A stretch of 64,000 bases of DNA from a virus (taxonomy: Duplodnaviria; Caudoviricetes): IMG/VR virus record IMGVR_UViG_3300027983_002388, one strand, 5' to 3'. The position numbers were made by a program, and so were the translations under genes. Below are positions 1 through 64,000 of the stretch, one piece after another. Position 1 is the stretch's first letter, and every line of letters begins with the position of its first letter. A model generated the notes under the pieces. The model was not told the origin of the DNA. It ran no database searches and worked only from the letters and a program-made list of their open reading frames with translations.

Positions 1-1
1 T

Positions 2-352
2 ACCTACTATGACATTGGTAACGGCGGTAATGGAATCACAGGTTTGTTCAGTTGGCTCGCAACGAACTACAACTTCACCGATCCAATCGGTTTGCACCAG
101 TCCTCGAAGAGAGGAGCCGGTCCAGGCTCAAAGGGTTATTCCGCAGACGGTACACTGATGCTGTTTGATGGTTGCGGTGTTGCTATGGAACAATGGAACC
201 TAAGTCATATGTGGCCACAGGCGATTAACTTTGGCGAACTGGACTATTCTTCCTCAGAAGAAGTAACAGTTGAATTGACGCTTCGCTACAGCGAAGTGGA
301 GTACATCCCACTTTGCGGTGGCCGCATCAATCCTTGCTGTGCAGGTTGCTAA
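2..352 (+). CDS. Tail tube protein, T4 gp19-like (5'-partial)
   Basis: Frame open from window start; motif W-x5-WPQAINFGELDYSSSEEVTVELTLRY typical of the gp19 C-terminus. Confidence 0.75.
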   Translation, partial: TYYDIGNGGNGITGLFSWLATNYNFTDPIGLHQSSKRGAGPGSKGYSADGTLMLFDGCGVAMEQWNLSHMWPQAINFGELDYSSSEEVTVELTLRYSEVEYIPLCGGRINPCCAGC

Positions 353-379
353 TTACCCTACAAAAAATAAGATAAACCC

Positions 380-523
380 ATGCCAAGATCAGGTAATGGT
401 CAGGATGTGGGGTTTGGACATCTTGCGGACGCAGACCTTGTATTCAAACGCAAATTTCGATGGGCGTTTGAGGTACAAGGTCTTGTCCGTAGGGATGTGC
501 CATCTCATTGGGTGTCTTTCTGA
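380..523 (+). pseudogene. Truncated 47-aa tail-tube paralog (N-terminal part only)
   Basis: MPRSGNGQDVGFGHLADADLVFKRKFRWAFEVQG aligns with the next gene's MPSTGNGRNMGFDFGLEDPNACFKRKNRWLFKIED, then stops at TGA. Confidence 0.5.
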
Positions 524-531
524 GGTAAATT

Positions 532-1059
532 ATGCCAAGCACTGGTAATGGAAGAAACATGGGGTTCGACTTTGGGTTAGAAGACCCAAATGCTTGCTTC
601 AAAAGAAAAAATCGTTGGTTGTTCAAAATTGAAGACGTGAGTGCAGATGGAGTAAGTTCTTTGCCTCCATCTAAAGCTGCACGTCCTTCATTGTCCTTTA
701 AGGAAATAGAAGTTCAACACTTGAACGAAACAGTGTATTATCCAGGCAAACCTGAATGGAAACCCATCACACTGACTTTGTACGATCTGAAGAAAAACTC
801 TCTGAATCCTGTGTTCGAGTGGCTTTCCGAGCTTTATGATCCTCGATCCAAAAGCAAATACCGTCCATCCTGTAATGGATTCAAAAAGCGAAAGGCCACG
901 TTAGAACTTTACGATGGATGCGGAACAAAGATTGAGACTTGGATTTTTGAGACGGTTTGGCCACAGGCAGTAGAGTTTGGCGACCTAGATATGTCCACCA
1001 GCGAACTAATTACTTGTGAATTAACCCTTAGATACGACAGAGCGTATATCGAAAATTAG
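532..1059 (+). CDS. Tail tube protein, gp19-like
   Basis: KRKNRWLF...RPSLSFKEIEV...WKPITLTLYD...WPQAVEFGDLDM...LTLRYD motifs. Confidence 0.8.
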   Translation: MPSTGNGRNMGFDFGLEDPNACFKRKNRWLFKIEDVSADGVSSLPPSKAARPSLSFKEIEVQHLNETVYYPGKPEWKPITLTLYDLKKNSLNPVFEWLSELYDPRSKSKYRPSCNGFKKRKATLELYDGCGTKIETWIFETVWPQAVEFGDLDMSTSELITCELTLRYDRAYIEN

Positions 1060-1334
1060 TCTTCGCTATTTTCTTCTTCTTCCTCTTCAAGTTCTTCGCT
1101 CATTTCTTTTTTCAAGAGTTCTTGACAGGCTTTTATTGAGTCTTCAAGCTCTTTAGGTTTACATTTAAGAACCCGGCAGGCTCCACTTTTGTTGAGTCTG
1201 CCTTTTTTTGTGTATACTTTTCCGTCATTTAGTAGAAACGCATCAACAAGATTGCCATAACCACTGTCGATCAGCTTTTGAATCAATTCTTGATTTTCAA
1301 GCTGGTCGAATGAATTACTGTTATAATTTGCCAT
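1056..1334 (-). CDS. Hypothetical protein with acidic tail
   Basis: ORF; ATG at 1334 chosen. Confidence 0.6.
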   Translation of the reverse strand: MANYNSNSFDQLENQELIQKLIDSGYGNLVDAFLLNDGKVYTKKGRLNKSGACRVLKCKPKELEDSIKACQELLKKEMSEELEEEEEENSED

Positions 1335-1416
1335 ATTCCTCACAACCAAGAAAAAAAGACCAGGGCAGTATTTACCCTGGTCTGCCTAAATAATTCTAGG
1401 TCTTTACAACCACGAA

Positions 1417-1968
1417 TCAATAGTCGTTGGCAAGATTATGCCTTTTGTATATACTTTTTGCCTTCGATGCTGGTAGTTGTTGGTCCATTTGTATCTGCAA
1501 GAAATCAAGATACTTACGCTTTAGCTCATTGTAGTTTCTGGCAGTTCTGTACAGTTGTCGGAAGTGGTTTAATATGCAGGTAGTCATATAGTTGAATGCC
1601 TTACCCTTATTAGGGTCAAAGCGATCAATCTTCTCGAAACAAATCATGACGCCTTCTTGCACTGCGTCGTCTTGGTCAATAAGATTGAACTTTGCGTAAC
1701 GTACAATATTCTGTGATAGCTTATAAAACGCTATTGCCAATTCATCCTGTACCTGAGAAAACTCAAAAGCTACAACGTGATAGGTTTTTTCAATAGTAAC
1801 CCATGCGGCAGGCTTCTGGTACTTACCACGCTTCGCCGTTCTTTGTTCGGTTGCGGCAATGTCATCCATGAACATCTGGTATTTGGTACGTTCTTTCTTG
1901 GCTTGTTGGAATTTCACAATCAGACTCTCGAACGTCTTATTGTTTAGATATTCTGTTGTTGCCATCAA
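1417..1968 (-). CDS. Phage RNA polymerase sigma factor, gp55-like (late sigma)
   Basis: YLNNKTF N-terminus; DDAVQEGVMICFEKIDRFDPNKGKAFNYMTTCI region-2 motif. Confidence 0.75.
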   Translation of the reverse strand: MMATTEYLNNKTFESLIVKFQQAKKERTKYQMFMDDIAATEQRTAKRGKYQKPAAWVTIEKTYHVVAFEFSQVQDELAIAFYKLSQNIVRYAKFNLIDQDDAVQEGVMICFEKIDRFDPNKGKAFNYMTTCILNHFRQLYRTARNYNELKRKYLDFLQIQMDQQLPASKAKSIYKRHNLANDY

Positions 1969-2034
1969 GCTCCTTGAGGCCCCGCAAGGGGTCCGTGATA
2001 AAGAAATTGGGGTATCTATATACTGCGCCTAGTA

Positions 2035-2883
2035 TCATTTCTCGCTCGCTTGCTCCCAACTTCTCAGTCTTTCAAGAGCTTCAATCTTGGCATCCTCATA
2101 CCATTTATTGACAATCTCGTAGTAATCTGGGCTGTATAATTTGCCTGATGTAAAACTACGAAGATGGTCTATGTTTTCGTCTTTCTTTCTTTCAAAGTTC
2201 TTTTCGCTACCAATCAAATGTGGTTTGATCTTAAACGATCTCAAGATGTAATTGCCCAATATCTCCGTGTCCGGCCATTGAGGACGAGTGACATTGGGCC
2301 TGTAGTCGTGAATGTTATAATAGTTACATAATCTTCTCATGCTCCAACCAAATCCAATTCGGTCCATAGTAGGCATGTGATACATGCTGGCCGTGTGTGA
2401 AACCATTCCGTGCCAATCAGCATGACATCGAGGGCTTATCTCGTATCCGACAACAGAAGATTTGCTTGGACATAAAGTTGTGAGATGTTCTACAAAATCA
2501 CGCCGACGTAAAAATACATCGGCGTGAGTGGCAAATAAAAGTTCGGTGCGGCACAAGCTAAAAGCCATATCCATTGCCATAGCTGGGAAGTCAGAGGGGT
2601 GCAACACACCATTTAACCGGATGGCGTGTACTTCCACATCTTCGTCACGAAGAGTCTCTATTTGAGCATATTGCTCTGGCGAGCTTCCGGTGTCGATAAT
2701 CAATACATATGGTCGTTCAGATTGCATTTGCAATAAGCGTACACATATTTCTAGTTGTTCATAGGTATCAAGAACCGGCACTACTGCGGTTACACGATAC
2801 TGCCAGGGTTTCTTAGTACAGTTGCCCTCCCAAGGTTGTTGCCATTGGGGAACATTTCTAAGAGGGGCCAAATCCTTTTTCAC
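2035..2883 (-). CDS. Glycosyltransferase family 2-like
   Basis: TAVVPVLD...LIIDTGS...HADVF (GT-A fold, DxD-like). Confidence 0.7.
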   Translation of the reverse strand: MKKDLAPLRNVPQWQQPWEGNCTKKPWQYRVTAVVPVLDTYEQLEICVRLLQMQSERPYVLIIDTGSSPEQYAQIETLRDEDVEVHAIRLNGVLHPSDFPAMAMDMAFSLCRTELLFATHADVFLRRRDFVEHLTTLCPSKSSVVGYEISPRCHADWHGMVSHTASMYHMPTMDRIGFGWSMRRLCNYYNIHDYRPNVTRPQWPDTEILGNYILRSFKIKPHLIGSEKNFERKKDENIDHLRSFTSGKLYSPDYYEIVNKWYEDAKIEALERLRSWEQASEK

Positions 2884-3055
2884 TTGTGTCGCTCTATTTC
2901 ATTTATGGAAATCTATCAGATACTACTTGCCATATTGGACAAACCCAATGTGCCGAAGTTCTATCGTGAACTTCGGAATCACTACCAAACCGCTGGTATG
3001 CTACATGAGGTATCTGCCATCAGTCACTTAATAGAGAATAAGTTCGAGAAAAAAG

Positions 3056-4042
3056 ATGTCAGTACCCTTGACGATTCACTTGATAATCAAGAACAACGAG
3101 GAAACAGTTGAGCATACTCTGGAGTCTTTGCTGCCGCTGAACGCTCACATCTTGGTTGGCGATCTAGGGTGTAAAGATGAAACTGTAAGTAAATGCAAAC
3201 AGTACGGGGCAACCGTAGAACGTATTTCTTTGAATAATGATCTATCGCAGGCAAGAAATCATTTGTTGAAGTTTTCAGACTCCAAATGGAACTTACACAT
3301 CGAACCGTGGGAAACCATCTTGGGTGGACACGAAATAATCCAACAAGCGATAGTAGGGACTCAAACAGCCTACAAAATGAGCATTATTCAAGGAGATGTG
3401 ATAACCAAGCAAATCAGACTTTGGCACAAAAGCACAGAACTAAAGTTTAAGAATCCGGTATTTGAAACACTGAATTACAACGACGCAAAAGACCTTTCGG
3501 CCTACATTGCTGTGGGTCCAAACAATAATTCAATTCTGTATTTAGAGCTTGTCGAGAAGTGGCGAGATCGTTGCCCTTTGGCTAATGAACCCATTTATTA
3601 TACTGCCTGCTCTCATTTAAGTGGGAAGAATTGGGATGCGTTTTTGAATTGGGCAGGCTTGTATTTACATCAAGAAAAATCTGATTCAATGTCAGTTTAT
3701 ATGACGCACTATTATTGCTCGATGGTCAATTGTTACATTAAAAAAGATTACCAACACGCAATACAATCGCTTTTGCCTTGTCTGGCAAAAAAGCCGACGA
3801 TGGCAGAGTTTTGGTGCTTGTTGGGCGATGCCTACTATGCCATTAAGGACTATGATAAAGCAAAGGCTTTTTATGAAAACGCCATTATTTTAGGGAGCAA
3901 GCGACTTAAAGATGATGGATGGCCATTAGAAATATCCAAATACAAAGAATACCCTCAGAAGATGATTGAGGGCTGCGATAAAATCAAGCAGTCTTTGCGA
4001 TTCTATGGCTCAAGGGCTGCGAATCACAACAATCCCCATTGA
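3056..4042 (+). CDS. GT2-like glycosyltransferase with TPR repeats
   Basis: LIIKNNEETV...VGDLGCKDET...ARN; TPR-like AEFWCLLGDAYYAIKDYDKAKAFYENA. Confidence 0.65.
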   Translation: MSVPLTIHLIIKNNEETVEHTLESLLPLNAHILVGDLGCKDETVSKCKQYGATVERISLNNDLSQARNHLLKFSDSKWNLHIEPWETILGGHEIIQQAIVGTQTAYKMSIIQGDVITKQIRLWHKSTELKFKNPVFETLNYNDAKDLSAYIAVGPNNNSILYLELVEKWRDRCPLANEPIYYTACSHLSGKNWDAFLNWAGLYLHQEKSDSMSVYMTHYYCSMVNCYIKKDYQHAIQSLLPCLAKKPTMAEFWCLLGDAYYAIKDYDKAKAFYENAIILGSKRLKDDGWPLEISKYKEYPQKMIEGCDKIKQSLRFYGSRAANHNNPH

Positions 4043-4454
4043 TCTTTTCAAGAATGTGACGCTTCAACTCAGACATTTTTTCCAAATGAGGGATAATCAT
4101 TGATGCCTCAATGCTTATGATTCCCGTTATGTCACGAATGGTTCCTTCGATAAACCCTTTGTCTTCATTGAATTTTGCAGTCAAGCTAACCGTTATCTCT
4201 TTGCCATCTTTGCGTTTCATATTGACTTGAAAGTCAGACACTTCACCATGTCGGCGAAGTTCTTCAACAAATTCTTCTCTTTCTTTTGCATCGTAGAGAT
4301 CAATCGCAACGTGTTGTGATAAATCATTGAAATCAGAAAAGCCCAAAATGCCTATGGCAGCTTCATTGGCATCAATGAAATGCCCATCTTCTATATTGGT
4401 TCGCCACAAACCAACGGGTGCTGTTTCGTATAGGTCTTTATATTCGTTACTCAT
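3984..4454 (-). CDS. Stand-alone PAS sensor-domain protein
   Basis: YKDLYETAPVGLW...IDANEAA..ILG...KRKDG...EGTIRDIT (PAS/PAC signature). Confidence 0.8.
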   Translation of the reverse strand: MSNEYKDLYETAPVGLWRTNIEDGHFIDANEAAIGILGFSDFNDLSQHVAIDLYDAKEREEFVEELRRHGEVSDFQVNMKRKDGKEITVSLTAKFNEDKGFIEGTIRDITGIISIEASMIIPHLEKMSELKRHILEKINGDCCDSQPLSHRIAKTA

Positions 4455-4478
4455 AATGATCTCCCAAATATATAGTCA

Positions 4479-4859
4479 TCAATATATGACATCTAATTCA
4501 TTTACAACTACCGTAACAGTATCTTCAAACCGGGCAACAGCAAGTTGTTTGCGTCCAGGAGGCAACTTTCTAAGTCGTGCCTCTAGTTCATCAATGTGAC
4601 AGTTTATAACGCTGAAGTTATTGTCGGCCAGCTTTTTGGCCTCTTCTTCTAAATTAGCTACCGATCTATTTGGGTAGTAAGCCTGAAGCTGAGGCTTGGC
4701 GTGCATCATGATTTTTTTATAAATTGGTACATTGCACGCACATCCTGGGTTTTGCAGGTATTTCTGCATATCTTCCAGGAAATCACTAGATAAGCTCTCC
4801 CGGAAGCGCTTGTCCCGTAGGGCCTGTTTCACGTCCATTAGTCCGATTGGTCTGCTCAT
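4479..4859 (-). CDS. Hypothetical protein
   Basis: ORF within a minus-strand gene run. Confidence 0.6.
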   Translation of the reverse strand: MSRPIGLMDVKQALRDKRFRESLSSDFLEDMQKYLQNPGCACNVPIYKKIMMHAKPQLQAYYPNRSVANLEEEAKKLADNNFSVINCHIDELEARLRKLPPGRKQLAVARFEDTVTVVVNELDVIY

Positions 4860-5106
4860 CTGGTGTTGTCTCCACTAAGGTCAATTTGGTTGCTTTAATC
4901 ACATATCCACAACCCGGACACTTAAACGATTTAGCCCGGTTCATAGAAGGCGGAATAACTACTTTTTTGGTAAAAGGATCAACGAAAGGCGATCCACGAG
5001 GAATAGCAGCCTGCTTGACTTTAACTAAATCCTGGATGTCGTCGCCTTTGGTGATTCTTTTGTAGCCACAGTTGTCACAAAAGAATTGGTATGTTTTAAG
5101 ACTCAT
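4786..5106 (-). CDS. Zn-ribbon protein
   Basis: CDNC and CPGC motifs. Confidence 0.6.
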   Translation of the reverse strand: MSLKTYQFFCDNCGYKRITKGDDIQDLVKVKQAAIPRGSPFVDPFTKKVVIPPSMNRAKSFKCPGCGYVIKATKLTLVETTPDEQTNRTNGRETGPTGQALPGELI

Positions 5107-5434
5107 GGTTCTCGTCATTTGGCAAATTGACAATAGTTGCCGCTTCGAGCCAGTTTAGGATTACAGCAGCAAAATTTGCCAAAAATCCTCCTGCACACCC
5201 GCAAGCGAAAATCTGAAGTGGATTTTGTGAAATCCATATTGCGCCCATCAAGAAACCGCACCATGTACCACAGCACAAGTAGCAGTCTACGACACCGCCC
5301 ATGCTAGGCAGTCCAATCTTGGCTGTAATCGACTTCACAAGTTTTCGGAACCATTCCATAATGGACCCATCAACTATTATGTGACTTAACCCAATACTGG
5401 ACAAAGCGAACAAAATCAAAGTTTCAATATTCAT
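5096..5434 (-). CDS. Small membrane protein (DUF1360-like)
   Basis: Three hydrophobic segments; CYLCCGTW motif. Confidence 0.5.
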   Translation of the reverse strand: MNIETLILFALSSIGLSHIIVDGSIMEWFRKLVKSITAKIGLPSMGGVVDCYLCCGTWCGFLMGAIWISQNPLQIFACGCAGGFLANFAAVILNWLEAATIVNLPNDENHES

Positions 5435-5466
5435 AGATTCCCTTTATTTATGTTTTGAAGAAAAAA

Positions 5467-5826
5467 TCACCGCCAAAATGTGACGTGGATTCTATCTTTA
5501 TCTGTGTGGATACAAAAATCTCTGTAGCCAGTGAACTTACAAAGCTCATCAACTTCACCGATTTGCCAATCACAACAGGCGGTTAGCCGGTGGTCAATTT
5601 TATCCACTAGAATTGTATCTGAGAAATACTCTTCTAGTTTGCGAATACGAATTTCGTCAAGCGAGTTGAGTAGTTCCAATACACTGCGTTGACCAAGAGT
5701 TTTCATTCCTGGAATGCGTTGACCCAACTGCCATTGGTCAAAAAAATGGCGAAATTCGGGGAACAAGGCGTGTGCCTTTTTGTCGAAGAAAATTAGTTCC
5801 TCGATATTTTGCAGATTTATTTCCAT
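5467..5826 (-). CDS. Hypothetical protein
   Basis: ORF. Confidence 0.6.
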   Translation of the reverse strand: MEINLQNIEELIFFDKKAHALFPEFRHFFDQWQLGQRIPGMKTLGQRSVLELLNSLDEIRIRKLEEYFSDTILVDKIDHRLTACCDWQIGEVDELCKFTGYRDFCIHTDKDRIHVTFWR

Positions 5827-5887
5827 GACACTATGTTAACCCCAAGATGATGAACTTGCTATAAGCTAGTAATCCAAGGAGACAAAT

Positions 5888-7066
5888 ATGGCTGATGATA
5901 CTTTTCGTCCAAGACGACCAAACCCGCCAGATGATGAAGATCAGGTAACGGGCGAAGATGAAGGCGGCATGTCCGCTTTGAATATGGCAGAGAAGATGCG
6001 ACAACAGGCGGCTGGAGAGGATAGTCAATCAGATGACAATCCTAAGCTAACTGGCAACTTCAATATTAAGGGGATGGAAAACGCCCCGCCTGAATTCATG
6101 CAAGCACTAAAAGCCGCTCAGGGTGGCCCGCAGCAGAAAGTTCAGCAAGAAACATCCGGTCATGAGCCGAAGCGTGGCTTTGGCCAGATGTCTGGTGGTG
6201 GAGAAGGTCCAGGTTCAGCACCCGCAGCACCAGTCGCCAAGAAGCGTGACGCTGCATCGACAAGCTCAGGCCACTTGAAAGAATTGCTGGAAGGACTGAA
6301 AGGTTCGACCACAATTTATGAAGAGATTGAGTTGCCTTCGAGGGGTCGTTTTTACGACGGCACTGATGGTCCCGCAAACGGAGTTGTTTCTATTCGTCCG
6401 ATGACGGGCGAAGAAGAACAAATTCTGGCAACCCCACGATTCGTTCGTAAGGGACAAGCCATCAACATGATCTTCCAGCGATGCCTCAAGGAACAGTTCC
6501 GTCCCGAACAACTCTTGACCATCGACCGGACCTACATGCTGATTTACCTGCGTGGTATTTCGTATTCACCGAATTACGATGTTGAGGTAAAGTGTCCTGA
6601 ATGTGAAAAGAAGTTCGGAACCACAATTGACCTCAATACGCTATATGTCGAACCGTGTCCTGAAACATATGGGCCACAATTGCAAGATGTATTGCCAACA
6701 ACCAAGCTGCCTTTCTCATATCGGCTTTCAACTGGTCGAGATGAGCAAGAGATCACGGATTACCGTGATCGCCGCATCAAGGCTTTCGGTGACGCCTCTG
6801 CTGACGATACTTTGATCTACAGAACGTCTATGCTGCTTGATGATATCGACGGCTTGACCAATAAGGGCGAACTTCAGATTCTTCTAAAGAATCTACCGAT
6901 CAGCGACGTATCGTATGCACGCAACTGTATCAACGAGCCACCATTTGGCGTTGATACAAATGTAGAAATTGTTTGCCCTAGCTGTCTACAGGACTTTGAA
7001 GTTGATCTTCCACTGGAGGCCAATTTTTTCTTCCCTCGACGGAAGAAAAACAAGACCCAAGCATAG
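5888..7066 (+). CDS. Baseplate hub / tail assembly chaperone, T4 gp26-like, with long low-complexity N-terminus
   Basis: IELPSRGRFY...IRPMTGEEEQIL...L..IDRTYMLIYLRGISY...CPEC...CPSC. Confidence 0.75.
   Translation: MADDTFRPRRPNPPDDEDQVTGEDEGGMSALNMAEKMRQQAAGEDSQSDDNPKLTGNFNIKGMENAPPEFMQALKAAQGGPQQKVQQETSGHEPKRGFGQMSGGGEGPGSAPAAPVAKKRDAASTSSGHLKELLEGLKGSTTIYEEIELPSRGRFYDGTDGPANGVVSIRPMTGEEEQILATPRFVRKGQAINMIFQRCLKEQFRPEQLLTIDRTYMLIYLRGISYSPNYDVEVKCPECEKKFGTTIDLNTLYVEPCPETYGPQLQDVLPTTKLPFSYRLSTGRDEQEITDYRDRRIKAFGDASADDTLIYRTSMLLDDIDGLTNKGELQILLKNLPISDVSYARNCINEPPFGVDTNVEIVCPSCLQDFEVDLPLEANFFFPRRKKNKTQA
7024..7030 (+). other. Candidate -1 slippery heptamer T TTT TTC
   Basis: In the 0 frame of the gp26-like ORF; the -1 frame is open into the downstream ORF at 7069. 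Confidence 0.6.
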
Positions 7067-7068
7067 AA

Positions 7069-7263
7069 ATGTGGAAGGGACTAGCGGAAGAAATATTCTT
7101 CTTCCAATATCACTTACACTTAGCTATGTCAGGGTCAATGAGTCTGCCGATCAATCTGCGAAAATGGATGATCGAACGCTTTATCGAGCAAAAAGAAAAA
7201 GAAAACGAGGCAATGGAAGCCTCACGCAGAAAGGCGCAGTCTCAATCAAAGTCAAGGCGATAA
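7069..7263 (+). CDS. gp51-like small ORF / frameshift (GT-type) extension of the gp26-like gene
   Basis: EEIFFFQYHLH...LPINLRKWMIERF; lies in the -1 frame with no evident SD. Confidence 0.6.
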   Translation: MWKGLAEEIFFFQYHLHLAMSGSMSLPINLRKWMIERFIEQKEKENEAMEASRRKAQSQSKSRR

Positions 7264-7266
7264 AAA

Positions 7267-8010
7267 ATGGCAACAAAAGAACGATACCAAAATCCTACTT
7301 GCGGTGACTCAGTAAATCTTCGGTTGTTTACTTACAACAGCAACAACCGAAGAGACGTGCAATCTATCGAGAAAGTGGAAATTTACACTTATGACGATAC
7401 CTTCAGGTCTGCTGATAATCCTCAAGGAATGAGATTGGTTCAAACCGTTCTCGGCACAGATGTCGTACAAGAAGCAACAGGTCAATATTTGTTACAGCTA
7501 ACGGTTTCAAACCCGTTGTATACAATCGGCTCATATAGAGACGTTTGGTCTGTTGTCTTTGAGGACGGCGAATGTGCAACTGCTCAGGTTGCGAACGACT
7601 TTCAGATTTATTCTGATTTGTGGTTCACAACACCAATCCCGCCAATATATGATTTTAATTTTAACTTCCGTCCCAATAAAGTCCGTAAAGGATCAAAGCG
7701 ATATTTGCTGATCCAGGTCGTACCGAATGTTCCACGAGGGTCCGAGATTCTTCCCTACTATGAAAATCTCGCCATAGTCTCAGATTTACGGGTATCTATA
7801 GAACTTGCCTGCGGGGAGTGTGTCCCGGCAGAGCAAGACCTACGCCTGATAGAAGATCGGACCCTTGTGAACTATCGTGAAAAAGGTTACGCATATTTCT
7901 TCCTTGATACGGAAGAATATGATGAAGGCATTTACAATATTTGGTTTGAACTTGCCTTTGGCGAAAACGTGTTCGTGTCTGACAAAAACTCTTTCCAGGT
8001 ATACAGCTAA
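7267..8010 (+). CDS. Putative virion structural protein (beta-rich)
   Basis: Co-oriented with baseplate genes; beta-strand-rich composition. Confidence 0.5.
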   Translation: MATKERYQNPTCGDSVNLRLFTYNSNNRRDVQSIEKVEIYTYDDTFRSADNPQGMRLVQTVLGTDVVQEATGQYLLQLTVSNPLYTIGSYRDVWSVVFEDGECATAQVANDFQIYSDLWFTTPIPPIYDFNFNFRPNKVRKGSKRYLLIQVVPNVPRGSEILPYYENLAIVSDLRVSIELACGECVPAEQDLRLIEDRTLVNYREKGYAYFFLDTEEYDEGIYNIWFELAFGENVFVSDKNSFQVYS

Positions 8011-8531
8011 TGGCCGTTTTTAATCTTCCCGATGAACCAGATTCGCCAGCAGGAAAGGCAATCCAAACTGCATTGGCACCATCAGCAGAAAAGCTGGCAT
8101 CTCTAGTGATGCCAAATAAATTTCAGTTGGTATTCAAATCAGACCCATATTTGGGCGATAGTGTTCATGGCTTGATACTTGACCTGGGCCGCAAAGAATT
8201 GATTTTCAACACAATAGAAAACGGTCAATACAATTGGATTGACTGGCTTTTAGAAGTGCCTGAAGATGAAGTTGTTACGTTATTCTTTTTAGACGAAGAC
8301 AATAAACACAGGTGTATATTGGTCATGGAAGGACTCTATGTGTTTGAACATACTTGTGCAATGAATAATACACAGAACGCTTATGGCATCGACTCGACTG
8401 AAAATCTCGAACACAAAGTAACAGTGCAATTCACCAATATTGAAAGACTACATCCAGAAGGGCAGGGGAAAAGTTTGAAAAAAGTGGTCAGAAGACCCAA
8501 GGAGAATGTTGATCGCCAAAGACAAGAGTAA
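8010..8531 (+). CDS. Hypothetical protein, possibly a degenerate tail-tube-like fold
   Basis: ORF; NKFQLVF...VTLFFLD...VTVQF spacing weakly resembles gp19. Confidence 0.4.
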   Translation: MAVFNLPDEPDSPAGKAIQTALAPSAEKLASLVMPNKFQLVFKSDPYLGDSVHGLILDLGRKELIFNTIENGQYNWIDWLLEVPEDEVVTLFFLDEDNKHRCILVMEGLYVFEHTCAMNNTQNAYGIDSTENLEHKVTVQFTNIERLHPEGQGKSLKKVVRRPKENVDRQRQE

Positions 8532-8579
8532 AGGTAAGATCAAAGACTCCTCCCAAAATGCAACAAAAAGGCTCGCCAA

Positions 8580-9995
8580 TTGGCGAGCCTTTTTTCGTGT
8601 AAAATCACTCGACTCTCAATCTCTGCAAGGCTTGTTTTGCAGAGGACTTACGGCAAAAAACATGGTGGGAGAGAAAGGCAGGCTTTCGAGAATATTTCTG
8701 TTCAATCTTTACAACCAGACTTTTTTGACGTACTATCTGAGGGAACGAAACGTCTTCTTCACGAAAGGAAGGTGCAAATGGCATCAAAACGTGGTATTCG
8801 TAAACGGAACGAGCGTATCGTCCGTCAAAAACTCGAACAGGAGTCAAACATGGCTGAAAACAAGTTGACCGGAAATGTAGGTCGCACTTCGGTAGCCGAT
8901 CTGATACTAGCCCGTACTAGATTTCTTCACCCGGACAAACCTTCGATTCAGGTGGTACAACCTCAACCTGCGGCCCCTCTGGAGAAGCCCGGCGACAAAC
9001 CTGTGGCTGCATCTCCGGCACTTCAGGACACCGCTCCAGTTGCAGTTGATCCAATCATCAGCAGCGTTCGTCACAAAGAGATGATCTTTCGTGAAGCCGA
9101 CGAGAATCGGGATCACTACCTCTTAAAGCAACTGGAAGACGGCGAAAAATTGCCGTGGTTTCGATACGTCCGCAAAGAGAGTCAATACTCCGAATTCGTC
9201 ATGCTCACAACAGAGATGGCGAAAGCAATGCTTCAGAGCGTCTGGACCGAGACGGAAGGCAACCGAAAGCTGAAAGTTTGGCTGAAAGATGCCTACAAGC
9301 GAGACATTGATAATGATCGCTGGATTCCCTCTGACGAATCGATTGGTATCGACTTCAATGGTGTTGTATACAATGGACGGCATCGACTCACGGCACTCGT
9401 GGAATCGGGCAAAGAATGGCCGTTCTACGTCACTTTCAATTGCTTGGAAGAGGCCAAGTTCACGGTTGATTCCGGGGCGAAACGCAACTCAGCAGAGAAG
9501 TTACGTCTCGTGATCGACACCAAGCTGGGAAATCGAACCACTGGCTTCTGCAAGGCTATCATGAAAGGTCTTCAGAGCAAGGTTCGTTACACAGAGACGG
9601 AAATCGCTGAATTTGCACACAAGTGGCAGGATTTAATTGCCTGGATCAGTAGCAACTTGCCAGTCGCACGAGCCGAAGTTCAAGCGGCAATTGCAAAAGC
9701 ATATCTGTGGTATGGCCCGGAAAAAATCGAACTGTTTGCCGAACGTCTTCGGGAAGTGAAATTCACGGAAGATGGTGATCCAGCACGAGCGTTGTATTTG
9801 GCTCTCACCAAGGCGAAAATCAATCGCATCAACGTCGCATTGGTTGCTTACAAAAAGACGCTGGCAAGCGTTGAGGCTACGGTGACAAACAAGCCGCTTT
9901 CCCGTCTGTATGAGCGAGACGAGGACATTTTCCAGTGGCAAGAAGGCTGGGAACTCCCGCAAGGATCGTGGTGGGAAGCCCAACCAAAAGAGTAA
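8580..9995 (+). CDS. ParB/Srx-like domain protein (start uncertain)
   Basis: NRKL...AYKRDIDNDRW...ESIGID.NG...NGRHRLTA motif. Confidence 0.6.
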   Translation: MASLFSCKITRLSISARLVLQRTYGKKHGGRERQAFENISVQSLQPDFFDVLSEGTKRLLHERKVQMASKRGIRKRNERIVRQKLEQESNMAENKLTGNVGRTSVADLILARTRFLHPDKPSIQVVQPQPAAPLEKPGDKPVAASPALQDTAPVAVDPIISSVRHKEMIFREADENRDHYLLKQLEDGEKLPWFRYVRKESQYSEFVMLTTEMAKAMLQSVWTETEGNRKLKVWLKDAYKRDIDNDRWIPSDESIGIDFNGVVYNGRHRLTALVESGKEWPFYVTFNCLEEAKFTVDSGAKRNSAEKLRLVIDTKLGNRTTGFCKAIMKGLQSKVRYTETEIAEFAHKWQDLIAWISSNLPVARAEVQAAIAKAYLWYGPEKIELFAERLREVKFTEDGDPARALYLALTKAKINRINVALVAYKKTLASVEATVTNKPLSRLYERDEDIFQWQEGWELPQGSWWEAQPKE

Positions 9996-10041
9996 AATAT
10001 AAAGGCTGGCCCGGAAATATCCGGGCCAGCTTCGTTTTGGG

Positions 10042-10070
10042 TTTACACTTCCTTATTTCCGTGGTAGAAT
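10042..10070 (+). promoter_or_regulatory. Promoter TTTACA-N12-CGTGG-TAGAAT
   Basis: 17-bp spacer, extended -10; recurrent motif in the window. Confidence 0.7.
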
Positions 10071-10122
10071 ATTCCCAACACCGTGGAACTCGAATATCCC
10101 CAGGAATTAAGGGAAGAAAAAA

Positions 10123-11727
10123 ATGGCTAGTGCCAATAATGTCCTAACAGCGAAATTAGACTTTTGGGTAAAGCACAACAAGAATGTGCTTTTCATCGGA
10201 AAACATGGCGTCGGCAAGACTGCTATGATTAAGGACGCCTTTGATCGGCACGGCTTGAATTGGCGGTATTTTTCTGCATCTACGATGGACCCGTGGGTTG
10301 ACTTCATTGGAGTACCACGAGAAAAAACCGACAACAAGGTTCCCGAACAATTCGAGATCATTAAGGAACTAGCATCCATTGATTTGCCGCTTGCCTACGA
10401 GTGGGTCCAGAACAATTGGAAACTCAGCGACGAAGCGTCCAAGCGTGTCGTCGATCACGCTGTAAATCGCCAGCAAGGATTGACATATCTCGATCTGGTT
10501 CGTCCGCAAACTTTTGCCGCTGGTGAAGTCGAAGCGTTATTCTTCGACGAATATAATCGGTCGCCAAAGAAAGTCCGCAACGCCGTGATGGAACTGATTC
10601 AGTTCAAGTCCATCAATGGTATGAAGTTTCCAAACCTTCGTATCGTTTGGGCGGCAATCAACCCGGACGATGATGAAAACGAAACCTACGACGTTGAACG
10701 TCTCGACCCTGCTCAGGCCGACCGATACCATATCGCAGTTGAAGTACCTTATCGGCCAAATGCCGATTGGTTCCGAGGCGAATATGGTCAGCGTGTTGGT
10801 GATGCTGCCATTCAGTGGTGGGACGACTTGTCGGAAGAAGAAAAAAACCGCATCAGCCCTCGTCGTCTTCAATATGCTCTCGACGTATATCGTGAGCGAG
10901 GGGATATGAGGGATGTGTTGCCTCTGACGGTAAATGTCAGCAAGCTGACCACGGCATTGAATACAGGACCGATCACCGAGAAGTTGGAACAGTTGATGAA
11001 GTCGAAGGACGTGGCCGAAGCACGAACCTTCCTGAACAACGAAAACAACTACACGGCGGCAATGAAGTTTATTCCGAAGTCGGAAACTTTGACGACATAT
11101 TTCATCCCGTTGCTGCCGAAAGAAAAGATGGCAGCACTGATGAACGATGACGACAAGACTTGCAATTACATCATTACCAATACCGACAAAGTGCCGGTAT
11201 TCAAAGATGTATGTAAGGAACTTATCAACGCCAACACCAATGTTAGACTCGCCAAGAAGATTCGCCGGGCGATGACGGAGAATCAAGATTTGGCTACAGC
11301 ATTCGCATCTGAGACAGATGCTTCAGTGCCACCGGCTGAATCGCATTTTAACAAAGTCAAGGCAGGAACAAAGTCCTGGAGTGATACCTTGACCGAATTG
11401 AAGACCGCTCCACAGGATACGTCACAACAGCGTATCCAAAATTACGACAAAATTGCATCCAGCATCCCGGAGAAGCAAACGGCAGACGAGGCATTGGCAA
11501 CATTGGAAATTCTCAATGCAGTGTTTAGCGGCAATCAATTTGCCTCTAGTATCACTGCCAAACCTTTTGAAAAGCTAATGGGGATTGTGAACCACTGCAT
11601 TGCAGAAATCCACCGGAACACCGGATCGGATTGGACTACAATTCTCAGTAAGCATGGCGTTCGCTTCAAGACTTTGTTGGAGAAGATTAAAGTCGGCGGA
11701 TTGTCTTCTCGGTTGTACACTCCATAA
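10123..11727 (+). CDS. MoxR/dynein-related AAA+ ATPase
   Basis: Walker A GKHGVGKT, Walker B LFFDEYNR, LDPAQADR. Confidence 0.85.
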   Translation: MASANNVLTAKLDFWVKHNKNVLFIGKHGVGKTAMIKDAFDRHGLNWRYFSASTMDPWVDFIGVPREKTDNKVPEQFEIIKELASIDLPLAYEWVQNNWKLSDEASKRVVDHAVNRQQGLTYLDLVRPQTFAAGEVEALFFDEYNRSPKKVRNAVMELIQFKSINGMKFPNLRIVWAAINPDDDENETYDVERLDPAQADRYHIAVEVPYRPNADWFRGEYGQRVGDAAIQWWDDLSEEEKNRISPRRLQYALDVYRERGDMRDVLPLTVNVSKLTTALNTGPITEKLEQLMKSKDVAEARTFLNNENNYTAAMKFIPKSETLTTYFIPLLPKEKMAALMNDDDKTCNYIITNTDKVPVFKDVCKELINANTNVRLAKKIRRAMTENQDLATAFASETDASVPPAESHFNKVKAGTKSWSDTLTELKTAPQDTSQQRIQNYDKIASSIPEKQTADEALATLEILNAVFSGNQFASSITAKPFEKLMGIVNHCIAEIHRNTGSDWTTILSKHGVRFKTLLEKIKVGGLSSRLYTP

Positions 11728-11731
11728 ACGA

Positions 11732-11760
11732 TATACAACCAGCATAAAACGTGGTACAAT
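11732..11760 (+). promoter_or_regulatory. Promoter TATACA-N12-CGTGG-TACAAT
   Basis: Same consensus; followed by hairpin AGAGGGCTGG/CCAGCCCTCT at ~11762-11786. Confidence 0.6.
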
Positions 11761-11808
11761 CAGAGGGCTGGCAGAACCAGCCCTCTGTTTCTTTAGGATG
11801 GATGTAAT

Positions 11809-13230
11809 ATGATTGAAGCAAACGAAGGCGAATTGGATAGTGTTCCTGGGGTTGCCGAGGACGGCACCTTAGATGTTGCGTCATCCAACAAATACAAAGT
11901 CCGCATCTCAAATGAGGAATGGTTTGAGATCAGCCGAGCGCTCGAACCACACCATGCTGTATTTTACAAAGTATGGCAAATGGGTAAGCCAATTTTTAAC
12001 GATGAAATCGAGACTGCTGCTGTGCAGTTCGATGAAAATGGAAACTTCATTTGGTTCCATTTCAATCCTCACTTCTGGAAGAGGATGCAATTCAAAGACA
12101 AGTTATTCGTGATCTGTCACGAAGCGTTGCATATTGTCTTGAATCACGGACTCCGCACTAGAGATTGTGGTTCCAATCGTCGAGCCACAAACGTAGCCCT
12201 TGACGTTGTGGTGAACCACACGCTCGCCAACAACTTCGGATTTGAGCGAACCAACATCGAAGGTTGGGAAGACTATTGTTGGGTCGATACGGTATTCAAA
12301 GATAAAAAGCCGCAACCGCCCGACAATGAAATGTACGAGCATTACTACAACCTCTTCGAGAAAGTCTATGGCGACGGCGGCATGGGCGATGGAGAAGGCG
12401 GCGGTCCAGGTCTTGTCGATGACCACGAAATGATGGGAGAGGGTTCTGATAAATGGGATAAGGTCATCGACCAACTGAATGAAGGCATGTCCGAGGAAGA
12501 GAAAGAATCTCTCAAGGCGACAGTCAATAAGCACTTTCAGAAAAATGAAACGAAGCCCGAGAAAAACCAACCGGCTGGAACTGGTACGGGTGGTCAATGG
12601 GTATTCACCAATGTCGGAAAAGTAAAGAAGAAATCGAAGTGGGAAACGGTCATCAAGAAGTGGAGTAGGAAATATCTGATCGACAAAGAAAAAGAAGTTG
12701 AGCAGTGGGCCAGACTTCAACGTCGAATGACTATGCTGCCAAGGAATATGTTCCTGCCAACTGACATGGAAGTCGAAGACAACGAAAAGGAAAAAACAAG
12801 GATCGACGTGTGGTTTTATCTCGACACGTCAGGATCGTGTTGGGGATTGAAGGATCGTTTCTTTGAAGCGGCATTAAGCCTGCCTACAGAGCGATTCAAC
12901 GTCCGTCTTTTCTGCTTCGATACCAAGGTTGAAGAAACCACCCTCGAAAGTCGTAAGGTATATGGGGGTGGCGGCACGACGTTCGATATTCTTGAATCTG
13001 AAATTCAGAATGAACTCCGCAAGGGTGGTGGCACAAAGAAAACCCTTGAAGGAAAAGAAGTGCCGATGATTACCAAATACCCGGAAGCTGTATTCGTCAT
13101 CACTGATGGATACGGCACTAACGTAAAGCCTGAAAAGCCTGACAACTGGTATTGGTTCATCACGGAAGGTGGCGTTAAATCTCACATCGACCGGGGATGT
13201 AACTTCTATAAACTGGGTGATTTTGAATAA
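11809..13230 (+). CDS. Metallopeptidase-vWA protein (DUF2201-like), partner of the AAA+ ATPase
   Basis: HEALH zincin motif; MIDAS LDTSGS, GGGT, VITDG. Confidence 0.85.
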   Translation: MIEANEGELDSVPGVAEDGTLDVASSNKYKVRISNEEWFEISRALEPHHAVFYKVWQMGKPIFNDEIETAAVQFDENGNFIWFHFNPHFWKRMQFKDKLFVICHEALHIVLNHGLRTRDCGSNRRATNVALDVVVNHTLANNFGFERTNIEGWEDYCWVDTVFKDKKPQPPDNEMYEHYYNLFEKVYGDGGMGDGEGGGPGLVDDHEMMGEGSDKWDKVIDQLNEGMSEEEKESLKATVNKHFQKNETKPEKNQPAGTGTGGQWVFTNVGKVKKKSKWETVIKKWSRKYLIDKEKEVEQWARLQRRMTMLPRNMFLPTDMEVEDNEKEKTRIDVWFYLDTSGSCWGLKDRFFEAALSLPTERFNVRLFCFDTKVEETTLESRKVYGGGGTTFDILESEIQNELRKGGGTKKTLEGKEVPMITKYPEAVFVITDGYGTNVKPEKPDNWYWFITEGGVKSHIDRGCNFYKLGDFE

Positions 13231-13239
13231 GAGGGCAAA

Positions 13240-14664
13240 ATGGACTTCACAGTATTCGACCATCGTGAGCATATGACGGCGCTCACATGGTTGGGTCGTA
13301 AAGACTGGATGCTCTATCGAGACATTCCAGCCCAACGAGCCATCAGCGCTAAACCCCGCAAATTGGTACTCAAGCCCAAACAGCTTCTCGCTCCTGGGCC
13401 TGAGTCACCTATTACTGTGGGCGAAAAAGAATTCAACCGCTACCCCGCAGAAATGTGGAAGGTATTACGGGAGATCATGAACGTCCTTGAATTCGACGTA
13501 GTGGGAACCCTATGGTACAACACCTTGGCTAAAGCATTGGCTGGTGGACCAAAGATTTTTCGACCGTCGCCGCTCCAATGTGAAGCATTGGAACACGCTG
13601 AAGCACGATATGCCTTCAAGGACTACAAGCAACCATTTCCGGTCATCACACTGGAGATACCGGAAGAATATCGTCAGCAACTTCAGCAAAAATATGGCAT
13701 TGATGAATCGCCTCGATATGTTCTTGTCAACCATGATGACAAAAACCGATTCATTACTGTGAGTGCTTTTTACAACAAAGGAAATATCATTACGCATATT
13801 ACGCCTGATCGGGCTGAATATGCAACAATTGAAGAAAGTCTCGTTCGCAATCGAGATCGTCGTCAAGATGACGTACAAGAAGTATCGGCGGGCAAATTTT
13901 TAATGCCCGGCAATCCAGCTATTCAAGGTAGCACCGAGGGTGAATTCGATGCTGCTGAGAATGTACAACGACTCGGCATTAACTTCGCCATGATGATGTC
14001 GCTATACACAGTAAAAGTAGCCGGACCCTTGGATGCTAACAACTACAAGATTTGGCAACAAGAAGCAAGGGCAAAGCGAGGCGGTAGCGTTCCAACTCGG
14101 AGAGCAATGGAATCGCAGCAAAAGCTGGCGGCTACTATGCAACTCATTCAGTTCGACCAGAAAGTCGAATTCTATGACGAAGTTGAAGAACAAATCGAAG
14201 TGGCACAGGGAGTAGATATTGAAAGTTTGCACAAGTCTCCTAGATCTCACTGGAGACGTGGGCATTTTGCAATGCAACCTTTTGGCCTTGGTCGTCGTGA
14301 ACGAAGAATGATTTTTCGTAAGCCGCTATTGGTTAGAGCCAAATACTTCCTGGGAGATATTAAGGACGCAAGCGTCACTTACACAATTCATCCAGGACGA
14401 CCGGCTGCGCCATTGCCAGCACCGCCACCAGAAATGATGGTCAACACTCCAACTCAACTCCCTCCACCGGAGCCTGGGTTGAAGACTGGACAACGAATTG
14501 AAATCATTCAGGCAGAAGAATGTTCTGTCGGTCCTGGAACTCAGGGCAAGATCGTCAAGGTAGTTGATCTTGGATCGAACATGGTACAAATTGACGCATT
14601 GACCGACGATGGGCAAAAATTCTCGCTAATTACCCCGCCAGATGAGTTCAAAATATCAGGATGA
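13240..14664 (+). CDS. Hypothetical protein with HWRRGH motif
   Basis: SPRSHWRRGHF motif; Pro-rich linker; small C-terminal beta domain. Confidence 0.55.
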   Translation: MDFTVFDHREHMTALTWLGRKDWMLYRDIPAQRAISAKPRKLVLKPKQLLAPGPESPITVGEKEFNRYPAEMWKVLREIMNVLEFDVVGTLWYNTLAKALAGGPKIFRPSPLQCEALEHAEARYAFKDYKQPFPVITLEIPEEYRQQLQQKYGIDESPRYVLVNHDDKNRFITVSAFYNKGNIITHITPDRAEYATIEESLVRNRDRRQDDVQEVSAGKFLMPGNPAIQGSTEGEFDAAENVQRLGINFAMMMSLYTVKVAGPLDANNYKIWQQEARAKRGGSVPTRRAMESQQKLAATMQLIQFDQKVEFYDEVEEQIEVAQGVDIESLHKSPRSHWRRGHFAMQPFGLGRRERRMIFRKPLLVRAKYFLGDIKDASVTYTIHPGRPAAPLPAPPPEMMVNTPTQLPPPEPGLKTGQRIEIIQAEECSVGPGTQGKIVKVVDLGSNMVQIDALTDDGQKFSLITPPDEFKISG

Positions 14665-14670
14665 TCGATC

Positions 14671-15168
14671 ATGTGGAAATGGCCATTAAAAGAATTTTGT
14701 GATGTTCCTATTGAGAAACATCCTGGTGCGTTCGGTGCCATAAGAACACATGATATTCATACTGGTGTTGATTTATATTGCAAAAACAAAGACCTTGTAT
14801 TTGCTGTAGAAGATGGCACTGTCGTACTTGTGGATGACTTTACAGGAAAAATAACGAATACTCCTTGGTGGAACGACACAAAAGCTGTAATGATAGAAGG
14901 TGCGACAGGAGTTGTAAACTACGGCGAAATTGAGCCTTATTGTAAATTGAATCAAATTATAAAAAAAGGTGATTTAATTGGTTATGTCGTTCCTGTCTTG
15001 AAGTCAAAAAAAGAAAACATCCCAGGACATTCAGTTGCAATGCTTCATGTAGAACTATACAAACATGGCGTTCGCAATTTCGTTGACAAATGGGAACATG
15101 GACAAAATTGTCCTGTTGATTTGTTAAATCCGACTCAATACTTGACAAATTGCTCCATGAATCTTTAA
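14671..15168 (+). CDS. M23-family peptidase
   Basis: HTGVD...AVEDGTV...MLHVE. Confidence 0.8.
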   Translation: MWKWPLKEFCDVPIEKHPGAFGAIRTHDIHTGVDLYCKNKDLVFAVEDGTVVLVDDFTGKITNTPWWNDTKAVMIEGATGVVNYGEIEPYCKLNQIIKKGDLIGYVVPVLKSKKENIPGHSVAMLHVELYKHGVRNFVDKWEHGQNCPVDLLNPTQYLTNCSMNL

Positions 15169-15174
15169 TTTTGC

Positions 15175-15218
15175 TGTACAACTCTAAATCTCCGTGGTAT
15201 ACTCTACCACGGAGATTT
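15175..15218 (+). promoter_or_regulatory. Promoter TGTACA-N12-CGTGG-TATACT inside a perfect 14-bp inverted repeat
   Basis: AAATCTCCGTGGTA (15186-15199) / TACCACGGAGATTT (15205-15218), followed by a T tract. Confidence 0.7.
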
Positions 15219-15243
15219 TTTCAATTGCAGGCAAAGGTGATAT

Positions 15244-16425
15244 GTGTCAAACGAAAAACAACAAATCGGGATTTTGCCCCCTGAATTCGTAGACATGATG
15301 ACTCGGCAAGAAGAGTTACATCCTGATCTAGCTTCTTGCATCTTTGAAGAAGGCACATTAGGTAAATGCCTTAAACATCCACTCATTATTGGCTTGTTCT
15401 ACCATCCCGGTATGAATGCCATGTACAACTCACAATACCAAGCCAAACTCAAATACATCGCAGAAGCCGAAGAGAAGAAAAACTGGTCCAGCTATATCTG
15501 GATGCACGAGCGTCCTTATCGGTTAGAAAAATTCTCTGAAATTGAGAGTGAACTATCGGACCAAGAATATTGGGAATTACTGGGTAGCATTTGGTCTGAT
15601 AGTGAAAACCTTTGGCAATACGGCAGCATATTGGGCTGGCTTATCAACAAGAATCGTTCTGGTCGTGAATCCATGATGGATGAACACGAGAAGAAGCTCT
15701 TGGCAAAACTTCCTGATGAATTCACAATTTATCGTGGGCATCAAACCAAGAATCGTCTGGGTTATTCTTGGACCTTGAGCTATTGGCGAGCTAAATGGTT
15801 CGCCAATCGTTTTCAACAAAAAGGACAAGGCGTAGTAAAGGCCACTGTCAAGAAAGAACACGTTATTGCTGTATTGTTGGGACGAAATGAATTTGAAATC
15901 GTTGCATTGCCAAAACATCTAAAAATCGACACAGTTCGGAAAACAATGAAGCGACTACGTTGGCTCGAAGCCGCAAAAGAAGAATTTGATGCAACCTTCA
16001 TGGCAGGGCTAGGAAAACGCAATGCAAGTTTGTCTGTGCATGGCCCGTGGCATTGGGAAAAGGTCGAAAAGAACGCATTGATCTTGGCAAAAAATACGCC
16101 TGGCGCTGATAAGGTCGTGGCTCAATTATTTGCTCTGATTCATGATACAAAACGTCAAAATGAAGATGAAGACCCGGAACACGGTCATCGCTCGGCAGCA
16201 TACGCCGAAGAACTATTCAAACAGGGAAAGTTGGATATTACTGAAGACCAACTTGCTGTATTGATGGAAGCGTGTAAGCATCACAACGATGGGCAAATCA
16301 CAAACAACCCTACTATTGGCGTTTGTTGGGATGCAGATCGTTTAGACCTTACCAGAGTTGGCATTATCCCAAACCCGGAATTGCTGTCCACAAAGGCCGG
16401 TAAAGAACTTCTTTGGAGCATTTGA
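15244..16425 (+). CDS. Two-domain protein with C-terminal HD phosphohydrolase
   Basis: HGPWHW...IHDTKR...HG...H...DADRLD. Confidence 0.75.
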   Translation: MSNEKQQIGILPPEFVDMMTRQEELHPDLASCIFEEGTLGKCLKHPLIIGLFYHPGMNAMYNSQYQAKLKYIAEAEEKKNWSSYIWMHERPYRLEKFSEIESELSDQEYWELLGSIWSDSENLWQYGSILGWLINKNRSGRESMMDEHEKKLLAKLPDEFTIYRGHQTKNRLGYSWTLSYWRAKWFANRFQQKGQGVVKATVKKEHVIAVLLGRNEFEIVALPKHLKIDTVRKTMKRLRWLEAAKEEFDATFMAGLGKRNASLSVHGPWHWEKVEKNALILAKNTPGADKVVAQLFALIHDTKRQNEDEDPEHGHRSAAYAEELFKQGKLDITEDQLAVLMEACKHHNDGQITNNPTIGVCWDADRLDLTRVGIIPNPELLSTKAGKELLWSI

Positions 16426-16426
16426 G

Positions 16427-16729
16427 ATGCAAACAGTAGGTGATGCAACAAAATCCATCATGAGTTCCCCGCATTGCAAGGCAGTTATTCCTTGTCCAGT
16501 AGTATGTCTACAGGTCTTCAAAACAACGGAGTGCGATTCTCGGTCGCTTGAAGAACTCGTCCTGAAGCGAAACGAAGTTCAAAAACTGTTGCAAGATAAC
16601 AACAAACTTAAAAGAAAAGTTCACGCTGCCCAAGAATTCTTGGACAGACTTCAAAATAGTCTGCCCAAGTATTCTTGGACAGACTTCAAAATAGTCTGCC
16701 CAAGTATTCTTGGACAGACTTCAAAATAG
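16427..16729 (+). CDS. N-terminal half of a gene interrupted by the 35-bp repeat array
   Basis: Ends at a TAG inside repeat copy 3; same frame as 16745-17278. Confidence 0.5.
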   Translation: MQTVGDATKSIMSSPHCKAVIPCPVVCLQVFKTTECDSRSLEELVLKRNEVQKLLQDNNKLKRKVHAAQEFLDRLQNSLPKYSWTDFKIVCPSILGQTSK

Positions 16730-16764
16730 TCTGCCCAAGTATTCTTGGACAGACTTCAAAATAG
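16626..16764. repeat. Four tandem copies of a 35-bp palindromic unit CTGCCCAAGTATTCTTGGACAGACTTCAAAATAGT
   Basis: Copies start at 16626, 16661, 16696, 16731; no spacers. Confidence 0.95.
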
Positions 16765-17278
16765 GTTTACTATGTCGTCGAAACCAGCACTAATCGGACA
16801 AGTGGCGAGCCAAATGATGAAAAGCGGTCGTCCAGGACGGCTTATTGCTACAGATAAACAGAAAGAAAACTTTCAGTTGCGACACAAAAAGCATATTGCT
16901 TGGGCGATTGACAGCCTTCCTCGAAGTAGTACTGCTGTCCCTGCCGTTGTTGTCAAGTGCCTTATTAAGTACGACAACAATAGGGTGGTGGAATTTTGCA
17001 AGGCTTTACGAAGTGGGCTATTTCAAGGGCAAGACGATCCTGCGCTTCAACTGTGGAAGTTTTTGCAAAAACACCGTGGACATGATACCGTTTCTGTGTA
17101 CCAACGGGCGGTCGGTGCTGCAAAGGCTTATATGGAAGGTAGAACACTCAGTTCTCTCAGGCCGTTGAAAGAAGATGTATTTGCCTGGGACGAAGGATGG
17201 ACGGTCCCGGACGATCTTCTTGGCAACTGGACCCCGGATAATCTTCCGAAAGCAGATTCGGATCGACCAATCTCTTGA
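16745..17278 (+). CDS. Paralog of the C-terminal domain of the 8580-9995 protein
   Basis: DDPALQLW...LKEDVFAWDEGWTVP vs GDPARALY...DEDIFQWQEGWELP. Confidence 0.6.
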   Translation: MDRLQNRFTMSSKPALIGQVASQMMKSGRPGRLIATDKQKENFQLRHKKHIAWAIDSLPRSSTAVPAVVVKCLIKYDNNRVVEFCKALRSGLFQGQDDPALQLWKFLQKHRGHDTVSVYQRAVGAAKAYMEGRTLSSLRPLKEDVFAWDEGWTVPDDLLGNWTPDNLPKADSDRPIS

Positions 17279-17330
17279 GTAAAGGCGTTCACCCTAAAAG
17301 GTGGGAACATATCAAGAGTGTACTGAAAGA

Positions 17331-17360
17331 AAAAAGCACCGGGTTGTCCGGTGCTTTTTT
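17331..17360. terminator. Bidirectional intrinsic terminator
   Basis: AAAAAGCACCGG-GTTGT-CCGGTGCTTTTTT between convergent genes. Confidence 0.8.
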
Positions 17361-17385
17361 GTTTGTTCTTTGACTTCTGGAGATA

Positions 17386-19038
17386 TTACTTAGGCTTAAC
17401 CAGCGTATATCGCACAACTCGTACTTGTCCAAGTTTGATAATCGGCTGAATCATAGTTTCGCCGACCTGAAGTGAACCTTTGGTGCGAATAAAATCAGCC
17501 ATCCGGTCTTTGACCAACCGCATATCTTCACCAGGACAGATCATTTTGAACATATCCCTCAGCGTAAATACATAACCATCATCATTTAGATCAGCCCATT
17601 TTGTGATAGAATCCAAAATTTCTGTTCCAATCGTTCGACCTGCAATAGATTGGGCCGAATTCCTCGCCGCCTTAATGAAATTAAGGGCTGAAATTGGAAA
17701 TTGTTCTTCATTGACCGAATGGCATCGCTCAAGTTCTTCTTCTTTAAGATATGCCGAGAGCATTCTCTCCACTCGCTTATAAAGCAGAGCCACAGCATCA
17801 GCACTTGTTGGAGCGCTTGTCATCGTTTCCTTGAGGTATCTTCGCAAAGAACGCAGGGACGTGGTTCCTGGCTGTCTCGAAATGGTCTGCCTCTCGACCT
17901 TTTCACCATCGGTCAGAAGATAATCATAGGCATATTCCAACTTTTCTTTGCTGATGCCATAAACGTATGCCCTAAGAAACACGGCCTTGACAATGCCCAT
18001 TCCAACTCTGCGTTTTTGTCCATCCGTGTAACGAGACAACAGGTCATTGAGCCAAGTCAACGGTTCTTGGAAATGGTCAATCATCTTCCTAAGAGTCTTG
18101 AAGCTGAATTGAGTATTCTCTTGCTTTCCTCTGCTATAAGCGACCCTTATTACAGTTGCATTTTTGTTGTTGTACAATGATTCATTAGGATTGTTGCCAG
18201 CCATTGTTTCTGCGTCGTCCATAGTTCGACCGGCTCCGGTATCAATTACCGGCACTTCTTCGTCGGAAATACGACGACGAGTCATAACTCGAATCGACTT
18301 GCCAGATAATAGGCAAGCCAAAGAGCGATGACAACCATTTCTGATGCCGTCATGATTGAACAGGAACATTGAATCACCGATGTAGTAATTTTTTTGTTCA
18401 ATGTCTTGAATAAGGCCAAACACTTTGCCTTCTCGCACTTTGCGATTCGTGGCATTCATCACGATCAACCAAGCGATTTCCGGCGTAATTGTCTCTTCAG
18501 AGTAATCACGAGGATCGCTTTCGCTAATCCTTTTGTATTCAGCCCAATCCTTTTCTGTGGGGGTCAGCTTTGGAAAGGACATCCTAATTGATTTGGGAAT
18601 CCAATTAGGAATATTGAAGTTAAATCCTGCGGACGACGACAGTAAATCAAGCTGAACCTTTGGTTCGCTCATTTTTAGTTCCTTGAAAATAACACTCGAA
18701 CAAAAACCTGAGTCGGTAAGACATTCAGGTAACTCCACATCAATTAGGCGATGGTACTCAATTCCAAATTTTCGATCAATCCAATTTTGGCGCATTTCGA
18801 CAATCAGAGAAATTAGCTCTTGGTCCAAGTAAAACCATTCTTTATGGCTGTTGATGTAATGAAAATATGTATGAAGGTAATCTTCATCGGACAATGTTCC
18901 CGGATAAATAGCCAACAAAACCTGCTTTTCATCGGGCGACATGCCGCTTAACGTAAAAATACGATCAGGCAAACTATTGCTATGACCGATTTTAACCTTT
19001 TTAAGCTGTGGCGAATAAAGAAAATAAACATATCCCAT
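17386..19038 (-). CDS. GIY-YIG/T5orf172-like N-terminal domain fused to a ParB-like domain
   Basis: GYVYFL...VKIGHS...RI..L; later NRKV...IRNGCHRSLA. Confidence 0.6.
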   Translation of the reverse strand: MGYVYFLYSPQLKKVKIGHSNSLPDRIFTLSGMSPDEKQVLLAIYPGTLSDEDYLHTYFHYINSHKEWFYLDQELISLIVEMRQNWIDRKFGIEYHRLIDVELPECLTDSGFCSSVIFKELKMSEPKVQLDLLSSSAGFNFNIPNWIPKSIRMSFPKLTPTEKDWAEYKRISESDPRDYSEETITPEIAWLIVMNATNRKVREGKVFGLIQDIEQKNYYIGDSMFLFNHDGIRNGCHRSLACLLSGKSIRVMTRRRISDEEVPVIDTGAGRTMDDAETMAGNNPNESLYNNKNATVIRVAYSRGKQENTQFSFKTLRKMIDHFQEPLTWLNDLLSRYTDGQKRRVGMGIVKAVFLRAYVYGISKEKLEYAYDYLLTDGEKVERQTISRQPGTTSLRSLRRYLKETMTSAPTSADAVALLYKRVERMLSAYLKEEELERCHSVNEEQFPISALNFIKAARNSAQSIAGRTIGTEILDSITKWADLNDDGYVFTLRDMFKMICPGEDMRLVKDRMADFIRTKGSLQVGETMIQPIIKLGQVRVVRYTLVKPK

Positions 19039-19099
19039 GAAAGATTATATGGGCCAAGCGACAAATAAGTGGCTCGTTGTGTTTATTTGCGAATTTTTT

Positions 19100-19669
19100 T
19101 CAAGATATTTCAGGTGCATTTGATGATTCGATAAAGAAGTCATCCTCAAGTTTCAATAAATGTTCCAAAGCAACAACTGACCATTTCCCATATTGTAACT
19201 TGTATTTGAAAGTATGTCCGACCAAATCTTTGGTGTGAACAAAAGCCAACCACGGCTTTCGGGTTTTCTTCCAGCAAAGAAGCGGCTTTCTTCCGCAACG
19301 CTTGCTGTCTTGGGTGACTTGATCTAAGAACGCATCAAGCTCGCTGTTCCCCCGCACAAAGACAGAACTCATGTCGATGCCGTCATAGCCGCCTTTGCTC
19401 TCTATGACGAAGCGGAAGCCTTGGGGAACGATTAGATCGCCGGAGAAGACCTCTCGTGCGTGCTTGGGAAGATGATTGACTTGTCCCCAACGATTGCCGG
19501 AGCCAACAGAGCGACTAAAGCCGTCACCAAATCTAGTGTTCAGGACTTTGGTAAGGTCAAGTTCAGTGCGATTGCCCTTCTTCTTGCCATCAACTTTTTT
19601 GGTAGTCTTTTTTTTGCTAAGAATATCGTCAGTGACGAAATCCTCCATATCCTCAAAATCATGTTTCAT
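19100..19669 (-). CDS. Holliday junction resolvase-like PD-(D/E)xK nuclease
   Basis: KKKGNRTE...RSVGSG...GDL...IESK. Confidence 0.7.
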   Translation of the reverse strand: MKHDFEDMEDFVTDDILSKKKTTKKVDGKKKGNRTELDLTKVLNTRFGDGFSRSVGSGNRWGQVNHLPKHAREVFSGDLIVPQGFRFVIESKGGYDGIDMSSVFVRGNSELDAFLDQVTQDSKRCGRKPLLCWKKTRKPWLAFVHTKDLVGHTFKYKLQYGKWSVVALEHLLKLEDDFFIESSNAPEIS

Positions 19670-19697
19670 GTTGTAACCTCTAACAATTATATAGAGA

Positions 19698-20876
19698 TTA
19701 CCGAGATATAATGCCGCTCAATCCTTCCAGGTCTTGACGTTGCTGTTCCAGGTCTTGCAATAATTGATCGAAATCATGTCGCTGTATTGACTGCTCTTGG
19801 ACCAATTGCTCTGTATAAGTGCGGATATTGTTAATCAAATCAATCATCTCGTCGCACTTCTTCTCCACTTCAGATAAAGGGAACTCTTCCCACTCAACAA
19901 TCTTAGGCAACGGTCGCTCTTTTGGAGGTTTCTGCACTTGCAGGATGCGATCTTTTTCATCGAGACTGGTAATGACTTCAAAAGAAGCATTACGTTGAAT
20001 TGGGTCGTGCTTCTTGCCGTCAAATTGCCACGGCGTCGAGCCTTCTTTACAAACCTCAAATCGCTGGACGTTTTTGGGAGTTGTCTCTTCAAGAGTGATT
20101 TTGAATTCCCAAATTTCTTCAGTGGGTAATTCAATTAGTTTTTGTGTACGAGCTAGACTTTTAATGCCAGAACATTCATGAACAGCGTCTTCCCATATCG
20201 TCGGTTCAGACACAAAGAAAACTTGACCAAGAGGCTCTCGCATATCGACAATCCACAATGGACGGTGACGATTACGAAACAACCATAACATGCGACTGCC
20301 ATTTTCTCTTCGTTCACCTACGGCGACCGCCATGTGTCCTTCGTTGATGAGACTAAAAATATCTCGAATGCCTGCTAATCTTTGCGGCAATTCGGCATCG
20401 CCAAAATCTTTCTTTAACTCTTTGGCTGAATAACTCTCACCAGATTCAAATATCCTAAGAAGGATTTCTGAATCGCATTGAGTTTGCAAACCGTATTTTT
20501 GTTTCAGAGAATGATATTCACAATCATCAACACGACCATTGTGAATCAAACCTATTGATTTGTCCTGGCTGGTAAATGGGTGATTGTTTTGATTTGCACT
20601 TGGCTCACCAACACCTTTTGAAGCACCACGAGCATGAATCAACAAGAGATTGGGATTGTGTTTGGATACTAATTTCCAAACATCCTTCTTGATGAAATGG
20701 CTAGATTTGCCCGGTTCTTTGTGATAGAGAACATTGCCGTTAACGCCGCTCTCCGTACCCCAATAACCAGCAGCATCGACGCCCCGACATTCGCTCTTCT
20801 CAAATAATTTGGTTATCAGTTGATAGGTAAGAACTGGCTTCTTTGATTCGCCTATGTAACCGGCAATTCCACACAT
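19698..20876 (-). CDS. Class II (Ntn) glutamine amidotransferase domain protein
   Basis: MCGIAG N-terminus; HAR, NHPF, HNG, DSE. Confidence 0.85.
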   Translation of the reverse strand: MCGIAGYIGESKKPVLTYQLITKLFEKSECRGVDAAGYWGTESGVNGNVLYHKEPGKSSHFIKKDVWKLVSKHNPNLLLIHARGASKGVGEPSANQNNHPFTSQDKSIGLIHNGRVDDCEYHSLKQKYGLQTQCDSEILLRIFESGESYSAKELKKDFGDAELPQRLAGIRDIFSLINEGHMAVAVGERRENGSRMLWLFRNRHRPLWIVDMREPLGQVFFVSEPTIWEDAVHECSGIKSLARTQKLIELPTEEIWEFKITLEETTPKNVQRFEVCKEGSTPWQFDGKKHDPIQRNASFEVITSLDEKDRILQVQKPPKERPLPKIVEWEEFPLSEVEKKCDEMIDLINNIRTYTEQLVQEQSIQRHDFDQLLQDLEQQRQDLEGLSGIISR

Positions 20877-20890
20877 TAGCATCCTCGTTC

Positions 20891-21409
20891 TTAGAAACCA
20901 TCCATAGGGCCAGGATTGCCCGCCAATGGCGGCGTAGCCAAACTTCCTGTACCTCCTGGTGGAGCTACAGGGCCAGCCTTATCAATTGTAGCTGATTGTG
21001 GCGGCGGGGCAGATTGATCTGGTTTGTCTGTGCCTTTATCATCTTCTTCTGGTGCCGTGTCTGTTGTGGCCAACTTATGAATTGGCACTCCCAGATTAGC
21101 GACAAGTTTTTCAAGAGATGTAGCACATCCAGCAATAGTTCCAGGTAGATCATCTTTTTCCTCGATTGATTTCATCAAGGCAACGCCAACTTTTTGTAGC
21201 GTTAAAAGATGTTTTTTTTCTTCCCTGGGCCAATTACTGTGTAAAATCCGGCGAATTTGATTGACGATACGCTCTGAGAACCGAGTTAAATCTCTAGTTC
21301 CCATATTATTGGCGTCATCACGCAGTTCTTGCGCAGCGGTCAATATATCGCCGACTTTTTGGCCGAGATAGGCTTGGGACTCGTTAAGTAAAAATTGTTT
21401 GAACCTCAT
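20891..21409 (-). CDS. Putative head-packaged protein (CTS-like N-terminus MRFKQFLLNE)
   Basis: N-terminal motif; TAAATA 10 nt upstream of ATG. Confidence 0.5.
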   Translation of the reverse strand: MRFKQFLLNESQAYLGQKVGDILTAAQELRDDANNMGTRDLTRFSERIVNQIRRILHSNWPREEKKHLLTLQKVGVALMKSIEEKDDLPGTIAGCATSLEKLVANLGVPIHKLATTDTAPEEDDKGTDKPDQSAPPPQSATIDKAGPVAPPGGTGSLATPPLAGNPGPMDGF

Positions 21410-21447
21410 GCTCTATTTAGAGAACGTATTCACATAATTTCTCCAAT

Positions 21448-23100
21448 TCACTGAGACTCTACAGGATTCTCTGGTTGAAGTTTCAATCCTCTGTGCTGAA
21501 TTGCCGCTGTAATCAGCCCTTTGAACAAAGGAGCGGCGTTCATCAACCTGCTTTTGAATTCAGGGTGAGCCTGAGTTCCAATGAAATAAGGGTGAATATT
21601 ACGATCCAACTCCATAACTTCAATAAGTCCAGTTTCCGGGTTTCGCCCACTAATTCTAAATCCCCGTTTAGCATATTGTTCAGAAAATTCCGGGTTTACC
21701 TCATATCGGTGGCGATGTCGTTCGCTAATCAATGGCTTGCCATAGACTTCGGACGCAATGCTATCCTTGGTCAATTCACACTCATACGAACCCAATCGCA
21801 TATTGGCTGATTTCTTATTCAGCTTTTCTTGCCCCTCAACAAAGTGAATGACCGGATATGGAGTTTCCTTATTGAATTCAAGGCTATTAGCTCCATCTAA
21901 ATCACATTCATTCCGAGCAAATTCAATTACAGCACACTGTAGTCCCAGGCAAATGCCCAAAAATGGAATCTTCTTCTCACGAACGTACTGAATGGCTTTG
22001 ATTTTACCTTCAGTACCTCGATTATCGAATCCACCAGGAACAATAATGCCATCCAAGCCCTCAAAATGCTTGTGGATGCCTCGCAAGTCTTTGTATTTCT
22101 CCAATTCATCAGCTTTGATCCACTTGATGTTAACACGAACATCATTGGCAATACCAGCATGAAGAAGGGATTCCTTCAAAGACATATACGCTTCATCACA
22201 ATTGTCGTATTTGCCAAATACGCCGATCTCAATGGCGGGCATGTGGTTGGAGACGTATTTTTCTACAACTTCACGATATTTGTGAATTCTACAAGCACTC
22301 CGATTCAATCGGAAAAGGTCAACGAAAAGATCGTCAACGTGCCGGTCGTAGAATTCAAGTGGAACCTGATAAATGCTCTGTACGTCTGGAGCATCAAATA
22401 TACACTCCCGTTTGACGTTGGTGAGCATCGAGACTTTGGCCAACAGCTTCTCAGGGATCGCACGATCTACACGACAGAAAATCACGTCGGGTTGCAGGCC
22501 ATGCCGCTGAAGCTCTTTAACGCTGTTCTGGAGGGGCTTTGTTTTGAATTCTTTTATCGTATTCACCCACAGAATAGGTGCGACCATAGCGATCAACACA
22601 TCGTCTTTGAACTTCTGCTTGAATTGTCGCATAGCTTCAAAGAAGGCAAAGCTCTCACTATCGCCAACGGTGCCGCCAATCTCAACAATAACAACGTCTT
22701 TATCTTTGCCCAAATCCACGAGGCGTTGCTGGATTTTATCTGTCAAATGCGGAATAAGCTGGATGGTTTGACCAAGATATTTGCCAGCTTCTTGTTCCTC
22801 GATCAATTCCTTGTGCAAAGTCCCTGACGTGCAAATGTTCATCTTGTTGACATTGATGCCAGCAATTCGCTCATAGTGTCCGAGATCAAGGTCGGTTTCC
22901 GTGCCATCATCGCAAAGGAAACACTCCCCGTGTTCACGGGGAGCCAAAATTCCCGCATTTGTGTTCAAATACGGGTCGAATTTGACGAGGGTGATGTTGT
23001 GACCACGGAACTTCAGCAAAAGCCCGACGCTCGCTGCCGAGACGCCCTTGCCAGTACCAGAAATCACACCACCGACCACTATAAGGTACTTAGCTGACAT
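21448..23100 (-). CDS. pyrG: CTP synthase
   Basis: GGVISGTGKG, KFDPYLN, DLDLGHYER, GICLGLQ, QAHPEF. Confidence 0.97.
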   Translation of the reverse strand: MSAKYLIVVGGVISGTGKGVSAASVGLLLKFRGHNITLVKFDPYLNTNAGILAPREHGECFLCDDGTETDLDLGHYERIAGINVNKMNICTSGTLHKELIEEQEAGKYLGQTIQLIPHLTDKIQQRLVDLGKDKDVVIVEIGGTVGDSESFAFFEAMRQFKQKFKDDVLIAMVAPILWVNTIKEFKTKPLQNSVKELQRHGLQPDVIFCRVDRAIPEKLLAKVSMLTNVKRECIFDAPDVQSIYQVPLEFYDRHVDDLFVDLFRLNRSACRIHKYREVVEKYVSNHMPAIEIGVFGKYDNCDEAYMSLKESLLHAGIANDVRVNIKWIKADELEKYKDLRGIHKHFEGLDGIIVPGGFDNRGTEGKIKAIQYVREKKIPFLGICLGLQCAVIEFARNECDLDGANSLEFNKETPYPVIHFVEGQEKLNKKSANMRLGSYECELTKDSIASEVYGKPLISERHRHRYEVNPEFSEQYAKRGFRISGRNPETGLIEVMELDRNIHPYFIGTQAHPEFKSRLMNAAPLFKGLITAAIQHRGLKLQPENPVESQ

Positions 23101-23137
23101 TGACTCTCCTTTGGTAATTCCAAACAATATTTTCAAG

Positions 23138-23196
23138 CAAGCCCTGCTTTCACCTAAGAGCGAGCACCCGACCTCTTTAGGATCGGGGTAGTTGAC
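23138..23196 (-). mobile_element. IS200/IS605-family end-hairpin remnant (MITE-like)
   Basis: Minus strand GTCAACTACCCCGATCCTAAAGAGGTCGGG...GGGCTTG; no tnpA/tnpB/iscB nearby. Confidence 0.55.
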
Positions 23197-23275
23197 AGGG
23201 CTTATTCTTTATGCACTCTGGAGTGTTCGTCGTAGTGGGTCGATCAGGACCGGAACTTTATCCGATCTCACAAAA

Positions 23276-25549
23276 TCATATTGAGCAAGCTCCACCGGCA
23301 CAAGCAATTGTGTCCATCGGCTTGGTTTCGTCGGTTTCTTCGATCATCAAAGAATAATCTACGTCTTTGTATTCTCTCTGCAAATCTTGCCAGAGCTTCC
23401 AATTGTGGACTTCTTTGAGGCAATATGTCATATGACGTGAATCACCCTCGAAATATCGGTTGGCAAACTGCACTGCACGACGAACAAAATCCTTCTTTGC
23501 CTCCCAAGAAGCATGAGCAATTTTGTGGGCATGATGTTCTTGCATATGTTCATAATTGATGACATCACCCACCAATTCGGCTTCTGGAGACTTGGGTTCA
23601 ACCAAGGGATCGCCATAACCTAATACGGTTTCGCAAGCTACCCAGAGGTTATCATCAAATGCACGCAATCCATGAACAATTAAACCACTGGCAAACAAAC
23701 TGCCTTCGCCATACATCTGAACGATTTCACGGGCAGTATGAACGGTAGTGAAGGGGGCTTGGGGATAATCCAAATCGCCTGATTGCGGAAGCAATGCGAT
23801 GCCTGCAAAGAATCTACGATTGTCGAAAATATAATCAGTGACAGCATCCCATTCATCGGGACGTACATTGATCGTATTGGATACGTTATGAGTGAGCCAC
23901 GGTTGAGTACAAAGTTCAGGACGTGTGCCAGCCATAACCCAATTTGCCTGTGTACTCTTGACGTGTTCCAGGAGCTTCAAAGCAGACAATTGGTTCTTGG
24001 TCTTTGCACCATCAGGAACTTCTACACAGAACGTAATGACCTCATCGGTCTTATTGGCGCTCCATACAGATTTCTCAACAGCAATCCCATTTCGCTCTTT
24101 GAAGAACTGCAAAGGAGCTTCCATATAGTTGCCCTGAATACGACGAAAATAACGCTTGGCATGATGCGGGTGAATACCGCTGGCACTGCCAAGAATACAG
24201 CTAGTCGTTCCGGCTGGCTTTACGCATGTTGCACGGGCGGCTGGGTTGATTCCAATCTGCTTGGCCATCCACTCATTCGTATCAAGAATGAGCTTTGCCA
24301 TTTCCTGTTGATTTTCCTCATCGAAAATAATATCAGGATTATCCATCATACCCGTAATGCTGACGCCCAATAGAGCTTCTCGTTCCACAATCTCCTTGGA
24401 TGTTTGTCCAAGATATTCAAAGTTTGTATACGATGCTTGAAGAGTGCCAATAATGGCTGCGGCTTTGGCCGCAATAGCAAAATCTTCTTTGCTCTTGATC
24501 TTGCGACCATTGATTTCGCAAAGATTGCACATCTGCCAACCTGAAATGCCAGTCTTCCAATGAACCGGCCACATGCCAATTTCAACACATGGGTTCACAA
24601 CAAGGTCGGGATGATCGGCAAATACGAATCCAGGTTCTCCGAATTCTTTTACATCCTTCATTGCCTCTTCAAATTGCTCTTTAGTGGTTTCGCCACGAAT
24701 GAGCAACATAGAGTTGTTGGACCTTGCTCTCTGAGGATTTTCCGTAAACCAATTACCAGTCTTGGCTTTACGCATATCCATATCGTCTACCGAGAACAAA
24801 CAAATGGTAGCCGACCGTCGAACGCCACCACTCAAAACGGCATCGCTGATGTGCATAACAATATCGTATGCGTCAATAGACCGCAGGCGTTTGAACCTCT
24901 TGCAGCGATCATCCATGAGCTTACAAATAATCTCTAGTGAACGACGTAATGGTTCTGGTCCTGGGGCCTTGCCAACTCCCGATGCCAATACAGCACCGGC
25001 TGGGCGAATGTGTGAAAAATCAAAGGTCACATCACAGCCATACCATTCCGAAAATTCTTCATGGGGCATGTATGTTGCCAACAAGATACCCAAAGCATCA
25101 GACCATCCCTCAATTGAGTCAGGAATGATATACTTTCGCTTTTTGTGAACCTGTCCGCTTGTACGACTTTCATGGAAATCAGGTAGCTTTCCAATATGGT
25201 GATGTTGCACAGAAAAACCTGTGCCGCAACCGCATAATAAAAGCCAGAATGTTTCTTGGAAAAAACGCACTCGGTCGCAATATGAGACACAGCAGTTGTA
25301 CATGCGGGCATTTTTTTGTTCAATTGACTTGCCGCCAAATTGGAGCGCCCGTTGTGAGCCTAGCACTAATTTTTGCTTAACTTTATCGAATGCCCATTCA
25401 ATGTCCGAAATCATGTGCGGGAACTTACGAATGTGCATTTGCATCACTCGATCAACCGCCTCATTCCAAATCTCTCTTCTTTTTTCTTTCTGATTAAATC
25501 GAGCATATCTGCTGACGTAAGTGTATTCCTGTAAAGCCTTTATAGACAT
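23276..25549 (-). CDS. nrdJ: Class II (B12-dependent) ribonucleotide reductase, monomeric RTPR-like
   Basis: NCC, GGVRRSA, NPCVEI, TCVKPAGT, C-terminal ACAGGAC. Confidence 0.9.
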   Translation of the reverse strand: MSIKALQEYTYVSRYARFNQKEKRREIWNEAVDRVMQMHIRKFPHMISDIEWAFDKVKQKLVLGSQRALQFGGKSIEQKNARMYNCCVSYCDRVRFFQETFWLLLCGCGTGFSVQHHHIGKLPDFHESRTSGQVHKKRKYIIPDSIEGWSDALGILLATYMPHEEFSEWYGCDVTFDFSHIRPAGAVLASGVGKAPGPEPLRRSLEIICKLMDDRCKRFKRLRSIDAYDIVMHISDAVLSGGVRRSATICLFSVDDMDMRKAKTGNWFTENPQRARSNNSMLLIRGETTKEQFEEAMKDVKEFGEPGFVFADHPDLVVNPCVEIGMWPVHWKTGISGWQMCNLCEINGRKIKSKEDFAIAAKAAAIIGTLQASYTNFEYLGQTSKEIVEREALLGVSITGMMDNPDIIFDEENQQEMAKLILDTNEWMAKQIGINPAARATCVKPAGTTSCILGSASGIHPHHAKRYFRRIQGNYMEAPLQFFKERNGIAVEKSVWSANKTDEVITFCVEVPDGAKTKNQLSALKLLEHVKSTQANWVMAGTRPELCTQPWLTHNVSNTINVRPDEWDAVTDYIFDNRRFFAGIALLPQSGDLDYPQAPFTTVHTAREIVQMYGEGSLFASGLIVHGLRAFDDNLWVACETVLGYGDPLVEPKSPEAELVGDVINYEHMQEHHAHKIAHASWEAKKDFVRRAVQFANRYFEGDSRHMTYCLKEVHNWKLWQDLQREYKDVDYSLMIEETDETKPMDTIACAGGACSI

Positions 25550-25761
25550 TTTTCCTCTTTTCCTTCTGCCAAATATTGTTTGGTCTTGTTTGCTGGGAAG
25601 GTAGCTAGTTGTTATGAGCTGAATTTTTTGACTATTATTGTCGGGGGTTACAATAATAGCTTTTAAGGCATTTTATGGCAAGCCATAAGTCGCTCTGAAA
25701 GTAACTTATATCGTGCAAAAACGTGCAAAAACCTTTCGCACGAACACATAAATGGTCTTCT

Positions 25762-27798
25762 TCATTCTTGAGACAATTTAGTATATCCACCTTCATGAAC
25801 CATTCTGATAACGTCTGATCCTTCGAGCATTCGCATAAGGTCTGGATCATGAGTCGTGACAAACACTTGCTTGTCTTCGGCCAACTCACAGATCATATTG
25901 TAAATGCCTTGGACACCCAAAGGATCGACATTGGTGCTGACTTCATCTAAGAAGACAATAGACGGGATGGAACCGGAGCTAACGGTCATGACGTGTGCGA
26001 AAGATTGGCTCACAGCAAGATTGAGACGCCGACGTTGCCCTGTAGACATAGCATGATATACATAAGGATCGCCATCCACTGGATTACGTTCAATTTTTTC
26101 GTTCAACTCATTATCGAACTTGAGCGTGATCTTATTGTCGATAAGGAACTGAAGCCAATAATTGATACGGCTGTTAAGCTCTGGAATAATCCCATCCACA
26201 ACCCATTTGCGAATACCATGTTCGCCGAGGCCAGCAATCCAATAATCAAAATATGGCAATTCAGCTTCGAGAGCTTTTACCTCGACTTCTTTATTGGCCA
26301 CATTGAGAGTGACGTTATCAAGTTCCACTTTATCGTTGTCGATAAAGTCTTGATATGGCGAGCGACCTGCCAACTCTGTTTTTTTGCTTTCAACCGAATT
26401 CTTGATTTGAGAAATCTCTTGTTCCAAAAGAGCTTCAGCACTATCCGCTTTTGGTTCACGCACCTTAGAGGCGGCAACCAGATCATTTCTCAATGTTCTG
26501 AGTTGGGAATCAATTGAACCAATCTTTGTCACAACCTGACCGATCATGGTTGTGACTTTTCCCTGTCGCAGCTTCAGATCATCAGTTTTAACGGCAATCT
26601 CTTTGCCTCCCGTCATGGCCGTCTGAATATCAAGATTGATCTCATTGATTTCTAATTTAAGACCATTCACATATTCAAGGATATTTTCCTCTTCAACAAC
26701 ACTGCGGCATTTTCCGCAGCGGGTGCCGGGCTTATTGGATTCCAAATCAGCAATCTCAAATTCTTTTTTCTTCCGATCAGCCAACTTAACTCTCGCAGTC
26801 GCAGAAAACTCTTCATACTGCTTGGTAAGTCCCTGAGCCTCTAATTTCAATTCCGCTTCTTTGTCTTTCACCAACTGAAGTTTCTTCTCCAGATCAGCCT
26901 TAGAAACCTCCAAAGGAGGAATCGAATCATTGATAGAGGTAATCTTGACCTGAGCCTCTTGGTATGCCAGGAGTGCAGCGCCAGTATCAGTAGAGGCTAA
27001 TTCTTGTCTCTTGGTTAGAATGGATTTCTCAAGAACAACGATCTCATTTTTCTTCGTGAGTTGCCAATCAACATGCTTCTTTTCAGTCAACAAAAGACGA
27101 CGATTGGCATCATCCTTAATGGACAATAGAAGGTTGTATTCTTTTGCTTTCGAGTCGATATTCTGTTTAATCACCTTCCGCAACTCTTTGGCGTTTTCAT
27201 GCCACTCTCGATAGTCGCCCAATGAAAGCAGATTTTCTACGATCTCTTTCTTTTGAGGATTATCACACTCCAAGAAGCACAATCGCTGATCGTCTGTGAA
27301 TATGCACATATTCACAAAAGCGTCATAAGACAAACCGATGACACTTTCAATCTTCTTTTGAGTAGTCTGCATTGTGCCTTGAGTAATCTCTGTGGTCTTG
27401 TCCCAGATGGCATCTGGGCTTTCCCACAATCTCAAGCTGTTTCCGTCTTTGCGATCCAACCGTGTACGAACAACACGGTAATCGCCAAAGATAAGTTCAA
27501 CTTTGCAGTCTTTACCTACAAGGTTGTGAACGACATCATTGACTTTCAATTTTTGTTTTACGGTTTTGCCAAAAAGACCATAAACAATAATCTCTTGCAA
27601 TGAGCTTTTGCCTGTTCCATTACTGGAAATCTTGGTTTCATCAGATTGTTCACTTGATGAATCAATTGCCTTAGCATCTCGATTCTCGCCACGAATCAAA
27701 ATGATATTGCCGTATTTCTCCAATGGAAGTTGGATACCTACGGGACCGAAGGGCAAAAAGTTCCACGCCGCAATGTGTTTGAAGGTTAGATTTATCAT
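25762..27798 (-). CDS. sbcC: SbcC/Rad50 (gp46-like) ATPase
   Basis: NGTGKSS, coiled coil, CGKC hook, MSTGQ, FLDE, THD. Confidence 0.9.
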   Translation of the reverse strand: MINLTFKHIAAWNFLPFGPVGIQLPLEKYGNIILIRGENRDAKAIDSSSEQSDETKISSNGTGKSSLQEIIVYGLFGKTVKQKLKVNDVVHNLVGKDCKVELIFGDYRVVRTRLDRKDGNSLRLWESPDAIWDKTTEITQGTMQTTQKKIESVIGLSYDAFVNMCIFTDDQRLCFLECDNPQKKEIVENLLSLGDYREWHENAKELRKVIKQNIDSKAKEYNLLLSIKDDANRRLLLTEKKHVDWQLTKKNEIVVLEKSILTKRQELASTDTGAALLAYQEAQVKITSINDSIPPLEVSKADLEKKLQLVKDKEAELKLEAQGLTKQYEEFSATARVKLADRKKKEFEIADLESNKPGTRCGKCRSVVEEENILEYVNGLKLEINEINLDIQTAMTGGKEIAVKTDDLKLRQGKVTTMIGQVVTKIGSIDSQLRTLRNDLVAASKVREPKADSAEALLEQEISQIKNSVESKKTELAGRSPYQDFIDNDKVELDNVTLNVANKEVEVKALEAELPYFDYWIAGLGEHGIRKWVVDGIIPELNSRINYWLQFLIDNKITLKFDNELNEKIERNPVDGDPYVYHAMSTGQRRRLNLAVSQSFAHVMTVSSGSIPSIVFLDEVSTNVDPLGVQGIYNMICELAEDKQVFVTTHDPDLMRMLEGSDVIRMVHEGGYTKLSQE

Positions 27799-27841
27799 GC
27801 GGGCAGTATAGAACTTCTCGCAATGTGCTGCAATACGATTG

Positions 27842-28576
27842 TTATTTATTGTTATTTATATTGCTGTCAAGCACAGTCTTTGGCATCAACTTACGAAGAA
27901 CGGCACTCTTTTTTCGATCAAGAGTTTGATATAGCTCTTTGTGCCGTTCCCAGAAGAAAATGTTTCTATTGTTAAGCATTCTCTTGATCTGTCCGGTAGG
28001 GTGAACCGTCTTTTGAATTTGACCCTTATAGGTCAACTTGCCATCCACGTCTTTCAAATGCGGAATGTCAGTAAAGTTCCAAGTGTTGTCGGTCTTCACA
28101 AGAAACTTACCAAAGTGGTTAATCAAGCACTCATGAAAACTGCCTTTGTCATTCATGAAAGACATGATATTCAAAATATCCTGCACGCACATCCATTGAT
28201 AAGACGGACCAACCAAAAAACCGTGACTACGATTAGAAGATACAACCAGATCATCTTTAGCTATCTTGAATATTTCGCTAATGTCATCCTGAAAGGAAAC
28301 ATCGGCATCCCAATAAGCAAATACAGCAGATTCTTTTTTGGCGAAGTTGGCAATTGCTCGCAATGTATCGGAACGTATATCTCCAAAAGAAATGCCAGTA
28401 AACAGCATCGCTCCGGTTTCAAGAATTTTACTTTTGGTGTTGGTCGAAAGACCAAACCCAACAATGACTATGCGTTCTGGATCGTGTTTGGCAATTTCTC
28501 GCAAGGAAACTAACCAAGATACACCCCACAAGTGCCAATACGCTTCGTCAAAACCAGTTACAACATAGTTTTTCAT
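27842..28576 (-). CDS. Hypothetical protein, glycosyltransferase-like
   Basis: VVTGFDEAY...YWDADV (DxD). Confidence 0.45.
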   Translation of the reverse strand: MKNYVVTGFDEAYWHLWGVSWLVSLREIAKHDPERIVIVGFGLSTNTKSKILETGAMLFTGISFGDIRSDTLRAIANFAKKESAVFAYWDADVSFQDDISEIFKIAKDDLVVSSNRSHGFLVGPSYQWMCVQDILNIMSFMNDKGSFHECLINHFGKFLVKTDNTWNFTDIPHLKDVDGKLTYKGQIQKTVHPTGQIKRMLNNRNIFFWERHKELYQTLDRKKSAVLRKLMPKTVLDSNINNNK

Positions 28577-28577
28577 A

Positions 28578-29636
28578 TCACTCCACTTTTTGACAAATTT
28601 TGCGACCGATACGCAGAAGCTCATCTCGATCAAGATTTTTGGGGCCAATCTCATCAACATACTTACCAAGCATTTCATCGCCCCTGTATAAGATAGCTTT
28701 GGCATCTTGGATTACATGCTGATCCATAATCTTTTTTTGCTGCTTGATCTCCAAGCTGCCCATATTATTGGATTCCAGCATCTCTTTTCGCAGGGCAACC
28801 AAATCGGTTGCTCCAATATCGTCAACTTTAATACGAATGAAATTTTTGTTCAAATCGTATTTGTCTTTATCCTTGATGCTGATGACCAAGTGAACGGGAC
28901 TGAAATCATTTGGGATATATGTCTTCTTGCCAGTTTTACCATTGAAAGCAATGATGTGCTTCTTCTGGAATGCTTCACCGAAAGAAAGCTCCAAAGGAGA
29001 ACCAACATATTCGACCTTCTCATTAACCCGTTGTTCGGCATGGTAGTGACCAAGGAACGTGTGTTTATAATGATCGAATAAACTAACGCCCACACTCACC
29101 ATATCGCCGTCATGTTCGATGGAAATATCAGACTGATGGGTGCCATGCAGGATAGCTCCGTCAATAGCAATATGTCCTAACGCATATTCTGGGCTTCCTG
29201 GTTTTTCCTTGAGTTCTTCCAACGTGGTAATCGGATTGTGTGTGAACGGAATAAAGTCCCAATTCGATCCAGCGATATTGATACGCTCAGGACGAGCGAT
29301 AATCTGAACGCCGGGCAGTGCCGATAAAGGAATGACGCTGCTGACCGAGGTTTTATCGTTGTACCAAAGATCGTGATTTCCCAGCAGCAAATATAGTTTG
29401 AATTTGCCGCCCCTCAGTCGCTTCTCCAAAGTCTCGAAAGCTCTTTGGTAGGTGTAGACCTCGATTTTTTGACGGTCGTGATATAGATCGCCACCAAATA
29501 GAATATTGGTTATTCCTCGTTGTTCAGCAACGTCAAATACCCAATCAAGTGCCTTTAGGCAATCTTCCAATCGACCATTGGATCGCTTGTGCGGGTGAAC
29601 GTGAATATCGCTAAAGATCAAAACTTCATCATTCAT
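28578..29636 (-). CDS. sbcD: SbcD/Mre11 (gp47-like) nuclease
   Basis: FSDIH, GGDLYH, GNHD, GHYH. Confidence 0.9.
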   Translation of the reverse strand: MNDEVLIFSDIHVHPHKRSNGRLEDCLKALDWVFDVAEQRGITNILFGGDLYHDRQKIEVYTYQRAFETLEKRLRGGKFKLYLLLGNHDLWYNDKTSVSSVIPLSALPGVQIIARPERINIAGSNWDFIPFTHNPITTLEELKEKPGSPEYALGHIAIDGAILHGTHQSDISIEHDGDMVSVGVSLFDHYKHTFLGHYHAEQRVNEKVEYVGSPLELSFGEAFQKKHIIAFNGKTGKKTYIPNDFSPVHLVISIKDKDKYDLNKNFIRIKVDDIGATDLVALRKEMLESNNMGSLEIKQQKKIMDQHVIQDAKAILYRGDEMLGKYVDEIGPKNLDRDELLRIGRKICQKVE

Positions 29637-29920
29637 ACCGATTCTCCGAGCAGTTCGAGAAGGACATCGCCATGACAGAGTTTGGGACGACACCAGCAAC
29701 CCAGACGTTTTCCACGAAGGTCTTCAAGCGATGCCATTAAATCAGGTTGGGTCTTTATCCATTCCCGATATTTGTCAATGGCTTCATAACGGGTCGCAAC
29801 TTTTGTCTCGGCCAAGCAACTTGGTTTATGACTGAAAGGGTTGCCCCAGATTGAAGGTCGTCCGATATAAACGTCGTACTCATCACGACCGCAGTGTACG
29901 ATACTGGTTTTCATGTTCAT
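29633..29920 (-). CDS. DUF4326-family protein
   Basis: DVYIGRPS.WGNPF...LRGKRLGCWC.P..CHGDVL. Confidence 0.8.
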   Translation of the reverse strand: MNMKTSIVHCGRDEYDVYIGRPSIWGNPFSHKPSCLAETKVATRYEAIDKYREWIKTQPDLMASLEDLRGKRLGCWCRPKLCHGDVLLELLGESV

Positions 29921-30005
29921 GGGCGTATTGTGCCTAAACCAGTGCGTTCAATCAAGACAAGATAAAAAAATAGACGACTCGTAAATAGTCGTCTATAAAG
30001 CAGAT

Positions 30006-30323
30006 TTATTGATTTTGCATATCGGGCTTATCGGGCTTTTCCTGTCCGTCTCCACTGAGAACTCTTTCCAAAACGTCCCAGACGTTGTATGCTTTGAGCT
30101 TCTGAGGAGCGGTGCCACCAGCCGGTGCGCCAGGCATCCCTCCCATCGGTGGAGCGCCCATGCCCATTCCACCACCCATCGGTGGCATTCCACCCATTGG
30201 GGGAGCGCCGCCAGCAGGCAGTAATGCCCCAGGACCACTGATTCCACCAGCCCCGCCCGGTGGAGGCGGTGGTGGTGCAGCTTCGTTCAGTTTGAATTCG
30301 AGAAATTTCTTGAAGGTATTCAT
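30006..30323 (-). CDS. Pro/Gly/Met-rich protein with CTS-like N-terminus (MNTFKKFLEFKLNE)
   Basis: SD TAAGGTG before ATG; low-complexity body. Confidence 0.6.
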   Translation of the reverse strand: MNTFKKFLEFKLNEAAPPPPPPGGAGGISGPGALLPAGGAPPMGGMPPMGGGMGMGAPPMGGMPGAPAGGTAPQKLKAYNVWDVLERVLSGDGQEKPDKPDMQNQ

Positions 30324-30463
30324 CACCTTATGTAGTGACGAAAATCGGAAATTTCCCAAAAGGATCGAACCTGAATCGTTTTTGACTCTCTAAGGTATCT
30401 GAAGCCAAGTCGCTGGAAGTCTCGGAACCGACAAGTGCGTTTTCAACTTTGTCGAGAAGTAAC

Positions 30464-30492
30464 TTTACAAGTGACAAAAGCCGTGGTATGAT
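30464..30492 (+). promoter_or_regulatory. Promoter TTTACA-N12-CGTGG-TATGAT
   Basis: Matches window consensus; no credible ORF downstream. Confidence 0.7.
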
Positions 30493-30498
30493 ACCAAC

Positions 30499-30780
30499 GT
30501 CCTGATCGGACAACGCTTCTTGTGAGTCTGGGCGTGTGGGGCTTGCCTCATTATCAGACGAGGGTGGGAGTCAACCTAATGACCGGGTTTTAATGTTTGC
30601 ACCAAAGCATAAGCAAGCGTCGGCTTCTATGGGTTGTCTGTGCCGTAATCAGACCACCCGGCTTCTATGGGTTGTCTGTGCCGTAATCAGACCACCCGGC
30701 TTCTATGGGTTGTCTGTGCCGTAATCAGACCACCCGGCTTCTATGGGTTGTCTGTGCCTCAATCAGACCACCCGCCTGCG
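30499..30780 (+). ncRNA. Candidate structured ncRNA of unknown class
   Basis: Follows a promoter; no credible ORF; GCTTGC/GCAAGC and ACGCTT/AAGCGT pairings; ends in hairpin repeats. Confidence 0.4.
30621..30772. repeat. Four tandem copies of a 38-bp hairpin unit CGGCTTCTATGGGTTGTCTGTGCCGTAATCAGACCACC
   Basis: Copies at 30621, 30659, 30697, 30735 (last has CTC for CGT); no spacers. Confidence 0.95.
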
Positions 30781-30806
30781 AGTTGAATAAAATTTCAGAT
30801 TCCGTC

Positions 30807-30835
30807 TTGAAATTTTGTTTCGAGACGACTACTAT
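30807..30835 (+). promoter_or_regulatory. Sigma70-type promoter TTGAAA-N17-TACTAT upstream of the tRNA array
   Basis: Consensus boxes with 17-bp spacer. Confidence 0.65.
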
Positions 30836-30883
30836 AACAGACACAAGCGAACAAAACGTCCGCACAATCAATTGGAGTTCATC

Positions 30884-30964
30884 GTGAACACTTTATCCCT
30901 CAGTCTATCGCTCTCTTATTCCTTGCTATCATTTAGCAACGGAGAAGGCTGCGTCCTGACTTAA
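30884..30964 (+). CDS. Putative attenuator leader peptide MNTLSLSLSLSYSLLSFSNGEGCVLT
   Basis: GGAG SD at 30874-30877, GTG start; 7 Leu + 7 Ser codons. Confidence 0.65.
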   Translation: MNTLSLSLSLSYSLLSFSNGEGCVLT

Positions 30965-31037
30965 AGGGACAATTGTGGGGAAGAATAAACCCCCGGCAGC
31001 TTTCTCCAGAAATGGAAAAGCTGCCGGGGGTTTTTTT
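30941..31037 (+). promoter_or_regulatory. Antiterminator/terminator switch (attenuator)
   Basis: GGAGAAGGCTGC (30941-30952) pairs with GCAGCTTTCTCC (30996-31007), excluding the terminator. Confidence 0.7.
30990..31037 (+). terminator. Intrinsic terminator directly before the first tRNA
   Basis: CCCCCGGCAGCTTT/AAAGCTGCCGGGGG stem, GAAA loop, T7 tract. Confidence 0.9.
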
Positions 31038-31042
31038 AGTTT

Positions 31043-31132
31043 GGGAGTAAGGCGACTGCTGGTTGTGTCGCACCTGCCTGTAAAGCAGGGCCTACAAGGT
31101 AAACATCGCAGGTTCAATTCCTGCTGCTCCCA
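31043..31132 (+). tRNA. tRNA-Tyr(GTA)
   Basis: GGGAGTA/TGCTCCC acceptor; CCTGC-CTGTAAA-GCAGG; GCAGG-TTCAATT-CCTGC; long variable arm. Confidence 0.85.
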
Positions 31133-31204
31133 CTGTGTACGTCAGATTTATTGTTGCGTCCTCACTCTTGTAGTGCGGAGGCAACTAATGAAAGAATAAC
31201 AAAC

Positions 31205-31276
31205 GGATCGGTAGCTGAGATGGAGTATCGCTGGCCTGAAAAGCCGGAGACGAGGATTCGAGCGACTCCCGATCCA
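31205..31276 (+). tRNA. tRNA-Phe(GAA), degenerate D and T stems
   Basis: GGATCGG/CCGATCC acceptor; CTGGC-CTGAAAA-GCCGG; imperfect T stem. Confidence 0.55.
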
Positions 31277-31288
31277 CTGAAAGGAACA

Positions 31289-31849
31289 ATGATGGAACCG
31301 ATTTATTTGCCATCTGCTGGCAACGATATGAGCAGAGTGGTTAACTCTATTTTCGATGAAACGAAGGGTCTTGAATGGCTGACCGAGAGGTCTGCCCGGA
31401 AAGAATACTTCATGTCCACGAAAGACAGAGAGTATAGCTACGGGAACAGACATCAAGGCGACGTAATGTACAGAAGCAAGCCATTCAGTTTTTTAGTGGG
31501 ACAGTTTATGGAGTACATAAACGAAACACAGAAATCTGAATTCAATGTTTGTTTTCTGAACCGCTACGAAAACGAACAACAGCACCTTGGATGGCACGCT
31601 GATGATTTTCCGGGAATGAGAGCCGATCAGTCAATCGCCGTGTTGTCGTTGGGAGCAGAACGGGAAATATGGTGGAAGGAAAAATCCTTCAAAGGAATTA
31701 TTCCACCAGAAAATAAACAACTGTTGGAACACGGCAGCATATGGATTATGCCTGTTGGATTTCAAGATGTTTATCTTCACAAAATTCCAAAACATGGAAA
31801 GCCTTGTGGAGAAAGGATCAGTTTGACATTCAGAAGTTTTGTTGATTGA
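31289..31849 (+). CDS. alkB: AlkB-family 2OG-Fe(II) dioxygenase
   Basis: LNRY...GWHAD...SLG...H.IPK...RISLTFR; true start after tRNA-Phe. Confidence 0.9.
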   Translation: MMEPIYLPSAGNDMSRVVNSIFDETKGLEWLTERSARKEYFMSTKDREYSYGNRHQGDVMYRSKPFSFLVGQFMEYINETQKSEFNVCFLNRYENEQQHLGWHADDFPGMRADQSIAVLSLGAEREIWWKEKSFKGIIPPENKQLLEHGSIWIMPVGFQDVYLHKIPKHGKPCGERISLTFRSFVD

Positions 31850-31946
31850 CGGTAGAAGTCTGTATGTTGTCCACCGGCTTGCCGAGTTCAACGGGACTCT
31901 GAGCTAATGACTCAGACGAAAGATTGATGCTCCGATCAACAAAAAT

Positions 31947-32021
31947 GGCACGGTGATGCAATTTGGCAGACATCTCACGCTTAGAACGTGGGTTCTGTGG
32001 GTTCGAGTCCCACCCGTGTCA
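31947..32021 (+). tRNA. tRNA-Leu(TAG), short variable loop
   Basis: GGCACGG/CCGTGTC; TCACG-CTTAGAA-CGTGG; GTGGG-TTCGAGT-CCCAC. Confidence 0.85.
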
Positions 32022-32037
32022 CTTTCCTGGAAAACAA

Positions 32038-32123
32038 GGGTTCTGTTCCTCATGCCTGACTGTAAATCAGGTGACAAAAAATTTTGAGGCGGCTGTCGAG
32101 GGGTTCAACTCCCTCAGAACCCA
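32038..32123 (+). tRNA. Non-canonical tRNA-Tyr(GTA)-like RNA lacking a D arm
   Basis: GGGTTCT/AGAACCC; CCTGA-CTGTAAA-TCAGG; only ~9 nt where the D arm should be; 25-nt variable region. Confidence 0.6.
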
Positions 32124-32162
32124 CTTCGGCTTTACAGCCGAATTTGATGGTGATAGAATCAT

Positions 32163-32239
32163 GCCCAGGTGATGCAACCTTCGGTAGACATCCGATACTC
32201 AAAATATCGGTTTTACGGGTTCGAGTCCCGTCCTGGGTA
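32163..32239 (+). tRNA. tRNA-Leu(CAA), short variable loop
   Basis: GCCCAGG/CCTGGGT; CCGATA-CTCAAAA-TATCGG; ACGGG-TTCGAGT-CCCGT. Confidence 0.85.
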
Positions 32240-32255
32240 CTTTGCGGAGAATGTG

Positions 32256-32786
32256 ATGGAAGAGAAATGCACGGAGTTGACTCTCGAACAATGTGAATTT
32301 GCTTGCAAGATGGTTTGCCAGTGGATGAATATTTGCGAGGACAATAAGCGTGGATCAAGTTCGGCTGATGTCGATCATTCTGCCCTTTTGCGAAGGATGT
32401 TGATGGGTGGGACGGTTCATAAAAATCCTCCACCAAAAAGATTCAGTTATCCTTGTTGGGGATTGGTTGAACAAGAAGAGATCGAAATCCAAGACATGCA
32501 CGAATATGACATAGACATTGAAGGCATGAAAGGAACTGTGGTTGTCGATCAACATCGTGAATACGAATGGGTGGATAAAGAAAATAAAATCATCAAACAC
32601 ACACGATTGGGCATTGAGTATCAATATTCCGAACGTGAAGTAACACCAGATGCCAGACGTTTACGAAAGGGTTTGAACCCCGAAGACCATAAATACACTG
32701 GTAAATTTTTGAAGAGATTGAATGATCCACCAACAGGAAAAGAAGAAGTGTGGAAAATGCAAGTGAGTGGCTTTTGTTCAGGATGA
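32256..32786 (+). CDS. Hypothetical protein
   Basis: ORF; start placed after the tRNA. Confidence 0.55.
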   Translation: MEEKCTELTLEQCEFACKMVCQWMNICEDNKRGSSSADVDHSALLRRMLMGGTVHKNPPPKRFSYPCWGLVEQEEIEIQDMHEYDIDIEGMKGTVVVDQHREYEWVDKENKIIKHTRLGIEYQYSEREVTPDARRLRKGLNPEDHKYTGKFLKRLNDPPTGKEEVWKMQVSGFCSG

Positions 32787-32940
32787 ACATCAGGCTGACC
32801 CCGGTAGCGTAACTCGCCAATGATCGGTAAGTAACATCATCAAGGAAGATGAAACCACTAAGGAATAAAATGATGAAAAATAATCACGAAAGTTTGGGTA
32901 GCGTCTTTTAAGTGCATTCCGCACTTAGGAGAATCGCTAC

Positions 32941-33393
32941 ATGGCAAAAAAAAGATGGTTCTCGGCATTCCTTCGGTATCCGAGAACAACACAAGAACTA
33001 AGAGCAAACCAAGACCGCAATGATCCCTATGTCCGTGGAAAGAGACGAAACCTTCCCACGGCATGGGACGATCGGTTTGTTCGCAAGCAAAAATCATGGA
33101 AATATCTCGGTCGAGATCATCAATACCGAGAACAAGGTCATGGTTACGAGTGGCATGAATTCCAATACTCGTGGCGTGATACTGAACGGAGAATGATCGC
33201 CAGAACCATCATGGACTGGCTGGAACGACTTGGATGCTTCTACGAAACGATTCGTGGCGGCTTCCGTTGGTTTGGACCAGCATGGTGGATCAAAGGTCAT
33301 TGTCGCTGTTGTTATACACAATTGATTTCTGACACCCAATCCGAAGAGTTCGGAGATTGGTGTCCAAACCCGGACTGTTGCTTCCTTAACTAA
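32941..33393 (+). CDS. Basic hypothetical protein (PRTTQE...LPTAWDD...SWK)
   Basis: ORF with SD; Arg/Trp-rich; C-terminal Cys cluster. Confidence 0.6.
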   Translation: MAKKRWFSAFLRYPRTTQELRANQDRNDPYVRGKRRNLPTAWDDRFVRKQKSWKYLGRDHQYREQGHGYEWHEFQYSWRDTERRMIARTIMDWLERLGCFYETIRGGFRWFGPAWWIKGHCRCCYTQLISDTQSEEFGDWCPNPDCCFLN

Positions 33394-33470
33394 GAGAAAA
33401 ACCATGAACAAATTCACTCAAATCCTTGGACTCATCAAACCTATTACCCAAACCCATTATGGAGGGAACG

Positions 33471-33770
33471 ATGAGAAGGTGGAACGAGGATTACAAGATC
33501 ACTCTGCGTGAGTGGAAAAAGCACCGTCGCTCTCATGTTGAGAGTAACAAAAGCTGGATAAATCGCATCGGAGTCAGCGCCTATGTCGTTGATTGTGAGC
33601 GTGATGAACAAAAAGGTCGATTCCGTAAGAAAGACGCTTTCGATTGTGGCAATACGCAGTGCAGAATTTGTCACAGCGACAAGTATCCCAAGCGGGAAAA
33701 ACACGAACACGAATTGAAGTCCGATGTGGACTTCAAAGAACAACTCAAAGAGTTGCGTGGTGAAGAGTAA
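33471..33770 (+). CDS. Basic hypothetical protein with CGNTQCRIC Zn motif
   Basis: SD GGAGG; ORF. Confidence 0.6.
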   Translation: MRRWNEDYKITLREWKKHRRSHVESNKSWINRIGVSAYVVDCERDEQKGRFRKKDAFDCGNTQCRICHSDKYPKREKHEHELKSDVDFKEQLKELRGEE

Positions 33771-33804
33771 AAGAAGACGAAGGTTTGAAAAAGCCTTCGT
33801 TTGA

Positions 33805-33881
33805 GTCCAAGTAGGCAAACCTCCGGCAAAGCCGCCAGATCGAGAGTCTGGTGTTTGTGGGTTCGACTCCCACCTTGGACA
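33805..33881 (+). tRNA. tRNA-Leu(GAG), short variable loop, atypical anticodon loop (TC-GAG-AG)
   Basis: GTCCAAG/CTTGGAC; CCAGA/TCTGG; GTGGG-TTCGACT-CCCAC. Confidence 0.75.
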
Positions 33882-33958
33882 TTTTCTAAATCCTGTTCAA
33901 CAATCAACGAGAATTGGGAGTGTCAGACAATGCAGTTAGAAAACGGCAGTTAGAAAAC

Positions 33959-34032
33959 GGCTCAGTAGGCAATCGGCAGACCACCCAGGCTTAAACCCAG
34001 GGATGCTGTGAGTTCAAATCTCACCTGAGCCA
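33959..34032 (+). tRNA. tRNA-Leu(TAA), short variable loop
   Basis: GGCTCAG/CTGAGCC; loop CTTAAAC; GTGAG-TTCAAAT-CTCAC; one A-A mismatch in the anticodon stem. Confidence 0.8.
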
Positions 34033-34047
34033 CTTGATTTTTAATAC

Positions 34048-34129
34048 GGCTTTGTGGTGAAATTGGCAAACGCACAGCACTCAAAATGCTGCGTCGAAAG
34101 ACTTGTGGGTTCGAGTCCCACCAAAGCCA
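34048..34129 (+). tRNA. tRNA-Leu(CAA), canonical long variable arm
   Basis: GGCTTTG/CAAAGCC; CAGCA-CTCAAAA-TGCTG. Confidence 0.92.
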
Positions 34130-34247
34130 CTGTTTCGATTTCTGGATCTGGCTCTTACTCGTTGTGAGTAGAAACACCTTTTTTTGGTGGGGTTATAGAA
34201 GTCAAACCTCCAACGGTGATCTCGTAAAGATCACAGGAGAAAGTAAA

Positions 34248-35420
34248 GTGAAGAAAGTCCACATCAATGTCGGAACGATTGGTCACATTGACCACGGGAA
34301 GACGACTCTGACAGCAGCAATTCTCGCTGTTCAGTCCGAGAAGGGTTACGCAAAAAAGAAAGCATACGGCGACATCGCCAAGGGCGGCACCGTTCGTGAC
34401 GTTACCAAAACGGTAACGATCACCACGTCGCACGTTGAGTATGAGACGGATACCCGTCACTATGCTCACATTGACTGCCCCGGTCACGCCGACTATGTAA
34501 AAAATATGATTACCGGGGCTGCTCAAATGGACGGCGCTGTATTGCTCGTCAATGCAGCAGACGGTCCTATGCCTCAGACGAAAGAGCATATTCTGCTCGC
34601 TCGTCAGGTGGGCGTGCCGGATATTGTAGTATTCCTCAATAAGTGCGATCTTGTCAAAGACGAAGAATTGCTGGAACTGGTCGAGATGGAAACAAGAGAC
34701 TTGCTGACGAAGTATGGCTTCGACGGCGAGAAGACTCCGTTTATCCGTGGAGCAGCAAAACCTGCCTTGGATAATCCTGCTGATCCCGCAGCAAGCAAGT
34801 GTATTGTAGAATTGTTGGCGGCTCTGGATTCTTATATTCCTGACCCCAGCCGTTCTATCGACCGTCCCTTCTTGATGCCCGTCGAAGGTGTTCACAATAT
34901 CGAAGGTCGTGGCTGCGTAGTCACGGGCAAGATCGAGCAAGGAACCATCACGGTCGGAACCAAAGTTGAAATCCTTGGGTTGACTGATATTCTGGAGTCA
35001 GTTGTCACCAGCGTCGAGGCTTTCAATAAGCAACTGGAATATGGAGAAGCTGGACAGAATGTCGGTTTGCTGCTGAGAGGCATCAAGGCCGATCAAGTTC
35101 AGCGTGGACAGGTTGTGGCACAACCACGAAGCATCAAGCCTCACACCAAGTTCAAGAGCGAAATTTACGTCTTGGGCAAGGATGAGGGCGGGCGTCACAC
35201 CCCGATCTTCAATGGTTACAAGCCACAGTTCTTCTTCAGAACTACCAACGTCACCGGCCTTGTCCAAATGCCGGAAGGAATTGAGTTGGTCATGCCGGGC
35301 GAGAACACTTGCCTGTTTATCACCCTGGATAAGCCGATTGCTATCGAAAAAGGTAGTCACTTCGCCATTCGTGAGGGTGGTATGACAGTCGGTTCTGGCG
35401 TCGTGACGGAATTGCTGTAA
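34248..35420 (+). CDS. tuf: Elongation factor Tu (Planctomycetota-type switch I)
   Basis: [20 protein letters not shown]; GTG start with GGAGA SD. Confidence 0.97.
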
Positions 35421-35443
35421 AACGGCTGTAAAACGGCTGTAAA
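35414..35443. repeat. 11-bp tandem repeat GCTGTAAAACG (~2.7 copies)
   Basis: Direct reading; overlaps the tuf stop codon and the -35 box. Confidence 0.85.
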
Positions 35444-35485
35444 GCAAAGCGAAAGCGTGGTATAATCAAATACCACGCTTTCGCT
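35438..35485 (+). promoter_or_regulatory. Promoter TGTAAA-N12-CGTGG-TATAAT inside a perfect 16-bp inverted repeat
   Basis: AGCGAAAGCGTGGTAT (35448-35463) / ATACCACGCTTTCGCT (35470-35485). Confidence 0.75.
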
Positions 35486-35528
35486 GCAACGGTTAAGAAA
35501 TTTCCATTGGCACGCACCAGGCATAAAC

Positions 35529-35810
35529 ATGCGTCGAGAAACAACCATCATCGGCATGATAACAATCATTTTCATGATTGTCGTTTTCTTCATTTCAAGT
35601 GCCACTAATTCCAGCGATCAAGCCAAAATACAAAAATGGGCTAGTGACAACAAATATGTCATAGTCACATCTGAACGGTGTTTTTTCTACTCCGGCCCTT
35701 ATTGGACGACTAAAAACACTCGGATTTACAAAGTCGATTTGGAAAATAACAAAACCCATTGGTTCCGATTCGGACTTTGGGGAACCGACACCGACATCGA
35801 GGAATATTGA
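35529..35810 (+). CDS. Membrane-anchored hypothetical protein
   Basis: N-terminal TM helix. Confidence 0.6.
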   Translation: MRRETTIIGMITIIFMIVVFFISSATNSSDQAKIQKWASDNKYVIVTSERCFFYSGPYWTTKNTRIYKVDLENNKTHWFRFGLWGTDTDIEEY

Positions 35811-36947
35811 TGCGAAGACAAAGACCCACCGCTTGTGAAATCCGAAAACAAATGAACACTGCCGATAGCACCCACCAAAGGTGTGTGTCGGATTATTCAT
35901 TTGGTAAATTCAAAATGAAACCGGGAGAAGTAATTCTTACTTGGCACGACAAAGAAAACGACAAGCACAATAGAATGGTATTGACCCACCGTTCAACTGG
36001 CGTCCAAATATTTGGATATATCAAGCCAGGATACAACCCATCCAAAAAAGAGATCAGCGAAATGCGAAAGCATTTTATCAAAAAGAATTTGTCTTTACTT
36101 GAAAGCATGACGAGGCGACACCTTAGAGCGTGCATGGCAAGTCAGTATGGACCCATTCCAAAAGGACAGTTCGATGAGTAGAAATCAAATCAAACGATGT
36201 GCCTGTGGGCTACCGCTTCATTATCGAGACAAAACCAAAGAAGCGGAAGTTCAAGGAGAGATCGACAAGCTCGGAGAATGGATACCATTCAGCATTGGTC
36301 AAAGTCGATATTTGGTGCAAAGACACTACAAAGAACTGCACGGCCTTAATCCAAATGAAGTTCCTGCTTTAATGAAGCAAGGAATTATCAGAATAAACAA
36401 GGATTAAAGTCGATATGAACACCTACTCCAACGAACTCATGCAAAAACTGACAAATCAGTTTTAGGCGACATTTTACAATTGGTGCCAAACATTTGGAAG
36501 TTGCTAGTTTTTCGACCTTTTCATGAATTGGCAATAGCATCAATCACAGACAATGTTGCATCATCAGATATTGTCGCTAGAGCTTTGGGCAATTTTTTTA
36601 GCTCCCAAGATTTTCTTTGTTGGTTGGCAATAATTCAGACGCCCAATTATACATTTCAGATAATAAATCTCCAAATTGTTTGGCTCGACTTTGATTACAA
36701 AAATGTAAAGGATAATTGCTATGAGGAAAATGCCAATTAGAACAACCATCCCACTTAATGTGTCCAATTAACAATGGATCTTCATCAGAAACTTCTTGAT
36801 TTCCTTGGTAAATAAAAAAATTAACAATATGTCCATTTTTATGCAAGTCAGCCAACACCACATAAGGATCTTCTGATCCTTGAAAGAACTCTCTTAATGT
36901 ATTCGACATTTCATTGTCTTTCTAAATTTATTTTATTGTCTAATGGC

Positions 36948-37208
36948 TCATACAACAATTCTTACGTTTCCGGGTGGCTTTCTAGGAGCCATCTCTCCCT
37001 GTCCCAAAATCATTACAGAGTGTCCAACTTGTGTTAGGTGAAACTCTAAAGTCACATCCTCAACCATCCAAAGTCCCATGCCAGTTCCATTACAGTGTGG
37101 ACAAGGTCCATCAACCAAACCACTGCAATTACAATTTCCACAAGATTTCTTTACGAAAAAATCCATATCCATCTCCGCCACAAGTGTAACAAAAATCACA
37201 TGGCACAA
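36948..37208 (-). CDS. DnaJ-like Zn-finger/C-terminal fragment (uncertain)
   Basis: CGNCNCSG...CPHCNGTG...GQG...PGNVRIVV. Confidence 0.4.
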   Translation of the reverse strand: MCHVIFVTLVAEMDMDFFVKKSCGNCNCSGLVDGPCPHCNGTGMGLWMVEDVTLEFHLTQVGHSVMILGQGEMAPRKPPGNVRIVV

Positions 37209-37481
37209 AATCGCTCAGTGGAAGAAAGAATGAACATTTTGGCTCTTATCCCAATTGGTGGGATTGCCGGTATGCCGCCATATACGCCACATGCAGGATC
37301 AGGAAAAATCGCCTGTGCTGGCTGTGGTATAGCTTGTTGGATCGGTCCTCGTCAAACCGTGATGAAGCTCGAAAAGCCTGAACTCCCGGCATTGTGCATG
37401 TTGTGTGCGTGCAAAGAAATACAAAAACAAAAAGAATCAGACGAAGAAGTAACTGCATCCGTGATTCCATTAGGTGATTGA
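37200..37481 (+). CDS. Small Cys-motif protein
   Basis: CAGC...C and CMLC motifs. Confidence 0.5.
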   Translation: MAQNRSVEERMNILALIPIGGIAGMPPYTPHAGSGKIACAGCGIACWIGPRQTVMKLEKPELPALCMLCACKEIQKQKESDEEVTASVIPLGD

Positions 37482-38134
37482 ATATGCAAAGAGATTATAG
37501 TTGGAAGCCATCCTGGAGTCCTATTCACAAAGAATGTGACGTTCACCCTCATGTCCCTGCGGAACGTGCTGATTTATTTGAGGTCGCCGATGGCGGCTCT
37601 ACTGAATATGAAGTCTTAAATTGGCTTCATTCCACAATCCGAGTATTGAAGCCACAACTGGTTCTTGAAACTGGTGCGTGGGAGGGTTTCGGAACAACCG
37701 CCCTAGCTCATGCTTGCAAACTCAATGGATTCGGCAAGGTGCATTCTCTTGAAGTTCTGCCGCCACAATGCGTGCGACTTCAGACGGTTCTTGAAGAAGA
37801 ACACTTGCTTAAATGGGTTGAAGTGCATTGCGTAGATTCGCTTGAATTCTTGCAACAATCTAATATTATCTTCGATATTGGATTCTTTGATAGCCTGACC
37901 GAGATCAGGCCCATCGAATGCGAGATAATGCTCAACAAAGGCACGTTGAGAAACCTTGCTGTCTTCCACGACACATCGCCTCATCGGTCTGAATCCGCTC
38001 CTGATTGGACCAGCACAGAAACTCAAAACACATACAGAGAAAAGGTCTTGGCCTTAGCCAAACATCCCCGATGTACTGGCTACTATGATTCCCCACTATC
38101 CAGAGGATTCATGGCCTTGTTCTTAAAAGGCTAA
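37478..38134 (+). CDS. Class I SAM-dependent methyltransferase (Methyltransf_24-like)
   Basis: [10 protein letters not shown]...SLE...FDIGFFDS...FHD. Confidence 0.75.
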
Positions 38135-38135
38135 C

Positions 38136-38473
38136 ATGAAAAACGTAGTTGTAATGTTCCCATATCCATCGGGTGCCGGTTTACACTTGGGGCATTACTA
38201 TAATTATGCCATTATCGACAGCTATTGTCGATTTCTGCGATATGAGGGCGAAGAAGTCTTTCAGCCTTTTGGATATGACGCATTCGGACTGCCTGCCGAG
38301 ATCAAGGCTTGAAGAATTCAGTACGAAATTATTTGTTCTTTTGGAAAGTGAACAAGGTGGTCAGCACATTCATGACCTTCTATAACGACAACAAAGACAA
38401 AAAAGTCTCGCCCGCCAACGCCAAAGAGATTGTCCAGTTGCTTCAAAATTTTGCACCTGGATTTAATCTTTGA
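38136..38473 (+). pseudogene. leuS: Leucyl-tRNA synthetase relic: HIGH-motif N-terminus plus out-of-frame anticodon-binding-domain fragment
   Basis: 38136-38312 [14 protein letters not shown]...[12 protein letters not shown]; other frame to 38473 VNKVVSTFMTFYN...LLQNFAPG. Confidence 0.8.
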
Positions 38474-39189
38474 AAATATCGTTCTGCACAACTTGTATGG
38501 GCAGGGTTCATCATCTAATGAGAACCCTGCCCATAAATATTCATGTCGCTCCAGATTGCGAATTTGTGTTGCTTAACTATGGCAGCAAAGATGGAATGCA
38601 CGAGTGGGTCCGAGACAATATGCGTCCTTGGATAAATCGAGGAACCATCAAGTATTATAGAACTCAGCTTCCTGAATACTTCGTGGCGACACATGCCAAA
38701 AACATTGCACATCGCCAAGCGACCGGCGATATTCTTTGCAATTTAGACGCAGACAATTTCTTGATTGACGGCTTTGTTGAATTGGTTAAAAAGACCATGA
38801 GCGACAAACAAAGCATTATGACTGCTCCTATATTTGATATGTTCAATATGTCGGGCAGTTGCGGAAAGATAGCAGTTCATCGAGAGCATTTCTATAGCGT
38901 AAATGGATACAACGAAGACATCAATTTGGGATGGGGGTGGGATGATATTGATTTTGAATTACGTGCAGCCATGCACAACAAATTGAAATACGCTCAAACT
39001 CCCGTGAAGTTTTGCCGAGTAATAGACCACGACGAATCAGATCGAGTCAAGAACTTTCGCACCAAAAACTTGAAGGATTCCCAACGGACAAATGGGGAAC
39101 TGTTGGAAACGGTGAAAAATACTAGAAATTACGTTGTCAACAAAAACAGAGAGTGGGGAGTTGCATTAGATTTATCCAGTGATATATAA
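38470..39189 (+). CDS. GT2/GT7-like glycosyltransferase
   Basis: NLDAD; VNGYNED...GWGWDDIDF. Confidence 0.75.
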   Translation: MKISFCTTCMGRVHHLMRTLPINIHVAPDCEFVLLNYGSKDGMHEWVRDNMRPWINRGTIKYYRTQLPEYFVATHAKNIAHRQATGDILCNLDADNFLIDGFVELVKKTMSDKQSIMTAPIFDMFNMSGSCGKIAVHREHFYSVNGYNEDINLGWGWDDIDFELRAAMHNKLKYAQTPVKFCRVIDHDESDRVKNFRTKNLKDSQRTNGELLETVKNTRNYVVNKNREWGVALDLSSDI

Positions 39190-39192
39190 GAC

Positions 39193-39417
39193 ATGATTAA
39201 ATTCAAAGACTGGATGCAGACAAGAGAAGCCAAACTCCGAGAAATGGGGAGTGGTCCATATATTGGAAACTGCACTGACACCAGTGATTATCAAGTAATT
39301 GGTGCTTGTAGCGATCAAAATTCCGAAGAAAAGAACAAGGCGTATCGAAAAGGTGGCGTAGACCACAAAAAAGTCCACAAGCATTCCGACAAGATCAGAT
39401 CAAAAGTCGGTATATAA
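39193..39417 (+). CDS. Small protein with CTS-like N-terminus (MIKFKDWMQTRE)
   Basis: TATATAAG 10 nt upstream of ATG. Confidence 0.55.
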   Translation: MIKFKDWMQTREAKLREMGSGPYIGNCTDTSDYQVIGACSDQNSEEKNKAYRKGGVDHKKVHKHSDKIRSKVGI

Positions 39418-39420
39418 GGT

Positions 39421-39840
39421 ATGATGACGTTCAAGGAATTCGTGGGATCGCAAGAAGTACAGCCGCAGGTGCAACAGCCTCAAGCGGCTGGTTCTCAGCA
39501 ATCATCCAAATGGAAGGCCACAAAAGATGAAATTGTGGGCTACTGGAAGAACTTACGTCCCGACACACCCGTCCAAATGCGAGCCATTGATTACACCCAT
39601 AAGGGATCAACATATGGCGAAGACGGAATGCGACTAACAGGCAGTCCGCAGTTTATTGCATCAATTTTAGCCAGAATGAAAGAGTTGTTGACTTACGAAA
39701 CTCCAACAACCAAACTCGCCGTTACATATCGACAAACAGAGTCCCCCAGCAAGATGGCAATGGGACAAAGTAAAACTTCCTACGTCTTTTACGTTGCTGC
39801 TCGTCAACGTGGCGGCAAAACTCAAATCGCACCCAACTAG
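39421..39840 (+). CDS. Protein with CTS-like N-terminus (MMTFKEFVGSQE)
   Basis: TATATAAG 10 nt upstream of ATG. Confidence 0.6.
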   Translation: MMTFKEFVGSQEVQPQVQQPQAAGSQQSSKWKATKDEIVGYWKNLRPDTPVQMRAIDYTHKGSTYGEDGMRLTGSPQFIASILARMKELLTYETPTTKLAVTYRQTESPSKMAMGQSKTSYVFYVAARQRGGKTQIAPN

Positions 39841-39917
39841 ACTTGATTTTATCTTTCGTGATTGTATACTCATAACTTGTGTTGAGAACCAACCAAGGCC
39901 CCAAAGGAGAGTTTACA

Positions 39918-40370
39918 GTGAGTATGAAAATTGCGTGGACGATTGCCGGAATTGTCGGAATTTCCGCTCTGTGTGTGGGATCAATGACGTGGCACGCCTG
40001 GAGTGTCCAGAAGGAAAACCAACGACTCTCGCTGGTGAATTACATCTATGTTGCGGAGCATCGTATTCTCAAGGATGAAATCTCTGAACTTGCATCTAAG
40101 CCAACATACGATCAGGGATATAAAGACGCTCTGATCCGCATCGGCGGACCACAAGTCCCTGGTGCATACCAAGATGGCTGGGACGACGCTCAGAAGCTCT
40201 GTGGTGCGGAAAACAATTACGCAGACGGGTATCACGCTGCAATCCAACAGTTTGGATATACTAAGACTACAACAATGGCTCGTTGGTTGGTTCCCGAACC
40301 AAAAGACAAGGCTATTGCTGCGGATAAGTCCAACAAGGAAGGCATCACGCCTGCTAAATTGGAAAAGTAA
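39918..40370 (+). CDS. Membrane-anchored protein
   Basis: Signal-anchor helix; repeated YxxGY motifs. Confidence 0.55.
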   Translation: MSMKIAWTIAGIVGISALCVGSMTWHAWSVQKENQRLSLVNYIYVAEHRILKDEISELASKPTYDQGYKDALIRIGGPQVPGAYQDGWDDAQKLCGAENNYADGYHAAIQQFGYTKTTTMARWLVPEPKDKAIAADKSNKEGITPAKLEK

Positions 40371-40450
40371 TCCAAACCGCTATAGAAAGCATTGGCTACA
40401 GTAAATCGGGTGATTTAGGGAAAGGTACGTCCTTTCCTTTGGGGAAACAA

Positions 40451-40555
40451 AGACAGCCAGGATGTTGGCCTAGAAGTAGCCAACATTCAAAGAGTAGGGT
40501 TACACAGGGACTTCCTGTTAACGGACCCTTTTGGTGTAATAACACACTGGCCGAG
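40451..40555 (+). ncRNA. 23S rRNA GTPase-associated-centre (H42 distal/H43/H44) mimic with a 38-nt hairpin insertion
   Basis: AGACAGCCAGGATGTTGGCCTAGAAGTAGCCAACATTCAAAGAGT-[38 nt]-GTGTAATAACACACTGGCCGAG; compensatory changes. Confidence 0.85.
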
Positions 40556-40593
40556 CCACCCAACACTCGACACTGGCAATGCTGGTGCCTGGA

Positions 40594-40636
40594 GAGCATG
40601 TCGCCGACGAAGGCTTAGGCGACATGCTCATTTTTT
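40594..40636 (+). terminator. Intrinsic terminator after the rRNA-mimic RNA
   Basis: GAGCATGTCGCC/GGCGACATGCTC + T6. Confidence 0.85.
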
Positions 40637-40651
40637 GAAAAGAAAGATGAA

Positions 40652-40834
40652 ATGATAGCTTGTATTTGCGGTGGATTTTTGGAACTAGGTTACATCCTAG
40701 TGATGGCAATTATTTCTATTTCGGGAGCAATATTTGGCACCAACTGGTACAATACAGCACGATATAAAAAGTACATAAAATACAAAGACAAACACAAAGG
40801 CTGTGGTTGCGACTGTCACAAAGAAGACGAGTAG
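40652..40834 (+). CDS. Small membrane protein with Cys/His tail
   Basis: TM helix; HKGCGCDCH. Confidence 0.55.
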   Translation: MIACICGGFLELGYILVMAIISISGAIFGTNWYNTARYKKYIKYKDKHKGCGCDCHKEDE

Positions 40835-40837
40835 TGC

Positions 40838-40919
40838 GGCCCTGTGGTGGAATTGGAATACACATGGGACTTAAAATCCCACGCCGAAAGGATTGCGGGT
40901 TCGAGTCCCGCCAGGGCTA
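40838..40919 (+). tRNA. tRNA-Leu(TAA), canonical long variable arm
   Basis: GGCCCTG/CAGGGCT; TGGGA-CTTAAAA-TCCCA. Confidence 0.92.
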
Positions 40920-40922
40920 CGT

Positions 40923-40951
40923 TTTACAAGATGCCTAAAACGTGGTAAAAC
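40923..40951 (+). promoter_or_regulatory. Promoter TTTACA-N12-CGTGG-TAAAAC
   Basis: Window consensus with imperfect -10. Confidence 0.5.
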
Positions 40952-40952
40952 T

Positions 40953-41033
40953 GGCCGAGTGGTGGAATGGCATACACGATGGTTTTAGGAACCATTGCCG
41001 CAAGGCTTGCAGGTTCAAGTCCTGTCTCGGTCA
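40953..41033 (+). tRNA. tRNA-Leu(TAG), canonical long variable arm
   Basis: GGCCGAG/CTCGGTC; ATGGT-TTTAGGA-ACCAT. Confidence 0.92.
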
Positions 41034-41043
41034 CTAATGAGGA

Positions 41044-41556
41044 ATGAGGAATGAGGATACGATGGAAGTTTCGGTTGGCGATTACGGTCGCATGATGTTC
41101 GAGATGATGGTTGCTGAAAAAGGCAATCTCCCGGAACACTGGCAAAGCATTCAAGTCCTTGCTGAACCTCTAGTTCGTCAGCTTATTGCCCTCAACGGTC
41201 AAATGACTAACGGTGGATATGAAATCCACGGTTATGTTGAACCGGGCAACAAGAAAATATTATCCAAACACGAACTGATCCAAGCCGCTCAAGAAAAAGC
41301 CCTAAAGTTCCCTGCCAATAAATTGAAGATAGGCGACCGTCTTTGGTTGATTGAAGATGGTGAGCTTGACATGAGTTTCGACCAAGACCCTGTGGCAGTA
41401 AGTGATATTGGCAATACAGGCAGCATCTATGTTGAAATGCAAGGCGGATACGTTGCCCAAATCCACCCTTCTAACCTTGTGTTGAAGGCACCAGACGATT
41501 GGGATGAAAACGAAGATCAATATCGTTCTGATGATTACTGGTTAAATGCAAAATGA
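41044..41556 (+). CDS. Hypothetical protein
   Basis: ORF. Confidence 0.55.
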   Translation: MRNEDTMEVSVGDYGRMMFEMMVAEKGNLPEHWQSIQVLAEPLVRQLIALNGQMTNGGYEIHGYVEPGNKKILSKHELIQAAQEKALKFPANKLKIGDRLWLIEDGELDMSFDQDPVAVSDIGNTGSIYVEMQGGYVAQIHPSNLVLKAPDDWDENEDQYRSDDYWLNAK

Positions 41557-41652
41557 AAATTAAGCCTATTGATTCAACAAAAAAGAAGAAAAGCCTTTGG
41601 GCGTCGAAGTCATCTACTTGAAAAGAGAATCAGACGGCAACTGGAAAACCTT

Positions 41653-42537
41653 ATGAAAGTTTTTTACAACGAAAATCAGTCAGTGGAAAATAATCCAAGC
41701 ATTTCGCCAAGTGCCAAGAAGCCCACGGCAGTATTGAAGTCGTGGCAGGAAATTGTGCCTGTCGAGATCATGCCAGTTGTTCCTGTAACCGTTGCAGACT
41801 TGGAGTTGGTGCATGACAGAGAATACGTTAATGATGTTATCTCTTGTCGCATAGAAAATGGGTTCGGCAACAAACTGAAAACCATTGCTGATTCTTTGCT
41901 GTGGACAAATGGTAGTTTTCTTAGTGCTGCTAAATACGCAGTTGAAAACAAAACAAATACAGTTAGCCCAACAAGTGGTTTTCACCATGCAGGATATTAT
42001 GCTGGTAGTGGATTTTGTACATTTAATGGACTTATGTTGGCGGCAATAACGCTCAAAAATGCCATGCTGGTCAATCGAGTTGCCATTGCTGATTTAGATA
42101 TGCACTATGGCAATGGCACGGATTGCATCCTTGAGCAGTTATCCATTCGAGGAATGAAAGATTTCATCTCTCATTATACTTTTGGCGGGCATTTAGACAC
42201 TGTTGATCGTGGAGCTAAAAGTCGGCTTGCTTTTGGCCAAGCATACACAAAACTTTTGCCCGACATTATCACTAGGTTGCTTGATGATGCAGATGTTCTG
42301 TTCTATCAGGCTGGGGCTGACCCTCATGTGAATGATCCATATGGCGGCGTTCTCACGACTGAAGAGTTAAAAGAAAGAGATCGCATTGTTTTTACAATTG
42401 CGAAAGAAAGAGGAGTGCCGGTTGTTTGGAATTTAGCAGGCGGGTATCAAACCGACTTTTCTAAAGTCTTGGAAATCCACAACAACACAGCTTTGTTGCA
42501 CGTTGAGATATTCGAGAATGCACCGGAAACCTTGTGA
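41653..42537 (+). CDS. Zn-dependent histone deacetylase/AcuC-family protein
   Basis: GFHHA, GFCTFN, DLDMHYGNGT, GADPH.NDP.G, GGY. Confidence 0.9.
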   Translation: MKVFYNENQSVENNPSISPSAKKPTAVLKSWQEIVPVEIMPVVPVTVADLELVHDREYVNDVISCRIENGFGNKLKTIADSLLWTNGSFLSAAKYAVENKTNTVSPTSGFHHAGYYAGSGFCTFNGLMLAAITLKNAMLVNRVAIADLDMHYGNGTDCILEQLSIRGMKDFISHYTFGGHLDTVDRGAKSRLAFGQAYTKLLPDIITRLLDDADVLFYQAGADPHVNDPYGGVLTTEELKERDRIVFTIAKERGVPVVWNLAGGYQTDFSKVLEIHNNTALLHVEIFENAPETL

Positions 42538-42896
42538 GGCATTTAATTATGTGGGCTGTTCTTTGCACGGATGGACAATTGAACCTCAACGAAGTTCGCA
42601 ACGAATGTGTGCCCGGCAAATGGGTGCCATTATTCGTTTACAGAACGAACCCTGAAGACAATCCTGTTGTCCCTGTATTCCACGATGGGTTAACTACCAA
42701 GAAATTCGCCAAACGAAACATGCCTAAGAATTGGATGTGTGGCGGGGTAGAGCTTACCGACAGGGATGTTGAGTGGATGAAAGAAAAAGGATGGATCATC
42801 AAAGAAATGACTTATCCTCAAAAAGTTGACAACTTCATCTGTGGCTTTGAGGTTCTTGAGTTTGCCGAAGCCCCTGATTTCAGGACAAGTAGATGA
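42534..42896 (+). CDS. Hypothetical protein
   Basis: ORF overlapping its neighbours by 4 nt. Confidence 0.55.
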   Translation: MRHLIMWAVLCTDGQLNLNEVRNECVPGKWVPLFVYRTNPEDNPVVPVFHDGLTTKKFAKRNMPKNWMCGGVELTDRDVEWMKEKGWIIKEMTYPQKVDNFICGFEVLEFAEAPDFRTSR

Positions 42897-43516
42897 AACG
42901 TGAAGTTGACGACATTCATGTTGCCGCCAAAAAGTTCGTGTCTCGATATATTCGAGGCCGCAAACCTCGTCGTTTACACACATCCAGCAGCAAGCTGGCT
43001 CTGAAGGATATTCATCTCACACCACAAATCACCGATCACAAACCTAAAGGCATTTGGTACGGAATTGCCGATTCATGGATTGATTGGTGTATTAGCGAAC
43101 ATTTTGGAGGCATCCACCAATACATCTACGAAGTCGTATTGGACGAAGGCAATATATTGACCATTGACAATATCCAAGACTTTGAAAAGTTCGAGGACGA
43201 ACACAAGGATATTCCTGAGTGGCGTAAAGAACTTCAGTCCGTCGATGGCTTCCCATTTGATCTGCCATTCGGAAGATCGAGATATTTTGACAGCATGAAC
43301 TACAGGAAGGTTTCTGAAACTTTCGGAGGGATTGAAATTACTCCCTATCAATGGGAAAAAAGACTTGAATCTATGTGGTATCATGGTTGGGACTGTGCCA
43401 GCGGGTGCATTTGGAATCCCAGCGTCATCAAGGATTTAAGGCTTTTTGCCTACTTTGATGCCCGAAAAGGTGAGTTCGTCAAAACGAGTTTACAACCCGA
43501 CAAAACCAAGGTATAA
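42893..43516 (+). CDS. Hypothetical protein (KPKGIWY...WDCASGCIW)
   Basis: ORF. Confidence 0.6.
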   Translation: MKREVDDIHVAAKKFVSRYIRGRKPRRLHTSSSKLALKDIHLTPQITDHKPKGIWYGIADSWIDWCISEHFGGIHQYIYEVVLDEGNILTIDNIQDFEKFEDEHKDIPEWRKELQSVDGFPFDLPFGRSRYFDSMNYRKVSETFGGIEITPYQWEKRLESMWYHGWDCASGCIWNPSVIKDLRLFAYFDARKGEFVKTSLQPDKTKV

Positions 43517-43517
43517 T
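43489..43517 (+). promoter_or_regulatory. Promoter TTTACA-N17-TATAAT
   Basis: Consensus boxes upstream of the DUF350 operon. Confidence 0.65.
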
Positions 43518-43577
43518 CCTTTCGTTGCTTCTAAACCTTCAGTTCACAGTTCACAGTACACAAACAGGGGAGTTGAG

Positions 43578-43796
43578 ATGAATTTGCCAGAGAACTTTTG
43601 GATCGGTGTGTTTGGTTCTTTGATTTTCGGTTTCATGGGCATCGTGTTGTTGCTCGTTGGCTTCAAGATGTTCGACTGGCTTCTGCCCAAGGTCGATTTC
43701 CAGGCTGAAATGAGAGGAAACCCGCTCGCAACGTCCATCATCGTTGCCTCGTTTTTTCTGGCGTTAGCACACATCATCGCCTCGTGCGTACACTAA
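43578..43796 (+). CDS. DUF350 membrane protein
   Basis: Two TM helices; FDWLLPKVDFQAE..GN.A. Confidence 0.8.
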   Translation: MNLPENFWIGVFGSLIFGFMGIVLLLVGFKMFDWLLPKVDFQAEMRGNPLATSIIVASFFLALAHIIASCVH

Positions 43797-43886
43797 CGGT
43801 ATTCACGTTGCTCGATCATAAGTCCGGCTAACGGCGAGCAGCAATTGCGGCTTGTCTAGTCGGACTTTTTCTTATGTGAGCGAGTC

Positions 43887-44249
43887 ATGCCAATAAGTCG
43901 ATTCATGAACAACAAGATGACTAAAAAGGTCGGACTTGTTCTGATCTCGTCATCTTTGATCCTCAATGGATGTTCACATCATGTGCCAGAGCAAGACCCT
44001 TCACAAGAGGGTCAACCGCAAATAATTCATGGTGGCGTTCATCCGTTTTGGTATTTCCATCACAGTGGCGGCTACGTTGGCGGAAGTGGATATAGTGGCG
44101 GGGGTTTCCATCCCGGCACTTATACGCATGGTGGCGGCATAGTCTCAAGCGGTGGAATTCGCAGTGGTGGAGGATTCAAAGCATCGCCATCAGTTAGCGC
44201 CCGTGGCGGCTTTGGTGCTTCCAGTCATGCCTTTGGTGGAGGATCATAA
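43887..44249 (+). CDS. Gly-rich lipoprotein (DUF1190/YjfM-like position)
   Basis: Lipobox LNGC; C-terminal RGGFGAS. Confidence 0.65.
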   Translation: MPISRFMNNKMTKKVGLVLISSSLILNGCSHHVPEQDPSQEGQPQIIHGGVHPFWYFHHSGGYVGGSGYSGGGFHPGTYTHGGGIVSSGGIRSGGGFKASPSVSARGGFGASSHAFGGGS

Positions 44250-44250
44250 C

Positions 44251-44472
44251 ATGGCAGTTGAAACAGATATTACAAAGCGTTGGGAACAAGGGATAGATCA
44301 CCATCCCAAAAGCATCGCTTTGTTCAAAAAACTAGCAGAAATCGACTTCAAATTCGGTGGAGATTTCTTCGACTGGTCATCAGGTGGCGATGGAGACAAT
44401 GGCGAACATTTAATGTACGAAATGGACATTATGTTCGAGAAAGAAGATGCTGAAATAGGAGCTTCATCATGA
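44251..44472 (+). CDS. Hypothetical protein (GGDGDNGE motif)
   Basis: ORF with SD. Confidence 0.55.
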   Translation: MAVETDITKRWEQGIDHHPKSIALFKKLAEIDFKFGGDFFDWSSGGDGDNGEHLMYEMDIMFEKEDAEIGASS

Positions 44473-45614
44473 AGCGACACACAACCGATCTTAGGCATGA
44501 TTGGAAAAAGACCATTGAAGGTCAGGGAATGTTATTTCATACATTTGATGGCGATATTTATTGGGACGAGTCAGCATACTACGAGTTAAACAGTCCTGAA
44601 GTAGACACCATAGAGGCGGCTACTTACGAACTGAATGATCGTTGTCTTGAAGCTGTTCAACACGTCATCGACAATGATCTGTTAGATGCTTTCTTGATCC
44701 CGCCCGAATTCCATCAGTTTATCCAAGACAGTTGGGAGAGAGACGAACACACCATTTATGGTCGGTTTGACTTTTCCTATGACGGAAAAACCCAACCAAA
44801 GATGTTGGAGTTCAATGCCGACACGCCTACCGGCCTGATAGAAGCTGCTGTTACCCAATGGTATTGGGCAAAAGACAAGTTTCCAAATCGGAACCAATTC
44901 AACTCAATACACGAGCGGCTAATTAAGGTTTGGAAAGAACTGAAGTCCGTGACGCCAGGAGTATTGTATTTTACGGCACTCGCTGGCAATCTCGAAGATT
45001 ACATGAACGTCAATTATCTTCGAGACACTGCCATCCAAGCCGGGTGGGATACTGAATATATTGACATTGAAAACATCGGATGGAACGAAGGTCGCCGTAC
45101 ATTCACCGACCTGAACGAAAATCCAATACAGACATGCTTCAAGCTGTATCCTTGGGAATGGATGCAGACCGACGAGTTTGGCAGAAAACTATTCCTCAAG
45201 ACCACCAAATGGCTTGAGGCTCCGTGGAAGGCAATCCTTAGCAACAAGGCCATTCTGCCTATATTGTGGGAGTTGTTTCCCGATCATCCAAACTTATTAG
45301 AAGCATCGTTTCAACCAATTCGCACAAAACCTTACGTTCAGAAGCCAATTCTGAGTCGTGAGGGAGCTAATGTGCAAATATTTGAGCATGGCGAATTGCT
45401 GCTTAAAACTGATGGTCCTTACGATGGACCATGTGTATATCAACAACTATGGGAACTTCCCAACTTTGATGGCAATCACGCCTGCATTGGTAGTTGGTTG
45501 GTCAACGGCTGGGCTTGTGGAATAGGCATTCGAGAAGACAAAACCATTGTAACGGGGAACCTGAGTCGGTTCGTACCGCACATTTTCGGTGTTCGACCAA
45601 AATACGGGAGTTAA
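44469..45614 (+). CDS. Glutathionylspermidine-synthase-like ATP-grasp ligase (YgiC/YjfC family)
   Basis: YWDESAYY, GRFDF, LEFNADTPT, FKLYPWEW, KPILSREG, GSW. Confidence 0.92.
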   Translation: MKRHTTDLRHDWKKTIEGQGMLFHTFDGDIYWDESAYYELNSPEVDTIEAATYELNDRCLEAVQHVIDNDLLDAFLIPPEFHQFIQDSWERDEHTIYGRFDFSYDGKTQPKMLEFNADTPTGLIEAAVTQWYWAKDKFPNRNQFNSIHERLIKVWKELKSVTPGVLYFTALAGNLEDYMNVNYLRDTAIQAGWDTEYIDIENIGWNEGRRTFTDLNENPIQTCFKLYPWEWMQTDEFGRKLFLKTTKWLEAPWKAILSNKAILPILWELFPDHPNLLEASFQPIRTKPYVQKPILSREGANVQIFEHGELLLKTDGPYDGPCVYQQLWELPNFDGNHACIGSWLVNGWACGIGIREDKTIVTGNLSRFVPHIFGVRPKYGS

Positions 45615-45618
45615 GATC

Positions 45619-46872
45619 ATGGCTGCAAACAAAAAGATTCACATCATCGGTGGTGGAACGGTCGCACAAATTGGCCCGCACTTGGCTTTGTGCGCCCCAG
45701 CTTATGGTGGCACTGCAAAGAGACTACATCACTTGTGCTGGCAGCAGTGCCACACTCTGGACTCTGAACTCCATCTCACCAAGATGGCTGGCGGAAATGA
45801 ACTGGAAACCAATGCTGATATTGCAAAATTGGTGAACGAAATCGTTGCCGATCCAGCATCAAAGATCGTGTTTTTGAATGCTGCTCTGGTTGATTTTCAA
45901 TACGATGGTGTTGCCGACAAATACGGCGAGCGAATTAAATCTCGTGAAACTCCACACCTTCAGTTGAACTTTGTTCCAGCGGATAAAGTCGTTGGCAATA
46001 TCCGCAAGAATCGTAAGGATATTTTTGCCGTCGCATTCAAAACGACTTCAGGAGCAACGCCAGAAGAACAATACATCGCTGGCTTAAATCTCCTGAAAGA
46101 GTCCAGCCTGAATTTGGTTTTTGCCAACGATGTGAAAACTCGATTGAACATGGTCATTACGCCTGAAGAGGCTCGTTATCACGAAACCACAGATCGTGAT
46201 GAAGCCCTGGAAGGCTTGGTCGAAATGACTTTGCTTCGATCTCATTTGACCTTCACTAGATCAACCGTCGTAGACGGTCAACCTGTGCCTTGGGACTCGG
46301 AATTGGTGCCTGAAGCACTCCGCACGGTTGTCGATCACTGCATCAGTGCTGGTGCCTACAAGCCATTCCGAGGGGCGACTGTGGGGCATTTTGCTTGTAA
46401 GGTAAACGACACAACTTTCCTTACAAGTATTCGCAAGTCGAACTTCAACGATCTACCCAATACTGGTCTGGTTCGTATTGTGACTGATGGGCCAGACAGC
46501 GTGATCGCTTATGGTGCCAAACCGAGTGTCGGTGGGCAAAGTCAACGTATTGTGTTCCACGATCATCAGGAATACGACTGCATTGTTCACTTCCATTGCC
46601 CGATTAAACCGGGATCAGAAGTACCAGAAGTCTCACAGCGGGAATACGAGTGTGGGTCGCATCAATGTGGAGAGAACACCAGCAAAGGACTGAAGCAGTT
46701 CGGAAACTTGAGCGCCGTTTATCTTCAAGAGCATGGACCCAATATTGTTTTCAATCGCTCGATCAATCCGCAAGAAGTGATCGACTTCATTGATGCCAAC
46801 TTCGATCTGAGCGATAAGACTGGCGGTTATGTGAGCTTGGGGCAAATCCTCACGACTCCTCACGACTCCTGA
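45619..46872 (+). CDS. CoaB/DFP-like nucleotidyltransferase-fold domain fused to a class II aldolase-like domain
   Basis: GGGT...AALVDF...VAFK...VFAND; C-terminal IVHFHCP. Confidence 0.6.
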   Translation: MAANKKIHIIGGGTVAQIGPHLALCAPAYGGTAKRLHHLCWQQCHTLDSELHLTKMAGGNELETNADIAKLVNEIVADPASKIVFLNAALVDFQYDGVADKYGERIKSRETPHLQLNFVPADKVVGNIRKNRKDIFAVAFKTTSGATPEEQYIAGLNLLKESSLNLVFANDVKTRLNMVITPEEARYHETTDRDEALEGLVEMTLLRSHLTFTRSTVVDGQPVPWDSELVPEALRTVVDHCISAGAYKPFRGATVGHFACKVNDTTFLTSIRKSNFNDLPNTGLVRIVTDGPDSVIAYGAKPSVGGQSQRIVFHDHQEYDCIVHFHCPIKPGSEVPEVSQREYECGSHQCGENTSKGLKQFGNLSAVYLQEHGPNIVFNRSINPQEVIDFIDANFDLSDKTGGYVSLGQILTTPHDS

Positions 46873-46908
46873 CACTGTGGATTTTCTACGCTTTTCCTAT
46901 GAGGGGCA

Positions 46909-47661
46909 ATGATGAAGAAGGTTGTGCTTTTTGCTTGTTTGTTAATGATTGGATGTAGCAAATCCACCGAAACAGTTGCCGAGGCACAAGTGTCGGTACA
47001 GACAGAGCCGACAATGCTTCAAAGGTTTTTTGGAGGCCCCACCAAAGAAGAGATTGCCACACAGCAAGAACTATTGGCTCAACAGCAAGAGTTGCACGCT
47101 CAACAACTCAAGGCCAAACAAGAGTTGCAGGCTCAACAGCTTAAAGACGGAGACGCATTGGTTGCTAAGTGGGCTGATAAGATTCAAGAAACAGCAACTA
47201 AAGACAGCTTCGGATATGAGCGAATGGAAGGTTTGACGGAAGCTGATCCCTGGGGTCAGCAAATTAAGGTGAACTATCGCCAAGAATGGTTCAAAGAAAT
47301 TGCAACTATTCAATCTGCTGGACCTGATGGTGTTTTTGGAAATACCGATGACTTGATTAGAACAAGATCAGCCAAGAATCCCGCTGGAATCATTGAGGGA
47401 ATTTCTTCATTAGGTTGGGTTGTATTGGCTTGGTTGTTTTGTGGTGGATTGGCATTGGCATTCTCGTCGGGAATTGGTCATCGCCGAGTCACTAAAGGCA
47501 AATCAAAAAATCATCGTCGTCCACTTGTGTTCGGCGTGACAACTGTATTATTTGCTCCTGTGGCGGTGTTGATTTACGGATTGCAATTCATTGGCGGGGC
47601 TTTGGGTGCAAACGGTGAATTCTTCGATGGATTTGACTTCGACTTCGACATTGACCTATGA
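46909..47661 (+). CDS. Lipoprotein/membrane protein with a GspG-pseudopilin-like C-terminal motif
   Basis: Lipobox MIGC; DPWG...SAGPDGVFGNTDDL; two TM helices. Confidence 0.6.
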   Translation: MMKKVVLFACLLMIGCSKSTETVAEAQVSVQTEPTMLQRFFGGPTKEEIATQQELLAQQQELHAQQLKAKQELQAQQLKDGDALVAKWADKIQETATKDSFGYERMEGLTEADPWGQQIKVNYRQEWFKEIATIQSAGPDGVFGNTDDLIRTRSAKNPAGIIEGISSLGWVVLAWLFCGGLALAFSSGIGHRRVTKGKSKNHRRPLVFGVTTVLFAPVAVLIYGLQFIGGALGANGEFFDGFDFDFDIDL

Positions 47662-47669
47662 GGATGAAT

Positions 47670-47825
47670 ATGAGCAACTGTCCACAAGAAGAACGTTACC
47701 AGGATATTTTACAAAAGAATACCTCCACGATGAACTTGCTCAATAACATTGAGCGGTCACAAAGGCGACGAAGATTCAACGCCTGGGTCAAACGATGGTG
47801 GTATAAACTAACCTTCCGAGGTTAA
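47670..47825 (+). CDS. Small basic ORF (51 aa)
   Basis: ATG after AGGA; fills the gap between genes. Confidence 0.4.
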   Translation: MSNCPQEERYQDILQKNTSTMNLLNNIERSQRRRRFNAWVKRWWYKLTFRG

Positions 47826-47827
47826 AA

Positions 47828-48370
47828 ATGAGCGAAAAAAAGTCAACAAGGGATGATTTTCGTAATGCCGTATTCAAACGGGATGGCTATGCCTGCGCTA
47901 TGTGCGGGCATAAACCAGAAAACGTCAATGAATTAGACGCCCACCACATTACAGATAGAACCTACATGCCATTCGGTGGATATTGTGCCGCCAATGGCAT
48001 TTCGCTTTGTACAGATCGCTGCAAGAAGGAATCTTGGCTGGGTTCTTCGCTCGATTGTCACCAGAAGGCAGAACACCTTCACGCTACCGGAATTGAATTT
48101 CCGGGATATGCTCCAGTGAACCTTTATGCTAGAATCAAGTCTTCCTATAAACAGGCTTATTCGCACAGTCTCAAGCTAGAGATCACAGCCAATAGAGCCG
48201 ACGCAATGATGGCCGTCATTGACGTAATCTCCAAAAAAGAATTGGAGGTATGTCTTCGCTTGTGTGAAAACACCAGCCCGGAGACATGGGAGTTAACTTG
48301 TGACGAACTAAGTGAGTGGGAACCCCTCAATAGAACTTACGGAAAAGGTCGCTATGTCCCTGACAAATGA
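47828..48370 (+). CDS. HNH endonuclease
   Basis: VFKRDGYAC..CG...DAHHI...NGISLC..CH. Confidence 0.8.
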   Translation: MSEKKSTRDDFRNAVFKRDGYACAMCGHKPENVNELDAHHITDRTYMPFGGYCAANGISLCTDRCKKESWLGSSLDCHQKAEHLHATGIEFPGYAPVNLYARIKSSYKQAYSHSLKLEITANRADAMMAVIDVISKKELEVCLRLCENTSPETWELTCDELSEWEPLNRTYGKGRYVPDK

Positions 48371-49445
48371 ACAGAAAGATGTCCTGAAGCTCTTAGTGGG
48401 CAATATGGACAACCACCAGCAGCAAACTCTTGGTGGATATGCGGGGACAGGAAAATCAACAATTATTCGAGTGATGCTCGACGCCCTTCAACGAAAAGGG
48501 CGATATTTTTGCGCAGCCGCATTTACCGGCAAAGCCACGAACGTATTGCGCAAAAAGGGAATGAATGCCAATACGATTCACAGCACGATATACCAGCCGT
48601 ACAAAGACGAGCATGGCGAAACCGTGTGGTTCTTAGCTGACAAAACTGACTTAGTGTCCAAGGGCATTGACGGCTTCATTATTGATGAAGCGTCTATGGT
48701 GAGCAAGGAAATACACGACGATCTTATGTCGTTTGGCCTGCCAATTATCTATGTTGGCGATCACGGTCAACTTGAGCCTATTGGCACCAAATTCAACCTT
48801 ATGCAAAAGCCAATGTATAAGCTGGAGACGGTTCATCGAAATGCTGGTGAGATTGCATATTTTGCCGAGCATCTTCGCAAGGGCAATTCTGCCAATTCCT
48901 TCATGGGAGCAACGAAGGTTCAGATTGTTCAAGAAAAAGCAATTGAGGATCGACACCTTGCTGCCGTCGATCAAATCATCTGCGCCTTCAATAAGACTCG
49001 TGTGCAACTCAACGAGCGTGTGCGTATCGAGAAAAAGATTCAATATACATTCATTGCCAAAGGCGAGAAGGTCATTTGTTTAAGGAACAATAAGAAGCAG
49101 GGTTTGTTTAATGGGATGCAAGGCGTTGTCCAGAAAATCCACAAGAACGACCGCTTTGACTTTATATCGGATGGCAACTTCTTCGAGAAGGTCCATTACG
49201 ATCCTGACCAGTTTGGAAAAGACTCAAATAAGTTTGAGTTTTCCCAGGCAGCAAATCCATTCGATTACGCATACGCCATCACTTGCCATAAGGCTCAAGG
49301 CGACGAATGGGGCAATGTGATCGTATACGAACAGCGATGCGATAAATGGGATAACGTGCGATGGTCTTATACAGCAGCCAGTCGTGCAAAAAACGGACTG
49401 ATCTGGATCGCTGTAGAAGAGTTCCGACCCAACTATCTAGGGTAA
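48354..49445 (+). CDS. RecD/Dda-like SF1B helicase
   Basis: GYAGTGKS, IIDEASMV, GDHGQLEP, YAITCHKAQG. Confidence 0.9.
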   Translation: MSLTNEQKDVLKLLVGNMDNHQQQTLGGYAGTGKSTIIRVMLDALQRKGRYFCAAAFTGKATNVLRKKGMNANTIHSTIYQPYKDEHGETVWFLADKTDLVSKGIDGFIIDEASMVSKEIHDDLMSFGLPIIYVGDHGQLEPIGTKFNLMQKPMYKLETVHRNAGEIAYFAEHLRKGNSANSFMGATKVQIVQEKAIEDRHLAAVDQIICAFNKTRVQLNERVRIEKKIQYTFIAKGEKVICLRNNKKQGLFNGMQGVVQKIHKNDRFDFISDGNFFEKVHYDPDQFGKDSNKFEFSQAANPFDYAYAITCHKAQGDEWGNVIVYEQRCDKWDNVRWSYTAASRAKNGLIWIAVEEFRPNYLG

Positions 49446-49545
49446 TGTTAAAAGAACCAATCAGTAAATGTGCATCGCATTGGGCTGTGGGCGTACTCGA
49501 CACCAATCGTGCCGAATATTTCAAAGCCAAGAATTTGGAGATTAG

Positions 49546-49574
49546 TTTACAGATCGCCGAAATCGTGGTATCAT
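49546..49574 (+). promoter_or_regulatory. Promoter TTTACA-N12-CGTGG-TATCAT upstream of the RNase P RNA
   Basis: Window consensus. Confidence 0.7.
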
Positions 49575-49613
49575 CTATCGCAAAAATCAAGCTCCACGAG
49601 TATGATATAAGGG

Positions 49614-49888
49614 GATGCAACTTGTCGAGTCGTCGCTGTAATCCCCTCAAGGGGTTGTAGAGGAAGTTCTGGACACTACTGCTTTTAAGGTAGGAGCGAA
49701 AACCTCGAAAGGGGCTAATAGTGTTTGAACTACCGAGGGTGCAAGCCATACAGACCAAAATCTCGTAAGAGGTACGCCGGTGAGCAGGGCGTCATCATGG
49801 TCGGGTCGGTGCAGTCCGCAAGGACCGGGGGCAACTCCGAGATAAATGACGACATAGAACAGAATCCAGGCTATGGATAAGTTGCATC
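49614..49888 (+). ncRNA. rnpB: Minimal RNase P RNA (~275 nt)
   Basis: P1 49614-26/49876-88; P2 GTCGTC/GACGAC; CR-I GAGGAAGTTCTGGAC; CR-V ACAGAATCCAGGCTA with P4 covariation. Confidence 0.85.
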
Positions 49889-49915
49889 TCCTTTTCAAGT
49901 CAAAAAGGAGATGTC

Positions 49916-50707
49916 ATGCGTGCCGAAATTGTCCACGTTACGGACCACGCTTTGTTGCGATGGAAAGAACGTGCGTCGAAAACAGGTGAAGTCAACGTAG
50001 AAGAAATCGTTCAGGCTGTAAAAGAATCCAAGGTCATCAAAAAAAACGAACCTTTGCCTTACCCGATGCCTCGTTTAGATGGATCAGTTTACAGCTTCAA
50101 TGCCGGAGTGTTGTTCATTCTCGAATCAGTAACCATTGATGAATATCGACTCGTCACAGTTATCGCCGACGAGCCGACCTATCAACGGATTGCTCGACCG
50201 CCGAAGAAACAACTTAATCCTCGAAAGAGACAGAAATACGAGGAAGTTCAAAAGGTGCAAATCGACATTCCTTGCTTTGAAAGTTTCATCGAAGAACGTC
50301 AATGGTTGACCGACGAGAAACGAAAACTCGAAAGTGAACTGGCAACAACAGCGAAGAAATCTTCCACTCGCAAAGAAATATTGAAGGTGTGGGGCGAGAT
50401 TGAAGCCCGACTCACCGAGAACAAACCTCAATATCTCGAAGAGCGGAAAAAATCAGGAGACGGATATGTTGACTATGGTTCTCTTCTTTTGCAAATTATC
50501 AGAGAGTTAAAAGAAATACGCTCTGAACAACAGGAATTACGTAACCTAATCGAAGGCTCCAATGGACAACAACCGAGATCACCGAGCAATCGGAAAAAAG
50601 CTAGACCTCTTCATGTTCAGCCCTCTATCGCCGGGTTGTCCGATCTGGCTCCCGAAGGGAGTTGTGCTTTATCAGTCTTTGCTGAACCGCATTCGTCAAC
50701 TCAATGA
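49916..50707 (+). CDS. Protein with a RelE/DUF4258-like N-terminal domain (TDHALLRWKER) and coiled-coil C-terminus
   Basis: HAxxR helix, beta meander ending VTVI. Confidence 0.45.
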   Translation: MRAEIVHVTDHALLRWKERASKTGEVNVEEIVQAVKESKVIKKNEPLPYPMPRLDGSVYSFNAGVLFILESVTIDEYRLVTVIADEPTYQRIARPPKKQLNPRKRQKYEEVQKVQIDIPCFESFIEERQWLTDEKRKLESELATTAKKSSTRKEILKVWGEIEARLTENKPQYLEERKKSGDGYVDYGSLLLQIIRELKEIRSEQQELRNLIEGSNGQQPRSPSNRKKARPLHVQPSIAGLSDLAPEGSCALSVFAEPHSSTQ

Positions 50708-51785
50708 AGCCAATGGTTGCCAAGAAGTTCGGACCCCACTTATATGGAAGTCCGAACTTTATGCAACCAGCGGACACCTGGATCACTATGCAAAAAATAT
50801 GTTCTTCGTCAGTGATAAGCCTGCTGGCGAGTCCCACGAAGAAGGACATGAAGATCAGTGCTTAAAACCAATGAATTGTCCTGGGCATATGGAGATATTC
50901 CGCTCGAAACAGTGGAGCTATCGAGACTTGCCTGTTCGATTCGCTGAATATGGTCCTTTACACCGCAATGAAGTTTCTGGTGCCTTGGGTGGGCTAACTC
51001 GCTGTCGTGCATTCTGCCAGGATGACGCCCACATTTTCGTTTCGCCGGACAACCTACAAAGCGAAATCAAACGAATCCTTGTCATGATCGAAAGAGTTTA
51101 CGGATGGTTTGGAATGAAGTTCCGATCCGTACTCAGCACTCGTCCTTATAACTTCATGGGCGAGAAGTTGGTTTGGGATAATGCTGAGGCGAACCTCGAA
51201 GATGCTTTATGCGAAAATGGATTGAAGTTCGAGATTGCCCATAAAGACGGTGCGTTTTATGGTCCAAAAATAGACTTCATTGTGACTGATTCCCTTGGAC
51301 GTGATTGGCAAACAGCAACAATCCAATTGGACTTCCAGTTGCCTCAAAGATTCGGTTGTACCTATACCGACAAGGACGACAAAGAGCAAACTCCAATTGT
51401 CATTCACAGAGCAATATACGGCAGCTTTGAAAGATTCATTGGTGTATTGTTGGAACATACTGACGGGCATCTACCATTATGGTTGGCTCCTGTTGGTGTA
51501 ACCATTGCACCAATCAGCGACAAAGTTGCTGAATACGCTGATGAGATCAAAGAGGTTTTGCTTGCTCATGGAATTCGGTGTGAATGCGATCACTCGAATC
51601 GAACTCTGCAACAGAAGATTGCCATCGGGTACGATAAAAAAGTACCCTACATGGTCATCTTGGGAGAGAAAGAAAAATCCGCAAGAACCGTTACCCTCAA
51701 ACAAATGAGATCAACTGCTGTCGCACAGGAAACCTTATCTTTGGAAGTATTCCTTCCTCAGATGGTCGCACTGGCGAAAGAGTAA
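50562..51785 (+). CDS. thrS: Threonyl-tRNA synthetase lacking the N-terminal TGS/editing domains
   Basis: Starts RDHRAIG; LKPMNCPGH, HRNEVSG, AFYGPKID, IHRAIYGSFERF; anticodon domain present. Confidence 0.95.
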   Translation: MDNNRDHRAIGKKLDLFMFSPLSPGCPIWLPKGVVLYQSLLNRIRQLNEANGCQEVRTPLIWKSELYATSGHLDHYAKNMFFVSDKPAGESHEEGHEDQCLKPMNCPGHMEIFRSKQWSYRDLPVRFAEYGPLHRNEVSGALGGLTRCRAFCQDDAHIFVSPDNLQSEIKRILVMIERVYGWFGMKFRSVLSTRPYNFMGEKLVWDNAEANLEDALCENGLKFEIAHKDGAFYGPKIDFIVTDSLGRDWQTATIQLDFQLPQRFGCTYTDKDDKEQTPIVIHRAIYGSFERFIGVLLEHTDGHLPLWLAPVGVTIAPISDKVAEYADEIKEVLLAHGIRCECDHSNRTLQQKIAIGYDKKVPYMVILGEKEKSARTVTLKQMRSTAVAQETLSLEVFLPQMVALAKE

Positions 51786-51868
51786 GCCAAGGATGAGTGA
51801 TACATAATGTTGTATGAGGTACGACATTATTCAAAATTTACCCTTCCGAATATATTTGTTGGAAGTAG

Positions 51869-52084
51869 ATGGAACTACACAATATTGGATACATCGATGA
51901 CGATTTCCGAACGGACCTGCGTACATTCAGTGCCACGTCCAAAAATTCAAGCCCTGATTCAATCATCAAGGGCTTGAACGCTTTCCTGGAAAGTGAAGGA
52001 TACATCAACGTCGCCGAGTTGGTTTCCGAAGAATACAAAGCTGGCGTCGTCAGCATTCGATCACGACTCATAGAAAGAGACTAA
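51869..52084 (+). CDS. Hypothetical protein
   Basis: ORF. Confidence 0.5.
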   Translation: MELHNIGYIDDDFRTDLRTFSATSKNSSPDSIIKGLNAFLESEGYINVAELVSEEYKAGVVSIRSRLIERD

Positions 52085-52086
52085 TC

Positions 52087-53043
52087 ATGTCAGAGCATAT
52101 TGAGTTCACGCCCAATGGACTCGTGCTTCATAAGTGGAACGGCAACAAGCGTAAGTTTGTTCGCAAGCGTCCCAAGAAACTGAGCATCATTACTCATCTT
52201 AGATCTCGCTGCGAGATTGCCGAAGGCACTACCCTGAAGCAAATCTTCGAGACGGTTGACAAATACAAGTTTCTGAAATTGGTGATTTCCCAATATTCAT
52301 GGTGCCGTCAATTGGACGCATTCCACGCACAGGCTCAAGAACCTATGCGTGACGATCCAGATGATACTGATCCGCTTGAATATCTGGAACTCTATCATCA
52401 TCCCGAAGTTTACAAGTTAACGGAAAAGAAGAAACACCCTGGTGGTATGCGTGAACGCACCATTACCGTTGACTTCGACACGTCAGTTGGGTTCCACGGC
52501 ATTGGTCCCACCAAAGAAGAAGACGGTTTAGCCAACCGTACAGACGGGAAGACCAATTATTCCGTGTCTTATAGTCCCATGTGGAAGTTGGCTGATTTGC
52601 CGGTCAAACTCAACAAGACATTTGACGTATATGAACCTTTCGATACCAACAACCCTCGCAAAAAACCCGAAAAGCTGCTGACTGCTACTCGTGAATATAC
52701 TCTCCTGGAAGTCCTCGATGCCATCTATTGGGACATTTCCTTTATGGGCGGTCCCGAAGATAACGCTAATTTTCTGGATAACATGAAAGAAACGGTGGAT
52801 CAAATCAAAAACGGCGAAGTGCCGATGATCCCCATTGAACAAGTTTTCACCGACATGAAAGAAGACATGTCGGAAGAAGGCGAACCCAAACCGATGAAAA
52901 TTTTGATGCACCCGGATGTTGCCAGATTCTTCGGCTGCGACCCCGATAGCATCCCGTTGGATGACAAAGAAATCATTCGCAACGAAATCATTCGCAACGA
53001 AATCATTCGCAACGAAATCATTCGCAACGACGATGAGTCTTGA
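52087..53043 (+). CDS. Hypothetical protein with a C-terminal (EIIRN)4 expansion
   Basis: ORF; AIYWDISFMG motif. Confidence 0.65.
   Translation: MSEHIEFTPNGLVLHKWNGNKRKFVRKRPKKLSIITHLRSRCEIAEGTTLKQIFETVDKYKFLKLVISQYSWCRQLDAFHAQAQEPMRDDPDDTDPLEYLELYHHPEVYKLTEKKKHPGGMRERTITVDFDTSVGFHGIGPTKEEDGLANRTDGKTNYSVSYSPMWKLADLPVKLNKTFDVYEPFDTNNPRKKPEKLLTATREYTLLEVLDAIYWDISFMGGPEDNANFLDNMKETVDQIKNGEVPMIPIEQVFTDMKEDMSEEGEPKPMKILMHPDVARFFGCDPDSIPLDDKEIIRNEIIRNEIIRNEIIRNDDES
52969..53028. repeat. 15-bp tandem repeat GAAATCATTCGCAAC x4
   Basis: Direct reading. Confidence 0.95.
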
Positions 53044-53086
53044 CACTTCTTTTTGTTTGCTGTACAGTGACTTCAAGAAAGGAAGC

Positions 53087-53460
53087 GTGTCATCGTAGTC
53101 AAAGAAATTCTAAATGCTGGCGGCGTTTGTCCTTTCTAGGTCGAAGGAAAAACAGATAAAGGTGAAGAGATATACGCCCGTTATCGCTGGGGTCGATTAA
53201 GAGTCGAGGTTACTCATGGTGACGGTGAACGTGAAGTCATTTTCACCAAGCAGGTTGGCGAAGACCAAGACGACGAAGAAATAAACAAAATGCGAGCAGC
53301 CGGAATGAGCGAGGAGCGTCTCACTCAAATGGCTGAAACTTTCAAAAACGTACGTGCCTATTCCGAAGGTGAGCCTCTTTGTTTCGACGGATATATGGAC
53401 ATGGACAAACTCCGTGTTGCTACCGAAGGCGAAATAGAGTGGCCAGATTTTGAGGAATAA
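53087..53460 (+). pseudogene. Decayed gene with in-frame TAG (CPF*VEG...YARYRWG)
   Basis: TAG at 53137-53139 inside an otherwise open frame to TAA 53460; no in-frame start. Confidence 0.55.
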
Positions 53461-53489
53461 CTAATGTGGCCTTTCACCAGGAGAAAAAA

Positions 53490-53999
53490 ATGGGTGGTAT
53501 TAACGAGTCTGTTCTTGAGTCCGACGATAAGGGTGGAAAGAAGAAAAAAGATGCTGGTGCTGCTAGTCCCAGCATGGACGGAACAATCCTTGCACCTGAC
53601 CACGTTCAACCGCCTACGAACGTGGTCCCGCCGTTGTTGAGGCGGAAACCGCCGTCCTGGCCAAGGCGGAAACCGCCGTTAAACTTGCATGACGAGCAAG
53701 AAACTGGCGTTCCAATGCAGACTCAGGCTATTCGACAACATATGAATAATGGACAAGTCCATTTGCATGTAGATTTGCCACAGCCTCTCAAAGCTGCTGT
53801 GCCAGTTGCCGAATGGTTCGTCATCATGCGACATCTGCGTTCCTTGAACCCATTCACCTTTGTCGATGCAGAAAACAAGTGCGTGGCGTATTTACGCCCT
53901 TACGTTCATGGCGGTCTATTCGAGGTCGTCATTGAATTGGCTCCAATTGAAATTGGGCCTCGTTTCAACGATATGAATGCCGTCACTGGCAAGAGATAA
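53490..53999 (+). CDS. Hypothetical protein, Pro-rich
   Basis: AGGAG SD before ATG 53490. Confidence 0.55.
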   Translation: MGGINESVLESDDKGGKKKKDAGAASPSMDGTILAPDHVQPPTNVVPPLLRRKPPSWPRRKPPLNLHDEQETGVPMQTQAIRQHMNNGQVHLHVDLPQPLKAAVPVAEWFVIMRHLRSLNPFTFVDAENKCVAYLRPYVHGGLFEVVIELAPIEIGPRFNDMNAVTGKR

Positions 54000-54007
54000 G
54001 GTGACTA

Positions 54008-54385
54008 ATGGACAACAAAATATGGCAGGAATTTTACTGCGGCGAGTGTTCGGGCTATTTCCGTGTCAGATTGAACATGGCCCTGACTATCGGCGTAGAA
54101 ATCGTTTGCCCCAAGTGCAAACATAAACACCATCGCTTCATTAAGGATGGAACGATATACGAAAATGGTCGCAGAGAAAATGGGGCCAAGGAAGAAATCT
54201 GCCCGCCTTTGTCGGCTTACAGCAAAGAACCACTGACGGCCAAGATGAGATCGGCCACGGGGTATAGTGGTCGCAGGGACGGAGTGAAGATTGAGAAAGA
54301 AGAAGACCTCAACGAACGCAGTCCCATTGCCGATGCAATGATTAAAGAACGATGGTTCGAGTTATATGGAGGTAACATCAATTGA
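54008..54385 (+). CDS. Zn-ribbon protein
   Basis: CGEC...CPKC. Confidence 0.6.
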   Translation: MDNKIWQEFYCGECSGYFRVRLNMALTIGVEIVCPKCKHKHHRFIKDGTIYENGRRENGAKEEICPPLSAYSKEPLTAKMRSATGYSGRRDGVKIEKEEDLNERSPIADAMIKERWFELYGGNIN

Positions 54386-54660
54386 AAAAGTTCTACGACC
54401 CTCATCCTGGTGCGAGCATAGCATTGCCAGAAATTATTTCCCTTGTAGCCAAGGGAATCAGCGGCAAAGAAATGGAAATTGCCGATGTTGTCAGAATCAT
54501 TCAAGATGCTGCCGATACTTTGGTGGCAGACGGTTCTTTTGGTGACGCCAAAGTCGAAGACCAAAAAGACTACATCAGTCTTACCCTGGTTGAAGGAGAA
54601 GGTGGTGCCGAGGACTTTCCGAGGCACTCATTCAGAGTCATTCGATATAAGGAAAAGTAA
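54382..54660 (+). CDS. Hypothetical protein
   Basis: ORF. Confidence 0.5.
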   Translation: MKKFYDPHPGASIALPEIISLVAKGISGKEMEIADVVRIIQDAADTLVADGSFGDAKVEDQKDYISLTLVEGEGGAEDFPRHSFRVIRYKEK

Positions 54661-55035
54661 ATGACCGCCACAGTAGATCGTGAAATCGACGCTGCAATGC
54701 TTCGAGTAGGCAATAAACCCGGCAATCTGTCGGCCAAGATCAGGATTCCCGACATTTTGGGAATCATGGATGATCCATCACAAAAGGCACCCGAAGGGTT
54801 CGGTTGTTTCCGCATCATGACGCCAAAAGACGGCGACAAGCGTGTGGTGTGGGATAGCCGAGACTTCGCTCAAATCAGTGAAGCAAAAACAATGTTCGAC
54901 GAACTGGTCGTCCAAGGACTTGTTCCATATTGTGTGGGAGTAAACGGTCGAGCTTCATCAGAAGTCATGGCTGAGTTCGATCCTTACGCCGAAGAGATCA
55001 TCTTTCTCCCCGTAGCAATGGTTGCAGGAGGTTAA
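54661..55035 (+). CDS. Small protein ending in a ThiS/MoaD-like di-glycine (...IIFLPVAMVAGG)
   Basis: C-terminal GG-stop. Confidence 0.55.
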   Translation: MTATVDREIDAAMLRVGNKPGNLSAKIRIPDILGIMDDPSQKAPEGFGCFRIMTPKDGDKRVVWDSRDFAQISEAKTMFDELVVQGLVPYCVGVNGRASSEVMAEFDPYAEEIIFLPVAMVAGG

Positions 55036-55036
55036 T

Positions 55037-55870
55037 ATGGCCACAAGTGGATACTTGATACTCGGTAACAACAAATACACTGTAGGTAGTTGTGAAATCA
55101 CCTACGATTGTAATCCTGCTGCAACCTCCAGTTGTAATTCTTGGGTCAATTACGATTATGGCACCGGAACAGCCAGCCCTCGCATCAAAGTGAAGGCATA
55201 CCGTGCTGACCCTTGGTCTACTGGAAATGTCTATCGTGTTGCTTCGACAGCTACTACGGCGTGTACCATTCAATTGAATAATTGGGGCTGGAGCGATAAC
55301 GATTGCTCTGTTGAATACGAATACGAATGGTATGGAGTTGCCGCCAAGCCGATGTCGGCTGAAGAAAAGAAAGCCTATGAGGAAAAACGGCTCAAAGAAC
55401 GGTTTTCTCAAATCATCCAAGGTCGGTGTGCGCCGAATATCGCTATTCGGCAAAATACAAAACGGCAACCCTTGCCGTTGCCTGCGGATATTCGAGAACA
55501 ACGAGCGAGAGAAACGCTGCGAAGGGTTATTGGAGATCAGAAGTACGTCAACTTCATCAAGCACGGGTTTATCTCAGTGAAGGGTAGAAGTGGATTGGTC
55601 TACCAAATCTTCACTGGACAAGGTATAACCCATGTGTTCGACCAGGGCAACTTGGTTGAACGATTGTGCGTCGTACTTCAGGGCAGCTTCCCACCCACTG
55701 ACTCGCTTATTATGAGATATCTACTCATCCTAAATAATGAGCAGCAGTTCCGATCCCTCGCCATCAAGCACTCGATCTCTGGATACGAGCGCTCCCGCCA
55801 AGTTAATGGCCCTGCGGAAATTAAGCCGCTTGCGGAACTCTTCAAGGAATTGAAGTCCAAAGTTGCATAA
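55037..55870 (+). CDS. Hypothetical protein (RLC...PPTDSL motif)
   Basis: ORF directly after the GG protein. Confidence 0.6.
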   Translation: MATSGYLILGNNKYTVGSCEITYDCNPAATSSCNSWVNYDYGTGTASPRIKVKAYRADPWSTGNVYRVASTATTACTIQLNNWGWSDNDCSVEYEYEWYGVAAKPMSAEEKKAYEEKRLKERFSQIIQGRCAPNIAIRQNTKRQPLPLPADIREQRARETLRRVIGDQKYVNFIKHGFISVKGRSGLVYQIFTGQGITHVFDQGNLVERLCVVLQGSFPPTDSLIMRYLLILNNEQQFRSLAIKHSISGYERSRQVNGPAEIKPLAELFKELKSKVA

Positions 55871-55890
55871 CTCTGAAGATGAAACACGAA

Positions 55891-55920
55891 ATAGCCAGGG
55901 ATAAAACCCTGGCTATTTTT
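55891..55920 (+). terminator. Intrinsic terminator
   Basis: ATAGCCAGGG-ATAAAA-CCCTGGCTAT-TTTT. Confidence 0.8.
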
Positions 55921-55931
55921 ATATATAAGGC

Positions 55932-56390
55932 ATGAATTTTAAGAAATGGCTCCTCATAGAGCATGAACAAAATGTCAATCTACAGCAAGCAATCCAAATT
56001 GCTACGGCTCATAATGGACCTATTTCTGCAAAAGAAATGCGTATAGACACATTGCAGAATGCCGCTCGTTTAGAGAAGTCGATATCATTTGATTCAGAAT
56101 TCGCCGTAGCTAATATCGGCAGAAGAATTCAAGGATATGACATGCAACGAGTAATGCAGATGATTGGGGTCATGTTTCAAGCATTGAACCTACCTGCTCC
56201 CCAAGACCCACGACAGATCGACAAGCAAGTGGTTCAACAGCATGTTCCTAAAATCAAAGAGATGTTGCCACCGATCATTGTTAGCGTAATGCCAGATGAA
56301 TCCTATGATCTGGATGACGGCAACCACAGATTAGGCTGTGCGAGAGTTTTGGGGCTTCTAACCATGAAAGCCTTTGTAATCCGTGATTAG
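55932..56390 (+). CDS. ParB/Srx-like protein with CTS-like N-terminus (MNFKKWLLIE)
   Basis: PPIIV...LDDGNHRL; TATATAAG 10 nt upstream. Confidence 0.6.
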   Translation: MNFKKWLLIEHEQNVNLQQAIQIATAHNGPISAKEMRIDTLQNAARLEKSISFDSEFAVANIGRRIQGYDMQRVMQMIGVMFQALNLPAPQDPRQIDKQVVQQHVPKIKEMLPPIIVSVMPDESYDLDDGNHRLGCARVLGLLTMKAFVIRD

Positions 56391-56407
56391 AAACATTAAA
56401 GCACGAA

Positions 56408-56437
56408 AAAGTCAGGGATGTATCCCTGACTTTTTTT
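56408..56437 (+). terminator. Intrinsic terminator
   Basis: AAAAGTCAGGGA-TGTA-TCCCTGACTTTTTTT. Confidence 0.8.
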
Positions 56438-56520
56438 ATTGGTCGTCCAAACTAATTTAGTCAGCATATAAATTAGAAGCCCAATTACGGATCAAAATCG
56501 AGGAAAATATGGCAACCGGC

Positions 56521-56573
56521 TATTGTTATTGTTATTGTTATTGTTATTGATCTTGATCTTGATCTTGATCTTG
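56521..56573. repeat. Adjacent hexamer microsatellites (TATTGT)~5 and (ATCTTG)4
   Basis: Direct reading. Confidence 0.95.
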
Positions 56574-56597
56574 ATTTTATATTTTTGATCCGATAAG

Positions 56598-57017
56598 ATG
56601 GGATTTTTCGCCACCATCGCAATTTTCAATGAGACCGACATGCCAACCAAATACTCAGAACGACTGATTCTCCCCTCTGATGGCTCCGAAGAAATTGTAT
56701 TCAAAACAAAAAATGGCTTGACAATCGCCACTGGCTACAGAAAAGTGAATTTTAGCGAAAAAAAGCCACTTATCGAGTTTGTAGACTCAATGATTGAAAA
56801 AGAAAATATCTTCATGCCGCTGAACCAGCAGTGGAAAGAGAAAAACCCATCTATCCAATATGCTGAATATCGCAGCCGGGATTATTGCAATATCAGGATT
56901 TTGAGAGATAAAACAAATGGCAGGTTTTACATCTCGCCCTTTGATCTCATTTCTGATGAAATCCCCGTATTGATCTCACCACTGCGGCGTAAAAAAACCA
57001 TTCTCGCCATAGCCTAA
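56598..57017 (+). CDS. Hypothetical protein
   Basis: ORF. Confidence 0.55.
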   Translation: MGFFATIAIFNETDMPTKYSERLILPSDGSEEIVFKTKNGLTIATGYRKVNFSEKKPLIEFVDSMIEKENIFMPLNQQWKEKNPSIQYAEYRSRDYCNIRILRDKTNGRFYISPFDLISDEIPVLISPLRRKKTILAIA

Positions 57018-57072
57018 CCAGCATGATTTACGATGCCAGAAAGAAAACTGATGTTGGAATCATAAATACAGC

Positions 57073-57411
57073 ATGGCAGACTTTGAATATATCGGAAGTG
57101 GTGGCGCTGAAACACTTGGCTGTGCCGAATACAGTATGCAGGTGTACTACACCTACGCATTTGAAGTAGGTTCTATCGTATATCTTAAACATAAAGCAAA
57201 AAAAGGAATTTTGGAACGTGTTGCCATCAAACGAATATTCATTCGTCAAAACAAGGCAACTTGGGGACAACCAATATTCATTTATCAAGACACCTTAAAC
57301 TCGTTGTATAACGAAGCAGACCTAGTGACTCATCAGCAGGCCGTCGATTTGACATTGATCTACCATGAAAATATTCAACTCAACACCCTGGCCGCTCTAA
57401 GATTGTGCTAG
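57073..57411 (+). CDS. Hypothetical (likely late) protein
   Basis: TAAATA 10 nt upstream of ATG. Confidence 0.55.
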   Translation: MADFEYIGSGGAETLGCAEYSMQVYYTYAFEVGSIVYLKHKAKKGILERVAIKRIFIRQNKATWGQPIFIYQDTLNSLYNEADLVTHQQAVDLTLIYHENIQLNTLAALRLC

Positions 57412-57465
57412 ACCGACATCCATCTTCAAGTTACAATACAATATCCATTTTGACAACTTCAGGAG

Positions 57466-58077
57466 ATGAACATGCTTTATTGCTCAATCGACATTGAAAC
57501 AACAGGACTCAATCCAAAAACTTGCGATATTGTGCAGTTTGCGGCAATAATTGATGATCTGTCTAATCCGCAGCCACTCGAAAAGCTGCCGAAGTTTCAA
57601 ACTCATTTCGCACAGCCAACATATACTGGCGAGCCATACGCCTTGGGGATGCACCCTCAAATATTCAAGAAAATCGCCGATGCTCAAAAGAAGCGAATTG
57701 AAGAGAATGAATTCGGCGACCGATTCATGAATATTCTCGACCTGCCTTCTGCATTCAAGAACTTCTTAACACAGAATGGCGTCCCAGAAGACCCAAAGAG
57801 CGGTCGGGTCAGAATTACTATGGCAGGCAAGAATGTAGCTATGTTCGATCTTCCATTTTTGAACAAGAAGCTCAAAAAGCATTGGGGCGACATCACGATT
57901 TTACATCGTGTGATTGACCCGGCAATCCTTTATTATCAACCTGGAGATAAAAACCTGCCTGACTCGGCAACATGCCTGGAGCGAGCAGGATACGCTGGAG
58001 AAGTGGCTCACACGGCTCTGGAAGACGCCTTAATGGTCGTCAAGCTGGTACGACACAAGTTGCTGCCAAAGACTTAA
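57466..58077 (+). CDS. DEDDh 3'-5' exonuclease (DnaQ-like)
   Basis: IDIETTG, NVAMFD, HTALED. Confidence 0.88.
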   Translation: MNMLYCSIDIETTGLNPKTCDIVQFAAIIDDLSNPQPLEKLPKFQTHFAQPTYTGEPYALGMHPQIFKKIADAQKKRIEENEFGDRFMNILDLPSAFKNFLTQNGVPEDPKSGRVRITMAGKNVAMFDLPFLNKKLKKHWGDITILHRVIDPAILYYQPGDKNLPDSATCLERAGYAGEVAHTALEDALMVVKLVRHKLLPKT

Positions 58078-58496
58078 TCGAACCGTGAAACCTCCCATTC
58101 TGCGTCGATGGGTCTTGGAACAATCCTCTTTTTTCGGTTTTTGAATCGCACCTCGGCTTCGGCAGAAATTCTGAACGAATCAGTTGAACCATTACGAGCT
58201 AGGTCTTCAAGGATTTCCTTGTCGATCTCGCTCGCAATTTCTTGCGCTATAATATCAGCCAATGATTTTGCTGCATCTATGTTGTACAAATCTTGTGCGG
58301 CTTCCATGCTCCATACGGCTTTTAGCTTGCGTTGGACTGGAACAATTTCCTGGGACTCTATGCCCAACACGATTTCAGGGGCATACATACTTGTTGACAT
58401 ATTTTTTAATTGAGGAAATGCCATGTGTTGTGGTTCAAAACGGAGTGGTACAAGAGGCAGTAAATCTGGTAGAATAACCCGTGCCAGGAAGATCAT
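58074..58496 (-). CDS. Stand-alone fragment of a T4 gp23-type major capsid protein (start uncertain)
   Basis: RKLKAVWSMEAAQDLYNIDAAKSLADIIAQEIASEIDKEIL. Confidence 0.7.
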   Translation of the reverse strand: MIFLARVILPDLLPLVPLRFEPQHMAFPQLKNMSTSMYAPEIVLGIESQEIVPVQRKLKAVWSMEAAQDLYNIDAAKSLADIIAQEIASEIDKEILEDLARNGSTDSFRISAEAEVRFKNRKKRIVPRPIDAEWEVSRFD

Positions 58497-58522
58497 ACAA
58501 ACTCAGGCAATAGATACAAACA

Positions 58523-59965
58523 ATGAGCAACCTACTGAGAATAGAGAACGATTACTCGTACTTCCTGTCGGAAGACCTACAGACGAAACACGAGATTTGG
58601 GATCGTCTGAGATTCAGGGACAAGAACTACTTCCATAACCGTGCATACAAAATGCGGAAGTGGGATGGTTATATCCAATTCTTCGCTATGGAAACAGGCA
58701 AATTTCTCACAGGGTTGCTTCCTGAAGTCACGGCTGTTCTACGACATTTCAAAATTGATTTTGTTGTAGAAGACAACCGGAAGAAAACCTCTTTTATTTA
58801 TGAAGAAGTAGATCAAAATTTCTTAAATCAATGGCTTCCAGCTAAAACATTGGGCGGCGATCCAATGAAGCCGGTTACACTACATGATTATCAAGTTGAA
58901 CTCATCAATCAAGTCCTGAAGCATCGAAGGGGCGTTATTTATGCTCCCACCAGTGCCGGTAAAACTTTCATCATGTTGGGAATCCTGAAGTCGATCCCAC
59001 CAGGAACTCCCACTCTTGTTCTTCAAAACAGAGTAACGCTCGCCCAACAGAATTATGATGAAATCAACAATTGGGGTTTCAATAATGTAGGCACTCTTTG
59101 GGGTGGTGCGGTAAAACCAAATGTTATCACTGTTGCCAGCGTCCAAAGTGTTGCAAAAATTGAAAAACTTTTGCCTAAAATAAAAGTCCTCATCGTCGAT
59201 GAAATCCACGATATGATGAGTGCTTTACCAAAAGCTGTATATCGTCGCTTGAAGGCTTGTGATATACGAGTTGCAGTCAGTGCTACACCATTCAAATTTG
59301 GCGGCACAGACAACGTACAGAAGTTCCACGTTCGAGGATTCTTTGGTCCTATCCTCAAAGTGAAGAGTGCAGCAACCGGCGTATTGACGACTGCCGAGCT
59401 TCAAGGGCGAGGCATTCTATCATCCAGCAAGTGTACATTCTATCCTATTTATGAACCGATGATCCCGCACGACATCTATATCGATGCCGTGACCAGAGGA
59501 ATTGCGGAGTCCTATCATTTCCATAGAATTGTAACCAGACTGGCAAAGTTACAAACCGGACGAACTTTAATTTTGGTAGATCGAGTAGCACATGGAGATG
59601 CTTTACATAATTTACTACCAGGAAGTTTATGGGTGCAAGGAAAAGACACCCAAGCCACTCGCAAGGGAGTAATTAAACAACTACAAAAAGATGAACATTG
59701 TATTGCTATTGCGACACAACAGATATTCAACACAGGAGTGAATTGTCACATCCACAATCTTATCAACTGCGCAGGAGGTTCTGCCGAACATATGATAATT
59801 CAAAGAATGGGTAGAGGACTACGAACCGCTGCTGATAAAGCAGTTTTGAACTATTACGATTTTCTTTTCAAGATCAACGATTATCTTGAAAAACACAGCA
59901 ATGATCGTATAGCCATATTAAAAAGAGAAGGTCATGAAATTATCGTAAAAGAAATTGATTTCTAG
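58523..59965 (+). CDS. UvsW-like SF2 helicase
   Basis: APTSAGKT, VDEIH, SATP, QRMGRGLR. Confidence 0.9.
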   Translation: MSNLLRIENDYSYFLSEDLQTKHEIWDRLRFRDKNYFHNRAYKMRKWDGYIQFFAMETGKFLTGLLPEVTAVLRHFKIDFVVEDNRKKTSFIYEEVDQNFLNQWLPAKTLGGDPMKPVTLHDYQVELINQVLKHRRGVIYAPTSAGKTFIMLGILKSIPPGTPTLVLQNRVTLAQQNYDEINNWGFNNVGTLWGGAVKPNVITVASVQSVAKIEKLLPKIKVLIVDEIHDMMSALPKAVYRRLKACDIRVAVSATPFKFGGTDNVQKFHVRGFFGPILKVKSAATGVLTTAELQGRGILSSSKCTFYPIYEPMIPHDIYIDAVTRGIAESYHFHRIVTRLAKLQTGRTLILVDRVAHGDALHNLLPGSLWVQGKDTQATRKGVIKQLQKDEHCIAIATQQIFNTGVNCHIHNLINCAGGSAEHMIIQRMGRGLRTAADKAVLNYYDFLFKINDYLEKHSNDRIAILKREGHEIIVKEIDF

Positions 59966-60318
59966 TCAACTCAAGCATACGGGCTACAACAAAATATTGC
60001 TCAAGGAAATGCAAAGGCATAGACAAACGAAAAATCAAAAATGAAGGAATTAGACAGTGCAACAAATGCAAAGAAATATTGCCTATGTCAAACTTTGGAA
60101 ACAAAAAATGTCATTATTGCTTTGATGATCTCAATCCAACTGGAACAGGACTTGATAGAAAAGATAATGACAAAGGATACTTAATCGATAATGTGGTTTC
60201 TTGTTGTTGTACTTGCAACAGAATGAGATCGGATAAATTCAGCTACGAAGAAATGCTTGTGCTGTCTGTGACAATTAGAGCAATCAAGGAAAAAAGAGTT
60301 TCTAATGGACACTCCTGA
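59956..60318 (+). pseudogene. Degenerate HNH homing-endonuclease-like gene
   Basis: KYCSRKC...CNKC...CHYC...LDRKDNDKGY..DNVVSCC..CN; appears internally shortened, no clear start. Confidence 0.55.
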
Positions 60319-60610
60319 TTACGAACCAGAATTCTATGAGAAACAGATCAAGATGATGGAGGACAGATACTCCAAATTGTTCAAGAAATGGAATCTCAGT
60401 TGGGATGCGTATCACAACCATGTTATCGAAAAACTCAGAAACAAACGATATTGGGTGTGGTGCTACCTGTGCGGCTTCGAGAAGTTTGTACAGGAACAAG
60501 GTGATACAAAACGGGGTCGCTGTGATCGCCTTTACAAAGATGCCGACGAACGTATCAGACGTATCGTTGGCGATTACTTCAAAATACAATATTATGTGAA
60601 ATCATTATGA
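60305..60610 (+). CDS. Hypothetical protein
   Basis: ORF; CYLC/CDRL. Confidence 0.5.
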   Translation: MDTPDYEPEFYEKQIKMMEDRYSKLFKKWNLSWDAYHNHVIEKLRNKRYWVWCYLCGFEKFVQEQGDTKRGRCDRLYKDADERIRRIVGDYFKIQYYVKSL

Positions 60611-60813
60611 TTGCATTCATTAAAAAAATACCTTCGGTGCTGTTGTTCCTTCTCCTTGCCCTTGTGTACATCACTTGTGGTTACGTGATTGGCTATCACC
60701 AAGGATATAAAGCCGGACAAGAAGATTACATCGTTTACATCAACAAGGTATTAGAAAATGCCGATGTGGGTAAAATTGATAACGCACCAGTTGATGTCAA
60801 AAAACAACCTTAA
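60607..60813 (+). CDS. Small membrane protein
   Basis: TM helix followed by GYHQGYKAG. Confidence 0.55.
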   Translation: MIAFIKKIPSVLLFLLLALVYITCGYVIGYHQGYKAGQEDYIVYINKVLENADVGKIDNAPVDVKKQP

Positions 60814-62762
60814 ACAATAGTAAAAATGTCCCCTTGGAATCCTTGCAAGCCCCGACTGTTTTGAGCGCCTTGAGGGCCTTGGAATCCCTGGAATCCAATC
60901 GTCGCCACTCCCAAACTAACAACCTGACCATTGGAAAATAAAGTTCCGATGTCAGATAAGTAGCCAACGGAAAAGTTATAGTCGCCTGCGTTTTTTACAA
61001 CACTATTTGCCTCGAAAAACACATATTGAACTGCCGATCCCTCAGATGTTATGTACAACAGCGTTCCTATGCCTAAGCGATCAAGAACTCCTTGTTGTCC
61101 AACTCCATTTCTATCTGTTCTTGAAATATCCACATTAGTCACCGAAGACTTAGTGGCATGGTTGAATCTAATTTCACCTGAAGCCGCTGCCATTGTTGTG
61201 CTAGTGTTAAATGTATATGGAACGACAAATCCAACCATGACGGTGCCTTGGAAGCCTTGTGTTCCCTGACTGCCTTTCGTTGCTTGATTACCCTGAAATC
61301 CTTGGTTACCCTGCGGTCCTTGATGTCCTTGACGACCTTGGCTCCCAATAAACCCTTGTAATCCTTGTGATCCCGCTAGACCCTGATTGCCTTGGCTTCC
61401 TTGGCTTCCTTGATTACCTTGCCGACCTTGGTTGCCTTGAGAGCCTTGCGACCCTTGAGGACTACTGCCCTGGTTCCCCTGGTTCCCCTGGTTTCCTTGA
61501 CGACCTTGGTTGCCTTGAGAGCCTGTGGCTCCGATAACGCCTTGGTTGCCTTGAGAGCCTTGCGACCCTTGAGGACTGCTGCCCTGGTTTCCTTGTGAAC
61601 CTTGATTTCCCTGAGTTCCCTGGTTGCCTTGAAAGCCACGGTTGCCTTGATTTCCCTGAAAACCTTGGTTTCCCTGAGAATCTACTCCTTGGTTTCCTAC
61701 AAAACCTTGATTGCCTTGGTTGCCCTGATTGCCAATGTTACCCGCACTACCAACTGCTCCCTGCAATCCTGTCGGGCCATTGATCCATTCGAGTTGGGTA
61801 GTATCGGAATTCGTCTGCATATAGATATCGCCGCTATCGACACAAGCATAAACATTACCGTTTGCAGTGGCAGTCATACCAATCCAATTTCTCGAAGTTT
61901 GGCTTAGTGCAACGAAGTTCCCTGCTCCATTTGTCTGCATATAGATATCGCCAACCCAAACAGCAGCGTAAACATTGCCGTTTGGAGCGGTAGTCATGCC
62001 GTCCCAACCTCTAGTAGTCTGGCTTAGCGTAACGAAGCTACCTACTCCACCAGTCTGCATATAAATATCGCCGTTAAAGACACAAGCATAAACATTACCG
62101 TTTGAAGCGGTAGTCATGGCATACCAATTTCTAGTAGTCTGGCTTAGTGCAACGAAGTTCCCTGCTCCACCAGTCTGCATAAAAATATCGCCGCCCCAGA
62201 CACAAGCATAAACATTACCGTTTGGAGCCGTAGTCATGCCGAACCAAGCTCTCGCAGTCTGGCTTAGAGCAACGAAGTTCCCTACTCCGCCAGTCTGCAT
62301 ATAGATATCGCCGTTGTTGACACCAGCATAAACATTGCCGTTTGGAGCGGCAGTCAGAACAGTCCACTGCCTAGTAGTCTGGCTTAGCGTAACGAAGTTG
62401 CCTGCTCCACCAGTCTGCATAAAGATATCGTCATTATAGACGCAAGCATAAACATTACCGTTTGGAGCGGTAGTCATGCCATACCACCGCCTAGTAGTCT
62501 GGCTTAGTCCATCGAAAACAATGCTTCCGGGATAGCCCATAACTTGGCCAGGACTACCAACTGTGTTTGCAAATTGATATTGACTCTGAACCCCTAAAGT
62601 CACTGCTTGGAAATTGCCCATAGAGACAATATTGCCAAATCTAACAGCCACATTAGACGGACTTGGAGAATCAACACTTAGGTCCGGGTCATACCAATAC
62701 TGCACCTTATATTGATTGATTAAACTGGCTTCGGAATCAAATATAGATACAGATAATGTCAT
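60810..62762 (-). CDS. Fibre/receptor-binding protein: six ~39-aa propeller blades plus a collagen-like GxQ stalk
   Basis: Repeats WxGMTTAPNGNVYACVxxGDIYMQTGG; (GNQ/GFQ/GSQ)n. Confidence 0.8.
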   Translation of the reverse strand: MTLSVSIFDSEASLINQYKVQYWYDPDLSVDSPSPSNVAVRFGNIVSMGNFQAVTLGVQSQYQFANTVGSPGQVMGYPGSIVFDGLSQTTRRWYGMTTAPNGNVYACVYNDDIFMQTGGAGNFVTLSQTTRQWTVLTAAPNGNVYAGVNNGDIYMQTGGVGNFVALSQTARAWFGMTTAPNGNVYACVWGGDIFMQTGGAGNFVALSQTTRNWYAMTTASNGNVYACVFNGDIYMQTGGVGSFVTLSQTTRGWDGMTTAPNGNVYAAVWVGDIYMQTNGAGNFVALSQTSRNWIGMTATANGNVYACVDSGDIYMQTNSDTTQLEWINGPTGLQGAVGSAGNIGNQGNQGNQGFVGNQGVDSQGNQGFQGNQGNRGFQGNQGTQGNQGSQGNQGSSPQGSQGSQGNQGVIGATGSQGNQGRQGNQGNQGNQGSSPQGSQGSQGNQGRQGNQGSQGSQGNQGLAGSQGLQGFIGSQGRQGHQGPQGNQGFQGNQATKGSQGTQGFQGTVMVGFVVPYTFNTSTTMAAASGEIRFNHATKSSVTNVDISRTDRNGVGQQGVLDRLGIGTLLYITSEGSAVQYVFFEANSVVKNAGDYNFSVGYLSDIGTLFSNGQVVSLGVATIGFQGFQGPQGAQNSRGLQGFQGDIFTIV

Positions 62763-63718
62763 GCGTTGTTGTTATCCAGCAACAATAAAGGAAAGCCGCC
62801 CACCCATGCTGCTTGCGCCGCAATTGTTGCTGCTGGGTTGGTCAAAGCACCGGCAGACACGGCGAATTGGGCATATCCACCATCCATGAAGCCATTATCA
62901 ATGTTAATCGAACCGGGCCATGCTTTGGGCAATACTACTATTTGTCCCGTGGTTGCAGCAAGGCTCGGTCCACAACACAACATGCCTGCTGTTGTGCTTG
63001 TTGTGCTGGCCGACACGGCCATAAAATACAATTGGTCCTTGGACAGCGTTAGAGCAAGATCATCGCCAACTTTGCCCCATGTGCTCGCCGTTGTGGTAAT
63101 CGACATTTGCCCCGTCAATCTTTCCAACGTATCGCCGTTGTAGATCGCAGTTTGGTAAATTCCTGTGACATTACCAACGCCATAGAATCGAATCGTGTTT
63201 ACTATAATATTTTTTGGCGGTCTAAAATAGCTAATTCGGGCAATGGTGTTTGTTATATTGGTGGGTGTTGCTGCGATAGTGCCAGACATCTGAGCCATGC
63301 GCATGCCTTGCTGTGGATCGCTCCTGCCATAAGTCCAATGCAATTGTCCTTGCCAAGAATCGACAACGGATAAACCAGTATCAGATAAGTTGAAACCACT
63401 CTCAGCAAAATAGGTTATTGTGCCACTGGGTCCAATAGATATTTCTTTATACAGATTTTTTGAATTTGTCCCGTCATGGTGTAGGATTGTGACCACCACC
63501 GATGTCGTGTCGTCATTTGATATAATCAAACTTTTGACATTTCTTGTGCCTGATGATGGGCTGCTAACAACTGTTGTTGTTGTAGCACTTGAAATCGTTG
63601 TTGTTTGTCGTCCTGGAACAACCGTAGTATCATAATCCATGTAGCTTGAGTAAACACTCAAGCTAGTGGTGGTTGCCGTAGTGATCCGAATAGTATCAGT
63701 AGTTGCTAGGATAATCAT
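62759..63718 (-). CDS. Putative virion structural protein (Thr/Ser-rich beta protein)
   Basis: Lies between fibre genes; TAGATA 10 nt upstream. Confidence 0.6.
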   Translation of the reverse strand: MIILATTDTIRITTATTTSLSVYSSYMDYDTTVVPGRQTTTISSATTTTVVSSPSSGTRNVKSLIISNDDTTSVVVTILHHDGTNSKNLYKEISIGPSGTITYFAESGFNLSDTGLSVVDSWQGQLHWTYGRSDPQQGMRMAQMSGTIAATPTNITNTIARISYFRPPKNIIVNTIRFYGVGNVTGIYQTAIYNGDTLERLTGQMSITTTASTWGKVGDDLALTLSKDQLYFMAVSASTTSTTAGMLCCGPSLAATTGQIVVLPKAWPGSINIDNGFMDGGYAQFAVSAGALTNPAATIAAQAAWVGGFPLLLLDNNNA

Positions 63719-63762
63719 GCTGTATCTATATGCCCTTCAAAATTTTGTGAAATACAATCTTA

Positions 63763-64000
63763 TTATGGTCCGCACCATTCGCCTTGGTGTCCTTGGTAGC
63801 CCTTATCGCCCTGGAAGCCTTGGTAACCTTGGTAGCCCTGATGACCTTGGTATCCAATAATTGCGACACCTAATCCAATATTGGCCGAGTTTGAAAACAA
63901 CGAGCCTCCATTTGATAGGTATCCAACAGAAAAGTTATATTCTGTTGCGTTTTTCGTAACACTATTCGCCTGGAAAAAAGCGTGCTGCGTTGCAGTGATT
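63763..64000 (-). CDS. Second collagen-like fibre paralog (3' part only)
   Basis: FFQANSVTKNATEYNFSVGYLS...GYQGHQGYQG matches the C-terminus of 60810-62762. Confidence 0.75.
   Translation of the reverse strand, partial: ITATQHAFFQANSVTKNATEYNFSVGYLSNGGSLFSNSANIGLGVAIIGYQGHQGYQGYQGFQGDKGYQGHQGEWCGP

Follow-up and report, generated by a model that had tools for sequence, protein, structure and literature searches.

RNase P is the RNA enzyme that trims new tRNAs, and to our knowledge cells and organelles are the only sources from which its RNA has been described. Bacterial RNAs of type A are represented by Escherichia coli M1 RNA (rnpB; Rfam family RF00010), with a specificity domain (S-domain) made up of a P7–P11 cruciform, P12, P13 and P14; those of type B carry the helices P5.1, P10.1 and P15.1. 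The S-domain reads the tRNA elbow via interdigitated T-loops of non-canonical pairs and measures the distance from the elbow to the cleavage site (PMC4919913). Loss of this domain has previously been studied only in laboratory constructs and one archaeal family. In the latter—the type T RNAs of the Thermoproteaceae—the catalytic domain is kept and most of the S-domain is naturally missing, with P10 either absent or closed by a small loop, within an archaeal sequence and architecture that includes a P2 of 3 bp, a shortened P15 and a P5/P15 linker of 2 nt (PMC3579882). The laboratory counterpart, Eco CP RPR (the catalytic domain [C-domain] of the E. coli RNA alone; Mao et al. 2018), cleaves without an S-domain, albeit less efficiently, with P6-like pairing being important and P18 dispensable (PMC5839562). 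Huge phages, for their part, carry tRNA arrays, aminoacyl-tRNA synthetases and tmRNA (Al-Shayeb et al. 2020, PMC7162821); the term 'RNase P RNA' appears neither in that paper nor in two jumbo-phage reviews.

We analysed a 64,000-nt stretch of DNA (the window) from an IMG/VR virus record of 98,662 nt, which is about 20% complete by CheckV and hence a fragment of a very large phage. Among public runs, those listed as containing this stretch are DNA runs only, from freshwater and estuary metagenomes. Judged from sequence, positions 49608–49894 (+) most likely hold a phage gene whose product, of about 285 nt, is a shortened RNase P RNA of the bacterial type (Table 1). The RF00010 model (RNaseP_bact_a) matched the window end to end (model positions 1–367) at 49617–49889 (+) with 53.7 bits and an E-value of 1.4e-15 on an 801-nt region, or 3.9e-17 on the whole 98.7-kb record; RF00010 is the family reported here, overlapping matches to families of its clan not being listed. 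In this alignment CR-I, the GCAA of J5/15, the GGGU of L15, CR-IV and CR-V all fell on conserved consensus positions. The score is about half the gathering score of the model (100 bits), which the relatives described below miss as well, so that a default Rfam scan of the window returned tRNAs only and no RNase P RNA, and curated annotation would not report the gene. As a control for chance matches, RF00010 was compared with 48 unrelated viral records that had come up by a chance 15-mer; 47 gave no match. The bare 15-mer GAGGAAGTTCTGGAC thus yielded mostly chance matches and one real one among 48 searchable records.

A first-pass annotation had placed here an RNase P-type RNA whose specificity domain is strongly reduced, and had named strings for P1, P2, P3, CR-I, CR-IV, CR-V and P4 (TCTGGA/TCCAGG). 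All of them are present where it had put them; the six pairs of the P4 strands are all standard, and the P1 strands GGGGATGCAACTT and AAGTTGCATCTCC extend to a helix of 16–18 bp. Its suggestion of comparing the RNA with RNase P models by Infernal led to the end-to-end match below the gathering score just described, which together with covariation in relatives bears the proposal out.

With the layout read from the Infernal alignment and the relatives, comparison shows that the window RNA forms a complete catalytic domain, composed of P1–P5, the pseudoknots P4 and P6, a P15 loop carrying GGU, P16–P19 and CR-I, CR-IV and CR-V. The type A elements P1, P2, P3, P5, P15–P17, the P6 pseudoknot and the L15 GGU are thus all there, the GGU being invariant in a 13-sequence alignment. 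P4, with its bulged U, joins CR-I to CR-V by eight pairs that form in 33 of 33 sequences, with covariation. P6 is kept in every phage form of all size classes; its strands, located by eye, are for instance UUGCUCAC/GUGAGCAA in L141, UAGCUCAC/GUGAGCUA in L146 and GUUGAG/CUCAAC in the 164-nt forms (L and G numbers denote individual loci and genome records).

Table 1 Features of the RNase P-like RNA locus in the window (pairing and covariation figures refer to the 33-sequence alignment)
Feature	Position	Strand	Details
Sigma-70-type promoter	49546–49574	+	−35 TTTACA 49546–49551, 17-nt spacer, extended −10 TGG-TATCAT 49566–49574
Predicted 5′ leader	49582–49607	+	about 27–35 nt, promoter to P1; from comparison of upstream flanks, start putative
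RNase P-like RNA gene	49608–49894	+	outer limits of P1; Rfam match 49617–49889; R1 match
P1	49609–49626 / 49876–49893	+	16–18 bp, −27.8 kcal/mol
P2	49629–49635 / 49847–49853	+	7 bp; 100% of cells paired; 5/7 pairs change on both sides; recovered by RNAalifold
P3 hairpin	49637–49659	+	9 bp, loop CUCAA; 9/9 pairs covary; length depends on lineage
CR-I and P4 5′ strand	49660–49674	+	GAGGAAGUUCUGGAC; bulged U kept; pairs with 49866–49873 in CR-V
P5	49674–49677 (CACU) / 49738–49741	+	4 bp; 100% paired; 3/4 pairs covary
P6 pseudoknot	49679–49683 (CUGCU) / 49783–49787 (AGCAG, P17 loop)	+	94.6% paired; 4/5 pairs covary
Specificity-domain remnant	49689–49734	+	5-bp helix, 2-bp extension, CR-II-like GAGCGAAAA, P12, CR-III-like CUAAUAGUGUUUGAA
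Stub 5-bp helix	49689–49693 / 49730–49734	+	97.8% paired; 4/5 pairs covary
P12	49703–49714	+	4 bp, GAAA (GNRA) loop; 96.8% paired
J5/15	49741–49744	+	GCAA
P15–P16–P17 arm	49745–49810	+	L15 GGGU at 49803–49806; P15, P16 and P17 all covary
P16.1	49760–49773	+	lineage-specific hairpin; absent in L002, about 35 nt in L003
P18	49814–49825	+	GCAA loop; 92.5% paired; 3/4 pairs covary; long forms only
P19	49826–49839	+	GCAA loop; 96.3% paired; 5/5 pairs covary; long forms only
CR-IV	49840–49848	+	AGAUAAAUG; nearly invariant across the family
CR-V and P4 3′ strand	49854–49873	+	AUAGAACAGAAUCC; nearly invariant across the family
Hairpin	49885–49913	+	end of P1 3′ strand CAUCUCCUUUU pairs with the next gene's ribosome-binding site AAAAGGAGAUG
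Unnamed 263-aa protein	49916–50707	+	begins 22 nt after P1; syntenic with the RNA in one phage clade

The window RNA is one of a family that numbers at least 33 copies, with cores of 141–270 nt, on viral and metagenome contigs. Two close relatives (L002 and L003) were reached via the upstream helicase gene, and a 238-nt version is carried by a complete record of 532.7 kb (G005). Searching for the CR-IV/CR-V pattern yielded 17 viral stretches, and in 11 of their records RF00010 matched end to end over 164–294 nt with 41–72 bits; one of these carriers is a complete genome of 183,648 bp with direct terminal repeats. A family model (R1) based on 12 long forms covers 225 positions from P2 to the P4 3′ strand and leaves out P4 and P6; P1 lies outside it and was assessed separately. 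R1 scored 221.3 bits on the window core (49626–49876) and retrieved 33 copies among the loci searched, including four viral ones missed by RF00010. All but one of these span the full model, the exception being cut by a contig end. Three rows stand out (L229 and L249, both on contigs of metagenome-assembled genomes [MAGs], and L337), their middle section being different and more bacterial-like. Among cultured phages, blastn with three size classes against 50,697 GenBank phage records returned no match.

We assessed the fold in an Infernal alignment of the 33 sequences (A8; 60 pairs, 1461 pair cells). Standard pairs filled 97.4% of the cells (73.1% in column shuffles, 32–40% with slid partners), 46 of the 60 pairs changed on both sides (31.6 and 13–21, respectively), and the covariation score of 0.398 (0.03–0.06 with slid partners) was reached by none of 500 shuffles, which averaged 0.104. 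Since A8 was fitted to R1, the statistics for nested helices lean towards the model; P4 and P6, having been left out of R1, are therefore independent tests of the fold. P4 was 100% paired in the 33 sequences with three of its eight pairs covarying—its central pair being AU in 16, GC in seven, CG in five and UA in five—and P6 paired and covaried as listed in Table 1. P1 is completely different in sequence between lineages, and its duplex averaged −18.2 kcal/mol when each of 25 copies was folded with its own flanks, compared with −7.6 ± 3.5 for mismatched flanks. From an unfitted MAFFT alignment, RNAalifold recovered P2, P3, P12, P15, P16 and the helix of the specificity-domain stub together with its covarying 2-bp extension. 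It also offered an alternative to P5, which we discarded: the alternative lacks compensatory change, whereas P5 has it. As MAFFT misaligns P1 and P3 of distant copies, these alignments were kept out of the pair counts.

Compensatory change in every helix, across 33 copies, refutes for practical purposes the notion that the locus is a decaying relic of a host rnpB or a spurious match over protein-coding sequence, to which we give next to no credence. That notion could invoke the sub-threshold Rfam score and the ORFs that overlap the region on both strands (49361–49660 [+], 49279–49758 [−] and 49647–49898 [−]), but the promoter is conserved, no full-length similarity to any full-size cellular rnpB was present in our sample, and the overlapping ORFs are not conserved; Pfam and PHROGs gave nothing for them, and the sole tblastn match of the upstream ORF turned out to be conserved promoter DNA. 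We also considered the small ORF 49445–49660, nested within 49361–49660, and dismissed it as a gene: it is unconserved upstream of the promoter and its last codons cross P1–P3. That the window encodes a real, selected RNase P-type RNA gene is, in our estimation, highly probable.

At least 120 cellular genomes have the CR-IV/V signature too, full-size rnpB genes of Bacteroidota, Patescibacteria and Leptospira being among its carriers. The distance from CR-I to CR-IV is 180 nt in the window and 80–195 nt in viral records, compared with 224–358 nt in 95 of 98 loci measured in cellular genomes; the remaining three (134, 169 and 173 nt) all come from MAG contigs, of which at least two are shorter than 9 kb. 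Over its full length the window RNA resembled other reduced forms only; full-size cellular RNAs share just a block of about 35 nt at CR-IV/V, and a recent host donor is thus not apparent. The two groups also differ in P4. The AG of GAGGAA-AG-UC never varies in 89 distinct full-size cellular RNAs with this CR-IV/V signature, whereas 40 distinct reduced forms have AG, GG, GU, GC, CU, CC or AC at these positions, each compensated on the other strand; the window RNA has GU, likewise with a compensating opposite strand.

Relative to type A, with which it shares P1–P5, the two pseudoknots, a 7-bp P2, P15 with its GGU-bearing internal loop, P16/P17, P18 and CR-I, CR-IV and CR-V, the window RNA is shorter (about 285 nt against the 367 positions of the Rfam model), has an additional P19 and P16.1, varies at P4 bases that are invariant in cells, and is carried by a virus without rnpA. 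Its main departure lies between the two P5 strands, where 60 nt replace some 140 consensus positions. Instead of a full type A specificity domain, these contain only the stub helix with its 2-bp extension and a P12 cut down to a hairpin of 4 bp; no counterpart of P8, P9, P13 or P14 emerged from the Infernal alignment and the relatives. Hence, the catalytic domain is complete and the specificity domain a stub. Because P8 is absent, P18 has lost its usual docking partner: the GNRA-type GCAA loop is in place, but the helix that it would dock into is missing. Small cellular RNAs in the alignment have CR-II and CR-III sequences to which GAGCGAAAA and UAAUAGUG bear a resemblance. Since the CR-II/CR-III elbow module consists of interdigitated T-loops built of non-Watson–Crick pairs (PMC4919913), covariation is blind to it. 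As to the relaxed T-loop recognition that the first-pass annotation had put forward, the window form belongs to the least reduced class; given that the stub is conserved and these strings are kept, it may still read the tRNA elbow to some degree.

The RNA fits neither type B nor type T. It has no sequence that could form P5.1, P10.1 or P15.1, and its P15 internal loop leads into P16/P17 as in type A. With type T the phage short forms share the loss of most of the S-domain, and Rfam models miss both at threshold. Yet type T RNAs reside in cellular organisms with archaeal RNase P proteins, whereas the phage RNA has a 7-bp P2, bacterial conserved regions and a P5/P15 linker of about 3–4 nt (GCAA minus the P5 G, read from helix coordinates); the window form moreover keeps more of the S-domain, namely stub helix and P12. 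Closer in build is Eco CP RPR, likewise a type A catalytic domain without its S-domain, the importance of P6 there being matched by the retention of P6 in every phage size class. Unlike this laboratory construct, the phage RNAs have been reduced in nature, by degrees (cores of 141 to 270 nt) and under selection, and their short forms have lost P18, which the window form keeps. Speaking against the working ribozyme that we favour below, removal of the S-domain lowers the efficiency of the E. coli RNA (PMC5839562). So do three traits of the window RNA, namely its deviation from the cell-invariant AG in P4, a P18 without P8 and an Rfam score at half the gathering score.

The gene appears to have its own promoter, as the first-pass annotation had supposed. 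The sigma-70-type element (Table 1) has 10 of 12 consensus matches plus the TG, and sequence conservation with L002 and L003 begins exactly at the −35 box. TTTACA-N17-TGGTAYRAT with a similar spacer also precedes the RNA in L313, L129, L304, L134 and G005; overall, at least eight lineages with unrelated farther flanks share the conserved promoter. It adjoins P1 directly in L129, L304, L134 and G005, and the 27–35-nt leader is a trait of the window's clade. This leader contains a second −10-like TATGAT (49601–49606).

A terminator scan found none 3′ of the RNA, and transcription therefore probably continues into the next two genes, which makes co-transcription of the RNA with the unnamed 263-aa protein probable. 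The gene after that encodes a threonine-tRNA ligase (TIGR00418, 463.5 bits) that lacks roughly the first 170 profile positions. The block helicase–RNA–unnamed protein–thrS is conserved in one clade. Its members vary: L397 has another ORF between RNA and protein, and L396 has the helicase–protein–ThrRS block without the RNA, which is hence either dispensable at that position or located elsewhere in the L396 genome. The unnamed protein had no significant Pfam or NCBIfam match, marginal PHROGs matches to families of unknown function only, and in an atlas search chance-level leads only, to RelE/ParE-like clusters. A peptide-pattern search with it returned no related viral loci.

This arrangement invites the idea that an active ribozyme works with a phage protein—the one encoded 22 nt downstream being the candidate—or with none, rather than with host RnpA. 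The gene follows the RNA directly with no terminator between in the window, L137, L139, L313, L123, L126, L392 and L394; its family is small (20 matches, several of them on contigs of 600–670 kb) and unmatched in Pfam and NCBIfam; and the terminal part of P1 is able to pair with the gene's ribosome-binding site, as is possible, judged by eye, in L137, L313, L123 and L126 too. But the association is confined to one clade, no such protein lies near the RNA in L129, L134, L141–L144 or L146–L149, and L396 and L397 break it in the ways just described. The AlphaFold model (pLDDT 60.9) gives no sign of an RnpA-like fold at such low confidence. The pattern is that expected from inherited gene order, and we read the adjacency as such and not as proof of a functional pair. 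A phage protein, or none, in place of host RnpA we deem quite unlikely.

The genomic setting of the relatives points to tRNA maturation. Mid-size forms lie mostly inside phage tRNA arrays, on the same strand and 0–11 nt from their neighbours (shorter relatives within arrays are L146, L148, L142, L143, L149, L127, L131, L135, L297, L298, L319 and L364; in L146, for example, the order is tRNA-Cys, RNA, tRNA-Leu), and the smallest forms always adjoin a tRNA gene. This strengthens the link to tRNA maturation drawn in the first-pass annotation. Long forms, that of the window included, are free-standing; here the phage tRNA genes lie 8–18 kb upstream. Of ten tRNA matches in the record, nine exceed the Rfam gathering score of 29 and the tenth scores 24.3; none of the tRNA genes encodes CCA, nor was a CCA-adding enzyme (PF01743) found in the record. 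The label 'atypical' that the first-pass annotation gave to these tRNAs is unsupported: the three alignments inspected have T arms of the standard form GGUUCRAnUCC, and the long variable arms are those of normal class II tRNAs. It was right that no rnpA is to be seen. RnpA (PF00825) had no match in the window's record (G000) or in four other carrier records, namely G005 (532 kb, complete), G049 (184 kb, complete), G054 and G062, and the same search was positive in 10 of 14 control genomes. As the record is only about 20% complete, the absence of rnpA from the window phage rests on the related complete genomes.

The window RNA retains P2/P3, P15, CR-IV and CR-V, which we take to be the RnpA-contact regions of RNase P RNA. 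With these sites kept and no rnpA in the phage, host RnpA is the most likely partner, although we put its involvement at about an even chance. The explanation that we favour, and hold to be somewhat probable on comparative grounds, is a working ribozyme derived from a reduced RNase P RNA gene that matures phage tRNAs together with host RnpA. The RNA would be transcribed from its own, seemingly early-type sigma-70 promoter (49546–49574), with transcription reading on into the genes for the unnamed protein and the truncated threonine-tRNA ligase; the ribozyme would then remove the 5′ leaders of the phage's own tRNA precursors and so sustain tRNA maturation, or expand its capacity, while infection proceeds. 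Catalytic activity itself, as a pre-tRNA 5′ endonuclease, we consider rather likely.

The same observations could be read as those of a non-catalytic decoy that soaks up host RnpA or pre-tRNAs and thereby shuts down or redirects host tRNA maturation. Such a decoy would make sense of a phage that has no rnpA, keeps the presumed RnpA-contact regions (P2/P3, P15, CR-IV and CR-V) and deviates at P4 positions invariant in cellular RNAs. Loss of the S-domain, moreover, lowers catalytic efficiency (PMC5839562). Conservation, however, extends well past a surface for protein binding: P4 with its bulged U and geometry, the GCAA, the GGU and P6 are kept, with compensation, in 33 copies. Many copies, furthermore, sit in the phage's own tRNA arrays, and blocking RNase P would block the phage's tRNAs too. 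We hence regard a decoy as unlikely.

An active ribozyme might instead act mainly on substrates other than tRNAs, such as hairpin-type sites in polycistronic phage transcripts or host RNAs. Most of the S-domain that measures the distance from elbow to cleavage site (PMC4919913) has been lost, model hairpin substrates are cleaved by RNAs consisting of the C-domain alone (PMC5839562), and the window form stands outside tRNA arrays at the head of an mRNA. Still, tRNA arrays are the commonest setting of the family and the GGU, the pairing partner of tRNA 3′ ends, does not vary, which makes this option improbable. Unlikely, finally, is a virus-specific RNase P system, as opposed to a part borrowed from the host, in which the ribozyme dispenses with bacterial RnpA, acting alone or with a phage protein such as the unnamed one; the series of cores from 270 down to 141 nt would then record the stepwise loss of the measuring domain, and the window form, with its promoter and stub, would be an intermediate that still reads the elbow.

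Full-text literature searches, two jumbo-phage reviews and one RNase P review yielded no report of a virus-encoded RNase P RNA, and we found no publication describing the present family. If the RNAs are active as we favour, a step of tRNA maturation assumed to be the host's would be in the hands of large phages, and the family would provide a natural, graded series of bacterial-type ribozymes in which some or all of the specificity domain is missing. Such a series could show the real contribution of the S-domain, of P18 and of individual P4 bases, and its smallest members would be compact RNase P ribozymes, possibly of use as tools. To this series the window adds the least reduced class, free-standing, promoter-driven and with stub helix, P12, P18 and P19 kept, and thus a natural starting point for asking which parts matter. 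An RNA-processing ribozyme would also be a new item in the translation repertoire of huge phages. The setting is that of the large phages of Al-Shayeb et al. (PMC7162821), the window having tRNA genes and thrS, and L135 a tmRNA in one array with a miniature RNase P RNA.

Within the reduced RNase P-like RNAs of viral and metagenome contigs, helix P4 proved variable at a site that is fixed in cellular counterparts. The AG of P4 in GAGGAA-AG-UC was invariant across 89 full-size cellular RNase P RNAs, whereas the 40 reduced forms carried seven different dinucleotides at this site, every change being matched by a compensating change on the opposite strand. Separately, in the RNase P RNAs encoded by two MAG contigs (L229, labeled Elusimicrobia, and L249), conserved regions CR-I and CR-IV lie unusually close together (173 and 169 nt apart, respectively); in contrast to the phage family, these RNAs have a bacterial-like CR-II/CR-III region.

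Coordinates of the features discussed in this part
Feature	Locus	Position	Match
Two variable P4 positions, family-wide	window	49666-49667 and 49870-49871	
RNase P RNAs with short CR-I to CR-IV distance, two MAG contigs	L229; L249	1192-1431; 1026-1259	
Ten tRNA matches	window	31043-41033	
Odd tRNAs	L130; L329	3246-3318; 45-115	
Phage tRNA array	L135	1020-1389, 2177-2369	
Potential hairpin, end of P1 3′ strand with next gene's ribosome-binding site	window	49885-49913	
Unnamed 263-aa protein	window	49916-50707	
Threonine-tRNA ligase	window	50562-51785	TIGR00418, 463.5 bits
Relative with helicase-unnamed protein-thrS block	L396	1-3372	
180-aa ORF	window	47828-48370	PHROGs

All ten tRNA matches in the window have A as the discriminator base and none encodes CCA. 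Their 3′ trailers begin with C in nine cases and with CU in eight—a dinucleotide that could pair (C-G, U·G) with the invariant GG of the GGU in loop L15 of the RNase P-like RNA, or could instead reflect a 3′-processing signal. Elsewhere, two contigs with an RNase P-like RNA (L130 and L329) harbor odd tRNAs, one with a CUA anticodon (amber suppressor type; Pyl according to ARAGORN) and the other with the four-base anticodon caaa. The phage tRNA array of L135 combines a tmRNA gene with a reduced RNase P-like RNA, the latter squeezed between two tRNA-Leu genes.

At the 3′ end of the window copy, the P1 3′ strand ends in CAUCUCCUUUU, which can base-pair with the ribosome-binding site (AAAAGGAGAUG) of the gene that follows. 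Judged by eye, comparable pairing is possible in four relatives (L137, L313, L123, and L126) despite their different P1 sequences, which suggests a possible coupling between folding of the RNase P-like RNA and translation of the gene downstream.

In one phage clade, the RNA is directly followed by the gene for the 263-aa protein, of which we found only ~20 homologs—several from contigs of 600–670 kb, and none with a Pfam domain. Its conserved N-terminal domain (~90 aa) starts with MRAEIVHVTDHALLRW; a low-confidence structure prediction yields a four-stranded sheet plus two helices. In L396, the gap between helicase and protein genes is just 58 nt and lacks an RNase P-like RNA. The window's threonine-tRNA ligase covers positions 170–558 of the 565-position profile and thus lacks about the first 170. 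Immediately upstream of the RecD/PIF1-like helicase gene lies the 180-aa ORF, whose N-terminal part matches HNH endonuclease families in PHROGs.
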